This document shows, piece by piece, positions 1 to 64,000 of a stretch of DNA of 64,000 nt. Below the pieces are notes generated by a model. It did no database searches and was not told the DNA's origin. It saw only the letters and a list, made by a program, of their open reading frames with translations. Within the stretch, counting starts at the first letter, position 1; every line of letters starts with the position of its first letter. The position numbers were made by a program, and so were the translations under genes. The stretch is from an uncultured Actinomycetes bacterium. Its GTDB lineage: Bacteria; Actinomycetota; Thermoleophilia; Gaiellales; JAICJC01. The stretch is from positions 164,784 to 228,783 of the forward strand of contig CAWESH010000007.1 of assembly GCA_963811675.1 (NCBI GenBank), in the 5' to 3' direction.

Positions 1-1040
1 TCGATCCAGCAGTCAGGGCGGCGATCGAGCTTTTGGCGTCGAACCTGCGAACGGTGGCGACCGAGCTGCTCCCGCCGCCCACTCGGGTGGAGTTACCTCA
101 GGGCCAGATCGTCTCGACCCGTCACGTGCCGGTGCAGCGGGCCGGCCTGTACGTCCCCGGCGGCGGTGCCGCGTATCCGTCCAGCGCGGTGATGGCGATC
201 GTGCCCGCCCAGGTCGCGGGCGTCCCCGAGATCTGTGTCTGCTCTCCGCCGGCCGCCGACGGCCGCGTGCACTCCGCCATCCTGGCCGTGTGCGCGCTTC
301 TGGGAGTGACCGAGGTGTACGCCGCAGGCGGTGCCCAGGCGGTGGCGGCGATGGCGCTCGGCACCGAGGCGATCCCGGCAGTCGACGTGGTCGTCGGTCC
401 CGGCAACGCCTACGTCGAGGAGGCCAAACGGCGGCTCTTCGGCGAGGTCGGAATCGAGTCGCTGGCCGGCCCCAGCGAGCTGATCATCCTGGCCGACGCC
501 ACCGCGCCGGCCGAACACCTGGCGTGGGACCTGATGGCGCAGGCCGAGCACGGAGCGGGCGCTCAGTCGGTGCTGGTCAGCCCTGACCCGGACGTGATCG
601 CCGCAGTGGCCGAGCACCTGGCAGAGGGGGAGATGACGCTGATCGAGACCGACTCGTGGGAGACCGCGATCGCGTTCGTGAACGAGTACGCCCCTGAGCA
701 CCTGCAGCTGGCGGTCGCCGACCCGGACGCGGCGCTCGAGCAGATCGTGCACGCCGGAGCGATCTTCCTCGGGCATCACTCGGGGGCCGCCTTCGGCGAC
801 TACGTGGCCGGTTCCAACCACATCCTGCCGACGGCCGGCAACGCCCGCTTCTCGTCGGGGCTGGGCCCGGTCGTCTACCTGCGCGCGCAGGAGATCGTCG
901 AGATTCCCGAGTCGGCAGTGGCCCTGCTGGAGCCGCCGCTGGTGGCGCTGGCGCTCGCCGAGGGACTTCCCAACCACGCCCGCTCGGCATCCATCCGAGC
1001 CGAACGAATCACCGAATCATCGAAAGGACTTCCCAGCTGA
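1..1040 (+). CDS. hisD: histidinol dehydrogenase (5' end probably upstream of window)
   Basis: Motifs GLYVPGG, GPGNAYV, AGPSE, QAEH, PEHL, GDYVAGSNHILPT in ORF 33..1040. Confidence 0.95.
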   Translation, partial: DPAVRAAIELLASNLRTVATELLPPPTRVELPQGQIVSTRHVPVQRAGLYVPGGGAAYPSSAVMAIVPAQVAGVPEICVCSPPAADGRVHSAILAVCALLGVTEVYAAGGAQAVAAMALGTEAIPAVDVVVGPGNAYVEEAKRRLFGEVGIESLAGPSELIILADATAPAEHLAWDLMAQAEHGAGAQSVLVSPDPDVIAAVAEHLAEGEMTLIETDSWETAIAFVNEYAPEHLQLAVADPDAALEQIVHAGAIFLGHHSGAAFGDYVAGSNHILPTAGNARFSSGLGPVVYLRAQEIVEIPESAVALLEPPLVALALAEGLPNHARSASIRAERITESSKGLPS

Positions 1041-1432
1041 TGCAGCTCAACCGTGAGGTGATTGCGGCCGACGGCGCCCCCAAGCCGTTCGCAGGTGCTC
1101 CCTACAACCAGGCGATCCGCGCCGGCAACTTCGTGTTCTGCGCGGGCCAGATCGGTCTCGATCCGGAGACCGGCGCGTTGGTCGAGGGCGGGATCGAGGC
1201 TCAGACGCGGCGGGTGCTCGATAACGTCGTGGCGGTGCTCGCCGGCGCCGGGCTGACCCCTCGGCACGTCGTCAAGACCACCGTCTTCGTCGCCGACCTG
1301 GCCGACTTCGCCGCCGTCAACGCCATCTATGCCGAGTACTTCACCCACGATCCACCGGCCCGCTCGACCGTCCAGGTGGCTGCACTACCTGCCGGGGCGG
1401 CGGTCGAGATCGAGGTGGTCGCGGCCGACTGA
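1040..1432 (+). CDS. ridA: RidA/YjgF enamine deaminase
   Basis: PYNQAI, GQIG, VKTTVF, N..YAEYF, PARSTVQV..LP, VEIE; TGATG overlap with hisD. Confidence 0.93.
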   Translation: MQLNREVIAADGAPKPFAGAPYNQAIRAGNFVFCAGQIGLDPETGALVEGGIEAQTRRVLDNVVAVLAGAGLTPRHVVKTTVFVADLADFAAVNAIYAEYFTHDPPARSTVQVAALPAGAAVEIEVVAAD

Positions 1433-1469
1433 CACCGGTCGGCGAGGGAGGCGCCCGTAGGATTCGGGG

Positions 1470-4075
1470 ATGCGGCCCAGCGAACTGATCGTCACCCACG
1501 CCAACGCCGACTTCGACGCGTTCGGATCGGCGCTGGCCGCGCGCAGGCTGTATCCCGGAGCCGTGATCCGGCTTCCCGGCGGAGTCAACCGCAATGTGCG
1601 GGCGTTCATCTCGCTGCACGCCGATGAGCTCGCCATCCCCGATCCGGCGCGGATCGAGCTCGACGCGCGTCGAGCGGGTGATCGTGATCGAGGCGGGCAG
1701 GCTGAGCCGGCTGGGTGACCTGGCCGAGGTGATCGAGCGCGACGGCGTCGAGGTGGTGCTGTTCGACCACCACGACCGTGAGGCCGAGCCGGAATGGGTG
1801 ACGCCCGGCTCGCGGGTGATCTCGAGCGACGGCGCGCTGTGCGCCACGATGGTCGGGATCCTGGCCGAGCGCGGGCTCGATCCCACCCCCACCGAGGCAA
1901 CCGCGCTGGCACTGGGCATCCACGAGGACACCGGCTCGCTGACCCATCTGACCACCACCGTGCGCGACATCGAGGCGCTGGCATGGTGCGTCCGCCACGG
2001 CGCCGCCCAGGAGCTGATCGCGGAGTTCCTGCGAACGCCGCTCTCGGGCGATCAGCGCGAGCTGCTGACCGCGTTGATGGAGTCAGCCGAGACGCATCAG
2101 GTCGACGGCATGCCGGTGCTGATCGCCGCCGCCCGCTGGCCTCACCACGTCGCCGCAGTCTCGACCCTGGCCATCGAAGATCGTCGAGCTGACCGATGTG
2201 CGGGTGCTGGTGATGCTGGTCGAGATGGACGGGCGGGTGTTCGTCGTCGGCCGCAGCCGCACCCCGGTGATGGACGTCGTGCGCGGTGCTCGAAGCAGCT
2301 CGGCGGCGGCGGTCACGCTCCCGCCGCCTCGGCGATCGTCCGCGACCGTGATCTCGACGACGTGCGGGCGCGGTGCTGGCCGAGCCTGCCCGGCCGGAGT
2401 CACCTCCGGCGCCCGCGCCCGCGACATCATGTCGGCACCGGCCTGGTTCATCGACCACCAGGTGACCGTGGAGCAGGCCATGGCCGAGTGCCGCCGGCGA
2501 CAGACGTCCGGCGTGCAGGTGGAAGCCGACGGCGTGCTGGTCGGCGCGGTTGCCCGCGAGGATCTCGACCGCGCCTTCGGTCACCGCTTGGGCCACGCCC
2601 CGGTGCGGGCGGTGATGACCTCGCGAGGTCGCCACGATCGCTCCCGACGCGACCCTGACCGAGGTGCAGCACGCGATCGTGAAGGCGCGGGCCGGTCGGG
2701 TGGCGGTGGTCACGGATGTCGGACGGTGGCCACCCGGCTGCGGCCGACGTCTGGGGGTGGTCACTCGCACCGACCTGCTGGCCGCCCTCAGCCCGCCGCC
2801 CGCCGGAGCCGGCAGAGAGCCCCGAGACCGAGGTGGGCGAGGCCTTGCGCGGCCGCGAGCAGCTCGCGCCCCTGTGGGCGGCGGTGCGGGTCGCGTCGGC
2901 GTCGTCGACGGCGTCTACCTGGTGGGTGGAGCGGTGCGGGATCTGCTGCTGGGAGCCCCCAGCTTCGACATCGATCTGGCTGTGGAGGGCGACGGCATCG
3001 CCTTCGCGGAGGCGCTCGCTGCGCGAGCTGGGCGGGCGCATGCACCCCCACGAGCGCTTTCACACCGCGGTGGTGATCGCGGGTGAGCTGCGGGTCGACG
3101 TGGCCACCGCCCGCACCGAGCACTACGAGTATCCGGCCGCGCTGCCGGTGGTCGAGCACAGCTCGATCCGGCGCGACCTGCACCGCCGCGACTTCACCAT
3201 CAACTCGATGGCGATCGCGGTGGACGCGGCCACCTTCGGGCTGCTGCTCGACCCCTTCGGCGGTCGCGCCGACCTGGAGGCCGGCGCGTTGCGGGTGCTG
3301 CACAACCTGTCGTTCATCGAGGATCCCACGCGCATCTTCCGGGCGGTGCGATACGAGACCCGCTACGGCTTCGCGATGGAGCCGCACACGCTCGAGCTGG
3401 CCCGAAACACCGTGGCGATGGGGCTGGTGGGCGAGGTCTCCGGCGCACGGCTGCGGGACGAGCTGCTGGCCATCCTGGAGGATCCCCGCGCGCCGCGTGG
3501 CGCTCGCGCGGATGGACCAGCTGGGTCTGGCCGGGCGCTTCACCCCGCGCTCGACTGCTCGCGCGAGACGATCGAGCTGATCGAGCGGGTCGACCTGCTG
3601 CGCGCTGACTCACCTGCCGGAGCTCGCGCCCTGGCGGGCGCGGTTTGCGGCGATCGCCCGGGGTGTCGAGGCAGACGAGCTGGAGCCGTGGCTGGAGTGG
3701 CTGCGGATCCGCCGCCGCGACGCCCGGGCGGTCGCCTTGGCGCGCGGTGCTGCCGGCGCGGCTGCTGGCGCCGCTCGCGAGCGGCCGCGACCCCGGCCGA
3801 CGTCGCCGAGCTGCTCGCACCGCAACCGCTCGAGGTCGCGATCGTGTGCCGCCGCGCTCGGCTCGGCCGCCGGCGCAGCGCGTATCTGGAGGGGGGCGCG
3901 GCGGTCACGCTCGAGCTGGACGGCGACGTCGCTGCAGCAGGAGTTCGGGCTGGCCCCCTCGCCGCAGGTGGGGGCGGTGTTGGCCGAGCTCCTGCGGCGC
4001 AAGCGAAACGGGCAGATCGACGGTCGCGAGCAGGAGCTCGAGGCCGCTCGGGTGATCCTGGCGGAGGACGCGTGA
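1470..4075 (+). CDS. cca: DHH-DHHA1-CBS-nucleotidyltransferase (CCA- or A-adding tRNA enzyme); several apparent frameshifts
   Basis: Pieces across frames: THANADFD, FDHH, GIHEDTG, GGGGH, CBS pair, YLVGGAVRDLLLG/DIDL, RRDFTIN, EDPTRIFR. Confidence 0.85.
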
Positions 4076-4814
4076 CGACGATCCGCTGGGACGCGCACCG
4101 GCCGGCGTCGACGGTGGTGTTCACCGGCCGCACGGGCGGCGTCAGCGAGGGGGCGTTTGCCAGCCTCAACCTGGGCGCGCTGACCGACGACGAGCCGAGG
4201 CGGTGCGGGAGAATCGCCGCCGCGCAGTCGAGGCGGCCGGCGCTGATCCCGAACGACGCCACGATGGCGTGGCAGGTGGCCGGGGCCGAGGTGCGGGAGG
4301 TGACGGCGACGCCCAGCGTCGGGTCGCTTCATGCAGCCGGGGCTGCGAGCCGTTTCCCAAGTCCGACGGGCTGGTCACCTCGCTGCCCGCCAAGCCGATG
4401 GTGCTGCTGGCAGCCGATTGCCTGCCGATCGCGGTCGCTCGCACCGACGGCTCGCGGCTGGCCGTGCTGCACGCGGGGTGGCAGGGCCTGCTGGCCGGCA
4501 TCTGCGAGCAGGGAGTCGGCGCGGTGGGCGGCGGCGTCGGTGGCGATGGTCGGGCCGGGAGCGGGCCCGTGCTGCTACGAGGTCAAGGATGACGTCGGGC
4601 AAGCCGCTGCAGGCGGCGTTCGGCGAAGCCGGCCGTGCGGGACGGGCGCGCCGACCTGTGGTACTGCGCCCGGACGGCCCTGGAGCGCGCCGGGGTGGAG
4701 CACGTCGAGGTGGCCGGTCGATGCACGATCTGTCGCCCGCAGGAGTACTTCTCGCACCGGCGCGATCGTGGCCGCACCGGCCGCCAGGGGGTGGTCGGTG
4801 TCCTTGGTTCCTGA
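4072..4814 (+). CDS. pgeF: PgeF/YfiH laccase-domain protein; frameshifted
   Basis: FTGRTGGVS..SLNLG, DGLVT, LAADCLP, HAGW, GPCCYEV, C-terminal FSHRR..GRQ across frames. Confidence 0.8.
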
Positions 4815-5463
4815 TCCCGCCGTGATCGCCGCGAACCTGGCCCGGATCCGGTCCGAGATCGGGCCCGAGGTCGAGATCCTGGCCGCCACCAAGTACGTCG
4901 ACACCGACGGCATGCAGGCGCTTGCTGGAGGCCGGCGTGACGCTGGTGGGTGAGAACCGAAGCGACGCCCTGGCCGCCAAGCAGGCGCTGTTCGCCGACA
5001 GCTTCACCTGGGACTTCATCGGCCATCTGCAGAGCCGCAAGGTGCGCGACGTGGTCGGGCGGGTGCGCCTGATCCACGCCGTCGACTCGCTGTCGGTGTG
5101 CGCCCAGATCGACTCGCGGGCATCACAGCCGGTCGACTGCCTGCTGCAGGTCAACGTCGCCGGGGAGGAGTCCAAGGCCGGCGTTGCCCCTGATCAGAGC
5201 CGACCAATTCCTGCAGCAGGCAGCCGAGTTCGGGAGCGTGCGGTTCTGCGGATTGATGACGATGCCGCCGCTGGCGGAGCAGGCGAGTGAGGCCGGCCCG
5301 TGGTTCGCGGCGCTGCGGGATCTGCGCGACACGCTGGCTCCCAAGTGGGCCGGTCGGCACGAACTGACGCAGCTCTCGATGGGTACCAGCCAGGATTACG
5401 CAGGTGGCAGCGCAGGAAGGCGCTACCATCGTGCGGCTAGGAAGTGTCCTACTCAAGCGGTAG
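4798..5463 (+). CDS. yggS: YggS/PLPBP pyridoxal phosphate homeostasis protein; frameshifted
   Basis: LAATKYV, GENR, WDFIGHLQSRK, LLQVNVAGEESKAG, GLMTMPP, LSMGTSQDY; synteny before sepF. Confidence 0.88.
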
Positions 5464-5474
5464 AGTCTTTAGAG

Positions 5475-6023
5475 ATGGCCATCAAGGACATGTGGAATTC
5501 GACCCTGGTCTACTTCGGCGTGCGCGAAGAGGAGTGGGGCGACGAGTACTACGAGGACGGCACCGCCGCCAACGAAGACCTCGAGCGCGGGTACTCCGAG
5601 CGACCCAACGTGCGCCGGCTTTCGCCGAGGCGCCGGTCGGGCTCGGAGTTCGACGAGATCTTCAGTGACGAGCCGCCCGTGCGTGCTCCCACCCGGTCGT
5701 CGCGGGGCGCCGCCCCGGCTCCTCAGCAGAACGGGCATCGGGAGGCTCCCCAGGTGTCGCTGGTCGTCCCCAAGACCTTCAACGACGCCCAGACGGTGGC
5801 GGACAAGCTCAAGGCTGAGGTGCCGGTGATCATCAACCTCCAGACCGCCGACGCCGACCTCACCCGGCGGTTGATCGACTTTGCCAGCGGCCTCACCTAT
5901 GCACTGGACGGTTCGATGCAGCGGGTGGCCGATCGCGTGTTCCTGCTGACGCCGCACGCAGTCAAGGTCTCGGCGGAGGACAAGGCGCTGCTGATGGAGC
6001 GCGGCTTCTTCAACCAGTACTGA
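5475..6023 (+). CDS. sepF: cell division protein SepF
   Basis: LVYFG N-terminus; P..FNDAQ..AD, VIINL, RRLIDFASGLTYALDG, VFLLTP. Confidence 0.93.
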   Translation: MAIKDMWNSTLVYFGVREEEWGDEYYEDGTAANEDLERGYSERPNVRRLSPRRRSGSEFDEIFSDEPPVRAPTRSSRGAAPAPQQNGHREAPQVSLVVPKTFNDAQTVADKLKAEVPVIINLQTADADLTRRLIDFASGLTYALDGSMQRVADRVFLLTPHAVKVSAEDKALLMERGFFNQY

Positions 6024-6075
6024 GAGCCTCTGTCCGCGCGAAGCTGCCGGTGGTGGCGGTACGCTCTGGCCTGAC

Positions 6076-6888
6076 ATGACCAACGTCGCCTCCACCATCG
6101 GTCTGATCGGCTCGGGCAACATGGCCTCTGCCATGGTCAGCGGGTGGGTCAAAGCAGACCCCCTGATGGCTGACCGGATCCTGGTGACCGATCGTGGCTC
6201 CGGCCGGGCCGATGCGCTCGCGTCCAAGTACGGCGTTCGTCATGTGGTCGGCAACCATGAGCTGGTTGAGGCCTCCACCATGGTCGTGCTGGCGGTCAAG
6301 CCGGTGGACGTCGAGCGGGTGCTGCGTGAGATCTCCGACCTGATTACGCCGACCAAGGCGATTGCCTCGGTGGCCGCCGGGGTGCGCATCGCCACGTTGG
6401 AGACGATCCTGGACGTGGATGCGCCGGTGTTTCGGTTCATGCCGAATGTCGGGGTCAGAGTGGGGGCGGGTACGCTCGCCTTCTCGTCTGGCCGGTTCAC
6501 CGATACCGCGGCAGAGGAGGCGGTGCTCGGGCTGTTCTCGCTGCTGGGCGAAGTGGTGCCGCTGGACGAGCGGCTGTTCGACGCGGCCACGGCGCTGTCG
6601 GGATCGGGGCCGGCGTTTCTGGGACTGATCCTGGAGGCCTTCGAGGATGCCGGCATCGTCAGCGGCCTGACCTACGACGACGCCCGCCGGTTGCTGCTCT
6701 CGACGGTCGCCGGAACCGCGGAGTTGCTGCGAGCCGAGGAACTCTCCTGCAGTGCGCTTCGGCGGATGGTGACCTCACCGGGCGGGACGGCGGCGGCAGG
6801 TCTGGCCGAGATGGAGCGTCACGGTGTGCGCGGCGCGGTGATCGACGGCGTCACCGCCGCGATGCGCCGCGCCGGAGAGCTGGGGTAG
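6076..6888 (+). CDS. proC: pyrroline-5-carboxylate reductase
   Basis: IGSGNMA, LAVKP, SVAAG, RFMPN, ALSGSGPAF, VTSPGGT. Confidence 0.95.
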   Translation: MTNVASTIGLIGSGNMASAMVSGWVKADPLMADRILVTDRGSGRADALASKYGVRHVVGNHELVEASTMVVLAVKPVDVERVLREISDLITPTKAIASVAAGVRIATLETILDVDAPVFRFMPNVGVRVGAGTLAFSSGRFTDTAAEEAVLGLFSLLGEVVPLDERLFDAATALSGSGPAFLGLILEAFEDAGIVSGLTYDDARRLLLSTVAGTAELLRAEELSCSALRRMVTSPGGTAAAGLAEMERHGVRGAVIDGVTAAMRRAGELG

Positions 6889-6891
6889 AGC

Positions 6892-7173
6892 GTGACCACG
6901 ATCGATTGGATCGATCAGTTCATCCAATCCCTCAGCCTGATCTATATCGGGTTCATCTTCCTGCACGTGATCCTGGGCATGCTTCAGACCACCTACAGCC
7001 CGTGGCTGGGCCGGCTGCGAGCGCTGACCTACGACACTGTCGAGCCGTTCCTGCAGGTGTTCCGGCGAGTACTCCCGCCGATGGGCGGGCTCGATCTCAG
7101 TCCCATGGTGGCCTCCTTTGCGGTGCTGATCGGCGCCCAGATCCTCCAGGTGATCCTCAACTCCTTCGGCTAG
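6892..7173 (+). CDS. yggT: YggT/YlmG membrane protein
   Basis: EPFL..FRRVLPPMGGLDLSP motif; synteny. Confidence 0.9.
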   Translation: MTTIDWIDQFIQSLSLIYIGFIFLHVILGMLQTTYSPWLGRLRALTYDTVEPFLQVFRRVLPPMGGLDLSPMVASFAVLIGAQILQVILNSFG

Positions 7174-7224
7174 AACCATCTGCGTTCGTGAAGGAGTCCG
7201 TTCGGCGGTCACGAACCGAGCGGC

Positions 7225-7755
7225 ATGGCTATCTCACCTGTAGAACTCAGACATGAACGACCCGCTGTCCGCCTGATCGGATACAGCCGCGCCGACGTCG
7301 ACCAGTTGATCGGCGACGCAACCGATGCGTACGAGACGGTGTGGCGCGAACGCGCCGACCTGGACGACCGCGTGCACTACCTCGAGCAGAAGCTCTCGAG
7401 CGTGGCCGAGACCGAAGAAGCCCTCCGAAACGCGCTCATCACCGCCGAGAAGGTGGCCGACGAACGCCGTGCCCAGGCATCACGCGACGCCGAGTTGGCG
7501 GTACGCGAGGCCGAGGTGCGGGCGCGGGAGATCCTGCACGGAGCCTATGCCGAGCGCGAGCGGATCCGTCAGGAGACCGCCCAGCTGCGTGGCGAGGAAG
7601 CTGAGTTCCGACTGCGGCTGCGATCGCTTTTGGGAACCACGCTCCAGATCGTGCGCGATCACGAAGAGGATCTGGTGCATGCTCCCGTGCCGGTGGCACC
7701 CGCGATTGAGGTGGACGCCGAGCAGCGCGCTGACGACGCTCCCGAATCTGCCTGA
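7225..7755 (+). CDS. divIVA: DivIVA domain protein
   Basis: N-terminal ISPVEL...GYSRADVD followed by coiled coil. Confidence 0.85.
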   Translation: MAISPVELRHERPAVRLIGYSRADVDQLIGDATDAYETVWRERADLDDRVHYLEQKLSSVAETEEALRNALITAEKVADERRAQASRDAELAVREAEVRAREILHGAYAERERIRQETAQLRGEEAEFRLRLRSLLGTTLQIVRDHEEDLVHAPVPVAPAIEVDAEQRADDAPESA

Positions 7756-7775
7756 TATACCCATCTGGGTATACT
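7756..7775 (+). promoter_or_regulatory. palindromic operator TATACCCA-TC-TGGGTATA overlapping a TATACT -10 box
   Basis: Perfect 8-bp arms 7756-7763/7766-7773; TATACT 7770-7775 lies 7 nt before GTG 7783. Confidence 0.55.
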
Positions 7776-7782
7776 CAGTCTC

Positions 7783-8151
7783 GTGTTGGAGGGTGTCGAT
7801 ATCGAGGCCACGCGCCGGCGTCTGACCGACGAGCGGGTACGGGTGGACGCAGAGCGTCGCCGCCTTCTGGACGATACGTCGCGCTCGATCGAGGACGTCT
7901 CTGACGACGGCGGCGCGCCCTCCCACATGGGCGACAGCGCGAGTCACACGCTCGATCGTGAGATCGACCTGTCGATCGAGGACAACGCAGATCATCTGCT
8001 GATCGCAATCGACGCCGCCCTGGCACGGATCGACGACGGCACCTACGGTGTATGCCAGCGATGTGGAAACACGATCGATCTCGAGCGGTTGGAGGCCCTG
8101 CCGTACGCGACCCAGTGCATCCAGTGCAAGCGTCTGGAGGAGAGGGGCTGA
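7783..8151 (+). CDS. DksA/TraR C4 zinc-finger protein
   Basis: HMGDSAS; IDAALARIDDGTYGVCQRCG..I..ERLEALPYATQCIQC. Confidence 0.9.
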   Translation: MLEGVDIEATRRRLTDERVRVDAERRRLLDDTSRSIEDVSDDGGAPSHMGDSASHTLDREIDLSIEDNADHLLIAIDAALARIDDGTYGVCQRCGNTIDLERLEALPYATQCIQCKRLEERG

Positions 8152-8663
8152 TCCGGGCAGACGCAGCGCCCCAGCCCGCGCCTCGCGCGGGCTCGTTGCA
8201 ATGGGCGGGGATGCTCGCGGTCGCTGTCGTGGCGATCGTGGCCGACCAGGTGACCAAGCGCGCGATCGAGCAGCAGATGGTGCTCGAGCAGTCGCACCAG
8301 GTGTTCCCGGGGCTGGCCATCACCCGGGTTCGCAATGCCGGCATCGCGTTTGGGATCTTGCCCGGCCGGATCGGGGTCGTGTCGATCCTGACGGTGATCG
8401 CGGTGGCCTGGATGCTGGTGCATTTCGCCCGCAGCGGATCGCGTCATGTGCTGTTTCCGGTTGCGCTGGGGCTGTTGGTGGGCGGCAGTCTCTCGAATCT
8501 GATCGACCGGGTCGCGCACGGCCACGTGACCGACTTCATCGACGTCAGTCACTGGCCCACGTTCAACCTGGCCGATACCTTCATCGTGATCGGGGTGGCG
8601 CTGCTCGTGTTCGGCCTGTGGCGGCTGGACCGGGAGGCTCCCGCCGCTCCCGAGACTGTGTGA
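8148..8663 (+). CDS. lspA: lipoprotein signal peptidase II (start uncertain: 8148 CTG or 8211 ATG)
   Basis: DQVTK, NAGIAFG, GGSLSNLIDR, VTDFI, FNLAD. Confidence 0.93.
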   Translation: MIRADAAPQPAPRAGSLQWAGMLAVAVVAIVADQVTKRAIEQQMVLEQSHQVFPGLAITRVRNAGIAFGILPGRIGVVSILTVIAVAWMLVHFARSGSRHVLFPVALGLLVGGSLSNLIDRVAHGHVTDFIDVSHWPTFNLADTFIVIGVALLVFGLWRLDREAPAAPETV

Positions 8664-9547
8664 CTGACCACAGCGTCACGACCGAGCATGACGGTCTCCG
8701 GCTCGATCGGTTCGTGGCCGCCCAGACCGGTGTCGGCACCCGTGCCGCAGCGGAGCGCCTGGTGGCCGCCGGAGCGGTGACGGTTGACGGTCGGCTCAGG
8801 TCGAAGTCGTACCGGCTCACCGCAGGGGAGCTGGTGGGGATTGCCGAGACGGCGGCGCCGGAGCCACCCTCGGGCCCGCTGCCGGTTGTCCCCATCGTGT
8901 ACCAGGATGAGCGACTGATGGTGGTGGACAAGCCGGCGGGGCTGCTCACGCACGCCGCGCCGGGAGCGGCCGGGCCGACTCTGGTGGAGGCGCTCCACGG
9001 CCACGGCGAGGGCGGCCCTGAGGATCGAGCAGGGATCGTGCACCGGCTCGATCGCGACACCTCCGGGTTGTTGGTCGTTGCCCGGGACGAGATTACGCTG
9101 GGCAAGCTGCAGTCGCTGCTGCGCCGGCGCGAGATCAGCCGGGTGTACACGGCGCTGGTGCGTGGCCGCCCGCCCTCGCGCACCGGGCGGATCGAGGCCC
9201 CGATCGGGCGAGACCGGCGCCAGCCGGCCCGGGTATCGACCGATACCGACGTTCCCCGTGAGGCTGCGACTCGATTCGAGCTGATCGAGGCGATCGCCGA
9301 CCGGTCGCTCTTGCGGGTCGAGCTAGAGACGGGGCGCACTCATCAGATCAGGGTGCACCTGCAGGCCATCGGCCATCCGGTGGTGGGCGATCCCGCCTAC
9401 GGCTACGGCCCTGAGCTGGGCCTGGAGCGGCAGTTCCTGCACGCCGCTGAGCTCTCCTTCACGCACCCCTGGACGGGCGAGCCGGTGGTGGTGCACTCCC
9501 CGCTGCCCCCCGACCTCGCCGCCGCCCTGAAAGCAGCAAGGCAGTGA
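8660..9547 (+). CDS. rluD: RluA/RluD family pseudouridine synthase
   Basis: RLDRFV S4 domain, VDKPAGL, GIVHRLDRDTSG, LETGRTHQIRVH, GDPAY, LHA. Confidence 0.93.
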   Translation: MTDHSVTTEHDGLRLDRFVAAQTGVGTRAAAERLVAAGAVTVDGRLRSKSYRLTAGELVGIAETAAPEPPSGPLPVVPIVYQDERLMVVDKPAGLLTHAAPGAAGPTLVEALHGHGEGGPEDRAGIVHRLDRDTSGLLVVARDEITLGKLQSLLRRREISRVYTALVRGRPPSRTGRIEAPIGRDRRQPARVSTDTDVPREAATRFELIEAIADRSLLRVELETGRTHQIRVHLQAIGHPVVGDPAYGYGPELGLERQFLHAAELSFTHPWTGEPVVVHSPLPPDLAAALKAARQ

Positions 9548-9624
9548 ATAATTCGGTGCCAGGCACCAATTATTCACCTCAGGCGGGGGTGGTGAATAAC
9601 GGTGCCAGGCACCGTTATTCACCA
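9544..9624. repeat. REP-like palindrome doublet (types A and B, 14-nt linker)
   Basis: GTGAATAATT(C)GGTGCC-A-GGCACCAATTATTCAC 9544-9577 and TGGTGAATAACGGTGCC-A-GGCACCGTTATTCACCA 9590-9624; same doublet recurs at 49042-49117. Confidence 0.9.
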
Positions 9625-9631
9625 TGTCGTC

Positions 9632-9760
9632 TAAACTTTCGCTCGACCTGTACGTCCCCGACCCGGTGGAACACGGCGCCGGCGGTGTCTCGCTGAACGT
9701 GTGGCGAGATTCCGGCAGTCGCCACCGGCTGAGTTCATCTAACCGATCAGGAGAAGTGAC
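9632..9760 (+). promoter_or_regulatory. rpsB promoter (-10 TAAACT) and putative structured 5' leader
   Basis: TAAACT 9632-9637; nested complementary segments CCGGTGG/CCACCGG, GCCGG/CCGGC, TCTCGC/GCGAGA; AGGAG SD before TTG 9761. Confidence 0.5.
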
Positions 9761-10707
9761 TTGCCTTCAGCGACCATGCGCGAGCTGCTCGAGGCCGGAG
9801 TGCATTTCGGTCATCAGACGCGGCGATGGAATCCCAAGATGCGCCGATTCATCTTCGGCGAGCGAAACGGCATCTACATCATCGACTTGCAGCAGACCTC
9901 CGATCTGCTCGACGATGCCGCCCAGTACCTGCGAAATATCGGTGAACGCAACGGCAGCGTGCTGTTCGTGGGCACCAAGAAGCAGTGCCAGGACGCCGTC
10001 GAGACGCACGCCGGCCGGGTCGGCCAGCCCTACGTTAACCACCGCTGGCTGGGTGGGCTTCTGACGAACTACCGCACCATCCAGGATCGCATCGCGGCCC
10101 TGCACGAGCTCCGCCGCCAGAAGAGTGACGGCCAGCTGGAGCTGCTGCCGGCCAAGGAGCGGCAGGTCGCGCTGTCCAATCTGGAAAAGCTCGAGACCAA
10201 CCTCGGAGGCGTCGCCGACACGCGCAAGCTCCCCGACGCAGTGGTCGTGATCGACATGAAGAAGGAGGCGCTGGCGGTGCGTGAGGCCCGGCGGCTCCAC
10301 ATCCCCGTGGTCGGATTGGTCGACACCAACTGCGATCCCGACGACGCCGATTTCGTGATCCCCGGAAACGACGACGCGATCCGCTCGTCCGACCTGATCG
10401 TGCGGGTACTCGCAGACGCCGTCGCCGACGGCCGCAACCTCGGCATCAAGGCCGCTGACTTCGCCGCAGCCCAGGCGGCCGCCGAAGCTGCCGCCGCCGA
10501 GGCGGCCGCCGAAGCCGAGGCAGCCGGCGAGGCCGCTCCCGATGCGGAGGCGCAGCCTGCCGCCGAAGCCGAGGCCGAGAGCTGCTCCTGCGGCCGAGGC
10601 TGCTGCGGTGGCTGAGCCGGAGGCCGCGCCGGCAGCGGAGGCCGAGCCCGAGCCCGTCGCAGAGGCCGCCGCCGAACCGGCGGGCGACGAGTGGGGAGGC
10701 CGAGTGA
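9761..10707 (+). CDS. rpsB: 30S ribosomal protein S2 with Ala/Glu/Pro-rich tail (indels in tail; likely true stop 10705-10707)
   Basis: LLEAGVHFGHQTRRWNPKM, RWLGGLLTN, DTNCDP, PGNDDAIRS. Confidence 0.97.
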
Positions 10708-11324
10708 GCGACGCTACCTATACGCCCTCGGCCGTCGAGGTCAAGGCCCTGCGTGAGACCACCCAGGCGGGCATGATGGACTGCAAGCGGGCGCTGGCCG
10801 AAGTCGGCGGCGACATGGACGCAGCGGTCAAGCTGCTGCGCGAGAAGGGCATCGCCTCGGCCGGCAAGCGCTCGGGGCGAGGCACCGGCGAAGGTCTGAT
10901 TGAGACGTATGTGCATGCGGGCGGCCGGATCGGATCGATGGTCGAAGTCGGATGCGAGACCGACTTTGTCGCGCGCACAGACGATTTCCGCGGGTTTTGC
11001 CGCAAGGTCGCCTTGCAGATCGCCGCTGCCCGTGACCTGCGGTTCGTGTCGGAGGCCGACATCCCGGAGGACTTCAAGGCGGCTGAGCTCGAGATCTTTC
11101 AGGCCAAGGCCGCTGCGGAGGGCAAGCCCGAGGCGATGCTGGAGAAGATCGCGGCCGGCATGTGGACGAAGTCTCTGACCGACTACGTGCTGGCCAACCA
11201 GCCGTCGATCCGGCCGGAGGACGACGGAAAGACGATCGAGACGCTGCGGGCCGAACTCTCTGGGACGCTCGGCGAGAACATCGAGATCAAGCGCTTCGCG
11301 CGATTTGAGGTGGGCGCCGGGTGA
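10704..11324 (+). CDS. tsf: elongation factor Ts (short form)
   Basis: [42 protein letters not shown]. Confidence 0.96.
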
Positions 11325-12061
11325 GCGAGTTTCGCAGGATCCTTTTGAAGCTCTCGGGTGAGGCGCTGATGGGAGATCGCGACTACGGCCAGGACCCAGA
11401 TCGAATCGGCGCCATTGCCCGGGCCGTGCACGACGTCGCCGCCGGGGGCGTCGAGCTTGCGATCGTGGTCGGCGGCGGGAACATTCTGCGAGGCACGCAG
11501 GAGGCCGCCAAGGGAATGGATCGAGCCACCGCAGATTACGCCGGCATGCTGGCCACCGTGCTGAACGCGTTGACCGTCCAGGATGCACTGGAGAAGCTGG
11601 GCACCCACACCCGGGTGATGTCGGCGATCGACGTGGCCGAGGTGGCCGAGCCGTATATCCGCCGCCGGGCGATCAGGCATCTCGAGAAGGGCCGGATCGT
11701 AATTTTCGCCGCCGGCACCGGCAATCCGTTCTTTACCACCGACACCGCGGCTGCGCTGCGGGCGCTGGAGATTGGTGCTCAGGCGATTCTGATGGGCAAG
11801 AACGGCGTCGAGGGTGTGATGGACGACGATCCCCGCACCAATCCCGATGCTCGGCTGCTGCCCGACCTGACCCATATCGAAGCGATCGAGCGTGGTCTCA
11901 AGGTGATGGACTCGACCGCGCTTTCGCTGTGCATGGATAATCACGTGCCGCTGTACGTGTTCAACCTCGATGACGAGCGTAACATCGGCAGGGTCGTTGC
12001 CGGCGAACGGGTCGGCACCGTGATCTCGGCTCACAAGGTTCCCGTGGAGGTTTCATCATGA
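11321..12061 (+). CDS. pyrH: UMP kinase
   Basis: [33 protein letters not shown]. Confidence 0.97.
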
Positions 12062-12615
12062 TCGAGGATGTGCTTTCCGACGCCTCACGGCGGATGGACA
12101 AGAGCGTCGAGGCGACCAAGCACGAGTTCACCACGATCCGCACTGGACGCGCCTCGGCGGCGCTCCTGGATCGCATCCAGGTGAACGCCTACGGCAGCCA
12201 GATGCCCGTCAACCAGCTCGCCACCATCAGCGTGCCGGAGCCTCGCATGCTGACGATCACGCCGTTCGACAAGGGCACCATGAAGGACATCGAGCGGGCG
12301 ATCCTGGAGTCCGACCTCGGCCTCACCCCCGCCAACGACGGTCAGCTGATCCGGCTGCCGATCCCCCAGCTCACCGAGGAGCGCCGCAAGGATCTGGTGA
12401 AACAGGTGCGGCACATGGCCGAGGAGGGCCGAGTGGCGGCCCGCAACATCCGGCGGGACGCGATTCACCACCTCAAGGAGCTCGAGAAAGGTGGCGACGT
12501 CGGCTCCGATGACGTGCACCGCGCGGAGGATCGGCTGCAGAAGCTCACGGACGCTCACACGGCGGCCATCGACTCGGCCCTCAAGGGTAAAGAGGCCGAG
12601 ATCATGGAAGTGTGA
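12058..12615 (+). CDS. frr: ribosome recycling factor
   Basis: [30 protein letters not shown]. Confidence 0.97.
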
Positions 12616-13382
12616 CCGCGGCGCTTCTGCGCAGGCAGCGGCGGTTGCTGCGCGCGCTGAAACGGACGCGCACAGAGCCGCCCGAGCGGCCGATCGCCGA
12701 TCACGCCGAGAACGTGGCGGTGATCATGGACGGCAACGGCCGCTGGGCGAGGTCTCGCAGTCTGCCGTTACTGGCCGGGCACCGAGCCGGCACCAAAGCG
12801 CTGCGACGCACCGTCGAGGCGGCTCCCGACCTCGGTGTTCGGAGTCTGGCGGTGTACGCGTTTTCGACCGAAAACTGGGGCCGGCCAGACGATGAGGTGG
12901 CCGATCTGATGGCGCTGTTCGAGGAGACCATCCGCGAACAATTCCCCGATCTGCACCGTCAGGGGGTACGCATGCACTTCATCGGTCGGCGCGATCGGTG
13001 CCCGGACAGTCTGCGTGACCTGATGCAGGACATGGAGCAGCGCACCGTCGAAAACACTCGCCTGGATCTGTGGGTCGCGTTCGACTACGGCGCGCGCGAC
13101 GAGATCGTGGCGGCCGCACGCCAATTGGTGGCCGACGGAGTCGATCCCGAGGCGATCGACGAGGAGGCCGTCGCAGCCCGTCTGTACGCTCCCGATATGC
13201 CCGATCCCGACCTGGTGATCCGCACTTCCGGAGAGCTGCGCGTCTCGAACTTCCTGCTGTGGCAGGCCGCATATGCCGAGTTCCACTTCACTCCCACGCT
13301 GTGGCCGGATTTCGACGACGGGGATCTGCGCGAGGCACTCGAGGCCTACGCCGGGCGCAGGCGCAGATTCGGGCGTCGGTGA
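12612..13382 (+). CDS. uppS: undecaprenyl diphosphate synthase
   Basis: IMDGNGRWA, YAFSTENW.RP, DLVIRTSGELRVSNFLLWQ, RRFG. Confidence 0.96.
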   Translation: MTAALLRRQRRLLRALKRTRTEPPERPIADHAENVAVIMDGNGRWARSRSLPLLAGHRAGTKALRRTVEAAPDLGVRSLAVYAFSTENWGRPDDEVADLMALFEETIREQFPDLHRQGVRMHFIGRRDRCPDSLRDLMQDMEQRTVENTRLDLWVAFDYGARDEIVAAARQLVADGVDPEAIDEEAVAARLYAPDMPDPDLVIRTSGELRVSNFLLWQAAYAEFHFTPTLWPDFDDGDLREALEAYAGRRRRFGRR

Positions 13383-14194
13383 ACGCACTGATCTCGCGCG
13401 TGGTGATTGCGGTCCCGCTGCTGATCCTCGCGGTGTACGCGGTGTACGTCGGCGGCTGGGTGATGACCGCCGTTGCGGTCGTGACTGCGGTGGTGGCCGT
13501 GCACGAGCTGTATGTGATGACGCGTGAGTTCCGGCCGCTGATCCCGGCGGGCATGCTGGGAGTGATTCTGATACCGATCGCGATCCACCAGGGCGGCCTG
13601 GCGTGGGCGACCGCACCGCTCTTCGGGGCGCTCTTGCTGGCGTTTTGGCTCTCGGCCGTCGGCGATGTTCGCCAGCACGCGGTGGTGCAGCTGGCGGTGA
13701 CACTTCTGGGCGTGATCTGGGTGGGTCTCGGCCTGGGCCTGCTGGTGGCCATCCGCGACATCCCCGGGCCCGGCGAGTGGGGGCGGGTGCTGCTGCTGGC
13801 GGTGTTCCTGGGGGTGTGGCTGTCGGATACGGCGGCATACCTCTTCGGGCGGATGTTCGGACACCGTCGACTGGCCGGCCAGATCTCGCCCAACAAGACC
13901 GTCGAGGGACTCGTTGCCGGCTTGGTGTGCGGGTTCCTGGCGGTCTTCTTCACGGTCTATCACCAGCCCTCCTCGCAGCCGCTCTCGCCGATCCATGCCA
14001 CCGAGTTCGCGCTTGCGATCACGCTCGCAGGGCCGGTCGGCGACCTGTTCGAGTCGTACCTGAAGCGCGATATGGGCGTCAAGGACACCGGCCGGATCCT
14101 GGGCGGGCACGGAGGCGTGCTGGATCGCATCGACGCGCTGCTGTTCGCCGGAGCGGCGGCATATTTCGTGGCTCTGGCGATTGGACGCGCGTGA
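13379..14194 (+). CDS. cdsA: phosphatidate cytidylyltransferase
   Basis: SDTAAY, ISPNKTVEG, GDLFESYLKR..GVKD.G..LGGHGGVLDRID. Confidence 0.95.
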   Translation: MNALISRVVIAVPLLILAVYAVYVGGWVMTAVAVVTAVVAVHELYVMTREFRPLIPAGMLGVILIPIAIHQGGLAWATAPLFGALLLAFWLSAVGDVRQHAVVQLAVTLLGVIWVGLGLGLLVAIRDIPGPGEWGRVLLLAVFLGVWLSDTAAYLFGRMFGHRRLAGQISPNKTVEGLVAGLVCGFLAVFFTVYHQPSSQPLSPIHATEFALAITLAGPVGDLFESYLKRDMGVKDTGRILGGHGGVLDRIDALLFAGAAAYFVALAIGRA

Positions 14195-14490
14195 TGCGGC
14201 GGCGCAACAAGCTCGGACTGCGCGGCCGGCTGGAGGTCTTCAGCTCGGATCGTGACCTGCTCGGCCAGGCGGTGGCGTCGGTGTGCGAACGACACCCGGA
14301 ACTGGCGGCGGTGGCGCGGTCGGAGTGGTTCGGATGGGAGTTCGACGATCACCGACCGCCGCGATACGCAGCGGTCGGCTGTGATCACCGTGGATTCGTG
14401 GTCGACGCGGTGTCGGGGCACATCCTGTGGGCGGGCGAGATCGCCGGTAAAGCCGAGCTGCCGCGGTCATTGGCAGCCATCGCCCGCTGA
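14194..14490 (+). CDS. hypothetical protein (98 aa), possible PepSY-like fold
   Basis: Start overlaps cdsA stop (GTGATG); fills the cdsA-dxr gap; VVDAVSGHIL resembles the PepSY vDA.tG.il motif. Confidence 0.6.
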   Translation: MRRRNKLGLRGRLEVFSSDRDLLGQAVASVCERHPELAAVARSEWFGWEFDDHRPPRYAAVGCDHRGFVVDAVSGHILWAGEIAGKAELPRSLAAIAR

Positions 14491-14527
14491 TCGGATCCCA
14501 ACCTGCGCTGGTTACACTGATCGCAGA

Positions 14528-15673
14528 ATGAGATCTGTCGCCATTCTCGGAGCCACTGGATCAATCGGCCTGCAGGCGCTCGAGATCGTGGGCGAGCACC
14601 CTGACCTGACGCTCTGCGGGCTGGCCGCTGCCACCAGCGTGGATCCGCTGGTTTCCGCCGCTGAGGCCCATGGAGTGCCGATGATCGCCCTGAGCGACCC
14701 GGCCGCCGCAGCTGCAGCCAAAGCGCGGTTTGCGGGCAGCGTCCTGCAAGGCCCCGGTGCCGCCGCACAGCTGGTGCGCGAATGCGGCGCCGACATCGTG
14801 TTGAACGGTGTCGTGGGGTCTGCGGGGCTGGCCGCCACCCTGGCGGCGTTTGAGAGCGGTGCCGACGTCGCCCTGGCCAACAAGGAGAGCCTGGTTGCCG
14901 GCGGAGCGCTGGTGCTGGAGGCGCGGGACCGCGCTCAGCGTCGTCTATTGCCGGTCGACAGCGAGCACTCCGCGCTTGCGCAGTGTCTCGAGGGCGCAGC
15001 CGAGGGGTCGATCTCCGGCCTCGTGATCACCGCCTCGGGAGGCCCGTTCCGTGGCTGTTCGGAGCAGCAGCTGGCGGGCGTTACCCGCGAGCAGGCGCTC
15101 AACCATCCGACCTGGAACATGGGCGCCAAGATCACCATCGACTCGGCCACTCTCATGAACAAGGGGCTGGAGTTGATCGAGGCCCACCACCTGTTCGGGA
15201 TCGGCTATGAGGCGATCGAGGTGGTCGTCCACCCCCAGTCGATCGTGCATGGGATGGTGCGGTTCCGCGACGGGGCCCTGATCGCACACCTGGGTTTGCC
15301 GGACATGCGGGTACCGATCTCGTGGGCGCTCACCTACCCCCAGCGGGCCGCCACCCCGGCGCCTCGGCTCGACCTGGAATCGGCCTTTTCGCTCGAGTTC
15401 GAGCCACCTGACCTCCACGTGTTTCGATGCCTACAGCTGGCGCGCGATGCCGGCCAGGCGGGTGGCACAGCGCCGTGCGCGCTGAATGCCGCCAACGAGG
15501 TGGCAGTGGCGGCGTTCCTCGCGGGCGGGGTTGGCTTTGCCGATATAGCGGGTGTGGTGGAACAGACTTTGGAGCGCACTGACGTGGCGCCGCTGGTTTC
15601 GCTCGAGCAGGTGCTCGAGGTCGATGCCCGCGCCCGCGGGATCGCCGGCGAACTGGTGGCGGTGGCCGCATGA
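14528..15673 (+). CDS. dxr: 1-deoxy-D-xylulose-5-phosphate reductoisomerase
   Basis: LGATGSIG, LANKESLV, PVDSEH, TASGGPF, HPTWNMGAKITIDSATLMNKGLE. Confidence 0.97.
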   Translation: MRSVAILGATGSIGLQALEIVGEHPDLTLCGLAAATSVDPLVSAAEAHGVPMIALSDPAAAAAAKARFAGSVLQGPGAAAQLVRECGADIVLNGVVGSAGLAATLAAFESGADVALANKESLVAGGALVLEARDRAQRRLLPVDSEHSALAQCLEGAAEGSISGLVITASGGPFRGCSEQQLAGVTREQALNHPTWNMGAKITIDSATLMNKGLELIEAHHLFGIGYEAIEVVVHPQSIVHGMVRFRDGALIAHLGLPDMRVPISWALTYPQRAATPAPRLDLESAFSLEFEPPDLHVFRCLQLARDAGQAGGTAPCALNAANEVAVAAFLAGGVGFADIAGVVEQTLERTDVAPLVSLEQVLEVDARARGIAGELVAVAA

Positions 15674-16926
15674 GCTACGCGATCGCCATTCTCGGCCTGC
15701 TGGCGCTGATCTTCATCCACGAGCTGGGCCACTTTGCCGCAGCCAAGGCGGTCGGCATGCGTGCGCTCAACTTCACCATCGGCTTTCCACCGATCATCGC
15801 CGGCAAACAGTACGGCGACACCGAGTACCGGATCGGGGCGATCCCGCTCGGCGGCTATGTCAAGATCCCGGGAATGCTGCGGCCCGAGGCCGACGATCTG
15901 TATACGATCGACGACCTGCTGGAGCGTCCCGACCAGCTCGACCCGGCTGAGGGGTTGGAATTGTCCAACGCCGTCGACGAGTTTCGCCTCTGCATCAACC
16001 GAAACCAGCACGACGCCGCCGCTGTGGCGCTGGAACGTGTGCGAGCCGCGGTGGCGGTCTGCGACCACTCCTTGACTCCGACCGACCGGCGCAAGGTGAC
16101 TCGCAACATCGCGCGGGTGGAGGAGGCCCTCGATCCGCGCTCGTACTGGCGCTCGAGCCGCACCAACCGGCTGATCGTGATCCTGGCCGGGCCGGCCATG
16201 AACGTGCTGGCGTGCTTCGTGATCCTGGTGGGGCTGTTCATCACCGGTGTTCCCGAGGCCACCAAGACGGTGGCGACGGTGGTCTCACCGAGCCCCGCGG
16301 CGTCCGCCGGACTGAAGCCCGGCGACAAGATCGTGACGGTCAACGGGCGCCACCTCACGCCCGACCAGGCCCACAACGTGATTGTTGCCAGCAACGGGGG
16401 CGTCGTGCGCATCACGGTTGACCGCCACGGCCACGTGATCGCGCTTCCGCCGACCCATACCAAGAAGATCGACGGCGTCTACCGGCTCGGATTCTCGTTC
16501 GGCGTGGCGCCGGTGTCGCACTCGGTGCTCTCGGCTCCGCAGATGGCGACCTCGCAGATGTGGGCGCTGACCACCGGCACCATCGGCGCGCTGGGCAACG
16601 TGGTCACCCCGCAGGGGCGAGCGCAGCTGCACAGCGTGGTGGGAATCACGCGCTACTCGGCCGATGCAGTCGACTACGGCATCTCCAGCTATCTCAGCAT
16701 CTTGGCGTTCATCTCGCTGTCACTGGCGATCTTCAACCTGCTGCCGTTCCTGCCCCTGGACGGCGGCCACGTGCTCATGATCGCGCTCGAGAAGGTGCGC
16801 GGGCGGGCGGTCTCGCAGGCCACCTTCGGCAGGATCTCAGCGGTCGGGATCGCCTTGATGCTGGTGGCGTTTGCGATCGGGCTTCAGAACGATCTCGGCG
16901 GGTTGATCAACACCCAACCGCGGTAG
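15670..16926 (+). CDS. rseP: RseP/M50 site-2 protease with PDZ domain
   Basis: HELGH, IPLGGYV, AGPAMN, PDZ (AGLKPGDKI), FNLLPFLPLDGG. Confidence 0.93.
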   Translation: MSYAIAILGLLALIFIHELGHFAAAKAVGMRALNFTIGFPPIIAGKQYGDTEYRIGAIPLGGYVKIPGMLRPEADDLYTIDDLLERPDQLDPAEGLELSNAVDEFRLCINRNQHDAAAVALERVRAAVAVCDHSLTPTDRRKVTRNIARVEEALDPRSYWRSSRTNRLIVILAGPAMNVLACFVILVGLFITGVPEATKTVATVVSPSPAASAGLKPGDKIVTVNGRHLTPDQAHNVIVASNGGVVRITVDRHGHVIALPPTHTKKIDGVYRLGFSFGVAPVSHSVLSAPQMATSQMWALTTGTIGALGNVVTPQGRAQLHSVVGITRYSADAVDYGISSYLSILAFISLSLAIFNLLPFLPLDGGHVLMIALEKVRGRAVSQATFGRISAVGIALMLVAFAIGLQNDLGGLINTQPR

Positions 16927-16984
16927 TGCCTCGCTAGGCGGTTGACCGCGGGGGTCTGTTCCGGCAGACGGTATCCTCTGCGAG

Positions 16985-18094
16985 ATGGCTTCGCAACGCC
17001 AAATCTCTGTTGGTGGAGTGCTGATCGGCGCAGGTGCGCCGGTGGCGGTGCAGTCGATGACGCTGACCGATACCAGTGATGTCGCCGCCACCGTCGCCCA
17101 GATCACACGACTGGCAGAAGCGGGTTGCGACATCGCGCGGGTGGCGGTGCCCGGCCGTACGGACGCCGATGCGTTGCCGGCGATCGTGGCCGGATCGCCG
17201 TTGCCGGTGATCGCTGACATCCATTTCAACGCCTCGCTGGCGCTGCGCGCGATCGCGGCCGGGGTGGCCGCTGTGCGGATCAACCCCGGCAACATCGGCG
17301 GTGACGACAAGGTCGAGCAGGTGGTGGTCGCCGCCCGAGCGGCAGGTATCCCCATGCGGATCGGCGCCAACTCCGGCTCGCTTCCCGACCATCTCCGCCA
17401 GTTTGCGACCAACGACCCCGCGGGGGCGCTGGTCGAGGCGGCGCTGGAGGAGGTGCGGCTGCTGGAACGGCTTGGGTACCGCGACTTCAAGATCTCGGTC
17501 AAGAGCTCGTCGGTTCCGGTCATGATCGACGCCTACAAGCGGCTGGCAGACAAGGTGCCGTATCCACTGCACCTGGGCGTCACCGAGGCCGGCCCGGTGT
17601 TCACCGGCACCGTCAAGAGCTCGATCGGGATCGGCAGCCTGCTGGCGATGGGCATCGGCGACACCATCCGGGTGTCGCTCACCGCCGACCCGGTGGAGGA
17701 GGTCAAGGTGGCCTGGGAGATGCTGCGGGTGCTGGGTCTGCGGCACAAGGGCCCGGTGATGATCGCCTGCCCGTCGTGCGGTCGCACGAACGTGGATGTG
17801 CTCGACCTGGCCGAGCGCGTCGAACGCCGCCTGGAGGGCTACGACGAGGTGTTCGAGGTGGCCGTCATGGGCTGCGCGGTGAACGGCCCGGGGGAGGCCG
17901 GTGACGCCGACTTCGGCATCGCCGGCGGGCGGGACGCCGGCTTCATCTACGCCCACGGCGAGGTGCTGCGCAAGGTGCCCCAGGCGGCGCTGGTGGAAGA
18001 GCTGTTCAGTGAGGTCGACGCCTGGATCGCCGGCGGTATGGTGCGGCCCCAGCGCAAGACCCGGAAGCTGACGCTCCCGGTCGTCAGCGCCTGA
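16985..18094 (+). CDS. ispG: HMBPP synthase
   Basis: VQSMT, IADIHF, RINPGN, LHLGVTEAG, IGDTIRVSL, CPSCGR, MGCAVNGPGE. Confidence 0.97.
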   Translation: MASQRQISVGGVLIGAGAPVAVQSMTLTDTSDVAATVAQITRLAEAGCDIARVAVPGRTDADALPAIVAGSPLPVIADIHFNASLALRAIAAGVAAVRINPGNIGGDDKVEQVVVAARAAGIPMRIGANSGSLPDHLRQFATNDPAGALVEAALEEVRLLERLGYRDFKISVKSSSVPVMIDAYKRLADKVPYPLHLGVTEAGPVFTGTVKSSIGIGSLLAMGIGDTIRVSLTADPVEEVKVAWEMLRVLGLRHKGPVMIACPSCGRTNVDVLDLAERVERRLEGYDEVFEVAVMGCAVNGPGEAGDADFGIAGGRDAGFIYAHGEVLRKVPQAALVEELFSEVDAWIAGGMVRPQRKTRKLTLPVVSA

Positions 18095-18100
18095 CGGTCG

Positions 18101-18253
18101 CTACTCCGCTGTTTGGTGCTCTTCGCACCAGCGTGCGAATCGCAGATGCTTGGCCAGGTACGAGTTGATCTCAGCCATCCCGTACTCGATCCAGTCACCG
18201 ATGAAGCGGTCGTCGATCTCGATCTCTGATGTGGTGTCGGGGTTCGCGTCCAT
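18101..18253 (-). CDS. small hypothetical protein (50 aa)
   Basis: MDANPDTTSEIEIDDRFIGDWIEYGMAEINSYLAKHLRFARWCEEHQTAE; non-shadow composition, GC-rich third positions, converges on ispG. Confidence 0.65.
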   Translation of the reverse strand: MDANPDTTSEIEIDDRFIGDWIEYGMAEINSYLAKHLRFARWCEEHQTAE

Positions 18254-18364
18254 GGGAAGGATGTCGCCCTCCACAGGTCCTCTTCCGATCACCGAGATGA
18301 GGTATTGGCGAACTCGGAAAGCGGTAACCTGCCGGCGCCCGCGGCCTCGGCTACAGTAGGCCGC

Positions 18365-18607
18365 ATGTTCAATTCACGGAAAGCAGCAATCGGGTATGCG
18401 ACCTCGGTCGCGACGGTGCGCACACTGCGGAACGTGGGCATTAGTCGCAAGGCCCAGGGGATCGTCGATCGCACGCTGCGAAGCTCTCAGGAGCGCCGCC
18501 GCAAGCGTCGGCGCACGGCCGTGATTGGAGGGGCAGCGGCCTTCACCACGGCCGCCGTCATCACCTCGGCCGGGCTGGTTCTCCGCCATCGCATGGCGGG
18601 TCAGTAA
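18365..18607 (+). CDS. small basic protein with C-terminal hydrophobic segment (80 aa)
   Basis: TACAGT -10 box 7 nt before ATG; RRRKRRR then hydrophobic helix; followed by strong hairpin. Confidence 0.6.
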   Translation: MFNSRKAAIGYATSVATVRTLRNVGISRKAQGIVDRTLRSSQERRRKRRRTAVIGGAAAFTTAAVITSAGLVLRHRMAGQ

Positions 18608-18612
18608 TTTGT

Positions 18613-18643
18613 CGAGCGGGGGCGGCTCCGTCGCCCCCGCTCG
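18613..18643 (+). terminator. GC-rich hairpin, probable intrinsic terminator
   Basis: CGAGCGGGGGCG / CGCCCCCGCTCG 12-bp stem right after the 18607 stop; no U-tract. Confidence 0.55.
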
Positions 18644-18659
18644 GTAGACTCAAAAACCC

Positions 18660-21600
18660 GTGCCGAACCAACCGCGCTATGCCCACCTCCACGTCCACAG
18701 CGAGTACTCGATCCTCGATGGGGCGTGCCGGATCGGCCCTCTCGTCAACCGCGCTGCAGAGTTCGGGATGCCGGCCATCGGTCTCACCGACCACGGCTCG
18801 ATGGCGGGCTCGGTGGAGTTCTGCAAGGCCGGTGCCAAAGCGGGCATCAAGCCGATTCTGGGCTGCGAGATCTATGTGGTCGACGACCACACCGCGCGGC
18901 CCCAGCGCGAGCGCCGCGGCCATCTGACACTGCTGGCCGAGACGCGCGAGGGCTATCACAACCTGGTGCGACTGGTGTCGTCCGGATTCCTGGACGGGTA
19001 CTGGTACAAGCCGCGGGTCGACCTCGAGCAGCTGGCCACCCACGCCGATGGCATCATCGCCCTGTCAGGCTGCCTCTCGGGGCGGGTCAGCAAGGCGCTG
19101 GTGGACGGCGACGAGGCCCGCGCCCGGCAGGAGCTCGACACGCTGGTGCAGATCTTCGGCCGCGACGACGTCTACGTCGAGATCCAGGACGGCGGCATCG
19201 ATATTCAGACCCAGATCACTCCGCAGCTGGTGGCGATGGCCGGGGATGCGGGCCTGCCGCTGGTGGGCACCGGTGACGTGCACTATCTGACGGCCGCCGA
19301 TGCGATTCCGCACGAGGCCATGCTGTGCATCCAGACCGGCGACACGCTCGACAACCCGAACCGCTTCAAGTTCTCCAACCACGGCTTCTACTTGCGATCC
19401 CCGCAGGAGATGTACGACCTGTTCGCCCCACGGTTTGGCGAGGAGATGCTGCGCGCCACGGTCGAGATTGCCGACCGCTGCACCGCCACTTTGGATTTCG
19501 AGGCAACGCATCTGCCGCATTTCGATCTGCCCGGCGGTGAGACCGCCATCGCGTACCTCCGTAAACTGGCCGAAGACGGGCTGCGTGAGCGGTACGGCAG
19601 CGAGACCCCCGAGCTGCGCCAGCGGCTGGAGTTCGAGCTCAAGACGATCGAGGAGATGGGCTTCCCCGACTACTTCCTGATCGTGTGGGACTTCATCCGG
19701 TTCGCCCGCGCCGAGGGTATCTCCGTCGGGCCCGGTCGTGGGTCGGCCGCGGGATCGCTGGTGGCCTACTGCCTGCGCATCACCGACCTCGATCCGATGC
19801 GCTACTCGCTGCTGTTCGAGCGGTTCCTGAATCCCGGCCGCAAGTCGATGCCCGACGTCGATGTCGACTTCGCAGTGGCCGGGCGCGAGCGCGTGATCAA
19901 CTACGTGGCCGAGAAGTACGGTCGCCGCAACGTCGCTCAGATCATCACCTTCGGCAAGATGCAGCCCAAGGCCGCCATCAAGGACGCCGGCCGGGTGATG
20001 GGGCTGCCGTACGGCGTGGTCGACCGGATCGCAAAGTTCGTCCCCGACGGCCCCAAGATCTCGTTCGACATGTGCATGAAGAACGGGGCCGAGCTGCGCA
20101 AGAGCTACGACACCGACGAGACCACCCGCAAGGTGGTGGACATGGCCATGCCGCTGGAAGGGGTCGTGCGTAACGACTCGATTCACGCCGCCGCGGTGGT
20201 GATCGGTGACCGGCCTCTGACCGAGTACCTGCCGCTGCAGCAGAAGGGCACCGACTCCGAGGTCGTCACCCAGTTCTCGATGAACGACGTGGAGGCGCTG
20301 GGGCTGCTCAAGATGGACTTCCTGGGGCTTCGCAACCTGGACGTGATCGACCGCGCCGTGGAGCTGATCGAGGAGTCCAGCGGGGTCACCGTGGACGTTC
20401 ACGCCCTGCCGCTGGACGACACCAAGACCTACGAGATGATGGCCCGCGGTGACGCCACCGGCGTGTTCCAGTTCGAGTCCAGCGGCATGCGCGACGCGCT
20501 GCGCCAGGTGAGACCCACCCGGTTCGAGGATCTGATCGCCCTGGTGGCGCTGTACCGGCCCGGGCCGATGCAGAACATCCCGCGCTATGCGGCGCGGCTC
20601 AACGGCCGGGAACAGTTCTCCTACCCCGATCCACGACTGGAGCCGATCCTGTCGGAATCGGCGGGGATCTCGATCTATCAGGAGCAGCTGATGCTGATCG
20701 CCCGGGAACTGGCCGGCTTCACACCCGCCGAGGCCGACGATCTGCGCAAGGCGGTCGGCAAGAAGATCGCATCGCTGATGGCCTCGCTCAAGGACAAGTT
20801 CCTCAAGGGCTGTGCCGCCAACGGCGTCAGTGCAGCGCTGGCGAAAGAGCTGTGGGAGGACAACGAGCGCAGCGCCGACTACTCGTTCAACAAGTCGCAT
20901 GCGGCCTGCTATGCGCTGATCTCGTATCAGACCGCGTATCTGCGGGCCAACCATCCGGCCGAGTACATGGCGGCCTTGATCTCCTCGGTGATGTCGACCA
21001 AGGACCGGGTGCCGTTCTACGTCGGCGAGTGCGCCGACATGGGTATCGAGGTGCTGCCGCCGGACGTGAACGAGAGTCAGTCCGACTTCGCCGTGGTGGA
21101 CGGCAAGATCCGGTTCGGTCTGACCGCTGTCAAGAACGTCGGCGAGGGAGCGGTGCGGATGATCGTCGAGGCCCGCTCCGAACGCCCCTTCGAATCGATC
21201 TGGGACTTCTGCGAACGGGTCGATGCGACGGTGCTGAACAAGCGCATGTTGGAGAGCCTGATTGCGGCGGGGGCGTTCGACTGCTCCGGAGCAACCCGGC
21301 GGGGCAGCGCCGAGGCGCTGGAACAGGCGCTCACGGCCGGCCAGAAGATCCAGGAGGACGCTCGCCGCGGCCAGGGATCGATCTTCGACATGATGGGCGA
21401 CGACGCCGCGGGCGGATCGGCCACCGTCACCCGCGTCCATCCGCAGGTGTCGACCCTGGAGTGGGATCGTGATGATCTGCTGCGACGCGAGAAGGAGGTG
21501 CTGGGGCTGTACGTCTCCAGCCATCCGCTGACGCCGCTGCGGTCACAGCTCGCGCGGCAGGTGGACACGCCGCTGCGGGAGTTCCCGAATCTCCGTGACG

Positions 21601-22088
21601 GGCAGGTCGTGACCGTCGGCGGGATCGTCGCCGGGGTGCGGCAGCTGGTCACCAAGAAGGGAGACACGATGGCGTTCGTTCAGCTCGACGACGCCACCGA
21701 CGCCATTGAGGTGATCGTGTTTGCCAAGAGCTGGGAGACCGCCCGAGACGTGCTCAGGCCCGACGCCATCGTTCTGATCAAGGGCCGGGTCGAGCGCAAG
21801 TCCGACACCGAGGTGAAGCTGATGGCAATCGAGGCAACGCCCTTCGAGGCCGTCGCTGACGCCGGTGTGGTCAAGCTGCGGGTGGATGCCCGCGAGGCTC
21901 CGGCGACCATCTTGGACGAACTCAAGAGCCTGATCGGCGAGTATCCCGGAGAGGCGCCGGTGGAGCTGCGCATCGACACCACCGAAGGCGCCAAGGTGCT
22001 CCGCTTCGGCTCGGACTACCGGGTGCGGGCAGACGGCGACTTCATGGCCGAGGCGCGGGCTCTGCTGGGCGACGCCGTCATCGCCTGA
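18660..22088 (+). CDS. dnaE: DNA polymerase III alpha subunit
   Basis: HLHVHSEYSILDG, TDHG, GPGRGSAAGS, PDVDVDF, KMDFLGL, FNKSH, OB-fold tail. Confidence 0.98.
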   Translation: MPNQPRYAHLHVHSEYSILDGACRIGPLVNRAAEFGMPAIGLTDHGSMAGSVEFCKAGAKAGIKPILGCEIYVVDDHTARPQRERRGHLTLLAETREGYHNLVRLVSSGFLDGYWYKPRVDLEQLATHADGIIALSGCLSGRVSKALVDGDEARARQELDTLVQIFGRDDVYVEIQDGGIDIQTQITPQLVAMAGDAGLPLVGTGDVHYLTAADAIPHEAMLCIQTGDTLDNPNRFKFSNHGFYLRSPQEMYDLFAPRFGEEMLRATVEIADRCTATLDFEATHLPHFDLPGGETAIAYLRKLAEDGLRERYGSETPELRQRLEFELKTIEEMGFPDYFLIVWDFIRFARAEGISVGPGRGSAAGSLVAYCLRITDLDPMRYSLLFERFLNPGRKSMPDVDVDFAVAGRERVINYVAEKYGRRNVAQIITFGKMQPKAAIKDAGRVMGLPYGVVDRIAKFVPDGPKISFDMCMKNGAELRKSYDTDETTRKVVDMAMPLEGVVRNDSIHAAAVVIGDRPLTEYLPLQQKGTDSEVVTQFSMNDVEALGLLKMDFLGLRNLDVIDRAVELIEESSGVTVDVHALPLDDTKTYEMMARGDATGVFQFESSGMRDALRQVRPTRFEDLIALVALYRPGPMQNIPRYAARLNGREQFSYPDPRLEPILSESAGISIYQEQLMLIARELAGFTPAEADDLRKAVGKKIASLMASLKDKFLKGCAANGVSAALAKELWEDNERSADYSFNKSHAACYALISYQTAYLRANHPAEYMAALISSVMSTKDRVPFYVGECADMGIEVLPPDVNESQSDFAVVDGKIRFGLTAVKNVGEGAVRMIVEARSERPFESIWDFCERVDATVLNKRMLESLIAAGAFDCSGATRRGSAEALEQALTAGQKIQEDARRGQGSIFDMMGDDAAGGSATVTRVHPQVSTLEWDRDDLLRREKEVLGLYVSSHPLTPLRSQLARQVDTPLREFPNLRDGQVVTVGGIVAGVRQLVTKKGDTMAFVQLDDATDAIEVIVFAKSWETARDVLRPDAIVLIKGRVERKSDTEVKLMAIEATPFEAVADAGVVKLRVDAREAPATILDELKSLIGEYPGEAPVELRIDTTEGAKVLRFGSDYRVRADGDFMAEARALLGDAVIA

Positions 22089-22107
22089 CCGCGCCTATCG
22101 TGCACCC

Positions 22108-22608
22108 GTGACCGAACCGATCATTCGCCGCGCCCGCACGGGCGACATCCGCGACATCCACCGGATCGTGCGTGGATACGTTGATCAGGGCGTGCTCTTG
22201 GGCAAGCAGCTCGTGACGTTGTACGAGGACGTCCAGGAGTTCCGGGTGGCAGAGCTGGACGGCGCGGTGGTGGGATGCGGGGCGGTGCATGTGATGTGGG
22301 AGGATCTGGCCGAGGTGCGCACGGTCGCCGTCGACCCGGCGTTCGTGGGTCGAGGAGTGGGGCATGCGGTGGTGGCGGATCTGGTCAACACCGCCCGTGA
22401 GCTGGGGGTGCGGCGAGTGTTCGTGCTGACCTTCGAGCACCGGTTCTTCGCCCGCCACGGCTTTCGCCAGATCGAGGGAACTCCGGTCGCGCCGGAGGTG
22501 TACGCCGAGCTGAGACGGTCATACGACGAGGGGGTGGCGGAGTTCCTCGACCTCCCGCGGGTGAAGCCCAACACGCTGGGAAACACCCGCATGCTGTTGG
22601 AACTGTGA
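22108..22608 (+). CDS. argA: GNAT amino-acid N-acetyltransferase (short ArgA type)
   Basis: LYEDVQEF, CGAVHVMWEDLAEVRTVAV, VFVLTFE..FF, SYDEGVAEFLDL.RVKPNTLGNTRML. Confidence 0.8.
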   Translation: MTEPIIRRARTGDIRDIHRIVRGYVDQGVLLGKQLVTLYEDVQEFRVAELDGAVVGCGAVHVMWEDLAEVRTVAVDPAFVGRGVGHAVVADLVNTARELGVRRVFVLTFEHRFFARHGFRQIEGTPVAPEVYAELRRSYDEGVAEFLDLPRVKPNTLGNTRMLLEL

Positions 22609-22653
22609 CCAGCTGACAGTCCCATCCGCCCGCCGCCCTAGAATGTCCCGACC

Positions 22654-23436
22654 ATGACCGTGGCGGAGTTCGACCTCGACCTGGACGTATTTCAGGGCCC
22701 GTTCGATCTGCTGCTCGCGCTCGTCCTGCGGGAGGAGATCGAGCTGGCCGAACTGCCGATCGCCGAGATCGTGGTCGCCTACGTCGAGCGGATGGAGGAG
22801 CGCGGCGAGATCGACCTGGAGTCGGCCACGGAGTTCGTCGTGCTGATCGCGGCACTGCTCGAGATCAAGGTGCGGCTGCTGTTCGGCATCGAGGACTCCG
22901 ACGAGGACGACATCACCGTCGAAGAGGCAGAGCAGGAGCTGATCGAGCGGTTGATCGAGTACCGCCGCTACGCCGCGGCCGCCCGCTGGCTGCACGACCG
23001 GGCCGAGGCCACACCGCGGATGTTCCGCGCCGGGCCGGCGCCGTTGCAGCCGCGACCCGAGCCGGTGATCGAGGAGTTCAGCGAGGATCCGTGGCAGCTG
23101 CATGCGGCCATGGCGACGCTGCTCACCTCGCCGCCGGAGATCGACATCAGCGTGGTGCGTCGCAAGCTGGTGCCGGTCAGCGAATTTTTGGATCGGTTCC
23201 GCGCACTGCTGGGTGAGCGTCGCGGCTTCGCCTTCGAGCAGGCGGTGGCCGGCCTCGACCGACTGTCCCAGGCGGCGGCGTTCCTGGCGGTGCTGGAGCT
23301 GTACAAGACCGGCGAGGCCGATCCGGTGCAGGCCGAGCTGTTCGGGCCGATCAGGGTCGCCCGCGGAGCGGTGCGGCGCGAGCAGCCGCAGACGCCCGAG
23401 GCCGATCCGGCCGTGTCTGAGCGGGCGATCGCGTGA
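22654..23436 (+). CDS. scpA: segregation and condensation protein A
   Basis: FQGPFDLLL, LLEIK, LIEYRRY, FLAVLEL, Q.ELFG.I. Confidence 0.93.
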   Translation: MTVAEFDLDLDVFQGPFDLLLALVLREEIELAELPIAEIVVAYVERMEERGEIDLESATEFVVLIAALLEIKVRLLFGIEDSDEDDITVEEAEQELIERLIEYRRYAAAARWLHDRAEATPRMFRAGPAPLQPRPEPVIEEFSEDPWQLHAAMATLLTSPPEIDISVVRRKLVPVSEFLDRFRALLGERRGFAFEQAVAGLDRLSQAAAFLAVLELYKTGEADPVQAELFGPIRVARGAVRREQPQTPEADPAVSERAIA

Positions 23437-24017
23437 GCGAGCTGACCCACACCGTGGAGGCGCTGCTGTTCGTGGCCTCAGAGCCATTGTCGGTACGTGA
23501 GCTGGCGGCGCTGACCGAGGCCGCTCCCGAGCGGATCGAGCGCGCCCTGGACGCGCTGGGCGATCGCTACGGTGAGGGCCGGTCGGGTGTGGTGTTGGAG
23601 AAGGCCGCCGGTGGCTGGGGATTTCGGGCGTCGCGCGAGACCGCCCCGGCCTGTGCCCGGCTGCTGAACCGGCCGCAGACGCGTGGCATCAGCCAGGCCG
23701 GTCTGGAGACGCTCGCGATCGTGGCCTATCTCGGCCCCGTCTCGCGGCCCGATATCGCCCGCATCCGCGGCGTGTCGGCCGATGCCGGCGTCGCCGGCCT
23801 GCTGGAGCGGGGACTTGTCGAGGAAGCGGGACGGGCCGACTCCATCGGCCAACCGGTGCTGTACCGGGTCACCACGGCCTTTGCCCGCATGTTCGGGTTG
23901 GAGGAGGGGACTGCGAGCCTGCCCGCCCTGTCGGAGTTCGACCTGACTGACGCCGATCACGAGGCGCTGCGGGCTCGGCTTCACCTGGTGGCTGATCAGC
24001 GTGCCGGAGCGGCTTAA
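23433..24017 (+). CDS. scpB: segregation and condensation protein B
   Basis: EALLF, AGG, LETLAIVAY..PVSR..I..IRGV, F..FGL. Confidence 0.94.
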   Translation: MSELTHTVEALLFVASEPLSVRELAALTEAAPERIERALDALGDRYGEGRSGVVLEKAAGGWGFRASRETAPACARLLNRPQTRGISQAGLETLAIVAYLGPVSRPDIARIRGVSADAGVAGLLERGLVEEAGRADSIGQPVLYRVTTAFARMFGLEEGTASLPALSEFDLTDADHEALRARLHLVADQRAGAA

Positions 24018-24690
24018 CCGGTTTCTGGCCTCAACCGGGCTGGCTTCTCGCCGCGCGGCCGAGGTGTACATCCGCGACGGCAGGGTGACGGTCAACGGTC
24101 AGGTGGCCGACCTGGGCACCCGCGTCGCGGATGGTGATGACGTCCGCCTCGACGGCGACCCGGTGACCGCCCAGAAGGTCGTGGTGGTGCTGCTGAACAA
24201 GCCGGCAGGGATGATCACGAGCGTCGGTGATTCCCGCGGGCGGCCGACGGTGACCGATGCGGTCAAGACCGACGTGCGGGTGTTTCCGGTCGGGCGACTG
24301 GATCGCGCCACCACCGGAGCGCTTGTGCTGACCAACGACGGCGACCTGGCCCACCGGTTGATGCACCCCAAACACGGGGTCGAGAAGAGCTATCTGGCAG
24401 ACGTCGAGGGTGTGCCCACAGAGGAGGCTCTCGAGCGGCTGCGCCGGGGTGTGGAGCTGGAGGACGGCATGACTCACCCGGCCGCCGTTCGAAGCGTCCG
24501 CCCTGGGCAGTTGGAGATCACCATCCACGAGGGCCGAAATCGGCAGGTGCGGCGCATGTGCGCAGCAATTGGCCACCCGGTACGCACGTTGCATCGAAAC
24601 CGCTACGGGCCGCTGACGGTGGATGACCTGGCGGTGGGGGCGTGGCGCGCTGTCGTGGCCGAGGAGCTGGAGGCGCTGCGGCATGCCTGA
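24001..24690 (+). CDS. rluB: RsuA/RluB family pseudouridine synthase
   Basis: RLNRFLA..G.ASRR, LNKPAG, PVGRLD, HP...EK.Y, EGRNRQVRRM. Confidence 0.92.
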   Translation: MPERLNRFLASTGLASRRAAEVYIRDGRVTVNGQVADLGTRVADGDDVRLDGDPVTAQKVVVVLLNKPAGMITSVGDSRGRPTVTDAVKTDVRVFPVGRLDRATTGALVLTNDGDLAHRLMHPKHGVEKSYLADVEGVPTEEALERLRRGVELEDGMTHPAAVRSVRPGQLEITIHEGRNRQVRRMCAAIGHPVRTLHRNRYGPLTVDDLAVGAWRAVVAEELEALRHA

Positions 24691-25885
24691 CGTGGTTGTG
24701 ATCGGTGCCGGCCTGTCGGGTCTCACAGCCGCGCACCGGCTGGCGGGGGCCGGTGCGGACGTTGTCGTCCTGGAGGCCTCTGACCGGGTCGGCGGCAGGG
24801 TCTGGACGCGTGAGTCTGGGGGGCGGCCATGGGAGGCCGGGGGCGAGGCGATCGATGCCACCAACTCGTGCCTGCGGGGGCTGGCCGACGAGGTGGGCGC
24901 AGCGATCGTGCGCTCAGCCGTGGGTTGGGGCGATCACGGCCCCACACCGTCCGCCGCCTGGGTGGCGGGGCGACGCGAGTTCGAGTCGCCACCTGGGTAC
25001 GTCGCGCTGTTGGATGAGATCGAGCGGCTGGGGCAGCATCCCGACCCTTCCACCGACGCCGTCAGCGTGGGCGGCTGGCTGCGCTCCCGCGGGGCCGCTC
25101 CGTTCGATCGGGCCGTGGCCGAGACGATGATCTCGGCGGTGGCCGCAACCGTCCCGCTGGAGCGCATGTCACTGCATGCTTTGGCCGCCAAGGACGCTGC
25201 CCGGGGCGGCGCTCGATCCGACTCGGAGTTTCGCTTCGGCGAGGGGGCGGGAGGCTTCGCCGAGAGCATTGCAGTGGGGCTGGGAGATCGCGTACACCTG
25301 CAGACCCGGGCGCTGGAGCTGCGGCAGGCTGCCGCCGGGATCGCGATCACGGTCGAGAACGGTGAGCTTGTCGAGGCCACGCGGGCGGTGGTGGCGATAC
25401 CGCTGCACGCTCACTCGCAGCTTCGCGGGCTGCGGCCGGTGCCGGCCGACGCGACCTACGGGGTCGCCGTTAAGTCTCTGATCGAGCTGGATCGCGACCT
25501 ACCCTCCGGCGCGCCCACCTCGGCGGTCACCGACACCGTGCTTGGCTATGCGTACCGGCGCGACCGGCGGACGCTGGGCGCGTTTGTCGGGTCGACTCCG
25601 GCGCGGCGGCTGGCGGGGCTCGCAGATTCGGCCGTGATCCGCGAGCTGAGCGAACCGGTGCGAACGATGTTCGGGGTCGGCGTGGCCGGCGTCATCCGCG
25701 TCGTCTATCCACGCAGCTACCTGATCCTGGCACCCGGCCAGCTGACCGGCTGGTGGCCCGGGTTGGCACTGCCCGAGGGTCGGGTTCACTACGCCGGTGC
25801 AGAGACGTCGGTGCTTCCCAGTTTCATGGAAGGTGCGGTGATGGCGGGTGAGCGGGCTGCCCGGGAGGTGCTCGATGCCGGCTGA
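24683..25885 (+). CDS. FAD-dependent amine oxidase family protein
   Basis: VIGAGLSGL.AA, LEASDRVGGR, C-terminal HYAGAET...MEGAV.AGERAA. Confidence 0.85.
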   Translation: MPDVVVIGAGLSGLTAAHRLAGAGADVVVLEASDRVGGRVWTRESGGRPWEAGGEAIDATNSCLRGLADEVGAAIVRSAVGWGDHGPTPSAAWVAGRREFESPPGYVALLDEIERLGQHPDPSTDAVSVGGWLRSRGAAPFDRAVAETMISAVAATVPLERMSLHALAAKDAARGGARSDSEFRFGEGAGGFAESIAVGLGDRVHLQTRALELRQAAAGIAITVENGELVEATRAVVAIPLHAHSQLRGLRPVPADATYGVAVKSLIELDRDLPSGAPTSAVTDTVLGYAYRRDRRTLGAFVGSTPARRLAGLADSAVIRELSEPVRTMFGVGVAGVIRVVYPRSYLILAPGQLTGWWPGLALPEGRVHYAGAETSVLPSFMEGAVMAGERAAREVLDAG

Positions 25886-26588
25886 CCCGGTGGTGGCGGT
25901 GATCCTGGCCGCCGGGGCCGGTCGCCGGTTGGGGGGGCGGCCCAAGCTGCTCCAGCAGGTCTGCGGCCGTCCGCTGGTGGAGTGGGTGCTGGACCGGCTG
26001 GCGGCTGCGGGTGTGAGCCAAGCACTGGTGGTCACCGGCGCGCACGCCGACGAGGTCGACAGTCAGCTGGCCGGGCGAGCGCGCTCGGTGCACAACCCGC
26101 TGTCGCAGGAGTACGAGAACTTTGTCAGCCTGGCCGTGGGCCTGGAGGCGGCGCCGCCCGGGCGAGTGCTGGTGCTCAACGGCGATGTGATCGTGGCCGA
26201 CGGTGTGTTGCAGGCGGTACTGGCCGAGACCGCAGCGCTCGCTCTCGGGGTCTGTTTGGGTGACACAGACGACGAGGCGCTGCGGGTCGAGATCCGCGGT
26301 GATCGGGTCGTGCGGTTGGGCAAGGGCCTCGATCCACTCACCAGCGCGGGCGAGTTCGTGGGTGTCTCGGCGCTCTCGCAGGGTGCCCGTGCTCAGTACC
26401 TGGAGCGGGCCGATGCCGAGCGCACCGCGGGTCGCCGCGGCCTCTTCTATGAAGACGTGTACAGCGCCATCTGCCTGGCCGAACCGGCCATGCCGGTGGC
26501 GGTGGTCGCGGCGGACTGGGCGGAGATCGATACCGCGGCCGACGTGGCATCCGCCGAACGCGTCGCCGGTCGAGACATCCCTACCTAG
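25875..26588 (+). CDS. nucleotidyltransferase, LicC/IPCT-like cytidylyltransferase family
   Basis: ILAAGAGRRL..PK.L, NP, LNGDV, GEFVG, FYED, WAEIDT..D. Confidence 0.8.
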   Translation: MPADPVVAVILAAGAGRRLGGRPKLLQQVCGRPLVEWVLDRLAAAGVSQALVVTGAHADEVDSQLAGRARSVHNPLSQEYENFVSLAVGLEAAPPGRVLVLNGDVIVADGVLQAVLAETAALALGVCLGDTDDEALRVEIRGDRVVRLGKGLDPLTSAGEFVGVSALSQGARAQYLERADAERTAGRRGLFYEDVYSAICLAEPAMPVAVVAADWAEIDTAADVASAERVAGRDIPT

Positions 26589-27238
26589 TGAAGCTTGGGG
26601 AAGTCGGCCCGCTGCCGTAGGGCGTCGAGGTCTGCGTCTTTGGTTGCCCACTCGGCGATTGCGGGATCCAGATCGATCGCAGCGGCAAGATGTGAGACCG
26701 CCTCGTCTTGGTGTCCCGCGAGCGTTTCGTAGCACGCCAGGTTGTACAGCAGGGTGGCGCCGTTGGGGTGAAGCTCGAGGCCCTCGTGCATCACTTCCAG
26801 CGCCCGCTCGAAGTCGCCGTCGCGGGCGGCCGGCTCGGCGGTCTGGCTGAACTCCCACTCCGACGGCGTGAACGCGGCGCCCTCGGGGGCGCCCATCACG
26901 ATCACCGTCGAGTTGGGTGCAGCGGCCCGCGCCCCGCGCCGGGCGGCCGGTTCTGGCACGAATACAAATGTGCCACTGGCGGCCTCGATGTCGGTGCCCT
27001 CGACGGTGAACATGGCCGAGCCGGCGGCGACGTAGTAGAGCTCCTGGTGATGTCCCGCTTGTGCTCCCAGCTCGTCGTGATCTTCGATCAGCTCATCGCC
27101 GACCTCCGCAGCGGTGAACGCATTCACGCCAAAGGCGGTCACCCCGAGGTGGCGGCGCACCGGTTTCCAGGAGGCGCCTCCGGCGACGATTGCGGGAATC
27201 TCGTCGATCTGGGCGGTGGTGAACGGCGGGTCGGTCAT
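26585..27238 (-). CDS. cupin + TPR domain protein
   Basis: VRRHLGVTAFGVN, HDE, ELYYV..G cupin; LLYNLACY..L.G, D.DL..LR TPR end; TACACT -10 upstream. Confidence 0.8.
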   Translation of the reverse strand: MTDPPFTTAQIDEIPAIVAGGASWKPVRRHLGVTAFGVNAFTAAEVGDELIEDHDELGAQAGHHQELYYVAAGSAMFTVEGTDIEAASGTFVFVPEPAARRGARAAAPNSTVIVMGAPEGAAFTPSEWEFSQTAEPAARDGDFERALEVMHEGLELHPNGATLLYNLACYETLAGHQDEAVSHLAAAIDLDPAIAEWATKDADLDALRQRADFPKLH

Positions 27239-28624
27239 GCCGGTCGAAGTGTACGCCGCTGTGGTCTCGACACCGCCAGCACCACGATCACGATCGCACC
27301 CACCGCCTGCGTCGCAAAGAACAGCGAGATCTCGTCCCCGGCCAGCATGAATCGCGCGGCGCCCAACGCGATCACGGCATAGGCCAGCACCCAGGCCGGC
27401 GACCGGAAGCGGCGCATGCGTGCGTAGCCCCAGCCGACGGCTGCTCCCAGCAGCAGGGAGCCGACGATCACCCCCGGCAGCAGGCCGATCGCCCAGAGCG
27501 TGCCGAACCCGGACAGGAACACCCCTCCGTGGGCCGCGTTCAGGTAGCGACTCGCCAGCACGTTTGATCGCCACGGCGGCTTCCCGGCCCACACCGAACG
27601 GGGGACGTAGCCCTCTGCCACCAGCGCGAGGCTGCGGCCCAGGTTGGGCTGCTGGTCGGTGGGCACCGCCTGTTGCACCAGCACCAGTCCGTCCAGCGAC
27701 ACCAGCGCCGAGCGGAAGATGTCTGACCCGCTGGTGAGCTGTGCCCTGGTGGTTGCCACCGCGGGGTTGCGGGGCGTGACCGTGACCCGTGTGTGCTGGC
27801 GGTAGACGATCAGCGACACGGCCAGCACCACGGCGCCGACGGCGACCAGCGCCACCGTGCGCGGCGCCAGCCGGCGGACGCGATTGTGGTAGACGATCAT
27901 GACCGGGATCAGCGTCGCGAACACCGCGCTGCGCTGTCCTGTGGTCAGCAGCAGCACCACCGCGCATCCCAGGATCAGCCGCCGCCGGGACGGGTTGGGG
28001 GTGGCGGCCAGCCACAGCAAGAGCGCAAACCGCACCCCCAGCGACGCCAGCTTGAAGATCCCCAGCCCCGAGGTGTCGAGCCGGGCGTGGGCCAGGTCGC
28101 TGAAGTACGACACTCCGCCGAGCCGCTGGATCAGAGCTGCGAACCCGATCACCCCGATTGCCACCAGCGTCCGCACGGCCCATCTGACCCTGGCGGGGTC
28201 GAACTGCCGAGGCTCGCACCAGCGGGCGATGCCGCGCCAGTCGCCCGCCGGCCATGTAGCCGCAGTACGTGGCCAGAACGCCGGCGGTGGCCGTCCAAAG
28301 TGCGGTGGTGGCAAGCTGGTCGCGGAGCGGCACCGGCGCCCATGCCGGGTAGGTCAGGTGGCTGTCGCCCCAGATCAGCGAGAGGCCACGCAGTCCGAAT
28401 CCCAGTGCCACCGGCACCAGCAGGAAGGTGGCGCCGTTCAGCCAGTCGTCGCTGCGAACCCGTTCGACCACTGTCAGCGCAATGCAGGTCGCGAGCAGGG
28501 CGGTGGACGCCAGCGCCAGGCTCGAGGGCGGGCGCAGCGCCAGCGCACCGGCAACCGCCACGGCGGCGACGGCCGCCAGCGCGACCGGAACGACCTGTGG
28601 CAGTGAGGGCCGGCGTCCGATCAC
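27235..28624 (-). CDS. Wzy-like polysaccharide polymerase (frameshift near 28215)
   Basis: Many TM segments over two frames; G.R motif (TGQRS), PRSVW.GKP loop typical of O-antigen polymerases; island context. Confidence 0.65.
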
Positions 28625-30009
28625 GGGGGCGAGAAGGGGGCTGCGCCGGCATCCACGATCACGGAGCCGAGTATGGCTGCGCGGCCGGTCTCGAGGCTGG
28701 GGCGCAGGTGCTCGAGCGCGGCAGGTGACGTGCCTGGGTCGGTCACGGCGATGACGATACCGTGTGCGCGGCGGGCGATCAGCCTGGCGTCGGTGTGGTC
28801 GGGCGTGTCGGGTGCGACCAGCAGGGTGTAGTCGGCCAGCGGTTCGAGTACGTCCAGCGTCTCGGCGAACGATTTCCCGGTCAGTAGCAGGGCTGGGTCA
28901 GACGCCCCCGCCATCCCCGCAGGGAACAGCTGCAAGCTGCCGTTTGCGCCTGCGGCCAGGGGGATCGGGTGCAGCGCTGATCCGAGATCGTAGAGCTCCC
29001 CGGCGAGGGCGTCGGCGAAGCCGGGGGACGGGTTCGAACCGAACGCCTCGTGCAGCACCGGGTGGCGCATGTCCGCGTCGATCAGGATCACACGCCGGCC
29101 GATCTCGCCGAGGCCGACGGCCAGCCGAGCCGCAGCCGCGACCGCCGGCCGGCCCCGTCCCGCCCCAGTGACCACGATCACCCGTGCCAGCGCCGAGGCC
29201 GACACGTCGTCGAGTATCAGTGCGATCGCCCGCGACGATGCCGGGTCGGCTTTCGCCGGGAACCGCCCGAGTGTTCTGCAGCCGAGCCGTTCACCCAGCT
29301 CCGACTCGTCGATGCGATGTTCGAGCCGATCGACCGCTAACGCTGCCAGCGCGCCCAGCACCAGTCCGGCGACGGCAGCCAGAATCACGAGCTGGTATCC
29401 CGGGAGATTCGCGTCCGAAGCGTCCGTGGCGGGCTGAGTGATCTGTACGCCGCCGTCGGTTCCGGCGGCCAGCAGCTCCAGCTTGCGCTGTTGCGCCAGC
29501 AGCTCCTGGGTGCGGGCCGGGGATGGGGTGGCGGCCAGCTGGGCGGCGACAGTCGCCGCCGCCACCATGATCTCGTTGCGAGCCTGGGCGCGGGCCCGCT
29601 GCACCACCGCCGCTGCGTAGGCGTTGGCGATCTGGCGGGCATCGGTGGCGTCCGGAGCGGTCGCTGTCACGGTCATGATGTCCAGGCTGGGCGAGGCCGA
29701 CACCGTCACTGCAGCACGGATATCGGCGGCGCTGAAGCGGCCGTGCAGGAGCCGCGATGCCACATCTGCAACGGCCGGCTCAGAGGCCAGCTTGGCCTGG
29801 GTGACGAGCACCTGGGCCTGGGTTTGGAACGGTGGTTTCACCTGGGGCCCGTACGCCCCGGAGAGGAATCCGGTGGCCACCAGCAGGTCGGCGTGGGAGC
29901 GAAACGATGCGGGCCGCAGCGCCGCGAATACCGCTGTGGCACCGGCTGCCAGCAGCGTGATTGCAGCAATCACCCCCAGATGACGTCGGAGCGCTTGCAT
30001 CCCCTCCAA
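28621..30009 (-). CDS. Wzz/Wzc-like polysaccharide co-polymerase with degenerate kinase domain
   Basis: N-terminal TM, A..IANAYA, second TM, then VILIDADMRHP (Walker A') and ILGSVI terminus. Confidence 0.8.
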   Translation of the reverse strand: MEGMQALRRHLGVIAAITLLAAGATAVFAALRPASFRSHADLLVATGFLSGAYGPQVKPPFQTQAQVLVTQAKLASEPAVADVASRLLHGRFSAADIRAAVTVSASPSLDIMTVTATAPDATDARQIANAYAAAVVQRARAQARNEIMVAAATVAAQLAATPSPARTQELLAQQRKLELLAAGTDGGVQITQPATDASDANLPGYQLVILAAVAGLVLGALAALAVDRLEHRIDESELGERLGCRTLGRFPAKADPASSRAIALILDDVSASALARVIVVTGAGRGRPAVAAAARLAVGLGEIGRRVILIDADMRHPVLHEAFGSNPSPGFADALAGELYDLGSALHPIPLAAGANGSLQLFPAGMAGASDPALLLTGKSFAETLDVLEPLADYTLLVAPDTPDHTDARLIARRAHGIVIAVTDPGTSPAALEHLRPSLETGRAAILGSVIVDAGAAPFSPP

Positions 30010-30030
30010 TAGCCTACTCCGGTGATGGCG

Positions 30031-31401
30031 TCAGAGATACCCGAGGGCGCGCAGGGCGGCTTCGGTGTTGTGGTCATCACCCGTCACCGCAGGTGTGCCC
30101 GGGGCGGCTGCGAGATCGCTTGGCGCCAGCCGATCCAGCTGCTCGGCGAGGTCGGGATTCGGCCAGAGGTTCCGGATCTCAGTGGGATCAACGGTGAGGT
30201 CATAGGCCTCGTGGGCACCGTCCGATGCCCAGATCAGCTTGTGTCCGTCGTCGTGTACCACGGCCCGCAGCCTCCGATCGAGACGATCGAATGAGCCCCG
30301 CGGGTAACGCGCTCGCAGCCGCTCGATGGGCGGCTGGGCTTGGAGATAGGCGGCGGACACGCTGGTCCGCTGCGGTGGTTGACGGCCCTCTCCCACGAGC
30401 TCGAATACGTCTGACAGCGACACCAGGCCGGAGCTGCGCGAACCGGCGCCGGCCCGATCCGGTGCTCGCACCAGTAGCGGCACGTGCAGCACGGTTTGGT
30501 GCAGCGAGAACTGGTGATCCATCAGCCCGTGGTCGCACACGTTCTCGCCGTGATCAGCGGTGATCACGATCATCGTCGGTCGCCGGCTGACGCGGTCAAC
30601 GGCGGTCACCAGCCGCCCGACCTGTTCGTCTGACTGCCGCACCGAGGCGTGGTAGAGGGCCAGTAGCGCCGCCCGGTCGGGTGGCTCAGCGAGTCCCCCG
30701 GCGTACTCCCATGGGTGGGGAGACCGAGCCGGCGAGGCATCCACGGCAGCGCGATGCCGAGCGGGTGGCCGCCGCGGCAGGTGGGCGTCGAGCAGGTTGA
30801 TGAAGCCGAACACCGGTCGATCGCCCGCGGACGCGAATGCGTGCACCAGCCGGCGGGTCAGCTGTCCGCTGGCGCTGTGACCCGAGCGGCGTCGCGCGGC
30901 CATCGCCGCGGCAGGGACGGCCGAGACGATGGCCGCGGGACCGGCGGCGGCGATCCGGCGGGCGCGGTCGGCTGCACTCACTCGTCCGGTTCGCAGAGCG
31001 TCGCTGGTGAGGTCGGGCAGGGATCCCGCCCGCCAGCTCTCGATGAAGCTGTCGAACCCGCGGCCGAACCCGAATGCCTGACCTACCCAGGGATTGGCCG
31101 AGGCGGCCACGGTGGCGTAGCCGCGTTCGCGCAGGTGCTCGGCCAGCGTCGGGGTGGCGACCTGGTCGAGCGACCAGCGGTCGGTTCCGACGCGGTGGTC
31201 GTCGGCGTCCAGGCCGGTGAACATCGAGGCGTGCGAGGGAAGTGTCCAGCACGACGTCGCATGCGCCCGCTCGTAGGTACAGGCGGTCTCAGCGAACTCA
31301 CGCAGAAACGGCGAGGTGGGGCGGTCGCAGCCATACACCTCGAGGCTCGATGCCCGCACCGCGTCCATCACCACCAGCAGCAGATTCGGGGGGCCGGTCA
31401 T
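30031..31401 (-). CDS. sulfatase-like alkaline-phosphatase-superfamily protein
   Basis: PNLLLVVMDAVRA, WTLPSHASMFTG, DAHLP, TADHGE, H..LHVPL, YDL..DP.E, LRALGYL. Confidence 0.85.
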   Translation of the reverse strand: MTGPPNLLLVVMDAVRASSLEVYGCDRPTSPFLREFAETACTYERAHATSCWTLPSHASMFTGLDADDHRVGTDRWSLDQVATPTLAEHLRERGYATVAASANPWVGQAFGFGRGFDSFIESWRAGSLPDLTSDALRTGRVSAADRARRIAAAGPAAIVSAVPAAAMAARRRSGHSASGQLTRRLVHAFASAGDRPVFGFINLLDAHLPRRPPARHRAAVDASPARSPHPWEYAGGLAEPPDRAALLALYHASVRQSDEQVGRLVTAVDRVSRRPTMIVITADHGENVCDHGLMDHQFSLHQTVLHVPLLVRAPDRAGAGSRSSGLVSLSDVFELVGEGRQPPQRTSVSAAYLQAQPPIERLRARYPRGSFDRLDRRLRAVVHDDGHKLIWASDGAHEAYDLTVDPTEIRNLWPNPDLAEQLDRLAPSDLAAAPGTPAVTGDDHNTEAALRALGYL

Positions 31402-32517
31402 GCCCGCAGCGGCGTGACCACTCGGGGCGCGGCGCCGTCCATCACAGCATCGATCTCGGCCGCCATCTCGGAGACGAAGCGGGTAGCGGCAAACGGTGCG
31501 GCTGCGGCCGCCTGCCGCCCCGCCGGAAAGTCGCGGGACTCCAGCCGTCGAATCGCGGCCACCGCGGCGGCCACATGCGGTTGGCCGAAAAGGATCCCGG
31601 TGTGTTCGTCGGTGACGGTCTCGGTGACGCCTCCGCGACCGAGTGCCACCACCGCCGCGCCGGCAGCCATGGCCTCCACCGCGGCGATTCCAAAGTCCTC
31701 CTCGGCGCCCACGATCAGCGCGCGGCAGCGCTCCATCAGCAGCTCCACCTGGGCATCGGAACGGCTCCCCAGGAAGCTCACCGTGGGGCCGGCCAGCGCC
31801 CGCAGCCGGGGAAGTGCAGGGCCGCTTCCGACCACCAGCAGACGGCGGCGCAGGTGCGTGCAGGCCTCCACGGCCAGGTCGATCCGCTTGTAGTCCAAAA
31901 GCCGCGAGACGACCAGATAGAATTCCTCGCGGGGACGGTCGCAGCGGAACCGTTCGACCGCCACCGGCGGGTGGACGACCGACGCCTCGATCTGGTAGCA
32001 GCGACGGATGCGGGCCGCGATCGCGGCCGAGTTGGCGATGTAGTGGGTGGCGGCTCGGGCGCATTCCACGTCGCGGGCGCGCAACCGCGCCTAGCAACGG
32101 CTCGAGGGCGCCGCGGGCGTGGCGCAGCCGGCTCCCTTGGAAGTACTCGGCGCCCCGCCACAGCCATCGCGCCGGGGTGTGGCAGTACACGATCGACGGC
32201 ACGTTCAGGCGGGGAATCACCCCGTGCGACCAGCCGCTGGAGCTGCACAGGACGATCTCTGCCGGGGGCAGTGGCACCTCGGCGAACGCGCGCGAGTACA
32301 GCGGCATCAGCGCCCGGAAGCTGCGCTGGTCGACCGGCAGGCGCTGCAGCGAGCTGGTGTGCAGGCGGGCGCCGTAGCGGCGGCGGTACTCGGGGCCGGC
32401 CAGGGAGGTCACCAGCGGGGAGCGCGGGTAGGCCGACATCAGCACGTCCACCACCCGCTCGGCACCGCCGTGCTGGAGCAGGTAGTCGTGCACGATCAGT
32501 GGCTGCGGGCCGGTCAT
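31398..32517 (-). CDS. GT4 glycosyltransferase (frameshift near 32090)
   Basis: VHDYL..GGAERV, YCHTPAR, IANS, VHPPV, SRL..YKR.DL, EEDFGI..VEAMAAG. Confidence 0.88.
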
Positions 32518-33200
32518 CGCTCTGCGCTCTCGGCGGCGACGCGCGAGCCTCGGGCCACCAGCATCAGGGTGAGGTGGACGAGGTTGAACGCCGTGGCGAC
32601 CCACAGGCCGATCACCGGCACCGTCAGGATCGGGCCGAGCGTGAACACCGCGGCCTCGGCGTCCACGGTCGAGCCGGGTGAGCCCAGCCGGCGCGGGGCG
32701 GCCCGCAACATCGCCACCGCCGAGGCCTTCACCACCAGCGGCGGCGCGGGCGGGCGCTCACGCGGCCATGCCCGGCCGGTCAGGATCACGCCCGCGTGCA
32801 ACACCGGGTAGGCGGCCAGTGCCAGCACCGTCGATCGAGTCAGGTCGGCGCGGCCCGCCACCCACCACGCGAACCCGGCGTAGCAGACCGTCATGCGGAT
32901 CGCGTCCGAGGCCGCGTCCAGCCAGGCTCCATAGGCCGAACTCGAGCGCCGTAGGTGGGCGAGCTTGCCGTCCATGCAGTCGAACAGGAATGCGAGCTGA
33001 AACAGGAGCGCCGCTGCGATCGCATCCGAGCGCACCCACTCGACTGCCGACAGTGACGCGACCAGCACCGAGGCGACGGTGATGCGGTTGGGTGTGATAG
33101 AGCGCACAGATGCGCAGGTGCGCAGCAACGGCGCCGCCACGGGATCCACCACCAATACCGTCCACCAGGCGTCACGTGGCTTGAGCGTGAGTTCGGTCAT
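32514..33200 (-). CDS. CDP-alcohol phosphatidyltransferase family
   Basis: ITPN.IT; D..DG..A......G..LD...D motif (FDCMDGKLA...YGAWLDAASD). Confidence 0.88.
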   Translation of the reverse strand: MTELTLKPRDAWWTVLVVDPVAAPLLRTCASVRSITPNRITVASVLVASLSAVEWVRSDAIAAALLFQLAFLFDCMDGKLAHLRRSSSAYGAWLDAASDAIRMTVCYAGFAWWVAGRADLTRSTVLALAAYPVLHAGVILTGRAWPRERPPAPPLVVKASAVAMLRAAPRRLGSPGSTVDAEAAVFTLGPILTVPVIGLWVATAFNLVHLTLMLVARGSRVAAESAER

Positions 33201-34309
33201 GCCGCCTCGACCGCCGCCAGCCAGTCGTCAAAACGCTCGGCATAGGCCGCGGCCGAAAATCGCTGCTGCGCCCGGGTACGGGCCTCCCACTGCATGGCCG
33301 CGAGGGTGCCCGGGTGCGAGAGCTGGGTGATCAGGTCGGCTGCCGCCGCGGGGTCGGGCGAGCGCGTCAGCAGCCCGGTGCGGCCGTGTTCGACGATCTC
33401 GGCGATGCCGCCGTGATCTCGCCCGATCACCGGCAGCGACCATGCCTGGGCCTCCAGCACGACGGTGGGCAGGGGATCCGGCGCGGTGGGCAGATGCAGC
33501 AGTCCGTCTGCGTTGCGCAGGTGGGCGGTGGGGTCGGCAACCCGGCCGTGCCACCTGACCGCATCGTCCAGCCCGAGGCGATGGCTGATCGCGCGGAGCT
33601 GCGCGGCATAGCCGGTTTCGTGGAAGATCTCAGCTCCGACCACGTCCAGAGTCACAGCCGTACCGTCGGCGCGGGCGGCGGCCACGGCCTCGAGTGCGTC
33701 CGCGACGCCTTTCCACGGGGTCAGCTGGGAGATGGTCAGCAGGCGCAGCGGGCCGGTGTGGCCGGCTGTTCGCGGTTCGCCCAGCTCAACCCCGTTGTGA
33801 AACCATCGCACCCGCGGCAGGTCGGCGGTTCGGGCCGCGTGAGCGGCTGCGCGCGAGACGGCGGCGGTGGATGCGGCGGTGGTGCCCGCCAGGCGCATGA
33901 GCGTGGTCGCCGCGGGGCTGAGCGATCCGGCTCCGAGCGTGTCGTGCAGGCGCATCCCGACTGGGCGGCCGGTGGCGGCGATGGCCGGTGCCAGCGCGTG
34001 GGCTTTCATGCTGTTGGTGATCACCGCCCGTTCGCCGCTTCGGCGAATGTGTGCCAGGATGGCCGGGAGGTGCGCGGTTGTGCGCCCGCCGGTGGTGAGC
34101 GCCTCCGCGACGGTCAGGGTGCGACCCGGATCGTCCTGCCGGAAGACCGGCAGCGTGGTCACCTCGGCTCCCGCCGCGGCGAACAGCCGGGGACACTCGC
34201 CGTCGCTCAGCACCAACACGCGATGCTGCCCCGGTCGCAGCCGCAGGTAGGTTGCCAGCACAGTCTCGGCTCCACCGGCCACCGACGAGTGAGTGACGAA
34301 CAGGGCCAT
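33197..34309 (-). CDS. GT4 glycosyltransferase
   Basis: GGAE, NGV, QLTPWKG, DPLPTVVLEA, GGIAEIV..G.TG. Confidence 0.88.
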   Translation of the reverse strand: MALFVTHSSVAGGAETVLATYLRLRPGQHRVLVLSDGECPRLFAAAGAEVTTLPVFRQDDPGRTLTVAEALTTGGRTTAHLPAILAHIRRSGERAVITNSMKAHALAPAIAATGRPVGMRLHDTLGAGSLSPAATTLMRLAGTTAASTAAVSRAAAHAARTADLPRVRWFHNGVELGEPRTAGHTGPLRLLTISQLTPWKGVADALEAVAAARADGTAVTLDVVGAEIFHETGYAAQLRAISHRLGLDDAVRWHGRVADPTAHLRNADGLLHLPTAPDPLPTVVLEAQAWSLPVIGRDHGGIAEIVEHGRTGLLTRSPDPAAAADLITQLSHPGTLAAMQWEARTRAQQRFSAAAYAERFDDWLAAVEAA

Positions 34310-35299
34310 CTAGGAATCTCTGCGGCGACGCGCCCATCTGCGCGTGACCGCCGGAGCGTGCCGATGGCCGGCCCGCCGGGCTCCACGCCGCATCCCGCGC
34401 GCTCCCAGATAGGTTCGCGCCTGCAGGTTCGACGTCAGTTTCCTCAGCCGTCGGGTGGGCACGTTGGCAAGCAGGTAGCCGCAGTCGGCCAGCTGCTGCC
34501 CGGCGACCGACTCGAACGCGGCCACGTCCTTGTCGGTGAGTTCCCGGCGCCAATCGCGTGCGCCGGGGTCGAGTGGTTCTCGCACCCGGCTGAACTCATC
34601 GGTGTCTGCCATCCGTACTCGATCGTGGTACTCGACCACCGACGTGTCGCGCTCGATCCCCAGGAAGTCACACAAACCGGCGATCGTCTGCTGCGGGCGC
34701 CGCACCAGCTGCTCGTAGTGGACTTCGGTGTAGCGCTCGCCCAGCTCGCTTCCGGCCTCCCGCCCGCGCGACACCGCGGACTGCCACCAGGCCGCTGCCG
34801 CCGCGGCCGTGGGGGCCACCCAACGCCGTCCGTCGGCGGCCAGGGCGAGGTGCGAGCAGGCCACGTCGCGGCCGTCGCGGATCACGTGGATCACCCGCAG
34901 GTCGGGCCACAGGTCGCGCAGCTGGTCGAGGATAAACACGTAGTGCGGGGTCTTGTCGCCCCACAGCCGTTTGCCCTCCGAATCGGCGTACACCGAGAAG
35001 AATCCCCCCAGTGTCTCGGCCAGCGAGCCCGGCTGGGAGGCCACCACCTTTGCGGCCGCGCCTCCAGGGTCGAGGCCCCAGCTGCGAAAGTGGGCGTCTC
35101 GGGCGACGTCGGCTGCCACCGACGAGACGATCCCCGGCGTCCAGCTGCGGCGGGCGTAGCGATGCCCGAGGTACCCCAGGAAGTGCGATTCCGGCGGGAT
35201 CGCCAGCTCAGGGTGGGCGCCCAGCATCGATCGCACCAGAGTGGTGCCGCTGCGCGCGGCGCCGACGATGAATACAGGTGAGGGCGTCGCGTCCGTCAG
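34310..35299 (-). CDS. PAPS-dependent sulfotransferase (start approximate)
   Basis: VFIVGAARSGTTL (5'PSB), L..HP, WGDKTP, IHVIRDGRDVA.S (3'PB), VHYEQLV..P. Confidence 0.9.
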   Translation of the reverse strand: MTDATPSPVFIVGAARSGTTLVRSMLGAHPELAIPPESHFLGYLGHRYARRSWTPGIVSSVAADVARDAHFRSWGLDPGGAAAKVVASQPGSLAETLGGFFSVYADSEGKRLWGDKTPHYVFILDQLRDLWPDLRVIHVIRDGRDVACSHLALAADGRRWVAPTAAAAAAWWQSAVSRGREAGSELGERYTEVHYEQLVRRPQQTIAGLCDFLGIERDTSVVEYHDRVRMADTDEFSRVREPLDPGARDWRRELTDKDVAAFESVAGQQLADCGYLLANVPTRRLRKLTSNLQARTYLGARGMRRGARRAGHRHAPAVTRRWARRRRDS

Positions 35300-35327
35300 G
35301 TCATAAAGTGTAAGCCCGCGAGCCCGG

Positions 35328-36317
35328 TCACGCGTCCGACACGTCGAAGCCCATGCGCTGCTTGATGGTCGCGAGGGTGGGCGCGGCCACCGCTTGAGCC
35401 TGCTCGGCACCGGCTTTCAGCGTCGATCGCAGCTGCGACTCGTCGGCTCGCAGTTCGGTGTACCGCTCACGGATCGGGTCGAGCATCGCCACCACCGCAT
35501 CGGCCACATCGCCCTTGAACTGGCCGTATCCGGCCCCGTCGTAGTCGCTCTCGATCTGGTCGGCGGTCGTGTCCGAGGCGATCGAGAGGATCTCGATCAG
35601 GTTGGCGATGCCCTCCTTGCCCTCTCCCCGGCGCACCTCCCGGCCGGAGTCGGTGACAGCCGAGCGGATCTTCTTGGCGACCACATCGGCAGGGTCGGTG
35701 AGCAGCACCGTGCCCTGGGGATTACCGCCGGTGGTGGACATCTTCTTGGCCGGCTGCTGGAGATCCATCACGCGCCCGCCGGTGGACGGGATCGCCGCTT
35801 CCGGCACCGTGAAGGTCTCGCCGTAGCGCGCATTGAATCGCTGGGCGATGTTTCGGGTCAGCTCGATGTGCTGGCGCTGGTCGTCTCCCACCGGCACGCG
35901 GTCGGCCTGGTACAGCAGGATGTCGGCAGCCTGCAGCACCGGATAGGTGAAGAGGTCGGCCGCGACCGAGTCCTGGCCGTCGCTCTTGTCCTTGAACTGT
36001 GTCATCCGCCGTAGCTCACCGTAGGTGGCCAGCGCCCCCAGCAGCCAGGCGCCCTCGGCGTGCTCGTGCACATGGCTTTGGACAAACAGCGTGCACCGGT
36101 CCGGCTCGAGCCCGGCGGCCAGCAGGGTGGCGGCGGTGTCCAGCGTGTTCTCGCGCAGGGTGGCGTGGTCGTAGGGCTGCGAGATCGAGTGCAGGTCGAC
36201 CACGCAGTAGAAGGCCTCGCCCAGATCCTGGTCGGCGACGTAGTGGCGGATCGCACCGATGTAGTTGCCCAGGTGCTTGCGACCGGTTGGCTGAATCCCC
36301 GAAAACACGCGTGTCAT
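35328..36317 (-). CDS. trpS: tryptophan--tRNA ligase
   Basis: FSGIQPTG..HLGNY.GA, RMTQFKDK, YPVLQAADIL, VPVGDDQ.QH, KMS. Confidence 0.97.
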   Translation of the reverse strand: MTRVFSGIQPTGRKHLGNYIGAIRHYVADQDLGEAFYCVVDLHSISQPYDHATLRENTLDTAATLLAAGLEPDRCTLFVQSHVHEHAEGAWLLGALATYGELRRMTQFKDKSDGQDSVAADLFTYPVLQAADILLYQADRVPVGDDQRQHIELTRNIAQRFNARYGETFTVPEAAIPSTGGRVMDLQQPAKKMSTTGGNPQGTVLLTDPADVVAKKIRSAVTDSGREVRRGEGKEGIANLIEILSIASDTTADQIESDYDGAGYGQFKGDVADAVVAMLDPIRERYTELRADESQLRSTLKAGAEQAQAVAAPTLATIKQRMGFDVSDA

Positions 36318-36394
36318 GGTGCGGGATCGTATCGATCGGCCATGACCGTGTGCGGAGGGGAGCCGCCACCTCACTAGATAGACTGAAACCTCCC

Positions 36395-37771
36395 ATGGCT
36401 GCGACTTCCCCAACCTGGTCACCGTCTTCCTGGCGCTCTCGTGAGGCGCTGCATCAGCCGCTTTGGCCGGATCCCGCCGCCGCGCAGGCGGTCACCGACC
36501 GGCTCGGCTCATTCCCGCCGCTGGTCTTCGCCGGCGAGGCCCGCCAGCTGCGCGAGTCGCTGGCGGAGGTCGCCGCCGGTCGCGGCTTTCTGCTGCAGGC
36601 CGGTGACTGCGCCGAGTCGTTCGACGATTTTTCCGCCGTCTCGATCCGCGAGAAGCTCAAGATCATGCTGCAGATGGCGGCGGTGCTGACCTACGGATCG
36701 ATGCTGCCCGTGGTCAAGGTGGGCCGGATCGCGGGCCAGTTCGCCAAGCCCCGCTCGGCCGCGACTGAAGTGGTTGACGGAGTCGAGATCCCGACCTTCC
36801 GTGGCCACATGATGAACAGCGAGATCGCGACCGCCGATGCCCGCCGGTTCGATCCCGAGCGGATGCAGCGCGGCTACCACCAGTCGGCGGCCACCCTGAA
36901 CCTGCTGCGGGCATTCACCAAAGGCGGATTCGCCGACCTGACCAAGGTGCATCTGTGGAACCAGGAGTTCGTCGCGTCATCGCCGGAGGGCCGCCGCTAC
37001 GAGGTGATCGCCTCGGAGATCGCGCGGGCGCTGCGGTTCATGTCAGCCTGCGGCATCGACCTCGAATCGGAGCGCCAGCTGCACGAGGTGGACGTGTGGA
37101 CGAGCCACGAGGGCCTGCTGCTCGACTATGAGCAGAGCATGACCCGGCGCGACTCGCTGACCGGAGACTGGTACGACTGCTCGGCGCACATGCTGTGGAT
37201 CGGCGAGCGCACCCGTGGGCTGGACGGCGCCCACATCGAGTTTTTCTCTGGCGTTCACAACCCGATCGGGTGCAAGCTGGGCCCGGCGACCCTGCCGGGA
37301 GATGTGGCCGATCTGTGTGAGCAGCTGAATCCCGACCGGATACCGGGCCGGCTCACGTTGATCACGCGGATGGGCGCGGCTCGGGTCACCGAGGTGCTGC
37401 CGGGGCTGTTGCAGGCGGCCCGCGACGGCGGCCACCCGGTGGTGTGGGTGTGCGATCCGATGCACGCCAACGGGATCGTCACCGAGCACGGCATCAAGAC
37501 CCGCCGGTTTGAGGACGTGATGGGCGAGCTGCAGGCCTTCTTCGACGTCTGCAACAGCCTGGATGTGTGGCCGGGCGGCGTCCACCTGGAGTTCACCGGC
37601 GATCACGTGACCGAGTGCCTGGGTGGATCCGAGGCCGTGCTGGAGCAGCAGCTCGATCACAACTACTCGACTCTGTGTGACCCGCGCCTGAACGCTCGCC
37701 AGTCACTCGACCTGGCTTTTCGGCTGGCCGAGCTGATGCAGCGGGCCGTGCGCGCGGGCGACCCTCAATGA
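36395..37771 (+). CDS. aroF: class II DAHP synthase
   Basis: LLQAGDCAESF, GRIAGQFAKPRS, TSHEGLLL.YE, LWIGERTR, CDPMH.N, CDPRLN. Confidence 0.95.
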   Translation: MAATSPTWSPSSWRSREALHQPLWPDPAAAQAVTDRLGSFPPLVFAGEARQLRESLAEVAAGRGFLLQAGDCAESFDDFSAVSIREKLKIMLQMAAVLTYGSMLPVVKVGRIAGQFAKPRSAATEVVDGVEIPTFRGHMMNSEIATADARRFDPERMQRGYHQSAATLNLLRAFTKGGFADLTKVHLWNQEFVASSPEGRRYEVIASEIARALRFMSACGIDLESERQLHEVDVWTSHEGLLLDYEQSMTRRDSLTGDWYDCSAHMLWIGERTRGLDGAHIEFFSGVHNPIGCKLGPATLPGDVADLCEQLNPDRIPGRLTLITRMGAARVTEVLPGLLQAARDGGHPVVWVCDPMHANGIVTEHGIKTRRFEDVMGELQAFFDVCNSLDVWPGGVHLEFTGDHVTECLGGSEAVLEQQLDHNYSTLCDPRLNARQSLDLAFRLAELMQRAVRAGDPQ

Positions 37772-38859
37772 ACATCGCGATCGTTGGTCTGGGCCTGATC
37801 GGGGGCTCGATCGGCTTGGCGGCCTGTGCGCGGGGCGACCAGGTTGTGGCCTTCGACAACGATCCCGAGGCCGGCCGCGCGGGCCTCGAGGCGGGGGCCG
37901 CGACGTGGGTGGCAAACTCGCTGGGCGAGGCGGTCTCGACCGCTGACCTGACGTTTGTGTGCGGCCCGGTGGGAGGCCTGCCAGGCCTGGTCATCGAAGC
38001 GCTGGAGGCGGTGCCCGCCGGGGCGGCCGTGACCGACGTGGGCTCCACCAAGGGCCGGCTGGTGGCGGCGGTGGGCGACGCTCCCGGGTTCGTGGGCGGC
38101 CATCCCGTGTGTGGTTCCGAGGCCCGCGGTGTGGCCAACGCCCGCGCCGACCTGTTCGACGGTGCCACCTGGTTTCTCACCCCCGGGCCGGCCACCGACC
38201 CGGTGCGCCATCGCGCCGTACACGGATACGTCTCGGCATTGGGTGCCCGTCCGGTGGCGATCGACGCCGATGCCCACGACCGCCTGGTCGCGCTTACCAG
38301 CCACCTGCCGCACGCGCTGGCGAATCTGCTTGCAAACCAGGCCGGCGCGGGTCGCATCGACGGCCACGATCCGCTCACGGCGGTGGGTGGGTCGTTTCGC
38401 GACATGACCCGCGTGGCCGGCGCCAACCCGCGCATCTGGGTCGACATCTTCCTGGATAACCGGGCGGCGCTGCTGGACGGCCTGCGCGAGCACGGGCGCG
38501 CCATCGACACGCTGGTGCGGGCACTCGAGCGGGAGGATGCCGGGTACGTGGCGCGCTGGATCGCAGAGGCCTCCGGGCACCGGCGGCGGATGCTGGCCGA
38601 CGCCTACCGGCTGACTCCGGAGGAGCTGCATCGGGTGCGCATCCGGATCCCCGACCGGCCGGGTGCGATCTCGGGCATCACCCAGGCACTTGGCGCCGAG
38701 GGGATCAACATCGAGGATTTCGAGCTGCATCACCTGTCGACTGATGTGGGTGGCACGGTGGTGGTCGTGATTGCCGGTGCCGAGCACGCTGCCCGGGCAG
38801 TTGAGCTGCTCGATTCACAGGGGTACCAGGCGATCATCACCTCGGCGGTCGACGAGTGA
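37768..38859 (+). CDS. tyrA: prephenate dehydrogenase with C-terminal ACT domain
   Basis: GLGLIGGS, TDVGSTK, GGHP, HD...A..SHLPH, FRDMTRVA, PDRPG ACT. Confidence 0.93.
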   Translation: MNIAIVGLGLIGGSIGLAACARGDQVVAFDNDPEAGRAGLEAGAATWVANSLGEAVSTADLTFVCGPVGGLPGLVIEALEAVPAGAAVTDVGSTKGRLVAAVGDAPGFVGGHPVCGSEARGVANARADLFDGATWFLTPGPATDPVRHRAVHGYVSALGARPVAIDADAHDRLVALTSHLPHALANLLANQAGAGRIDGHDPLTAVGGSFRDMTRVAGANPRIWVDIFLDNRAALLDGLREHGRAIDTLVRALEREDAGYVARWIAEASGHRRRMLADAYRLTPEELHRVRIRIPDRPGAISGITQALGAEGINIEDFELHHLSTDVGGTVVVVIAGAEHAARAVELLDSQGYQAIITSAVDE

Positions 38860-40154
38860 GCAGCGAGCAGTTGCATGTCGCCCCCTCCGGCGGGCTCACC
38901 GGCGAGCTGGACGTGCCCGGCGACAAGTCGGTGAGCCATCGCGCGGTGATGCTCGGCTCGCTGGCGGAGGAGCGGGTCACGGTGACCGGGTTCGGCCCTT
39001 CCGCCGATACCCTGTCCACCGTCGACGCATTCCGCTCGATGGGGGTGGAGATCGAGCGCGTCGACGAAACCACGCTTGTGATCCATGGCGTCGGCCTGCG
39101 CGGGCTGAAGCCGCCCGAGGGCGCGATCGACGTGCGCAATGCGGGCACGTTGATGCGCCTGCTGCCGGGGATTCTGGCCGGGCAGACCGGCGAGTTCGTG
39201 CTCACCGGCGACGCCAGCATCCGCAGTCGGCCGATGGAGCGGGTGGCCACTCCGCTGCGGCAGATGGGAGTTCAGATCGAGACCACCGAGGGCTGCCCCC
39301 CGGTGACGGTGTCCGCGTCCGGGCACGTCGATCCAATCACCTACCGGCTGCCGGTTGCATCAGCACAGGTCAAGTCGGCGGTGCTGCTGGCGGGGCTGTA
39401 CTGCGACCATGGCGTGACTGCGGTGGAAGAGCCCCTGCCGACCCGTGATCACACAGAGCGGATGTTGCAGCGTGCCGGCGTCCCGGTCGATCGCCGCCCC
39501 GGCCGGGTTGCGATCTCCCCGGTGCGGGAGCTGGTGCTGCCCGCGGTGGAGGTTCCCGGCGACTTCTCGTCGGCCGCGCCGTTCATCGTGGGTGCGTCTG
39601 TGATCCAGGGGTCAAATCTGACGCTGCGCGGCATCGGCATCAATCCCACCCGCACCGGCCTGCTCGCGGTGATGGAGCGGATGGGCGGTCGGGTCGGACT
39701 GTTCCGCCGGCGCTTTGTGGGCGGCGAGCCGGTTGCCGATATCGAGGTGCGTCCAGCCGAGCTGGTGGCGGCCGACGTGACCGCCGAGCAGGTTCCGTCG
39801 CTGATCGACGAGCTGCCGTTGCTGGTGCTTCTGGCAAGCTTCGCCCACGGGGTGTCCACGATTCGCGGCGCGGCCGAGCTGCGGGTCAAGGAATCCGATC
39901 GGATCAAGTCGGTGGTGGATGCGCTCAACGCTGTGGGGGCGCACGTGACCGCTCTGGACGACGGATTCGAGATTCGCGGTGTACCCCGCCGTCTGCGCGG
40001 TGGTGACATCGACGCCGCCGGCGATCATCGCATCGCGATGCTCGGTGCCGTGGCGGGCGCCTGTTCCCAGAGCGGCGTCACGATCGAGGGCGCCGAGGCG
40101 CTGGGAGTCAGCTTTCCCGATTTCGCCGAGCGGCTGGCGGCCGTCTCGGAATGA
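38856..40154 (+). CDS. aroA: EPSP synthase
   Basis: [51 protein letters not shown]. Confidence 0.97.
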
Positions 40155-41345
40155 TCGTCACCATCGACGGGCCCGCGGGGGTCGGCAAGAGCACCGTCGC
40201 CCGCCGGATCGCCGAGGCCTTGGGGGTGCGGTATGTGGATACCGGGTCGATGTACCGTGAGCTGACCGCGGTCGCGCTGGAGCGCGAGCACCGACGTGGA
40301 CGACCAGGCGGCCCTGGCCGCACTGGTGGGCGTGGCCCCCCGGGACGGCACCGACCTCCGCGCGGAGCGCATCTCCGCCACCGTCAGTGCAGTCTCCCGG
40401 CATCCGCTGGTGCGCGAACGGATGCGTGAGCTGCAGCGCAGTCTGGCGGGCGACGCAGCGGTACTGGAAGGTCGTGATACCGGCACCCACGTGCGTCCCG
40501 ACGCGGCCGTGAAGATTTATCTGACGGCACCGGTGGCGGTGCGCGCCGCCCGCCGTGCACGCGACCTCGGCCTGCCGGTGGACGAGGTCGAACGCAGCAT
40601 CGCCCAGCGGGATCAGCGCGACGCCGCGCAGATGCCCCCGGCGAAGGACGCGCACGTGCTGGACACCGGTCAGCAGGACGCCGATCAGGTGACTGCGCGG
40701 GTGCTGGCGCTGGTGCGGGAGAAGCTGGCGCTGAACATCCCCGACGACCCCCGCGTACACGATCAGACCTGGAAATACCTGCGCTTGACCTTCAGCGGGT
40801 TGGTGTGGGTGCTGCTGCGCCCTGTGGTCCACGATCGTGTGCTGGTACCGTCCAGCGGGCCGGTGCTGCTGGTGTCCAACCATCAGTCGTTCTTCGACAT
40901 CCCGGTGCTCGGCTATGCCCAGCCCCGCACGATCAGGTTCATGGCCAAGTCCGAGCTGTTCGGCTTCAAACCGTTCGCATGGTTGATTGCGCGCGGTGGA
41001 GCGTTTCCGGTGCGGCGGGGCGAGCCCGACCGGGAGGCGCTTCGGATCGTGCACGATACGGTTGAGCGGGGCGGTGTGATCGCGATCTTCATCGAGGGCC
41101 ATCGCCAGTCCGAGATTGCCGAGGCCAAGGCCGGTGCCGGCCGGGTGGCGGTGGTGGAGGAGGTGGAGGTCGTACCGGTCGCGATTCGCGGCACCCGCGG
41201 TTGGCGCCCGTGGCGGCGCGCGCATGTGGCATTCGGCGAGCCGCGCCGGTATGCACTGGACGGCCGGCGGCGGGCGGAGGCCTATCGTGAGGTGGCCGAC
41301 GCGCTCATGGAGGACATCAAAGATCTGTACGAGAGGGCGCGATGA
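40151..41345 (+). CDS. cmk: cytidylate kinase followed in-frame by PlsC-type acyltransferase (frameshift near 40290; fusion or two overlapping genes)
   Basis: [33 protein letters not shown]; then NHQS..D, FMAK.ELF, FPVRR, F.EG.R. Confidence 0.85.
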
Positions 41346-42694
41346 GCACCGAAGACACAGAGATACCGGCTCCCGAGCCACGCACGATCCTGGGGTCGGT
41401 GGCAGTTGTGGGATTCCCCAATGCGGGTAAGTCGACGCTGATCAACCGGCTCACCGGCAGCCGCCGCACGGTCGTCGACGAGGCCCCGGGGGTGACCCGC
41501 GACCGCAACGAGGTGGTGTGCGAGTGGGCCGGCGAGGCCTTTCTGCTGGTCGATACCGGTGGTGTTGACGCCGGCGATGAGACGCCGATGCAGGCCGCCG
41601 TGGCCGATCAGGCTCGGCAGGCGGTGGCAGAGGCCGACGTGGTGCTGCTGGTAATCGACGCCCGCGCCGGCCTGGCCGCCGGCGATGAGGAGATCGCGAA
41701 CATCCTGCGACGATCCGGTCGTCCGGTCGTGGTGGTTGCCAACAAGCTCGACGACGGCGGACACGAGCAAAGTGCTCTGGATCTCCACAGCCTGGGCCTG
41801 GGGGATCCGGTGCCGATCTCGGCCCTGCACGGCCGCGGCAGTGGCGATCTGCTCGATCTGGTGGTGGTCAAGCTCCGCGAGCACGGCCAGGAGCGGGTGC
41901 TGGAGCCGTTCGATCACATCCGGGTTGCCATCCTGGGTCGACCGAATGTCGGCAAGTCGTCGCTCCTCAACGCGATCCTGGGCCGGCCACGGGTGATCGT
42001 CTCACCGGTGCCGGGGACCACCCGCGATCCGATCGATACGAGTTTCGTCCGCGGCGACGACCATTTCCAGCTGGTCGACACCGCCGGGCTTCGCCGCAAG
42101 CGTCGCCACCGCCAGGGGATCGAGTTTTACAGCGAAGTGCGCACCATGGAGGCCGCCGACCGGGCCGACGTGGCACTGGTCTTGATCGATGCCTCAGAGG
42201 GTGTCACCGAGGGGGATCTGGCGGTCGCAGACGTGGCCCGCAAGGCCGGCTGTGCAACGCTGGTGGTGGTGTCCAAGTGGGATATCTCGACGGTCACCGT
42301 GGACGATGTGGCAGATCGTCTCAGCGGCAAGTTGCGTCAGCGTCCGGCGATCGTCACCACCTCCTCGCTGACGGGACGTAATATCGACCGCATGCTGGAT
42401 ACCGTCACCGACCTGTTTCACCGCTACGGCTCGCGCATCGGCACCGGTCAGCTGAACCGCGAGATCGCCGAGATCAATGCCGGCCGGGAACCGCCCCGCC
42501 GTGGTCGCAAGCGCCTCAACCTGATGTACGGCACCCAGTTCCAGGTACGTCCGCCTCGGTTTCGGCTGTTCGTGAACGATCGCACGCTGGTCACCCGCGA
42601 CTACGCCTACTACGTCGAGAACCAGCTGCGCGCCCGGCTCGGGTTGGACGGGGTGCCGGTGATCATCGACTTCGTCAGCAGAGACCGCTCATGA
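41342..42694 (+). CDS. der: ribosome biogenesis GTPase Der
   Basis: Two GTPase domains (GFPNAGKST, DTGG, NKLD; GRPNVGKSS, DTAG, KWD) plus KH tail. Confidence 0.97.
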   Translation: MSTEDTEIPAPEPRTILGSVAVVGFPNAGKSTLINRLTGSRRTVVDEAPGVTRDRNEVVCEWAGEAFLLVDTGGVDAGDETPMQAAVADQARQAVAEADVVLLVIDARAGLAAGDEEIANILRRSGRPVVVVANKLDDGGHEQSALDLHSLGLGDPVPISALHGRGSGDLLDLVVVKLREHGQERVLEPFDHIRVAILGRPNVGKSSLLNAILGRPRVIVSPVPGTTRDPIDTSFVRGDDHFQLVDTAGLRRKRRHRQGIEFYSEVRTMEAADRADVALVLIDASEGVTEGDLAVADVARKAGCATLVVVSKWDISTVTVDDVADRLSGKLRQRPAIVTTSSLTGRNIDRMLDTVTDLFHRYGSRIGTGQLNREIAEINAGREPPRRGRKRLNLMYGTQFQVRPPRFRLFVNDRTLVTRDYAYYVENQLRARLGLDGVPVIIDFVSRDRS

Positions 42695-43677
42695 ACATCG
42701 CGGTCGTCGGTTGTGGCAGCTGGGGAACCGCCTTTGCCAGGCTGATGGCCAACGAGGGGCACGAGGTGTTGTTGGTGTGCCGCGGCGCCGAGCAGGCGGT
42801 CGCGATCAACACCTACCACCGCAATCCGCGGTATCTGTTCGACATCGCCCTGCCCGTGAACCTGGTCGCAGGCGATTTCGAGAGTGCCGATCTCACCGCA
42901 GCAGAGGTGGTGGTGATTGCGGTGCCCAGCCGGGCGTTTGCCGAGGTGGTGGACGGCATCGGGCAGCGGATGGCGCCCGCAGCGGTGCTGCTCTCGATGA
43001 CCAAGGGGCTCGACCCGGAAACCGGCCTGCGGCTGTCGGAGATCGCCGCCGCCCAGCTGGGGGAGGCACGCGTGGCGGTGCTGTCGGGCCCCAACCATGC
43101 CGAGGAGGTGGCCCGCGACTTTCCCACCGCCTCGGTGGTCGCGGCGGCCGACATCGAGCTGGCACGCACGCTCCAGGCGGCGGTCTCGAGCCGGCTGCTG
43201 CGGGTGTACGCATCTCGCGACGTGGTCGGCGTGGAGCTGTGCGGGGCCGCCAAGAACGTGATCGGCCTGACGGCCGGCGTGTCCGATGGCCTGGGCTTCG
43301 GCGACAACGCCAAGGCGGCCATCATCACTCGCGGCATGGCTGAGATGTACCGTCTCGGCGCCGCCTTCGGGGCTGAGGCCAAGACCTACTCCGGGATGGC
43401 CGGGATGGGCGATCTGGTGGCCACCTGCACGTCTCGGCACTCCCGCAATCGGCGGGCCGGTGAACTGCTTGCCCAAGGCGTTCCGGCGGGCTGGATCGAA
43501 TCCGAGATCGGGCAGGTCGCAGAAGGCCTCACGACCGCGCCGGTGCTGCGGGAGATCGCTCGCTCGCGCAACCTGGAGCTGCCTATCACCAATGCCGTTT
43601 GCGAGGTCGCGTTCGAGGGCAAGGAGCCGCTCGAGGCGCTTGCCGAGTTGATGGGGCGCGAGCCAGTGGAGGAGTGA
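42691..43677 (+). CDS. gpsA: NAD(P)H-dependent glycerol-3-phosphate dehydrogenase
   Basis: [38 protein letters not shown]. Confidence 0.96.
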
Positions 43678-43705
43678 GCGAGATTCGTGGGTTACGATCT
43701 GGGCA

Positions 43706-44962
43706 GTGAGTCCTGATCTCAAACCTGGCGAGTTTCTGTTCACCTCGGAGTCCGTCACCGAGGGGCACCCTGACAAGGTTGCCGATCAGATCTCGGACGG
43801 CGTCTTGGACGAGGTGCTGCGACTCGACCCCGAGGGCCACGTGGCCTGTGAGGTGTTGATCACCACCGGACTGGTGGTGGTGGCCGGTGAGATCTCGACC
43901 GAGGCCTACGTCGACATTCCGCGAGTGGTGCGCGAGACCGTGCGCGACATCGGCTACACGGACGCGTCCTATGGGTTCGATTACGCCACCTGCGGCGTGG
44001 TGGTTGCGTTGGACGAACAGTCGTCGGACATCCTCCAGGGCGTGCACTCCTCCTACGAGCAGCAGCACGAGCGCGACGCGGCCGAGCTGGACGTCCAGGG
44101 AGCCGGCGACCAGGGCATGATGTTCGGCTACGCGACCGACGAGACGCCTGAGCTGATGCCGCTGCCGCTGGTGCTGGCCCACCGCATCACCCGCCGGTTG
44201 GCGCAGGTGCGCAAGCAGGGGCCGCTTTCGTATCTGCGGCCGGACGGCAAAGCCCAGGTGACGGTGCGCTACCGCTCCCAGGGCGGCAGCTTCGTGCCGG
44301 TGCAGGTGGAACGGCTGCTGGTCTCCACCCAGCACGATCCCGATATCGCCGTGGATCAGATCAAGGCCGACGTGATCGAGCACGTGTTGCGCCCAGAGAT
44401 GCCGCGGGAGCTGTGTCCTTCGGAGCGCTTCCAGGAACCAGATTTCGTGCTGGTGAACCCCACCGGCCGGTTCGTCACCGGCGGGCCGATGGGCGACACC
44501 GGCCTGACCGGGCGCAAGATCATCGTCGACACCTATGGGGGCGCTGCCCGCCACGGTGGCGGCGCCTTCTCCGGGAAAGATCCGTCCAAGGTCGACCGTT
44601 CCGCGGCCTATGCGATGCGCTGGGTGGCCAAGAACGTGGTGGCCGCCGGTCTGGCCGCTCGGGTCGAGCTACAGGTCGCCTACGCGATCGGAGTGGCGCA
44701 CCCGGTGTCGGTGTCGGTGGAGACGTTCGGCACCGAGCAGGTTGATCGCGAGCTGATCGAGCAGGCCGTGAGCGAGGTGTTCGACCTGCGCCCGGCCGCA
44801 ATCATTCGTGATCTGGATCTGCTTCGCCCTGTGTACCGGCCCACGGCCGCCTACGGTCACTTCGGTCGCGACGGCGATGGGTTCACCTGGGAGCGCACCG
44901 ATCGGGTCGCGGCGCTCCGTGCCGCCTGCGGGCTGGGCGAGCCCGCCGGCGCCACGCATTGA
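43706..44962 (+). CDS. metK: S-adenosylmethionine synthetase
   Basis: [49 protein letters not shown]. Confidence 0.98.
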
Positions 44963-46896
44963 TCGCACGCTGCTGGCCGCTGGTGACAGCGCGAGCGGTC
45001 GACCGCAGCTTCGACTACGCCGTCTCCGACGAGCTGGCACCCCAGGTTCGGCGTGGTTCGCTGGTACAGGTGGAGTTCGGCGCCCGGCCGGTGACCGCTG
45101 TGGTGGCGGAAGTCACCGCCGACCCCTCCAGCGATGATCTCAAGCCCGTCGACGCCGTCACCGGGGCGATCCCCGAGGCGCTGGTGGATCTGGCTGAGTG
45201 GCTCGCGGCCGAGTGCGGATCGACCACCGCCCGCGCGCTGGCCCTGGTACAGCCGCCCCAGCCCGCCAAACGCGCGCTGAAGCCGGTGGCGGCGGTGCCG
45301 CGGCAGACGCCGGTGACGCTCACCATCGAGCAGGATGCGGCGGTGAACGCCTGCCTGCAGGTGCTGGATGCCGGTGGTGGGGAGGTGCTGGTGCACGGAG
45401 TCACCGGATCGGGCAAGACCGAGCTTTACCTGCGCGTGATCGAACGTGCGCTGGCGCTGGGACGAAGCGCCATCGTGTTGGTCCCCGAGATCGCGCTCAC
45501 CCCCCAGACCGCGCGGCGGTTCCGGGCGCGGTTCGGGCCGACGGTGGCGGTGCTGCACTCGGGGCTGACACGGGCGCGGCGGGGGGACGAGCATCGCCGT
45601 ATCGCCGCAGGCGAGGCCCGGGTCGTGGTCGGGGCCCGCTCGGCCGTGTTCGCCGCCGCCCCGGGTCTGGGAGTGATCGTGGTGGACGAGGAACACGACG
45701 CCTCCTACAAGCATGAAGCAGATCCGCGCTACGACGCTCGCCGGGTGGCGGTCAAACGGGCGCGGCTGGAGGGCGCCGTTGCGGTCTTCGGTAGCGCCAC
45801 GCCTCGGCCGGAATCGTGGTTCGGGGTCGCGCGCAGGGTGTCGTTGCCCGCTCGGATCGGGGGCGCCGGGCTGCCGCGGGTGGTCACTGTCGACCTTCGC
45901 CGCGACGGCGGATATCCGCTCACCCGGCCGCTGGTGGATGCGCTGGCCGAGCTCGAAGACTCCGGCGGACGGGCGATCGTGCTGCAGAACCGGCGGGGCT
46001 CGGCCTCAGCGCTTCACTGCCGCTCGTGTGCCACCGGATGGCGCTGCCCGCGCTGCGACGTGTCGCTGACGCTGCACGGCCGCAGTCTGCGCTGCCATCA
46101 CTGCGGCCACAGCGAGCCCCGGCCGCGGGCCTGCCCGAACTGCGGTTCGGTCGATCTCGCTCAGATCGGCGCGGGCACGGTGGCGGTCGAACGGGAGCTG
46201 GCGTCACGCTTCCCAGGGCTGGAGGTGTCTCGGTTGGACGCTGATGTCGCGTCTCGAGCGGGAGAGCCGGAAGCGACCCTGGCGCGGTTTGCGGTCGCTG
46301 AGCGCGGCGTGTTGGTGGGCACCCAGCTGGTGGCCAAGGGACATGACGTGGCCGGGGTGCGGCTGGCGGCGGTGCTGGATGCCGACGTCGGCCTGTCGAT
46401 GCCGGACTTTCGAGCTGAGGAACGCACGTTTGCGTTGCTGACCCAGCTGGCCGGCCGTCCGGGACGCCCCGGCGATCCCACCGGCACGGTGATCGTGCAG
46501 ACCTGGAACCCGGAGCTGCGACCGATCGCGCTGGCGGCGCGGCATGCCGTGGAGGAGTTCCTCACCGGCGAGTTGGAGCGCCGCCAAGAGCTCGGGTACC
46601 CACCGTTCAAGCGGCTTGTGCGGCTGCTCGTCACCGCGCCGGAAGCGGGTGTCGCGACGGGAGCGCTGGAGGCCCTGGTGGCTGCCGCCCGGCCGCAGCT
46701 GACAGACGATCAGATCCTGGGACCGGCGCCGCTGCCGCGGCTGCGTGACCGTCAGCGCTGCCATGTTTTGATCAAGACCGAGAACGCCCGTCGCTGCGCC
46801 GCGGTGTTCCGGGACATGATGGGGCAGCTTTCGGCAGATCTGCGGCGGGCGGATGCCACCGCCACCCTTGACGTCGATCCGCAGACACTGCTGTAG
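44959..46896 (+). CDS. priA: primosomal protein N'
   Basis: [25 protein letters not shown], eight-Cys zinc region, GTQ..AKG, PDFRA.ER, DVDP. Confidence 0.95.
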
Positions 46897-46919
46897 CGCC
46901 ACCGGGTATGGTGCCCGCC

Positions 46920-47465
46920 ATGACCCAAGCACTCGTGATCGTCGATATTCAAAATGACTACTTCCCCGGCGGCGCCAGTCCGCTGGAGGGGCCCGAGGCG
47001 GCCGCTGACCAGGCTCGTCTGCTGCTCCAGTCCTACCGGTTGCGCGGCTTGGAGGTGGTGCACATACAACATGTGTGGGACGCCGGCGACGCGACCTTCA
47101 TGGTGCCCGGTTCGGCCGGGGTGGAGATCAATGAGCGGGTCGCGCCGGCCGACGGCGAGCAGGTGTTCGCCAAGGCCCATCCCAACGCGTTCCGCGAGAC
47201 CCCGCTGGAGTCGCACCTGCGCGATCGGGGCATCGACGAGCTGGTGGTGTGCGGCATGATGACCAGCATGTGCGTGGATGCCACCGTGCGAGCCGCGGTC
47301 GACCTGGGCTTCTCCACCGCGGTCGCCCACGACGCCTGCGCGACCATGGCGCTGGAGTTCGACGGGCGGTCGATACCGGCCGCGGACGTGCACACCGCCT
47401 TCCTGGCGGCGCTGGCGGATGGGTACGCAGATGTGGCAGCGGCCGAAGATCTGGTCCGACGGTAA
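46920..47465 (+). CDS. isochorismatase-family cysteine hydrolase
   Basis: ALVIVDIQNDYF, K..PNAF, GMMTSMCVDAT.R, DACAT. Confidence 0.92.
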   Translation: MTQALVIVDIQNDYFPGGASPLEGPEAAADQARLLLQSYRLRGLEVVHIQHVWDAGDATFMVPGSAGVEINERVAPADGEQVFAKAHPNAFRETPLESHLRDRGIDELVVCGMMTSMCVDATVRAAVDLGFSTAVAHDACATMALEFDGRSIPAADVHTAFLAALADGYADVAAAEDLVRR

Positions 47466-47474
47466 ACTGCGCGC

Positions 47475-48056
47475 GTGGCTGAAGAACAGGTACAGGAGCA
47501 CGAAGAGGAAGAGGAAGTCGAGTCCGCCGCCAGTGCCGCGGAGCGGCGCGCTCACCACGAGGCTGCTCGCCGGCTGGTGCGTCAGTATCCCGATGCGGCG
47601 TTGCGAATCCCGGCCAACAAAGTGGGCGAACTCGACGACGATGTGCTGCGGCTGGCCGAGCGCATGTGCGCCATCATGAACGACTCACATGGTGTGGGGC
47701 TGGCGGCGCCTCAGATCGGGGTGCTGCGGCGAGTGCTGGTGTATCGCCGCCGTGACGAGGACGAGCCGGTGGTGTTGATCGACCCCGAGCTGTCCGAGCT
47801 GTCCGAGGAGACCGAGACCGACACCGAGGGCTGCCTGTCACTGCTGGGCGGCGACCTGCTGGTGCCGGTTGAGCGGTCTTTGCGGCTGGTTGCCACCGGC
47901 CGCGACCGAGACGGCGAGGAGCTGCGGATCGAGGCTGAGGGCATGGAGGCGCGCATCCTCCAGCACGAGGTCGACCATCTTGACGGCGTACTGATCATCG
48001 ACCGCGCCGCCGAGGATGATCGCCGCGCCGCGATGCGCGAGCTGCGTCTCAGATAG
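47475..48056 (+). CDS. def: peptide deformylase with acidic N-terminal extension
   Basis: GVGLAAPQIG, EGCLS, QHEVDHLDG. Confidence 0.95.
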   Translation: MAEEQVQEHEEEEEVESAASAAERRAHHEAARRLVRQYPDAALRIPANKVGELDDDVLRLAERMCAIMNDSHGVGLAAPQIGVLRRVLVYRRRDEDEPVVLIDPELSELSEETETDTEGCLSLLGGDLLVPVERSLRLVATGRDRDGEELRIEAEGMEARILQHEVDHLDGVLIIDRAAEDDRRAAMRELRLR

Positions 48057-48060
48057 CGGC

Positions 48061-48945
48061 ATGACGTTCGGCTTTTTCGGCACCTCGCAGTTCGGTGCCG
48101 ACGCCTTGGAGCTGCTGCACGGCACTGCCGGCGTCGAGATCGCGTGGGTGGTGACCCAGCTCGATCGTCCTGCCGGACGCGGCCGTACGCCGCGACCGCC
48201 GCCGGTGGCGACTCGGGCACGCGAGCTGGGCTTGGAGCTGATCCAGACCGACAACGCCAGCGCCGCCCCGCCGGGGGCCGACGCGGCCGCGGTGGTGGCC
48301 TTCGGCCAGCTGCTGCGCGACCCGTTGCTGCACGCATATCCACTCTTCAACCTGCATCCGTCGCTGCTCCCGCGGTGGCGCGGGGCGGCGCCGGTGGAGC
48401 GGGCGATCATGGCCGGGGACGACACCACCGGTGTGTGCGTGATCGAGCTGGTGGAGCAGCTCGACGCAGGCCCGGTGCATGGGGTGGAGCGGTTTCCGAT
48501 CGCGTCGTCGGATGACGGCGGTGTGATTCGTGCCCGGGCGCTTGAGCTGGGCGTGCCGCTGCTGGCAGCCGCCCTGCTGGGTGAGACGACGGGCGTTGCG
48601 CAGGGCTCGGTGGGGGTCAGCTATGCCCACAAGATCACTGCGGACGACCGTCGCATCGACTGGTCGCGGCCGGCGCTGGAGATCGATCGGCTGGTGCGGG
48701 CGCTGGCCCCAGATCTGGGTGCCCGCTCACAGCTGGACGGCCGACCGGTGGTGATCTGGAGGGGGAGAGCCGGCGTGCTTGGCGGCGGGGGAGATCCAGG
48801 TCAGGTGGTGGGTTCCCCGCTCACACTGGCCTGCGGCGACGGCAGCTACGAAGTGCTCGACCTGCAACCGGCCGGCAAGCGCCGCATGACCACCGTCGAG
48901 TACCTCCGCGGCCTCCGCGATCCACCCAAACGCGCGGGTGAATAA
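48061..48945 (+). CDS. fmt: methionyl-tRNA formyltransferase
   Basis: FFGT..F, VVTQ.DRPAGRG, NLHPSLLPRWRGAAP, LDAG, QPAGKR.M; stop lies inside palindrome. Confidence 0.95.
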   Translation: MTFGFFGTSQFGADALELLHGTAGVEIAWVVTQLDRPAGRGRTPRPPPVATRARELGLELIQTDNASAAPPGADAAAVVAFGQLLRDPLLHAYPLFNLHPSLLPRWRGAAPVERAIMAGDDTTGVCVIELVEQLDAGPVHGVERFPIASSDDGGVIRARALELGVPLLAAALLGETTGVAQGSVGVSYAHKITADDRRIDWSRPALEIDRLVRALAPDLGARSQLDGRPVVIWRGRAGVLGGGGDPGQVVGSPLTLACGDGSYEVLDLQPAGKRRMTTVEYLRGLRDPPKRAGE

Positions 48946-49117
48946 CGGTGCCAGGCACCGCTATTCACGCTGCGTGGTCGAGGCGTTCGCGGAGGAAGAG
49001 TTCTTCGACCTCGTGAGCCGGCACCGGGCGGGAGACGAAGCGAATAATTGGTGCCAGGCACCAATTATTCACCCAGAGCGCCGGTGGTGAATAACGGTGC
49101 CTGGCACCGTTATTCAC
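48938..49117. repeat. three REP-like palindromes (B, A, B)
   Basis: 48938-48968 GTGAATAACGGTGCC-A-GGCACCGCTATTCAC; 49042-49070 GAATAATTGGTGCC-A-GGCACCAATTATTC; 49087-49117 GTGAATAACGGTGCC-T-GGCACCGTTATTCAC. Confidence 0.92.
48965..49038 (-). repeat. duplicated 3' end of the adjacent GGDEF/EAL gene
   Basis: 71/74 identical to 49114-49187 (offset 149); encodes the same VSRPVPAHEVEELFLRERLDHAA*. Confidence 0.92.
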
Positions 49118-50938
49118 GCGGCGTGGTCGAGGCGTTCGCGGAGGAAGAGTTCTTCGACCTCGTGAGCCGGTACCGGGCGCGAGACGATGAAGCCCTGTCC
49201 CAGGGTGCATCCGACGTCGCGCAAGAACCGCCACTGAGCTTCGGTCTCGATGCCCTCGGCCAGTGGCTCCATGCCGAGGTTGCGAGAGAGCTGGATGATC
49301 GCCACCACCAGCGCCGCGGACTCGTCGTCGTCGGGGAGGTCGCGCACAAACGAGCGGTCGATCTTGAGAGTGGTGGCGGGCATCTGCTTCAAGCGGGCCA
49401 GCGAAGAGTGCCCGGTGCCGAAATCGTCCAGAGCCAGCCGCAGCCCGGCTGAGCTGATCATGCGCAGCACCGCCTCGTTGTCGGGTGTCTGGCGCATCGC
49501 CGTCGACTCGGTGATCTCGATCAGGAGCTCGGTGGGGTCGACCCCGTGGCTTCGGATCAGCCGCAGCATGTTGCGAATCGCGGCCGGCTCCCACAGCGTC
49601 ACCGGGAGATTGAATGCGAGCCCGATATCGATCCCTCGCGACCGCCAGGCGACGTGCTGGCGGCACACCTGGTCGACCACCCAGTCGGTGATCGGCCCGA
49701 TCAGCCCGCAACGTTCGGCGAGGGGAATGAAGTCTGCTGGAGGAATCTCGGCGGACTCCGGGGGGCTGCCACCGGATCAGTGCCTCGGCACCGTGAATCC
49801 GACCGGAGCCGAGGTCGACAACCGGCTGGAAACGCAACACGAACTCGCGTGCCTCGATCGCGTGATGCAGCCGCGACACCATCGAGATCTCCTCCCGCGG
49901 GGGCAGTCGTCCGATGTCCAGCGCGCGGGCGGCACCGTCCCGCAGTCGCCGGCGGCCGATCGCGAGTCTGGCCTCGGCCAGCACGTCGTCGGGGGTGTCG
50001 GCGTCGCGCGGGTAGAGCGCGGTGCCGACTGACACCGTCAGGTAGACCTCCTCGTCCATGCATCGGAACGGGATTCGCAGCAGGTGCCGGAGGCGACCTG
50101 CGACCGCTTCCGCCATCTGGGCGACGTCGGCGGGGTGATCGTGCGTGCCTTGCGAGCCCTCCGGTGAGTCGGTGTCGGCCAGCAGCACCAGGAACTCGTC
50201 CCCGGTGTGCCGGGCCACCAGCTCGGCGCCCAGCGCGGCATCCCGTAACCGGTGCGAGAACGCCTTCAGCAGGCCGTCCGCGTTGGCGTGCCCGAAGCTC
50301 TCGTTGACCAGCTTGAAGTTATCGATGTCGATCAGCAGCACAGCGGCGGTGCGTGAGTACCGGCCCGACTCCCGCAGGGCCAGGTCGACCCAGTCGTGGA
50401 AGAGCGCGCGGTTGGGGAGCCCGGTGAGCTCGTCGTAGTGGGCCAGGAAGGCAATCCTGTCCTCGGCGTGACGGCGGGTGGTGATGTCGGCCCCGATCCG
50501 GCCGATACCGGTGACCTGACCGTGGGCGTCGACGGTGACGGTGTCATTCCACGCAACCACGCGATGCTCTCCCGAGCGAGTGATCAGCACGTTTTCCACC
50601 TCACTTGAGGCGGTGCCGGCGGTGAGCGTCGCCAGACGGCGGCGGTGAACGACCAGTCCAGAGCCGAAGGTGGCGTCCCAGTCGCGTCCCACCAGCTGCT
50701 CGCGCGGCCAGCCGGTGAGTTGCGCCAGCCGCTCGTTGGCAAATCCGATGCATCCGTTCACGTCGATGATGGCAACCAGCAAGGCGACGTCGGTCAGCAC
50801 CTGCGCAAACGGATCGGGAGGCGATTGGGCCGGGGGAGCGGCGTCGGCCATCCGCCGGGATCTGCGCATGAGCGCCCATGTCACCGGCACCGCGGCGAGC
50901 AGGAGCACAACGATGACTGGCAAGGCGTTCATGGTCAT
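49114..50938 (-). CDS. membrane-anchored PAS-GGDEF-EAL c-di-GMP enzyme (+1 frameshift in G6 run 49760-49765)
   Basis: N-terminal TM, PAS, DELTGLPNR, DIDNFK.VN, TGDEF, EAL, IEITES, DDFGTG.SSL, KIDRSF, AEGIET, QG. Confidence 0.92.
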
Positions 50939-50957
50939 GGAAGGGGCGTAACTCCGG

Positions 50958-50984
50958 TGATCGCCCACGACCGGGGACGGTTGA
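50958..50984 (-). promoter_or_regulatory. putative sigma28/WhiG-type promoter
   Basis: TCAA-N15-GGCGATCA versus consensus TAAA-N15-GCCGATAA, about 20 nt upstream of the GGDEF/EAL start. Confidence 0.4.
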
Positions 50985-51022
50985 GATGGGGAGCATCCAG
51001 CGAACCATCTATGGTCCCCGCA

Positions 51023-51730
51023 ATGTCCGCGTGGCCCACAGATGTGGTTGTCGCCCCGTCGATCCTGTCGTCGGACTTCGGCCGTGTGCGTGAGCAGGTC
51101 ACCGAGGTGCTGGAGGCCGGCGCTCGGGTGATCCACGTCGATGTGATGGACGGCCACTTCGTCCCGGTGATCACGTTCGGGCCAAAGATGCTGGCCGACA
51201 TCTCAGACGTGATCCACGAGCACGGTGCCTTCGCAGACGTTCATCTGATGGTGGAGCAGCCGGAGCGGCACCTGAGCCAGTTCGCCCAGGCAGGCGCCGA
51301 CAGCATCACGGTCCACGTCGAGACCTGCCCCCACCTGCACCACACACTTCAGCAGATCTCCGATCTCGGGTGCCGTGCCGGCGTCACGCTGGGCCCGGCC
51401 ACGCCGGTCGTCGCGATCACCGAGGCAGCGCGATATGCCGACGTGCTGCTGTGCATGAGCGTCAACCCCGGGTGGGGCGGACAGAGCTTCATTCCCGCGA
51501 CGCTCGATCGCCTGCCGCAGATGCGGCGCCTGGCCTCGGCCAGAGAAGGAGTGGTGGTCGAGGTCGACGGCGGTGTCCACCAGGCCACCATCGCCGACTG
51601 CTACCGGGCCGGGGCCAACATCCTGGTGGCCGGCTCGGGGATCTTTTCCACCCCGTCCCCAGGGGAAGCATTTGCCGAGCTGACCGGGATCGTTGCGGCT
51701 GCTGAGGCTCCGGCATGGGCGATCGCCTGA
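51023..51730 (+). CDS. rpe: ribulose-phosphate 3-epimerase
   Basis: APSILSSDF, HVDVMDGHFVP, DVHLMV, MSVNPG.GGQ, VDGG, VAGS. Confidence 0.96.
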   Translation: MSAWPTDVVVAPSILSSDFGRVREQVTEVLEAGARVIHVDVMDGHFVPVITFGPKMLADISDVIHEHGAFADVHLMVEQPERHLSQFAQAGADSITVHVETCPHLHHTLQQISDLGCRAGVTLGPATPVVAITEAARYADVLLCMSVNPGWGGQSFIPATLDRLPQMRRLASAREGVVVEVDGGVHQATIADCYRAGANILVAGSGIFSTPSPGEAFAELTGIVAAAEAPAWAIA

Positions 51731-52788
51731 CCGACGACGACCGGCTGTGGCTGGAGCGGTGTCTGGAGCTGGCTGAACTGGGAGCGCGCAGCGCGGCGCC
51801 GAACCCCATGGTCGGCTGTGTGGTGGTACGCGACGGGCAGGTGGTCGGTGAGGGTTGGCACCGCCGTCCGGGAGAGCCGCACGCTGAGGTGCACGCGCTG
51901 GCCGCGGCCGCCGGTGAGGCGGCCGGCGCGACCGTGTACGTCAGCCTCGAGCCGTGTTCGCACCACGGCCGCACGCCGCCCTGCACCGACGCGCTGATCG
52001 CCGCCGGCGTCGGCCGAGTGGTGGTCGCGACCGGCGACCCCGACCCTCGGGTGAGCGGCAACGGGTTACGGACGTTGCGGGCGGCGGGGATCGCCGTGGA
52101 CGAGGCCGCGGGAGCAATCGAGATTCGGGCGCGGCGCCAGAATGCGGGGTTCCGCACGCGGGTCACGCTGGGGCGCCCTCACGTGACCTACAAGGTCGCG
52201 GTCAGCCGCGATGGTCGCACCGCGCCGGCGTCCGGCGAGCGCACCTGGATCTCGTCGTCTGAGAGCCGGGCGGAGGTGCACGAGCTGCGGGCCCGTTCCG
52301 GCGCCGTGGCGGTCGGGATCGGGACCGTGCTCGCTGACGACCCCGACCTCACGGCGCGGGACACCACACCACCGGCCGAGCGCCAGCCCGTACGAGTCGT
52401 GTTCGACCGTCATGGCCGGCTGCCGGAGGGGTCCCGACTGGTGCGTACGGCCGGCGCTGAAACGCCGGTGGTGGACGTGATTTGGCCTGACGCACCAGCG
52501 GTGGCGGCGGCTCACGTGGAGTCGCTGCGCGCCGACTCGCTGCAGACGGCGCTGGCAGAGCTGTCCGACCGGGGCATCGCCTGGCTGCTGCTGGAAGGCG
52601 GCGCGACCATCGCCACGGCGTTTCTGGATGCCGGGCTGATCGATCGCGTGCTGGTCTATCAGGCGCCGGTCGAACTCGGCCCCGCCGGTCCGGGCATGTT
52701 CACGCACCCAGTGCAGCTGCCCCCGCCGCTGCAGTCACGGGCGGTGGGGCCGGATATTCTCAGTGAAATCGAACTCAGGGAGCCATAG
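51715..52788 (+). CDS. ribD: riboflavin deaminase/reductase
   Basis: PNPMVG, HAE, LEPCSH.GRTPPC, GTVLADDP.L, EGG. Confidence 0.96.
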   Translation: MGDRLTDDDRLWLERCLELAELGARSAAPNPMVGCVVVRDGQVVGEGWHRRPGEPHAEVHALAAAAGEAAGATVYVSLEPCSHHGRTPPCTDALIAAGVGRVVVATGDPDPRVSGNGLRTLRAAGIAVDEAAGAIEIRARRQNAGFRTRVTLGRPHVTYKVAVSRDGRTAPASGERTWISSSESRAEVHELRARSGAVAVGIGTVLADDPDLTARDTTPPAERQPVRVVFDRHGRLPEGSRLVRTAGAETPVVDVIWPDAPAVAAAHVESLRADSLQTALAELSDRGIAWLLLEGGATIATAFLDAGLIDRVLVYQAPVELGPAGPGMFTHPVQLPPPLQSRAVGPDILSEIELREP

Positions 52789-52789
52789 G

Positions 52790-53389
52790 GTGTTCACGGG
52801 GATTGTGGTGGAGCAGGCGGTGGTGGACGCTCCGGCGCCGGGTCTGGTGCTGGCCTCAGCAGTGGTCAGCACCGATGTCGCCGTCGGTGACTCGGTCGCC
52901 GTGGACGGCTGCTGTCTGACGGTGACCAGGATCGAGGGTAACCGGCTTCATTTCGACGCCGTGCCCGAGACGCTCGCGCGAACCACGCTCGGTGACCGCG
53001 CGGTGGGTGACCTGATCAATCTGGAGCCGGCGCTGCGGGTCGGTGATCGCATGGGCGGTCACTGGGTGCAGGGCCACGTCGACGGAGTCGGCGAGGTCGC
53101 TTCGCTAACTCCTCACAGCAATGCGGTGGACATCTGGGTAAAGGCGCCGGAGGCCGTGCTTCGCTACGTGATCGAGAAGGGATCGATCACCGTCAACGGC
53201 GTCAGTCTGACCGTTACCGGGTTCGACCGCGACGGTTTCGGCGTGTCGCTGATTCCGCACACGCTGGAGGTCACCAATTTCGGCCGCTTACAGCCGGGGG
53301 ATCGGGTCAATCTGGAGGCCGATCTGTTCGGCAAGTATGTGGAGCGGTTGACCGCTGGTGGGCTACCATCGGAGCAGGATGAACGCTGA
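52790..53389 (+). CDS. ribE: riboflavin synthase alpha chain
   Basis: FTGIV, GDSVAVDG.CLTV, GGH.VQGHVD, KGSI.VNGVSLT, IPHT, VNLE.D. Confidence 0.96.
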   Translation: MFTGIVVEQAVVDAPAPGLVLASAVVSTDVAVGDSVAVDGCCLTVTRIEGNRLHFDAVPETLARTTLGDRAVGDLINLEPALRVGDRMGGHWVQGHVDGVGEVASLTPHSNAVDIWVKAPEAVLRYVIEKGSITVNGVSLTVTGFDRDGFGVSLIPHTLEVTNFGRLQPGDRVNLEADLFGKYVERLTAGGLPSEQDER

Positions 53390-54650
53390 TACGGGCTTCA
53401 AGGAGATGTATCCCGACCTCGACGAGTCGCCGTTTGCGACGGTCGCCGAGGCGATCGAGGACATCCGCGCCGGCAAGATGGTGGTGGTGGTCGATTCTCC
53501 CGATCGTGAGAACGAGGGCGACCTGGTGATGGCGGCCCAGTACGTCACTCCCGAGGCGATCAACTTCATGGCCACGCACGCCCGCGGATTGATCTGCCTC
53601 TCGCTCACCCCCGAGCGGATCGAAGAGCTTGGGCTGGACATGATGACCCACCACAACATGACGCCGTTCGAAACCGCGTTCACCGTGTCGATCGAGGCCC
53701 GTGAGGGCGTCTCGACGGGGATCTCGGCGGCCGACCGGGCGCACACCATCCAGGTGGCCATCAACCCCGACTCCAACCCGGGAGACCTGGTTCAGCCGGG
53801 ACACGTGTTTCCGCTGCGGGCGCGCCCGTTCGGGGTGCTCGAGCGCACCGGCCAGACCGAGGCGTCGGTCGATCTGGCGCGGCTTGCTGGTCTCCAGCCG
53901 GCCGGCGTGATCTGCGAGGTGATGAACCAGGACGGGACGATGGCGCGTGTCCCCGACCTGATCGGGTACTGCACCGAGCATGGGCTGAAGATGATCACTG
54001 TCGCCGACATCGTCGCCCACCGGCATCGCTCCGAGCCCCTGGTGGAGCGGATCGCGGTGGCTTCGCTGCCGACCGCCTTCGGCGAGTTCGTGGCCTACGG
54101 CTACCGATCGATGATCGACGGCCAGCAGCATGTGGCGATGGTGATGGGCGACGTCGATGGTGCCAAGGACGTGCTGGTGCGGGTTCACTCCGAGTGCCTC
54201 ACCGGCGACGTGTTCCATTCACTGCGGTGTGACTGTGGGGAGCAGCTCGACCGGGCGCTCGCCCAGATTGCCTCCGAGGGCGCCGGTGTGCTGCTGTACC
54301 TGTCTCAAGAGGGCCGTGGGATCGGCCTGCTGAACAAGCTGCGAGCCTACGAGCTGCAGGAACAGGGGCTCGACACCGTGGATGCAAACCTTGCCCTGGG
54401 GCTGCCCGTCGATTCCCGCGACTACGGGCTGGGGTATCAGATCCTGGCGGATCTGGGTCTGACCACGTTGCGGGTGATGACCAACAATCCCAAGAAGCTG
54501 ATCGGCCTGGAGGGATACGGGCTGGAGGTCACCGAGCAGGTTCCGATCGTGGCCGAGCCCAACCCGGTGAACGAGCGCTATCTGCGTACCAAGGCAGAGC
54601 GGATGGGTCACACCATCTCCCATCAGAGCCTGCGAGCGGATATCGAGTGA
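53379..54650 (+). CDS. ribBA: DHBP synthase / GTP cyclohydrolase II
   Basis: RENEGD, TGISAADR, PGHVFPL, RVHSECLTGD, RCDCG, QEGRGIGL, TNNP.K. Confidence 0.97.
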   Translation: MNADTGFKEMYPDLDESPFATVAEAIEDIRAGKMVVVVDSPDRENEGDLVMAAQYVTPEAINFMATHARGLICLSLTPERIEELGLDMMTHHNMTPFETAFTVSIEAREGVSTGISAADRAHTIQVAINPDSNPGDLVQPGHVFPLRARPFGVLERTGQTEASVDLARLAGLQPAGVICEVMNQDGTMARVPDLIGYCTEHGLKMITVADIVAHRHRSEPLVERIAVASLPTAFGEFVAYGYRSMIDGQQHVAMVMGDVDGAKDVLVRVHSECLTGDVFHSLRCDCGEQLDRALAQIASEGAGVLLYLSQEGRGIGLLNKLRAYELQEQGLDTVDANLALGLPVDSRDYGLGYQILADLGLTTLRVMTNNPKKLIGLEGYGLEVTEQVPIVAEPNPVNERYLRTKAERMGHTISHQSLRADIE

Positions 54651-55166
54651 GCGAGGACGGCCCCGGCCAGATCGCGATTCCCCAGGGCTGCTCGGTGGTT
54701 GTCGCCCGGGCGGATCCAAATACCGACGTCGCCATCGTGGCATCGCGCTACAACGCGGGGGTGGTGGAACGGCTGTTGGAGGGCGCCGTCGCTGCGTCTG
54801 GCCGAGCGCGGCATTGCCCGCGACCGACTGACGATCGCGCTGGTCCCCGGCGCCTGGGAGCTGCCGCTGGCCTGCCGGCGGTTGGCCGAGGCCGGCGGGC
54901 ACCAGGCGGTGATCGCGCTTGGGTGTGTGATCCGCGGCGACACGCCGCACTTCGACTACGTCTGTACCGAGGCTTCGCGCGGGGTGATTCAGGCCGCGCT
55001 CGACACCGGTGTGCCGGTCGCCTTCGGCCTGCTGACCACCGAGAACGAGCAGCAGGCCCTCGACCGGGCCGGCGGAAGTCACGGCAACAAGGGTGCCGAG
55101 GCCGCCGACGCTGCGCTCGATATGGCGGGACTGATGCGCGCTCTGCCCCGCCGCCGTTCGGGGTGA
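54647..55166 (+). CDS. ribH: lumazine synthase (frameshift near 54797)
   Basis: AIVASRYN, VPGAWELP, LGCVIRGDTPHFDYV, FGLLT, NKG.EAA. Confidence 0.92.
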
Positions 55167-55978
55167 GCACACCGCTGCTGGTGACCGGCGCCACCGGGTA
55201 CCTGGGCAGCGAGCTTGTGCGCCAGGCTCGCCGATGCCGTCGGATGGAGTCTCTCCAACGCCGGTGCCGATCGCGTGGACATTCGTGATCCCGCGCGGAT
55301 GTCGACTCCCGGGTCGCGCAGCTTCAGCCTGCCTGCGTGATCCATACCGCCTACAGCGAGCACGGGCCCTGCGGCGTATGCGACCACCGTGCAGGGCGCC
55401 GCCAACGTGGCCCGGGCCGCGAACGCTCATGGGGCGCGCTTGATTCACCTGTCCACCGACGTGGTCTTCGATGGCCGCGGCGGTGCGCCCTACCGGGAGT
55501 CTGATCCGGTCATCTCCGATCACGACCTACGGCCGCCACAAGGCCGAGGCCGAACAGGCGGTCGGCGAGGCGCACCCACACGCGGTGATCGTTCGCACCT
55601 CACTGATCTACGGCGGACCGCAACCGTCGCGGCACGAGCAGACGGCGCTGGACGTGGCCGCCGGCCGGGCGTCGCTTGCCTTCTACACCGACGAGTTGCG
55701 CTGCCCGGTGGCGGTGGCCGACCTGGCTGCCGCGCTGCTCTCGCTGGTCGACTCGACCTTCACCGGGATCGTGCATATCGCCGGTGCCGACGCCGTTTCC
55801 CGCTGGGAGTTCGCGAGCCTGGTGACAGGCAGCGAACAGCTGCCGTCGGCCCGCAGCGCCGATCGCGGCGGATCCCCGACCGCTCGACTGCCGGCTCGAC
55901 ACCTCGCTCTCCCAGACGCTTCTGCCGACGCCACCTCGCGGCGTGCGCGAGGTGCTCAGGGAGCGAGCCGCTCGATGA
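55163..55978 (+). CDS. RmlD-like SDR oxidoreductase; several frameshifts
   Basis: LVTGATGYLG, IHLSTDVVFDG, YG..KA.AE, IVRTSLIYG, DELRCP..V.DLA. Confidence 0.75.
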
Positions 55979-56562
55979 CCCACGCCCCGTGCTCCACGCG
56001 ATATCGGAAGCGGTCGTGCAGGCGGGCATCACCGTGCTGCCAGAACTCGTAGCGATCGGGCGTCAGCCGATAGCCGCCCCAGCGGTCGGGCCGGGGAATC
56101 TCCTCGCCGGCGAATCGCTCCTCGGCGGCCTGGAGTTCCCGCTCCAGCTGCGCGCGGGAGTCGAGCACTCTGCCCTGGTGGGAGGCCCAGGCTCCCAGCC
56201 GGCTGTCGCGCGGGCGGCTCTCGAAGTAGGCGTCGGAGCGCATCGGCCGGCAGCCGCTCGACCCGGCCTTCGATTCGTACCTGCCGTCCAAGCGTGTGCC
56301 AGTGAAAGAGCAGGGCGGCGTTGGGGTTTTGGTCGAGTTCTGAGGCCTTGCGGCTTTCATACCCGGTGTAGAAGCACAGGCCGTCGGCATCCATGCCGCG
56401 CAGCAGCACCATCCTCACGGATGGGACGCCGTCTGCGGAGGCGGTCGCCAGCGCCATGGCATTCACGTCTCCACTGCCACCGGTTGCGGCGGCCGCGTCG
56501 TACCACGCCTGGAACTGACGCGCAGGATCGGGATCAAGCTCGTGCCGGTGCAGCGCACACAC
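55956..56562 (-). CDS. pdxH: pyridoxamine 5'-phosphate oxidase (frameshift near 56250)
   Basis: DP..QF..W, MALAT, RMVLL, FYT..SRK, RQVRIEG, YF.SRP, WGG, EFWQ..RLHDR, RLAP. Confidence 0.92.
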
Positions 56563-56571
56563 CGAGCCGGC

Positions 56572-56763
56572 TTAGACCGCCTTGGTGACCCGGCCGCTCT
56601 TCAGGCAGCGGGTGCACACGTACTCGCGCGCAGGGGCGCCGTCCACCAGAATCCGGATCCGCTGGAGATTCGGGTTGAAACGCCGCCGGGTCGCCACCAT
56701 CGAGTGGCTGCGGTTGTTCCCAAACCCGGGCTTCTTGGCGCAGATTACGCAGACGCGTGACAT
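56572..56763 (-). CDS. rpmB: 50S ribosomal protein L28 (CxxC zinc form)
   Basis: MSRVCVICAK.P.FGNNRSHS...RRF.PNLQ...CTRCLK. Confidence 0.97.
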   Translation of the reverse strand: MSRVCVICAKKPGFGNNRSHSMVATRRRFNPNLQRIRILVDGAPAREYVCTRCLKSGRVTKAV

Positions 56764-56825
56764 GGCGGCGGAGTATAGATCACACCGATCGCAACCGGCG
56801 CCGCTCTCGGCACGTCCTAGAGGAT

Positions 56826-57201
56826 ATGCAGCATCATCTGGCCAGTGTGGGGGAGGCTGAGGCTGTCGGCGGGACGTTCACCATCGCCAACGAGGTGATC
56901 GCCCAGATCGTCGGGCTGACCGTGCTGGAGTGCTACGGGGTGGTGGGGATGGCGGCCTCGAGTCTCACCCAGGGTGTGTACCGGCTGCTCTCTCGCGAGC
57001 GGGTCGACCAGGGCGTCACCGTCCACCACGAGCCGGCGGGGCTGGTGATCGAGCTGTACATCGTGGTGGAGTACGGGCTGAATCTGGCCGAGGTCGCCGG
57101 CAACGTCCGCTCCGCGGGTGCAGTATCAGGTGGAGAAGCTCACGCAGATGCCAGTCGACTCGATCCAGATCTACATCCAAGGGGTAAAGCGCACTCGGTG
57201 A
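56826..57201 (+). CDS. Asp23/YloU family protein (frameshift near 57113)
   Basis: VIAQIVG...ECYGVVGMA, LYIVVEYG.N; other frame V.YQVEK.T...IYIQGV; synteny with rpmB and DAK2 gene. Confidence 0.88.
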
Positions 57202-57211
57202 CGGACGGGCA

Positions 57212-59011
57212 GTGAACACCCCGCGCCAGATCGCACTGGCCGCGGCGCGCGGCGGCGCGACCGCGCTCGCAGCCAGCCGTTCGCGCCTGAACGACCTCAA
57301 CGTCTACCCGGTGCCTGACGGCGACACCGGTTCCAACCTGTGGCGCACCGCGGTGAGGGTCGCGGACGGGCTGGAGCAGGATCCGGGGACGTCGCGGCAG
57401 GAGGTGGCGGCGGTTGCCAAGCGCTCAGCGCTGGCCGGGGCGAGCGGCAACAGCGGGATCATCCTGTCCCAGATCGTGGCCGGGTTCGCCGATGTGCTGG
57501 GGGAGAGTGGCCGGGTCGACGCCGATGTGCTGGCGCAGGCGCTGAGGGTAGCCAGTGATGCCGCCTACCGCCCGGTACGCCAGCCGATCGAAGGCACCAT
57601 GCTGACCGTCATCCGGGAGATGGCGGAGACCGCTGACGCCCGGCGCGGGCTCTCGCTGGACGATGCTTTGGACGCGGTGCTCGAAGCCGCCGCGGAGACG
57701 GTCGTTCGCACCCAATCGATGCTGGATGTGCTGCGCGACGCGCAGGTCGTGGACGCCGGTGCGGCGGGGTTGCTCGAGTATGCCCGCGGCGCGGTGGCGG
57801 GGTACCGGGGGGAGACGCCCGACCGGCTCAAGGACACAGTGGCGAGCCCGGTGTCACTCGAATCAGTGCATCTGGAGGAGTCGCGCTACCGGTACTGCAC
57901 GTCGTTTCTGATCGAGGGCGACGGGCTCGACGTGGCCGCCCTGGAGCAACAGCTGGCGGGCTTTGGCGACTGTGTGCTGGTGGTGGGCGAGGCGCCGCTG
58001 GTAAAGGTGCACGTGCATACCGATGAGCCTGGGCAGGTACTTTCGCTCGGGGTCACAGCCGGATCGGTCGACGGCATCGAGATTGCCAACATGCACGAGC
58101 AGGCGCGGGCCCGCGAGCGGCGCCTGACCGTGATCGAAGGCGGAGCGACGACCACCCCGCGGGCGGCAGTCGGTACTGCTGCGGTGGTGCTCGACTCGAC
58201 CGCCGACCTGCCCGATCCGCAGGCACTCCATCCCAATTGGCGATCGGTCCCGCTGACGGTCAGCTTCGGCGACCGCGACTATGCCGACGGCGTCGACATC
58301 GATTCCGACGGGTTCTACCGGCTGCTGCGCGACTCCCCGCACCACCCGCAGACGTCGGCGCCGGCCCCGGCCGCGTACTCCCAGGCGTTTGCCGATCTGA
58401 GCGGCTGTGCCCGGATATTCGTGCTGCCGATCTCCTCAAAGGTCTCGGGCTCACACCAGTCGGCGCTGGTGGCTGCCCAGAGCGATCCCCGGGTGACGGT
58501 GCTCGACGGGCTCACGGTGTCTGCCGGCACGGTGCTGCTGGCCGAGGGGGTGCAACGCCTGCTCGACCGCGACGCCACCACCGAGGAGATCGAGGCGTGG
58601 ATGACCGCCGCTCGCGACCGCGTCAAGATCTTGATCGGCGTCAGCACCCTGGAGTACCTCGAGCGGGGCGGACGGATCAACCACACCCGTCGCCTGCTGG
58701 GCGACGCGCTTGGCCTGAAGCCGATCCTGACGATGCGTGACGGTGAGGTGGTGGAGTACAAGAAGGTGCGGGGAATGCCGGGTGTATGGCGCGAGTTCGA
58801 GCGATTCATCGACCAAAATGTCCCGCCGGACACGCTGGTTCGGGTCGGGCTGGCGCACGCCCAGGCGCCGGATACCGTCGAACGGCTGACCGAGCTGATC
58901 GCACGCACACGACCGCTGGCCAGCATCGACCGGGTGTGCTCGATCGGCGCAGTGGTGGGTGCCCACGGCGGACCGGGAGCGTTCGGCCTCCTCATCTTCC
59001 CCGACGCATGA
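57212..59011 (+). CDS. DAK2 (FakA-like) - DegV (FakB-like) fusion
   Basis: LN.LNVYPVPDGDTG.N, GNSG.ILSQ, EGTMLTV, VVDAG, YCT.F, KVHVHT; then DSTADL, TS.P, ISSKVSG, L.YL.RGGRI, KPIL, H.GPG. Confidence 0.9.
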   Translation: MNTPRQIALAAARGGATALAASRSRLNDLNVYPVPDGDTGSNLWRTAVRVADGLEQDPGTSRQEVAAVAKRSALAGASGNSGIILSQIVAGFADVLGESGRVDADVLAQALRVASDAAYRPVRQPIEGTMLTVIREMAETADARRGLSLDDALDAVLEAAAETVVRTQSMLDVLRDAQVVDAGAAGLLEYARGAVAGYRGETPDRLKDTVASPVSLESVHLEESRYRYCTSFLIEGDGLDVAALEQQLAGFGDCVLVVGEAPLVKVHVHTDEPGQVLSLGVTAGSVDGIEIANMHEQARARERRLTVIEGGATTTPRAAVGTAAVVLDSTADLPDPQALHPNWRSVPLTVSFGDRDYADGVDIDSDGFYRLLRDSPHHPQTSAPAPAAYSQAFADLSGCARIFVLPISSKVSGSHQSALVAAQSDPRVTVLDGLTVSAGTVLLAEGVQRLLDRDATTEEIEAWMTAARDRVKILIGVSTLEYLERGGRINHTRRLLGDALGLKPILTMRDGEVVEYKKVRGMPGVWREFERFIDQNVPPDTLVRVGLAHAQAPDTVERLTELIARTRPLASIDRVCSIGAVVGAHGGPGAFGLLIFPDA

Positions 59012-61131
59012 GGTCATTCGACGGCCGCGACAGCCCGGCGTTTCCTCGCCCCAGCTCGGCCCCCTCGCCGTCCCATCTCGACGCCCCCGCCGCAACCGGC
59101 CGAGTCCTGGTTAGCAGTCTGGCAGAGCTGCGTCCGCCGGTGAGCACGATCGGCGACCTGCTGGAGCATGTGCCGTTTCGCCACGACGACTTTCGCTCGG
59201 CCGGGCGCCTGGCCGACATGCGGCCGGGCGAGGAGGCCACCGTCGTGGTCACCATCGATCGCGTGCGGGCACGACCGACGCGACGGCGAAACCTGGTGAT
59301 CGTGGAGGCTGTGGTGCATGACAGCTCGGGCTCAGGAGTGGTCGTCTGGTTCAACCAGCGCTACCTGGCCAAGAACCTCAAACCCGAGATGCGGCTCTCG
59401 ATTCGCGGGGAGCGGCGATCCACGATTGACGCAGAGATCGTGGCCAAGAGCCATGAGCTGGTCGACGACGGAGCCGAGACGCTGCACACCAGCGGCCTGG
59501 TGCCGGTGTACCCGGCCAGTGAGACCGTATCGTCGCGGCGTCTGCGAACGTTGGTCTCCGAGCAGCTGCGCCATGCCGGCGATCGCCCCGATGCGCTGCC
59601 TGCCGAGATCCGCTCGGCGCGCAGGCTGCCGTTGCGCCGAGACGCGCTGGCCGCCTGTCACCAGCCCCGCACGCTGGTCGAGCATGCGCTTGGCCGTCGG
59701 CGCCTGGCATATGACGAGCTGTTCCTGCTCCAGCGGGGCCTGGTGCGCCACCGGCGGGCCGTCGAGAGCCACGTGCAGGCGCCTGCGCTGGTTGCCGGCG
59801 GCGACCTGATGGCCCGCTACATCGACGGCTTGCCGTTCGCGCTCACTGGAGCCCAGCAGAGGGCAAACGCCGCAATCGACGCGGATCTCAGCCGCACCAC
59901 ACCGATGCGGCGGCTGCTGCAGGGAGACGTCGGCTCGGGAAAGACGGCGGTGGCGGTGTATGCCCTGCTGCGTGCGGCCGATGCGGGCCGCCAAGGGGCG
60001 CTGATGGCACCCACAGAGACGCTTGCCACCCAGCACCTGGTGAACGTGTCGGAGATCTGTGGCGAGCTGGGAGTCCGGGTGGTGGGCCTGACCAACGGCA
60101 TGCCGGCGGCGGAGAGGCGTGCTGCGCTGCAGGTGATCGAGTCGGGCGAGCCGCTGCTGGTGGTGGGCACCCATGCGCTGATCCAAGACGCAGTGGTGTT
60201 TGGAGGCCTGGCGGTGGCGGTGGTCGACGAGCAGCACCGTTTCGGAGTCGAGCAGCGGGCTGCCCTGGAACGCAAGGCCGACGCCGGGGTCGCTCCGCAC
60301 GTGTTGCACATGACCGCCACCCCGATCCCCAGGACGCTGGCGATGACCGTATTCGGTGACCTTGACGTGACCGTGCTGGACGAGCTTCCGCCGGGGCGCA
60401 CTCCGGTGGTCACGCGACTGGTGCCTGAACTCCGCCGCCAGGAGGTGTTTGCCCGCATGCGCCGCCTGCTGGATGAAGGCCGCCAGGCCTACGTCGTCTG
60501 CCCGCTGGTGTCGGAATCCGACAAGCGTGAGGCGGCTGCGGCTGAGAGCGAAGCGCTCGAGCTTCGTACCGGCGAGCTGTCCGACTACCGGGTCGGGTGC
60601 ATCCACGGCCAGCTGCCGATCGCCGAGCGGCGGGCGTTGATGCAGCAGTTTCGTCAGGGCGAGATCGACGTGTTGGTGGCGACCACGGTGATCGAGGTCG
60701 GCGTCGACGTGCCCAACGCGACGGTGATGGTGGTGGAGCGCGCCGACCTGTTTGGCCTGGCCCAGTTGCATCAGCTGCGCGGTCGGGTGGGCAGGGGCTC
60801 GATCGAGAGCTTCTGCATCCTGGTGGCAGATCCCACCACCGATGACGCCCGGGCGCGGCTGGACGCGATGGTGCGCACCACCGACGGCTTCGAGCTGGCC
60901 GAGGTCGACCTCCAGCTACGCGGCGAGGGAAACGTATTGGCCGCCCGCCAGAGCGGTCTGCCCGACCTGCGCCATGCCCGGCTGCGGCGCAACCGAAAGC
61001 TCGCTGCCGGAGCCCGTCGGGATGCCGTCGCGATGCTCGATAACGGCATCGACCCCGCCACAGAGCAGCTGCTCAACGCCGAGACCGAGCGGATCTTTGG
61101 GTCGGAGGTGTCGTGGGTCGCTGAGGCATGA
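59008..61131 (+). CDS. recG: ATP-dependent DNA helicase RecG
   Basis: WFNQ, LLQGDVGSGKT, MAPTE.LA.QH, DEQHRFG, MTATPIPR, QLHQLRGRVGRG, DGF. Confidence 0.97.
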   Translation: MRSFDGRDSPAFPRPSSAPSPSHLDAPAATGRVLVSSLAELRPPVSTIGDLLEHVPFRHDDFRSAGRLADMRPGEEATVVVTIDRVRARPTRRRNLVIVEAVVHDSSGSGVVVWFNQRYLAKNLKPEMRLSIRGERRSTIDAEIVAKSHELVDDGAETLHTSGLVPVYPASETVSSRRLRTLVSEQLRHAGDRPDALPAEIRSARRLPLRRDALAACHQPRTLVEHALGRRRLAYDELFLLQRGLVRHRRAVESHVQAPALVAGGDLMARYIDGLPFALTGAQQRANAAIDADLSRTTPMRRLLQGDVGSGKTAVAVYALLRAADAGRQGALMAPTETLATQHLVNVSEICGELGVRVVGLTNGMPAAERRAALQVIESGEPLLVVGTHALIQDAVVFGGLAVAVVDEQHRFGVEQRAALERKADAGVAPHVLHMTATPIPRTLAMTVFGDLDVTVLDELPPGRTPVVTRLVPELRRQEVFARMRRLLDEGRQAYVVCPLVSESDKREAAAAESEALELRTGELSDYRVGCIHGQLPIAERRALMQQFRQGEIDVLVATTVIEVGVDVPNATVMVVERADLFGLAQLHQLRGRVGRGSIESFCILVADPTTDDARARLDAMVRTTDGFELAEVDLQLRGEGNVLAARQSGLPDLRHARLRRNRKLAAGARRDAVAMLDNGIDPATEQLLNAETERIFGSEVSWVAEA

Positions 61132-61140
61132 TCCCTCCTG

Positions 61141-61683
61141 ATGAGAATCGTTGCAGGCGAGCGCAAGGGCACACGGCTGGCGGTGCCGCGGGGAGGCGGC
61201 AGCCGTCCCACCACCGACAAGGTGCGCGAGGCGCTCTTCTCGATGTTGCACGATGTCTCCGGGGAGACCGTGCTGGATCTGTTTGCGGGCAGCGGCGCAC
61301 TGGGTCTTGAGGCGGTCTCCCGTGGCGCCCGCCATGCCGAGTTCTGTGACCGCTCGGCGGCGGCGGTGGCGGCAGTCAGGAAAAATGTCGAGCGTCTCGG
61401 CTACGGCGATCGAACGGCGGTGTCTCGCATCGATGCCCGTCGCCGGGTCGAGTCCGATCTCGCCGCCGGTCGCACCTATGACTTGATGCTCATCGACCCG
61501 CCTTATACGATGCTGAATGACTTGCAACGCCACATGTCCCTGCATTTCCCGGAAATCCTTGCTCCCGGCGGCCGCCTTGTGATCGAGAGTGCCGCTGCCG
61601 ACCTGCCCGCGCTGGCGAACCTCACGGTCGACCGCACGCGTGTCCACGGCGGTACCCGTGTCACGATTTTCAATCATGTCTGA
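61141..61683 (+). CDS. rsmD: 16S rRNA m2G966 methyltransferase
   Basis: MRIVAG, RPT.D.VREALF, LDLFAGSGALGLEA.SRG, DPPY. Confidence 0.95.
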   Translation: MRIVAGERKGTRLAVPRGGGSRPTTDKVREALFSMLHDVSGETVLDLFAGSGALGLEAVSRGARHAEFCDRSAAAVAAVRKNVERLGYGDRTAVSRIDARRRVESDLAAGRTYDLMLIDPPYTMLNDLQRHMSLHFPEILAPGGRLVIESAAADLPALANLTVDRTRVHGGTRVTIFNHV

Positions 61684-62182
61684 GCGGATCGCCGTCTGTC
61701 CCGGCACTTACGACCCGGTCACGGTGGGTCACATCGACATCATCCAGCGGGCCTGCGAGATGTTCGACAAGGTGGTGGTGGGGGTCGTGCGCCAGCCCCG
61801 GCACAAGGAAACCACAATGTTCACCGTGGACGAGCGGATAGGCTTCATCAAGGAGTCCGTGGCGGGCATCGGCAACGTTGAGGTGGAAGGCTTTGCGACG
61901 CTGGTGGTCGACTTTGCCCGGAAGCACGGTGCGCGTGCGATCGTCAAAGGGTTGCGGGCTGTGTCAGACTTCGAGTGGGAGTTCCAGATGAACAATCTCA
62001 ACCGGGGACTGGCAGGCGAGATCGAGACGCTGTATCTGATGGCTTCGCCGAAGTACAGTTTCTTGTCGTCACGTGGCGTGCGGGAGATCGCGTCGTTCGG
62101 CGGATCGGTGGATGAGTATGTGCCCGAGTCGGTGGCGCGGACGCTCGAACAGCTGTACGCAGCGGGCGGCATTCAGAAGTAG
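61676..62182 (+). CDS. coaD: phosphopantetheine adenylyltransferase
   Basis: PGTYDPVT.GH.D, KGLRAVSDFE.E, SS..VRE.A. Confidence 0.96.
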   Translation: MSERIAVCPGTYDPVTVGHIDIIQRACEMFDKVVVGVVRQPRHKETTMFTVDERIGFIKESVAGIGNVEVEGFATLVVDFARKHGARAIVKGLRAVSDFEWEFQMNNLNRGLAGEIETLYLMASPKYSFLSSRGVREIASFGGSVDEYVPESVARTLEQLYAAGGIQK

Positions 62183-62199
62183 GACCAAGGGAGATCGAA

Positions 62200-62697
62200 G
62201 TGGACGTTCTGGTACTGATTGATAAGTTGGACGAACTCGTGCTGAACGCACGCGGCGTCCCCATGAGCAACCAGGTGCGCCTCGACCGTGACGAGATCGA
62301 GGACATCATCTCCCACATGCGGGCCACCATCCCCGAGGAGATCAAGCAGGCCCGGTGGATCGTCAAGGAGCGCCAGGAGATGCTCGCAGAGGCCAAGCGC
62401 GAGGCCGAGCGGATGATCGGCGAGGCGCGCGATCACGCCGCCCGGGAGGCATCTCAGCAGGAGGTCGTCAAGCTGGCGGAGCGGCAGGCAGAGGACGTGC
62501 TGGCCGACGCCCGTCGCAAGGCCCGGGAGATGCGCCTGGGTGCCGACGACTATGCCGACTCGATCCTCGAGAACATGGAGACCAACCTGACCAAGTTCCT
62601 GTCTGCGGTGCAACGCGGTCGCGAGCAGCTGTCAGGGCGGGGCGACGACAACACCGATCCGGCCACCGCTGGGTTTGATCTCAGCCATACCCAATAG
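62200..62697 (+). CDS. conserved coiled-coil protein (SepIVA/ATP synthase b-like)
   Basis: P.EIKQARWIVKER, GADDYAD..L; conserved position between coaD and yceD. Confidence 0.75.
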   Translation: MDVLVLIDKLDELVLNARGVPMSNQVRLDRDEIEDIISHMRATIPEEIKQARWIVKERQEMLAEAKREAERMIGEARDHAAREASQQEVVKLAERQAEDVLADARRKAREMRLGADDYADSILENMETNLTKFLSAVQRGREQLSGRGDDNTDPATAGFDLSHTQ

Positions 62698-63226
62698 CGT
62701 GGCGACGGTGACCCTGCTCGACCTGCGGCGCTATCGCCTGGAGCCGGGCGAGTCCCGGGAGGTCACCGTGCCCGTCGAGTGCGACTCGGTGGTGCTGGGT
62801 GGCCTCGAGTACGCCGCCGCCCAACCCGTGGTCGACGCCCGCCTGCGGCTGCAGCCCAGCTCCGACGGTCTCTACATGCGGCTGCGGTTCAGCTGCGATC
62901 TGACCGGACCGTGTCAGCGCTGCCTGGAACCGGCAGCCGTGACGGTCACCGTCGACGCCAACGAATACCACCAGCATGAACGAGCCGGCGTGCCCGCCGA
63001 GGACGACGAGCTGGTCAGTGAGTACCTGCATGACAACGAGCTGGATCTGGCCGGGTGGGCACGCGACGCGATGGTGCTGGCGCTACCGCCCAAAATCCTG
63101 TGCCGTGACGATTGCGCCGGGCTGTGCCCAGCCTGCGGCGCTCGGCTGGACGACGACGCCGATCACGACTGCGGGGTGGACGACTCCGACCAGCGCTGGT
63201 CGAAGCTCCGCGAACTCGACCTGTAG
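62675..63226 (+). CDS. yceD: YceD/DUF177 protein (start possibly 62699)
   Basis: CQRCL, LDL...RD..VLALP...LC..DC.GLC..CG, RW..L; precedes rpmF. Confidence 0.9.
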   Translation: MISAIPNSVATVTLLDLRRYRLEPGESREVTVPVECDSVVLGGLEYAAAQPVVDARLRLQPSSDGLYMRLRFSCDLTGPCQRCLEPAAVTVTVDANEYHQHERAGVPAEDDELVSEYLHDNELDLAGWARDAMVLALPPKILCRDDCAGLCPACGARLDDDADHDCGVDDSDQRWSKLRELDL

Positions 63227-63248
63227 CGCTGTATGCTTCCCCGCTGAT

Positions 63249-63437
63249 ATGGCTGTACCCAAGAAAAAGACCTCCAAGGCTCGCCGCGACAAGCGCCGTG
63301 CGAATACGGCGATCTCGGTGCCGACCATGTCGGATTGCCCTCAGTGCCACCACACCGTGCGCCCGCACCACGCCTGCCCCAACTGCGGTCACTACCGTGG
63401 GCGCGAGGTCCTGCCACTGCGCGAGGTCGCGCCCTAA
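63249..63437 (+). CDS. rpmF: 50S ribosomal protein L32 (zinc form)
   Basis: MAVPKKKTSKARRDKRR...CPQC...PH.ACPNCG.Y.GR. Confidence 0.97.
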   Translation: MAVPKKKTSKARRDKRRANTAISVPTMSDCPQCHHTVRPHHACPNCGHYRGREVLPLREVAP

Positions 63438-63440
63438 CCC

Positions 63441-64000
63441 ATGACTGACGTCACCATCGCGCTGGACGCGATGGGCGGCGACAGCGCCCCCAACGCTACG
63501 GTCGCCGGAGCCGTTTTGGCGGCAGCCATGGGTGTCAATGTGCGCCTATGCGGACCGACTGAGGCGCTGCGCGCCGAGTTGGGCGGCGAGGTGCCGGGGA
63601 TCGAGATCGTGGAGGCTCCTGATGTGATCGACGCCCACGACGAGCCGGCCGCGGCGGTGCGGGCCAAGGAGGGGTCGTCGTTGGTGGTGGCCTGTCGTGA
63701 GGTGCGCGAGGGCCGCGCCCAGGGGGTCGTCTCGGCGGGGCCGACGGGAGCGATGATGGCGGCGGCGCTGATCCAGCTCGGTCGCATCAAGGGCATCGCG
63801 CGGCCGGGCATCGCCGTGCCACTGCCGGCTGCGGGGAATCCCTGCTTGCTGATCGATTGCGGCGCCAATCCAGAAGCCAAGCCGGAGCATCTCGCGAAGT
63901 ACGGCATCATGGGAGCCGAGTTCGCTTCAGACGTGCTGGGCGTCGACCGCCCCAGAGTGGGCTTGCTGTCGATCGGCGAGGAGGCGTCGAAGGGCACCGC
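63441..64000 (+). CDS. plsX: phosphate acyltransferase PlsX (runs off window end)
   Basis: IALDAMGGD.AP, SS, VSAG.TGA, I.GI.RP, D.GAN, P.VGLL.IG.E..KG. Confidence 0.95.
   Translation, partial: MTDVTIALDAMGGDSAPNATVAGAVLAAAMGVNVRLCGPTEALRAELGGEVPGIEIVEAPDVIDAHDEPAAAVRAKEGSSLVVACREVREGRAQGVVSAGPTGAMMAAALIQLGRIKGIARPGIAVPLPAAGNPCLLIDCGANPEAKPEHLAKYGIMGAEFASDVLGVDRPRVGLLSIGEEASKGT

Follow-up and report, generated by a model that had tools for sequence, protein, structure and literature searches.

The duplicated gene end that lies between two convergent genes, fmt and a PAS-GGDEF-EAL gene, is an ordinary by-product of a palindrome cluster and not a new gene-swapping system. The locus very probably represents a flank duplication of the type found in REP clusters. 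Its origin as a whole is probably best explained as a scar of REP/BIME-type local amplification, which would have proceeded by nicking, extension and strand transfer. The original prediction had seen in it an undescribed system. This part of the prediction falls away, since tandem REP and REPIN units that carry flanking DNA or gene fragments are already in print.

Layout of the duplicated gene end

The window is the whole stretch of DNA that was analysed (64,000 nt, C7:164784-228783). It belongs to genome G000, a metagenome-type assembly in 23 contigs that is 57.8% complete. A repeat search of the window identified a 102-nt direct repeat, D1 (48937-49038 and 49086-49187, 95% identical, spacing 149). 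D1 contains palindrome B and the last 74 nt of the GGDEF-EAL gene. The unrepeated stretch between the copies, palindrome A and a spacer, is 47 nt. With BLAST, D1 can be prolonged leftwards with gaps to about 48920 and about 49067 (121 nt, 91%). The overall order is fmt, B1, X1, A, spacer, B2, X2 and the rest of the EAL gene, and the three palindromes lie as had been predicted. The features are, in window positions:

48016..48945, plus strand: fmt, methionyl-tRNA formyltransferase (Formyl_trans_N 1.3e-25, Formyl_trans_C 1.7e-19)
48938..48968, no strand: palindrome B1, putative resident REP-like unit of subtype B (TGAATAAC...GTTATTCA), 93% self-complementary
48965..49038, minus strand: X1, detached copy of the last 24 codons and stop of the EAL gene, 3/74 differences from X2
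49039..49041, no strand: joint, a 3-nt gap relative to the gene; AGC and then directly palindrome A
49042..49072, no strand: palindrome A, subtype A (GAATAATT...AATTATTC), perfect hairpin (100%) at the novel joint
49073..49086, no strand: spacer of the A-spacer-B composite, 14 nt, or 16 nt (CCCAGAGCGCCGGTGG) counting arm ends
49087..49117, no strand: palindrome B2, perfect hairpin, 100% complementary, central base T
49114..49187, minus strand: X2, true 3' end of the EAL gene, contiguous with the gene (translation; EAL domain 1.1e-45)
49114..51157, minus strand: PAS-GGDEF-EAL gene (domain search and translation)

In the whole genome, the 74-nt sequence has exactly two copies. The X1/X2 mismatches, at 48971, 49022 and 49031, comprise three synonymous and no non-synonymous differences, all at third-codon, four-fold degenerate sites in the frame of the EAL C-terminus. 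Both translations end ...SRPVPAHEVEELFLRERLDHAA*. The similarity runs on as GAGACGA[TGA]AGC and ends 0-3 nt short of palindrome A. The original prediction had described the three differences accurately, as well as the end of the homology after a one-codon deletion. X1 is not connected to the remainder of the EAL gene and is probably a dead by-product.

The core GGTGCCWGGCACC occurs five times in the window versus 0.01 expected, and five was reached in none of 100 shuffles. B1 has one arm mismatch and the central base A. It differs from B2 in that central base and in one arm base, and B2 is the only T-centred copy among the 17 in contig C7. The arms of palindrome A are found at 49042-49055 and 49057-49070, and at the joint the left arm is without its usual T (cGAATAATT). 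The TAA stop of fmt is inside the left arm of B1, and the TGA stop of the EAL gene is within the B2 arm GTGAATAA.

The spacer is within the 15-17 nt of composite spacers in this palindrome family. An identical 16-nt spacer is present in a composite at another locus of the relative G004 (C24, ~293.1 kb), and a donor search found no counterpart of that locus in the assembled part of G000. The spacer was rejected as a copy of the fmt end, which it resembles only loosely, whereas X1 and X2 are 96% alike. Because of this loose match and the identical spacer elsewhere in G004, the A-spacer-B unit appears to be imported.

The PAS-GGDEF-EAL gene has a +1 frame change at ~49750-49765, beside a run of six C. 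A 730-aa ORF (48965-51157) runs through both palindromes into X1 and was rejected as a real product. It arises because of the +1 frame change together with the 149-nt offset, and it is out of frame across the EAL half. The EAL C-terminal frame has 30 synonymous differences and one non-synonymous difference from G004, and this comparison shows that the gene 3' end is under purifying selection.

The palindrome family and its candidate transposase

The palindromes are, by their sequence, a putative REP-like family tied to a candidate RAYT-type Y1/HUH transposase. The unit is a self-complementary palindrome of 29-31 nt, and the subtypes differ by compensated inner-stem bases. A total of 231 exact cores were found across 2,466,131 nt. 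There are 220 full palindromes (106 of subtype B, 47 of subtype A, 42 of the AAAA-type and 25 other), and 34 neighbouring pairs are spaced 40-50 nt. These short repeats occur mostly outside or at the edge of genes. Their arms carry TGA and TAA, as (G)TGAATAA / TTATTCA(C), and 118 of the 220 copies abut a gene and furnish its stop codon, versus 53 of 2000 random sites. All 231 copies were listed with their flanks, which are variable and have no conserved GTAG or CGTC tag. A search of Rfam returned only chance matches to miRNA hairpins, far under the gathering scores.

The central base follows the local GC skew, with A:T at 95:40 on positive and 35:61 on negative skew (Fisher p = 5e-7). Chimeric palindromes with arms from two subtypes exist, and hairpin deletions that leave TCAC are present at C23 and in G004. 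One and the same site can have different subtypes in different species.

Within the 57.8%-complete genome, the numerous repeats are accompanied by a single Y1_Tnp match, C13:93639-93956. The 231-aa ORF scored 26.1 bits with Pfam Y1_Tnp (cut-off 23) and 60.7 bits with NCBIfam REP_Tyr_transpos (E 1.4e-16), under the equivalog cut-off of 80. HAH and RYIALNP motifs were seen by eye. The nearest match, at 82% identity, is from an uncultured Actinomycetes bacterium, and a PDB sequence search found nothing at E 0.01 or better. Two subtype-A palindromes (L021, 580 and 1374) bracket the predicted gene (ORF 604-1299). A search for an HUH/Y1 gene flanked by the motif had been suggested, and this RAYT-like gene answers to that description. 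The bracket is found at five of the nine Y1 loci examined, those of G000, G002, G004, G005 and G006, all of one genus, and is absent at the four outside the genus (L013, L014, L016 and L019). As predicted, the window has no tyrosine recombinase. Three Phage_integrase matches were identified in the genome, at C7:137159, C7:259186 and C20:66440, and none within the window. The 47 nt between the direct repeats hold no recombinase or cargo.

Related loci, relatives and known systems

A genome scan identified flank repeats of 61-171 nt at 5 of 180 palindrome clusters. These five loci share the order resident palindrome, flank, second palindrome, flank, which bears out the prediction of a recurrent palindrome-associated process. 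D1 and the four further loci all have units of palindrome plus flank placed head to tail around a short unrepeated stretch. Two of the loci have duplicated a gene 3' end, one a gene 5' end and two intergenic DNA. Integrase-type (attL/attR) repeats would in every case copy the target gene's 3' end, and only two of the five loci do so. The remaining flanks speak against the proposed purpose, the replacement of a gene end with renewal of its stop codon. That the EAL gene still has its stop, or has it "regenerated", is due only to the TGA and TAA that every palindrome of the family has in its arms. The predicted synonymous bias extends to C23, where the single copy difference is synonymous. It does not extend to C10, the oldest copy, which has a 2-nt deletion (a frameshift) and, from a reading of the alignment, about four lineage-specific non-synonymous changes.

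Genome-wide self-BLAST gave 40 local repeat rows, of which five are flank duplications. A sixth row that spans palindromes, C23:60579, is the two palindromes themselves. The other 34 are without a palindrome. Inspection identified three of them as a tandem repeat of 515 nt (C14) and two repeats of tRNA genes (C12), and the rest were judged from their coordinates to be either tandem arrays or repeats that are 72-83% identical and probably intragenic. The repeats at C12:216013, C13:64004, C15:117564 and C23:78321, which measure 22-38 nt, were set aside as too short, and the repeat at C9:52.2 kb as a simple tandem array.

The joints vary in detail. No motif is common to the five distal breakpoints. 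The inner palindrome is partial at three of the five loci (right arm only, right half, or 4 nt), and 3-10 extra nt lie between flank and palindrome at three of the joints. At C7:9.9 kb this is a 10-nt filler that repeats sequence from the far side of the resident palindrome. Breakpoints inside the palindrome are at the loop centre, the core/arm boundary or the foot. Each of the five joints has a palindrome of the A-type or the AAAA-type, and at none of them is X simply joined to B. The copies at the four other loci diverge by 1% to 10%, with indels and one 215-nt difference between copies. The direction from B to X matches the fork direction inferred from GC skew at four of the five loci.

The fmt interval was compared among relatives, as had been proposed. 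G004 and G002 possess fmt-B with one X, and the same palindrome is in the same place beside fmt. G005, G006 and G003 have no palindrome at the fmt/EAL spot. The relatives are single-copy at all three loci checked, and the C10 and C23 duplications are single-copy in five of five relatives searched. X1 and X2 have three differences from each other and 5-6 from G004 and G002. At two of the variable X sites, all four combinations of states occur among X1, X2, G004 and G002. Third-position divergence to G004 is the same to the left and right of the joint, with 0.142 for fmt and 0.149 for EAL. Along fmt the divergence is mosaic, from 0.02 to 0.36 per 50 codons, and this demonstrates frequent homologous recombination. 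A 741,595-nt contig of G004, scanned in the same manner as G000, has 55 palindromes grouped into 44 clusters, and none of these shows a flank duplication. With the frequency seen in G000 (5/180), about 1.2 would be expected, so this null is uninformative.

Among indexed public sequencing runs, none had more than 0.08 of the sampled words from the locus stretch. The contigs of four runs gave fragments of relatives and collapsed palindromes only, with nothing across 48988-49035, and they are neutral on the assembly.

REP reiteration with flanks, capture of gene fragments and REP-supplied stops are already published. Three papers allow comparison. In Pseudomonas fluorescens SBW25, REPINs occur as tandem repeats that include flanking sequences, in 16 clusters (Bertels and Rainey, 2011; PMC3116915). 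As described there, the unit is a REP-type element plus flank with a short non-repeated stretch between, RAYT genes with copies of the repeat on both sides go together with the family, and new units insert into or beside existing ones, all as seems to be the case here. Unlike in that description, the unit here is a perfect palindrome of 29-31 nt where SBW25 has a REP doublet, a palindrome of another subtype occupies the non-repeated stretch, and the host is an uncultured high-GC actinomycete-type genome. For Escherichia coli BIMEs, a model of nicking, 3'-OH extension and strand transfer has been given, in which flanking gene fragments can be "sequestered" (Ton-Hoang et al., 2012; PMC3333891). 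That work has two REP types paired by a short linker and a single-copy Y1 transposase, TnpA-REP, flanked by REPs, as seems to be the case here. It differs in its GTAG tag, which is absent here, and in its enzyme, whose counterpart here is a prediction from sequence. The three subtypes here are distinguished by compensated inner-stem bases. Its amplification scheme does not require the incoming palindrome that the joint holds here. The GTAG/CGTC superfamilies are likewise high-copy palindromes downstream of genes, with clusters reiterated with flanking DNA of variable length and REP termini that furnish stop codons (Di Nocera et al., 2013; PMC3733652). In contrast to those superfamilies, the arms here begin (G)TGAATAA, the flanks vary, no GTAG/CGTC was seen, and the stops are TGA and TAA rather than TAG.

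The IS200/IS605 family and its miniature derivatives have a Y1/HUH transposase that recognises hairpins in single-stranded DNA, which is predicted here as well. Their orientation depends on replication, and the loop-base bias suggests the same for this family. Unlike in IS200/IS605, the transposase gene here is apparently single-copy and only the hairpins are multiplied, and no left-end/right-end pair with a TTAC-like target was identified.

Origin of the duplication and its meaning

The precursor would have been fmt, palindrome B and the gene end, an arrangement still present in relatives. A second family unit, palindrome A with the spacer and possibly its own B, may then have arrived in the G000 lineage. 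In the same event, the segment from the resident palindrome to 74 nt inside the gene would have been copied again. With one strand cut at the resident hairpin's foot, a host polymerase could extend the resulting 3'-OH through B and X. Two joints may then have closed the structure, one between the extended end and the 5' end of the incoming unit, the other between the far end of that unit and the old B-X strand. Such a scheme would follow the rolling-circle-like integration and amplification model for E. coli BIMEs. The incoming unit at the joint would be an extension of the published model, which alone should yield an X|B joint without palindrome A. It is quite possible, yet somewhat short of probable, that the joints were the work of the transposase rather than of host replication at hairpins.

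Several observations are counted against this explanation. If X1 were a dead copy in simple decay, its three differences from X2 would not be expected to be synonymous throughout; recombination among alleles can explain the pattern at these three sites. The partial inner palindromes make one fixed cleavage site a poor fit, so that secondary hairpin deletions or a replication-based origin would be needed. The extra nucleotides at joints, the null in the G004 contig and the fork agreement of four in five are also counted, as are the transposase activity, which is only predicted, its NCBIfam score below 80 and the empty PDB search. The 57.8%-complete assembly and the run search, in which no indexed run matched the stretch, count in the same way.

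Host replication alone could have produced the layout by copy-choice or microhomology-mediated template switching at hairpins, without a transposase. A nascent B-X strand would copy an A-spacer-B unit elsewhere, return through the 31-nt homology of B and copy X again. Such a return accounts for the left boundary of each duplication, which is always in or at the resident palindrome. Distal breakpoints without a common motif, the variable breakpoints within palindromes, the filler nucleotides (including the 10-nt filler at C7:9.9 kb), the chimeric palindromes and the TCAC-leaving deletions at C23 and in G004 all favour such switching. Yet at the foot of palindrome A, to which the strand would first have switched, no homology is evident. 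The A-type or AAAA-type palindrome at five of five joints, with no plain X|B, suggests an active incoming element, and the loop-base orientation bias together with the conserved bracket around the transposase gene shows strand-specific handling of the family. Template switching by the host alone is considered rather unlikely.

Far less likely is the palindrome-directed integration or allele swap that was first proposed, in which the gene end would be replaced by that of another allele, its stop regenerated and the old end left behind. It would account for differences confined to synonymous four-fold degenerate sites and for the four two-site combinations among X1, X2, G004 and G002. By rough arithmetic, the third-position divergence of X1 and X2 (3/~25) is near the G000-G004 value of 0.149. 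No changes occur at ~49 first and second positions, against about three expected under free drift (P about 0.03-0.06), and the C23 difference is likewise synonymous. However, 47 nt between the repeats leave no cargo and no recombinase, at three of the five loci the duplicated DNA is intergenic or a gene 5' end, and the C10 copy has its non-synonymous changes and deletion. X1 and X2 are also nearest to each other, and divergence to G004 is equal on both sides of the joint. Frequent recombination could have converted X2 after the duplication and left the same synonymous pattern. It is just as improbable that two strain variants were strung together at the repeated palindromes during assembly. 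The incomplete, 23-contig metagenome-type assembly, the polymorphic appearance of the synonymous sites and the four runs, which gave nothing across the joint, would fit such an artefact. Against it, the X1|A joint is new and has no source among the arrangements known from relatives, and four more loci with the same layout, with their divergence, indels and 215-nt difference, are not the outcome of strain collapse.

On its own, the locus amounts to a neutral scar of little consequence. It is a clean example, from an uncultured high-GC lineage, of a putative REP/RAYT-type family that remodels gene ends. The family furnishes stops for about half of the neighbouring genes and occasionally duplicates gene fragments. 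The mechanism of REP spread was still called unresolved in a 2021 paper (PMC8266576). Duplications of variable length that are anchored in a resident palindrome and have a second one at the joint, together with a replication-linked loop-base orientation, could be natural data on this process. The five duplications may even be footprints of the REP insertion step, an unlikely reading. The incoming unit would be joined on one side to the cut resident palindrome and on the other to a 3' end that polymerase had extended 60-310 nt past the palindrome. This 3' end could belong to the cut itself or to the leading strand of a fork. If the footprint reading is true, the lengths and polarity of the scars would report how, and on which strand, REPs spread.

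The fmt-EAL interval

The interval between fmt and the convergent PAS-GGDEF-EAL gene (the EAL gene; 49114-51157, minus strand) contains three REP-like palindromes (B1, A, and B2) and a detached copy (X1) of the true gene end (X2).

Features of the fmt-EAL interval
48016-48945, plus strand: fmt; TAA stop within the left arm of palindrome B1
48938-48968: palindrome B1, 31 nt; hairpin 93% self-complementary
48965-49038: X1, copy of the last 74 nt of the EAL gene
49042-49072: palindrome A; hairpin 100% self-complementary
Between A and B2: spacer, 14-16 nt
49087-49117: palindrome B2, 100% self-complementary; right arm holds the TGA stop of the EAL gene

This layout and duplicated gene end had been described in the original prediction, and the sequence as assembled agrees. 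A repeat search of the window returned B plus X as a 102-nt direct repeat (95% identity, spacing 149). The 74-mer has two copies in the whole genome, X1 and X2. They differ at 3 of 74 positions, and on recomputation all three differences are indeed third-codon and synonymous.

Same-genus genomes were compared across the interval. G004 (about 92% identity) has fmt-B, an 11-nt spacer remnant, TCAC, and a single X, and G002 (about 89%) has fmt-B-spacer-A and a single X. G005, G006, and G003, of lower identity, have no palindrome there, and the two stops are 9-16 nt apart in G005 and G006. X1 and X2 are closest to each other (3 differences vs. 5-6 to G004 and G002). Because the relatives carry a single X or no palindrome, the duplication is specific to this genome's lineage, and the interval is a spot of palindrome gain and loss.

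The EAL gene itself shifts frame by +1 at about 49750-49765, beside a run of six C. The extra base is shared with G004, relative to G002 and G005. Downstream, 30 synonymous differences and one non-synonymous difference separate the frame from that of G004. The shift is less likely to mark an old pseudogene than a very recent break or an assembly error in the homopolymer.

The palindrome family and its candidate transposase

The core GGTGCCWGGCACC occurs five times in the window (0.01 expected) and 231 times in the genome (2.47 Mb, 67.7% GC, 23 contigs). Among 220 full palindromes, 106 are of subtype B (TGAATAAC...), 47 of subtype A (TGAATAATT...), and 42 of an AAAA subtype, with inner-stem differences compensated on both arms. 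There are 34 neighboring pairs 40-50 nt apart, most of which are composites of A, a 15-17 nt spacer, and B. A further composite, at window 9555-9613, consists of a near-subtype-A palindrome and B with a 16-nt spacer between them, and has no flank duplication.

Regeneration of the stop codon had been proposed as part of a gene-replacing event. Both TGA and TAA occur in the arms, in two frames, and 118/220 palindromes (17 on both sides) contain the stop of an adjacent ORF whose GC3 is of coding type, vs. 53/2000 random sites. It is therefore a general property of the arms. The central base, the sole asymmetric position, tracks local GC skew across the genome (A:T of 95:40 on positive skew and 35:61 on negative; Fisher p = 5e-7), so the family is processed strand-specifically. 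On contig C7, 16 central bases are A and one is T, the lone T being that of B2 (centre at window 49102). On C10, just one of 12 palindromes is T-centred, and it lies at the joint of the duplication found there.

Several other variants were seen. At the orthologous intergenic site C10:48233 (L026-L030), the subtype varies by species with both arms altered together: this genome, G004, and G005 have B, whereas G002 has an AAT/ATT form, G001 an ATC/GAT form, and G006 no palindrome. Chimeric palindromes have arms from different subtypes (e.g., C4:164487, C21:6598, C9:108567, and C21:29409). Of 54 orphan arms, 17 lie <=30 nt from a full palindrome, including short tandem arm duplications at C7:59328 and C15:117929. 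At C9:73.7-73.9 kb and C13:63.9-64.1 kb, family palindromes are neighbored by clusters of another, related hairpin repeat (a CTGCCAGGCA-like core between arms GTGCATAA / TTATTCAC).

The genome has one Y1_Tnp match, a candidate Y1 transposase ORF of 231 aa (C13:93303-93998) that scores above the Pfam cut-off. Its match to the NCBIfam model for REP-associated tyrosine transposase (E 1.4e-16) is under that model's cut-off. The nearest public relative, from an uncultured Actinomycetes bacterium, is 82% identical. Two subtype-A palindromes bracket the ORF. The bracket is also present in four same-genus genomes, its subtype varying by species. Of four Y1 loci examined from outside the genus, none has it. 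Two subtype-A palindromes sharing about 47 nt including flanks also bracket a gene at C23:60603-61583 (286-codon open frame, minus strand, beside the apparent end of a tRNA gene), which gave no match in the Y1_Tnp profile search.

Duplications at other palindromes

With palindromes masked, the flanks of all 180 palindrome clusters (400 nt per side) were self-compared. Flank repeats of 61-171 nt were found at five clusters, shorter matches and one tandem array being excluded. All five share one order: resident B, X, an A-type palindrome with or without spacer, a whole or partial B, X, and the rest.

Loci with palindrome-linked duplications
C7:213.7 kb (window locus): gene 3' end; 97% flank-only match, 71/74 over X; inner B whole
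C23:30.2 kb: gene 3' end; 98.8% copy identity; inner B a TCAC remnant only
C10:48.3 kb: gene 5' end (ORF C10:48439-49551, GC3 0.85); 89.5%; inner B right arm only
C13:74.9 kb: intergenic; 98.4% copy identity; inner B right half only
C7:9.8 kb: intergenic; 92.7% copy identity; inner B absent

Thus, palindrome-linked duplication does recur elsewhere in the genome. Gene ends are also duplicated at C23 (3') and C10 (5'), and the C13 and C7:9.8 kb copies are intergenic. All five relatives searched have single copies of the segments duplicated at C10 and C23. The joint falls directly at the palindrome foot at two loci and contains 3-10 filler nt at three, and the distal breakpoints have no common motif. 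In the C13 duplication (C13:74929-74961 and 75287-75319), segments of 61 and 33 nt are fused in the detached copy and separated by 215 nt in the continuous one; after duplication, either one copy underwent a deletion or the other an insertion.

In a genome-wide self-BLAST, these duplications make up five of 40 local direct-repeat rows. A sixth palindrome-spanning row (C23:60579) is the two palindromes themselves. Two loci among the other 34 rows were inspected, C12 with tRNA-gene repeats and C14 with a tandem repeat of 515 nt; the remainder, judged from coordinates, were taken to be tandem arrays or low-identity, probably intragenic repeats.

Origin of the duplication and of its synonymous differences

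The A-spacer-B unit was not made locally, since the same 16-nt spacer occurs, base for base, in a composite at a different locus of G004. Together with the strand-specific handling of the family, this favors duplication as part of the event in which a palindrome unit arrived at a resident one. The resident hairpin would be cut, its 3' end extended through B and X, and the extended end joined to the incoming unit, which would then be joined back onto the old strand. In their treatment of BIMEs, Ton-Hoang et al. (PMC3333891) drew schemes for integration and for amplification, which the event proposed here would combine, and stated that such units can carry along "entire genes or gene fragments." The main rival, transposase-free template switching at hairpins, is inseparable from it by sequence alone and better accounts for the variable breakpoints within the inner palindrome and the filler nt at joints. 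GC skew predicts a fork direction that matches the B-to-X direction at 4/5 loci, which is not significant.

The synonymous-only pattern of X1 and X2 is genuine, although it is slight. All three sites are four-fold degenerate and vary from one relative to another; the states at two of them occur in all four combinations across X1, X2, G004, and G002. With drift time taken from third-position divergence, rough arithmetic for free drift of X1 gives about three first- or second-position changes expected vs. none seen (P about 0.03-0.06). In the older C10 copy, 15 differences are synonymous and 10 non-synonymous, and 2 nt are deleted; as read from the alignment, about four non-synonymous changes are confined to the detached copy. 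This decay argues against a special mechanism. Third-position divergence to G004 is equal across the joint (0.142 and 0.149) and ranges from 0.02 to 0.36 per 50 codons along fmt. Such mosaic divergence signals frequent homologous recombination of tracts among these lineages. Recombination could have rewritten the working copy, X2, after duplication, leaving synonymous-only differences. In fmt (48016-48945; compared with G004 and G002), divergence from G004 is 0.02-0.06 in the first 150 codons and 0.18-0.36 thereafter.

The family here has neither the GTAG nor the CGTC tag of the REPs treated in PMC3733652. The text of that paper does not contain "Actinobacteria" or mention the present lineage. 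Literature searches by terms other than its sequence string turned up no published report of the palindrome. According to Corneloup et al. 2021 (PMC8266576), the mechanism of REP dissemination is still unresolved. The original interpretation of the locus is supported in part. The process recurs in the genome, is linked to palindromes, and is tied to a candidate Y1 enzyme that would act in trans, but it is a process of a known kind and not an undescribed allele-swap system.
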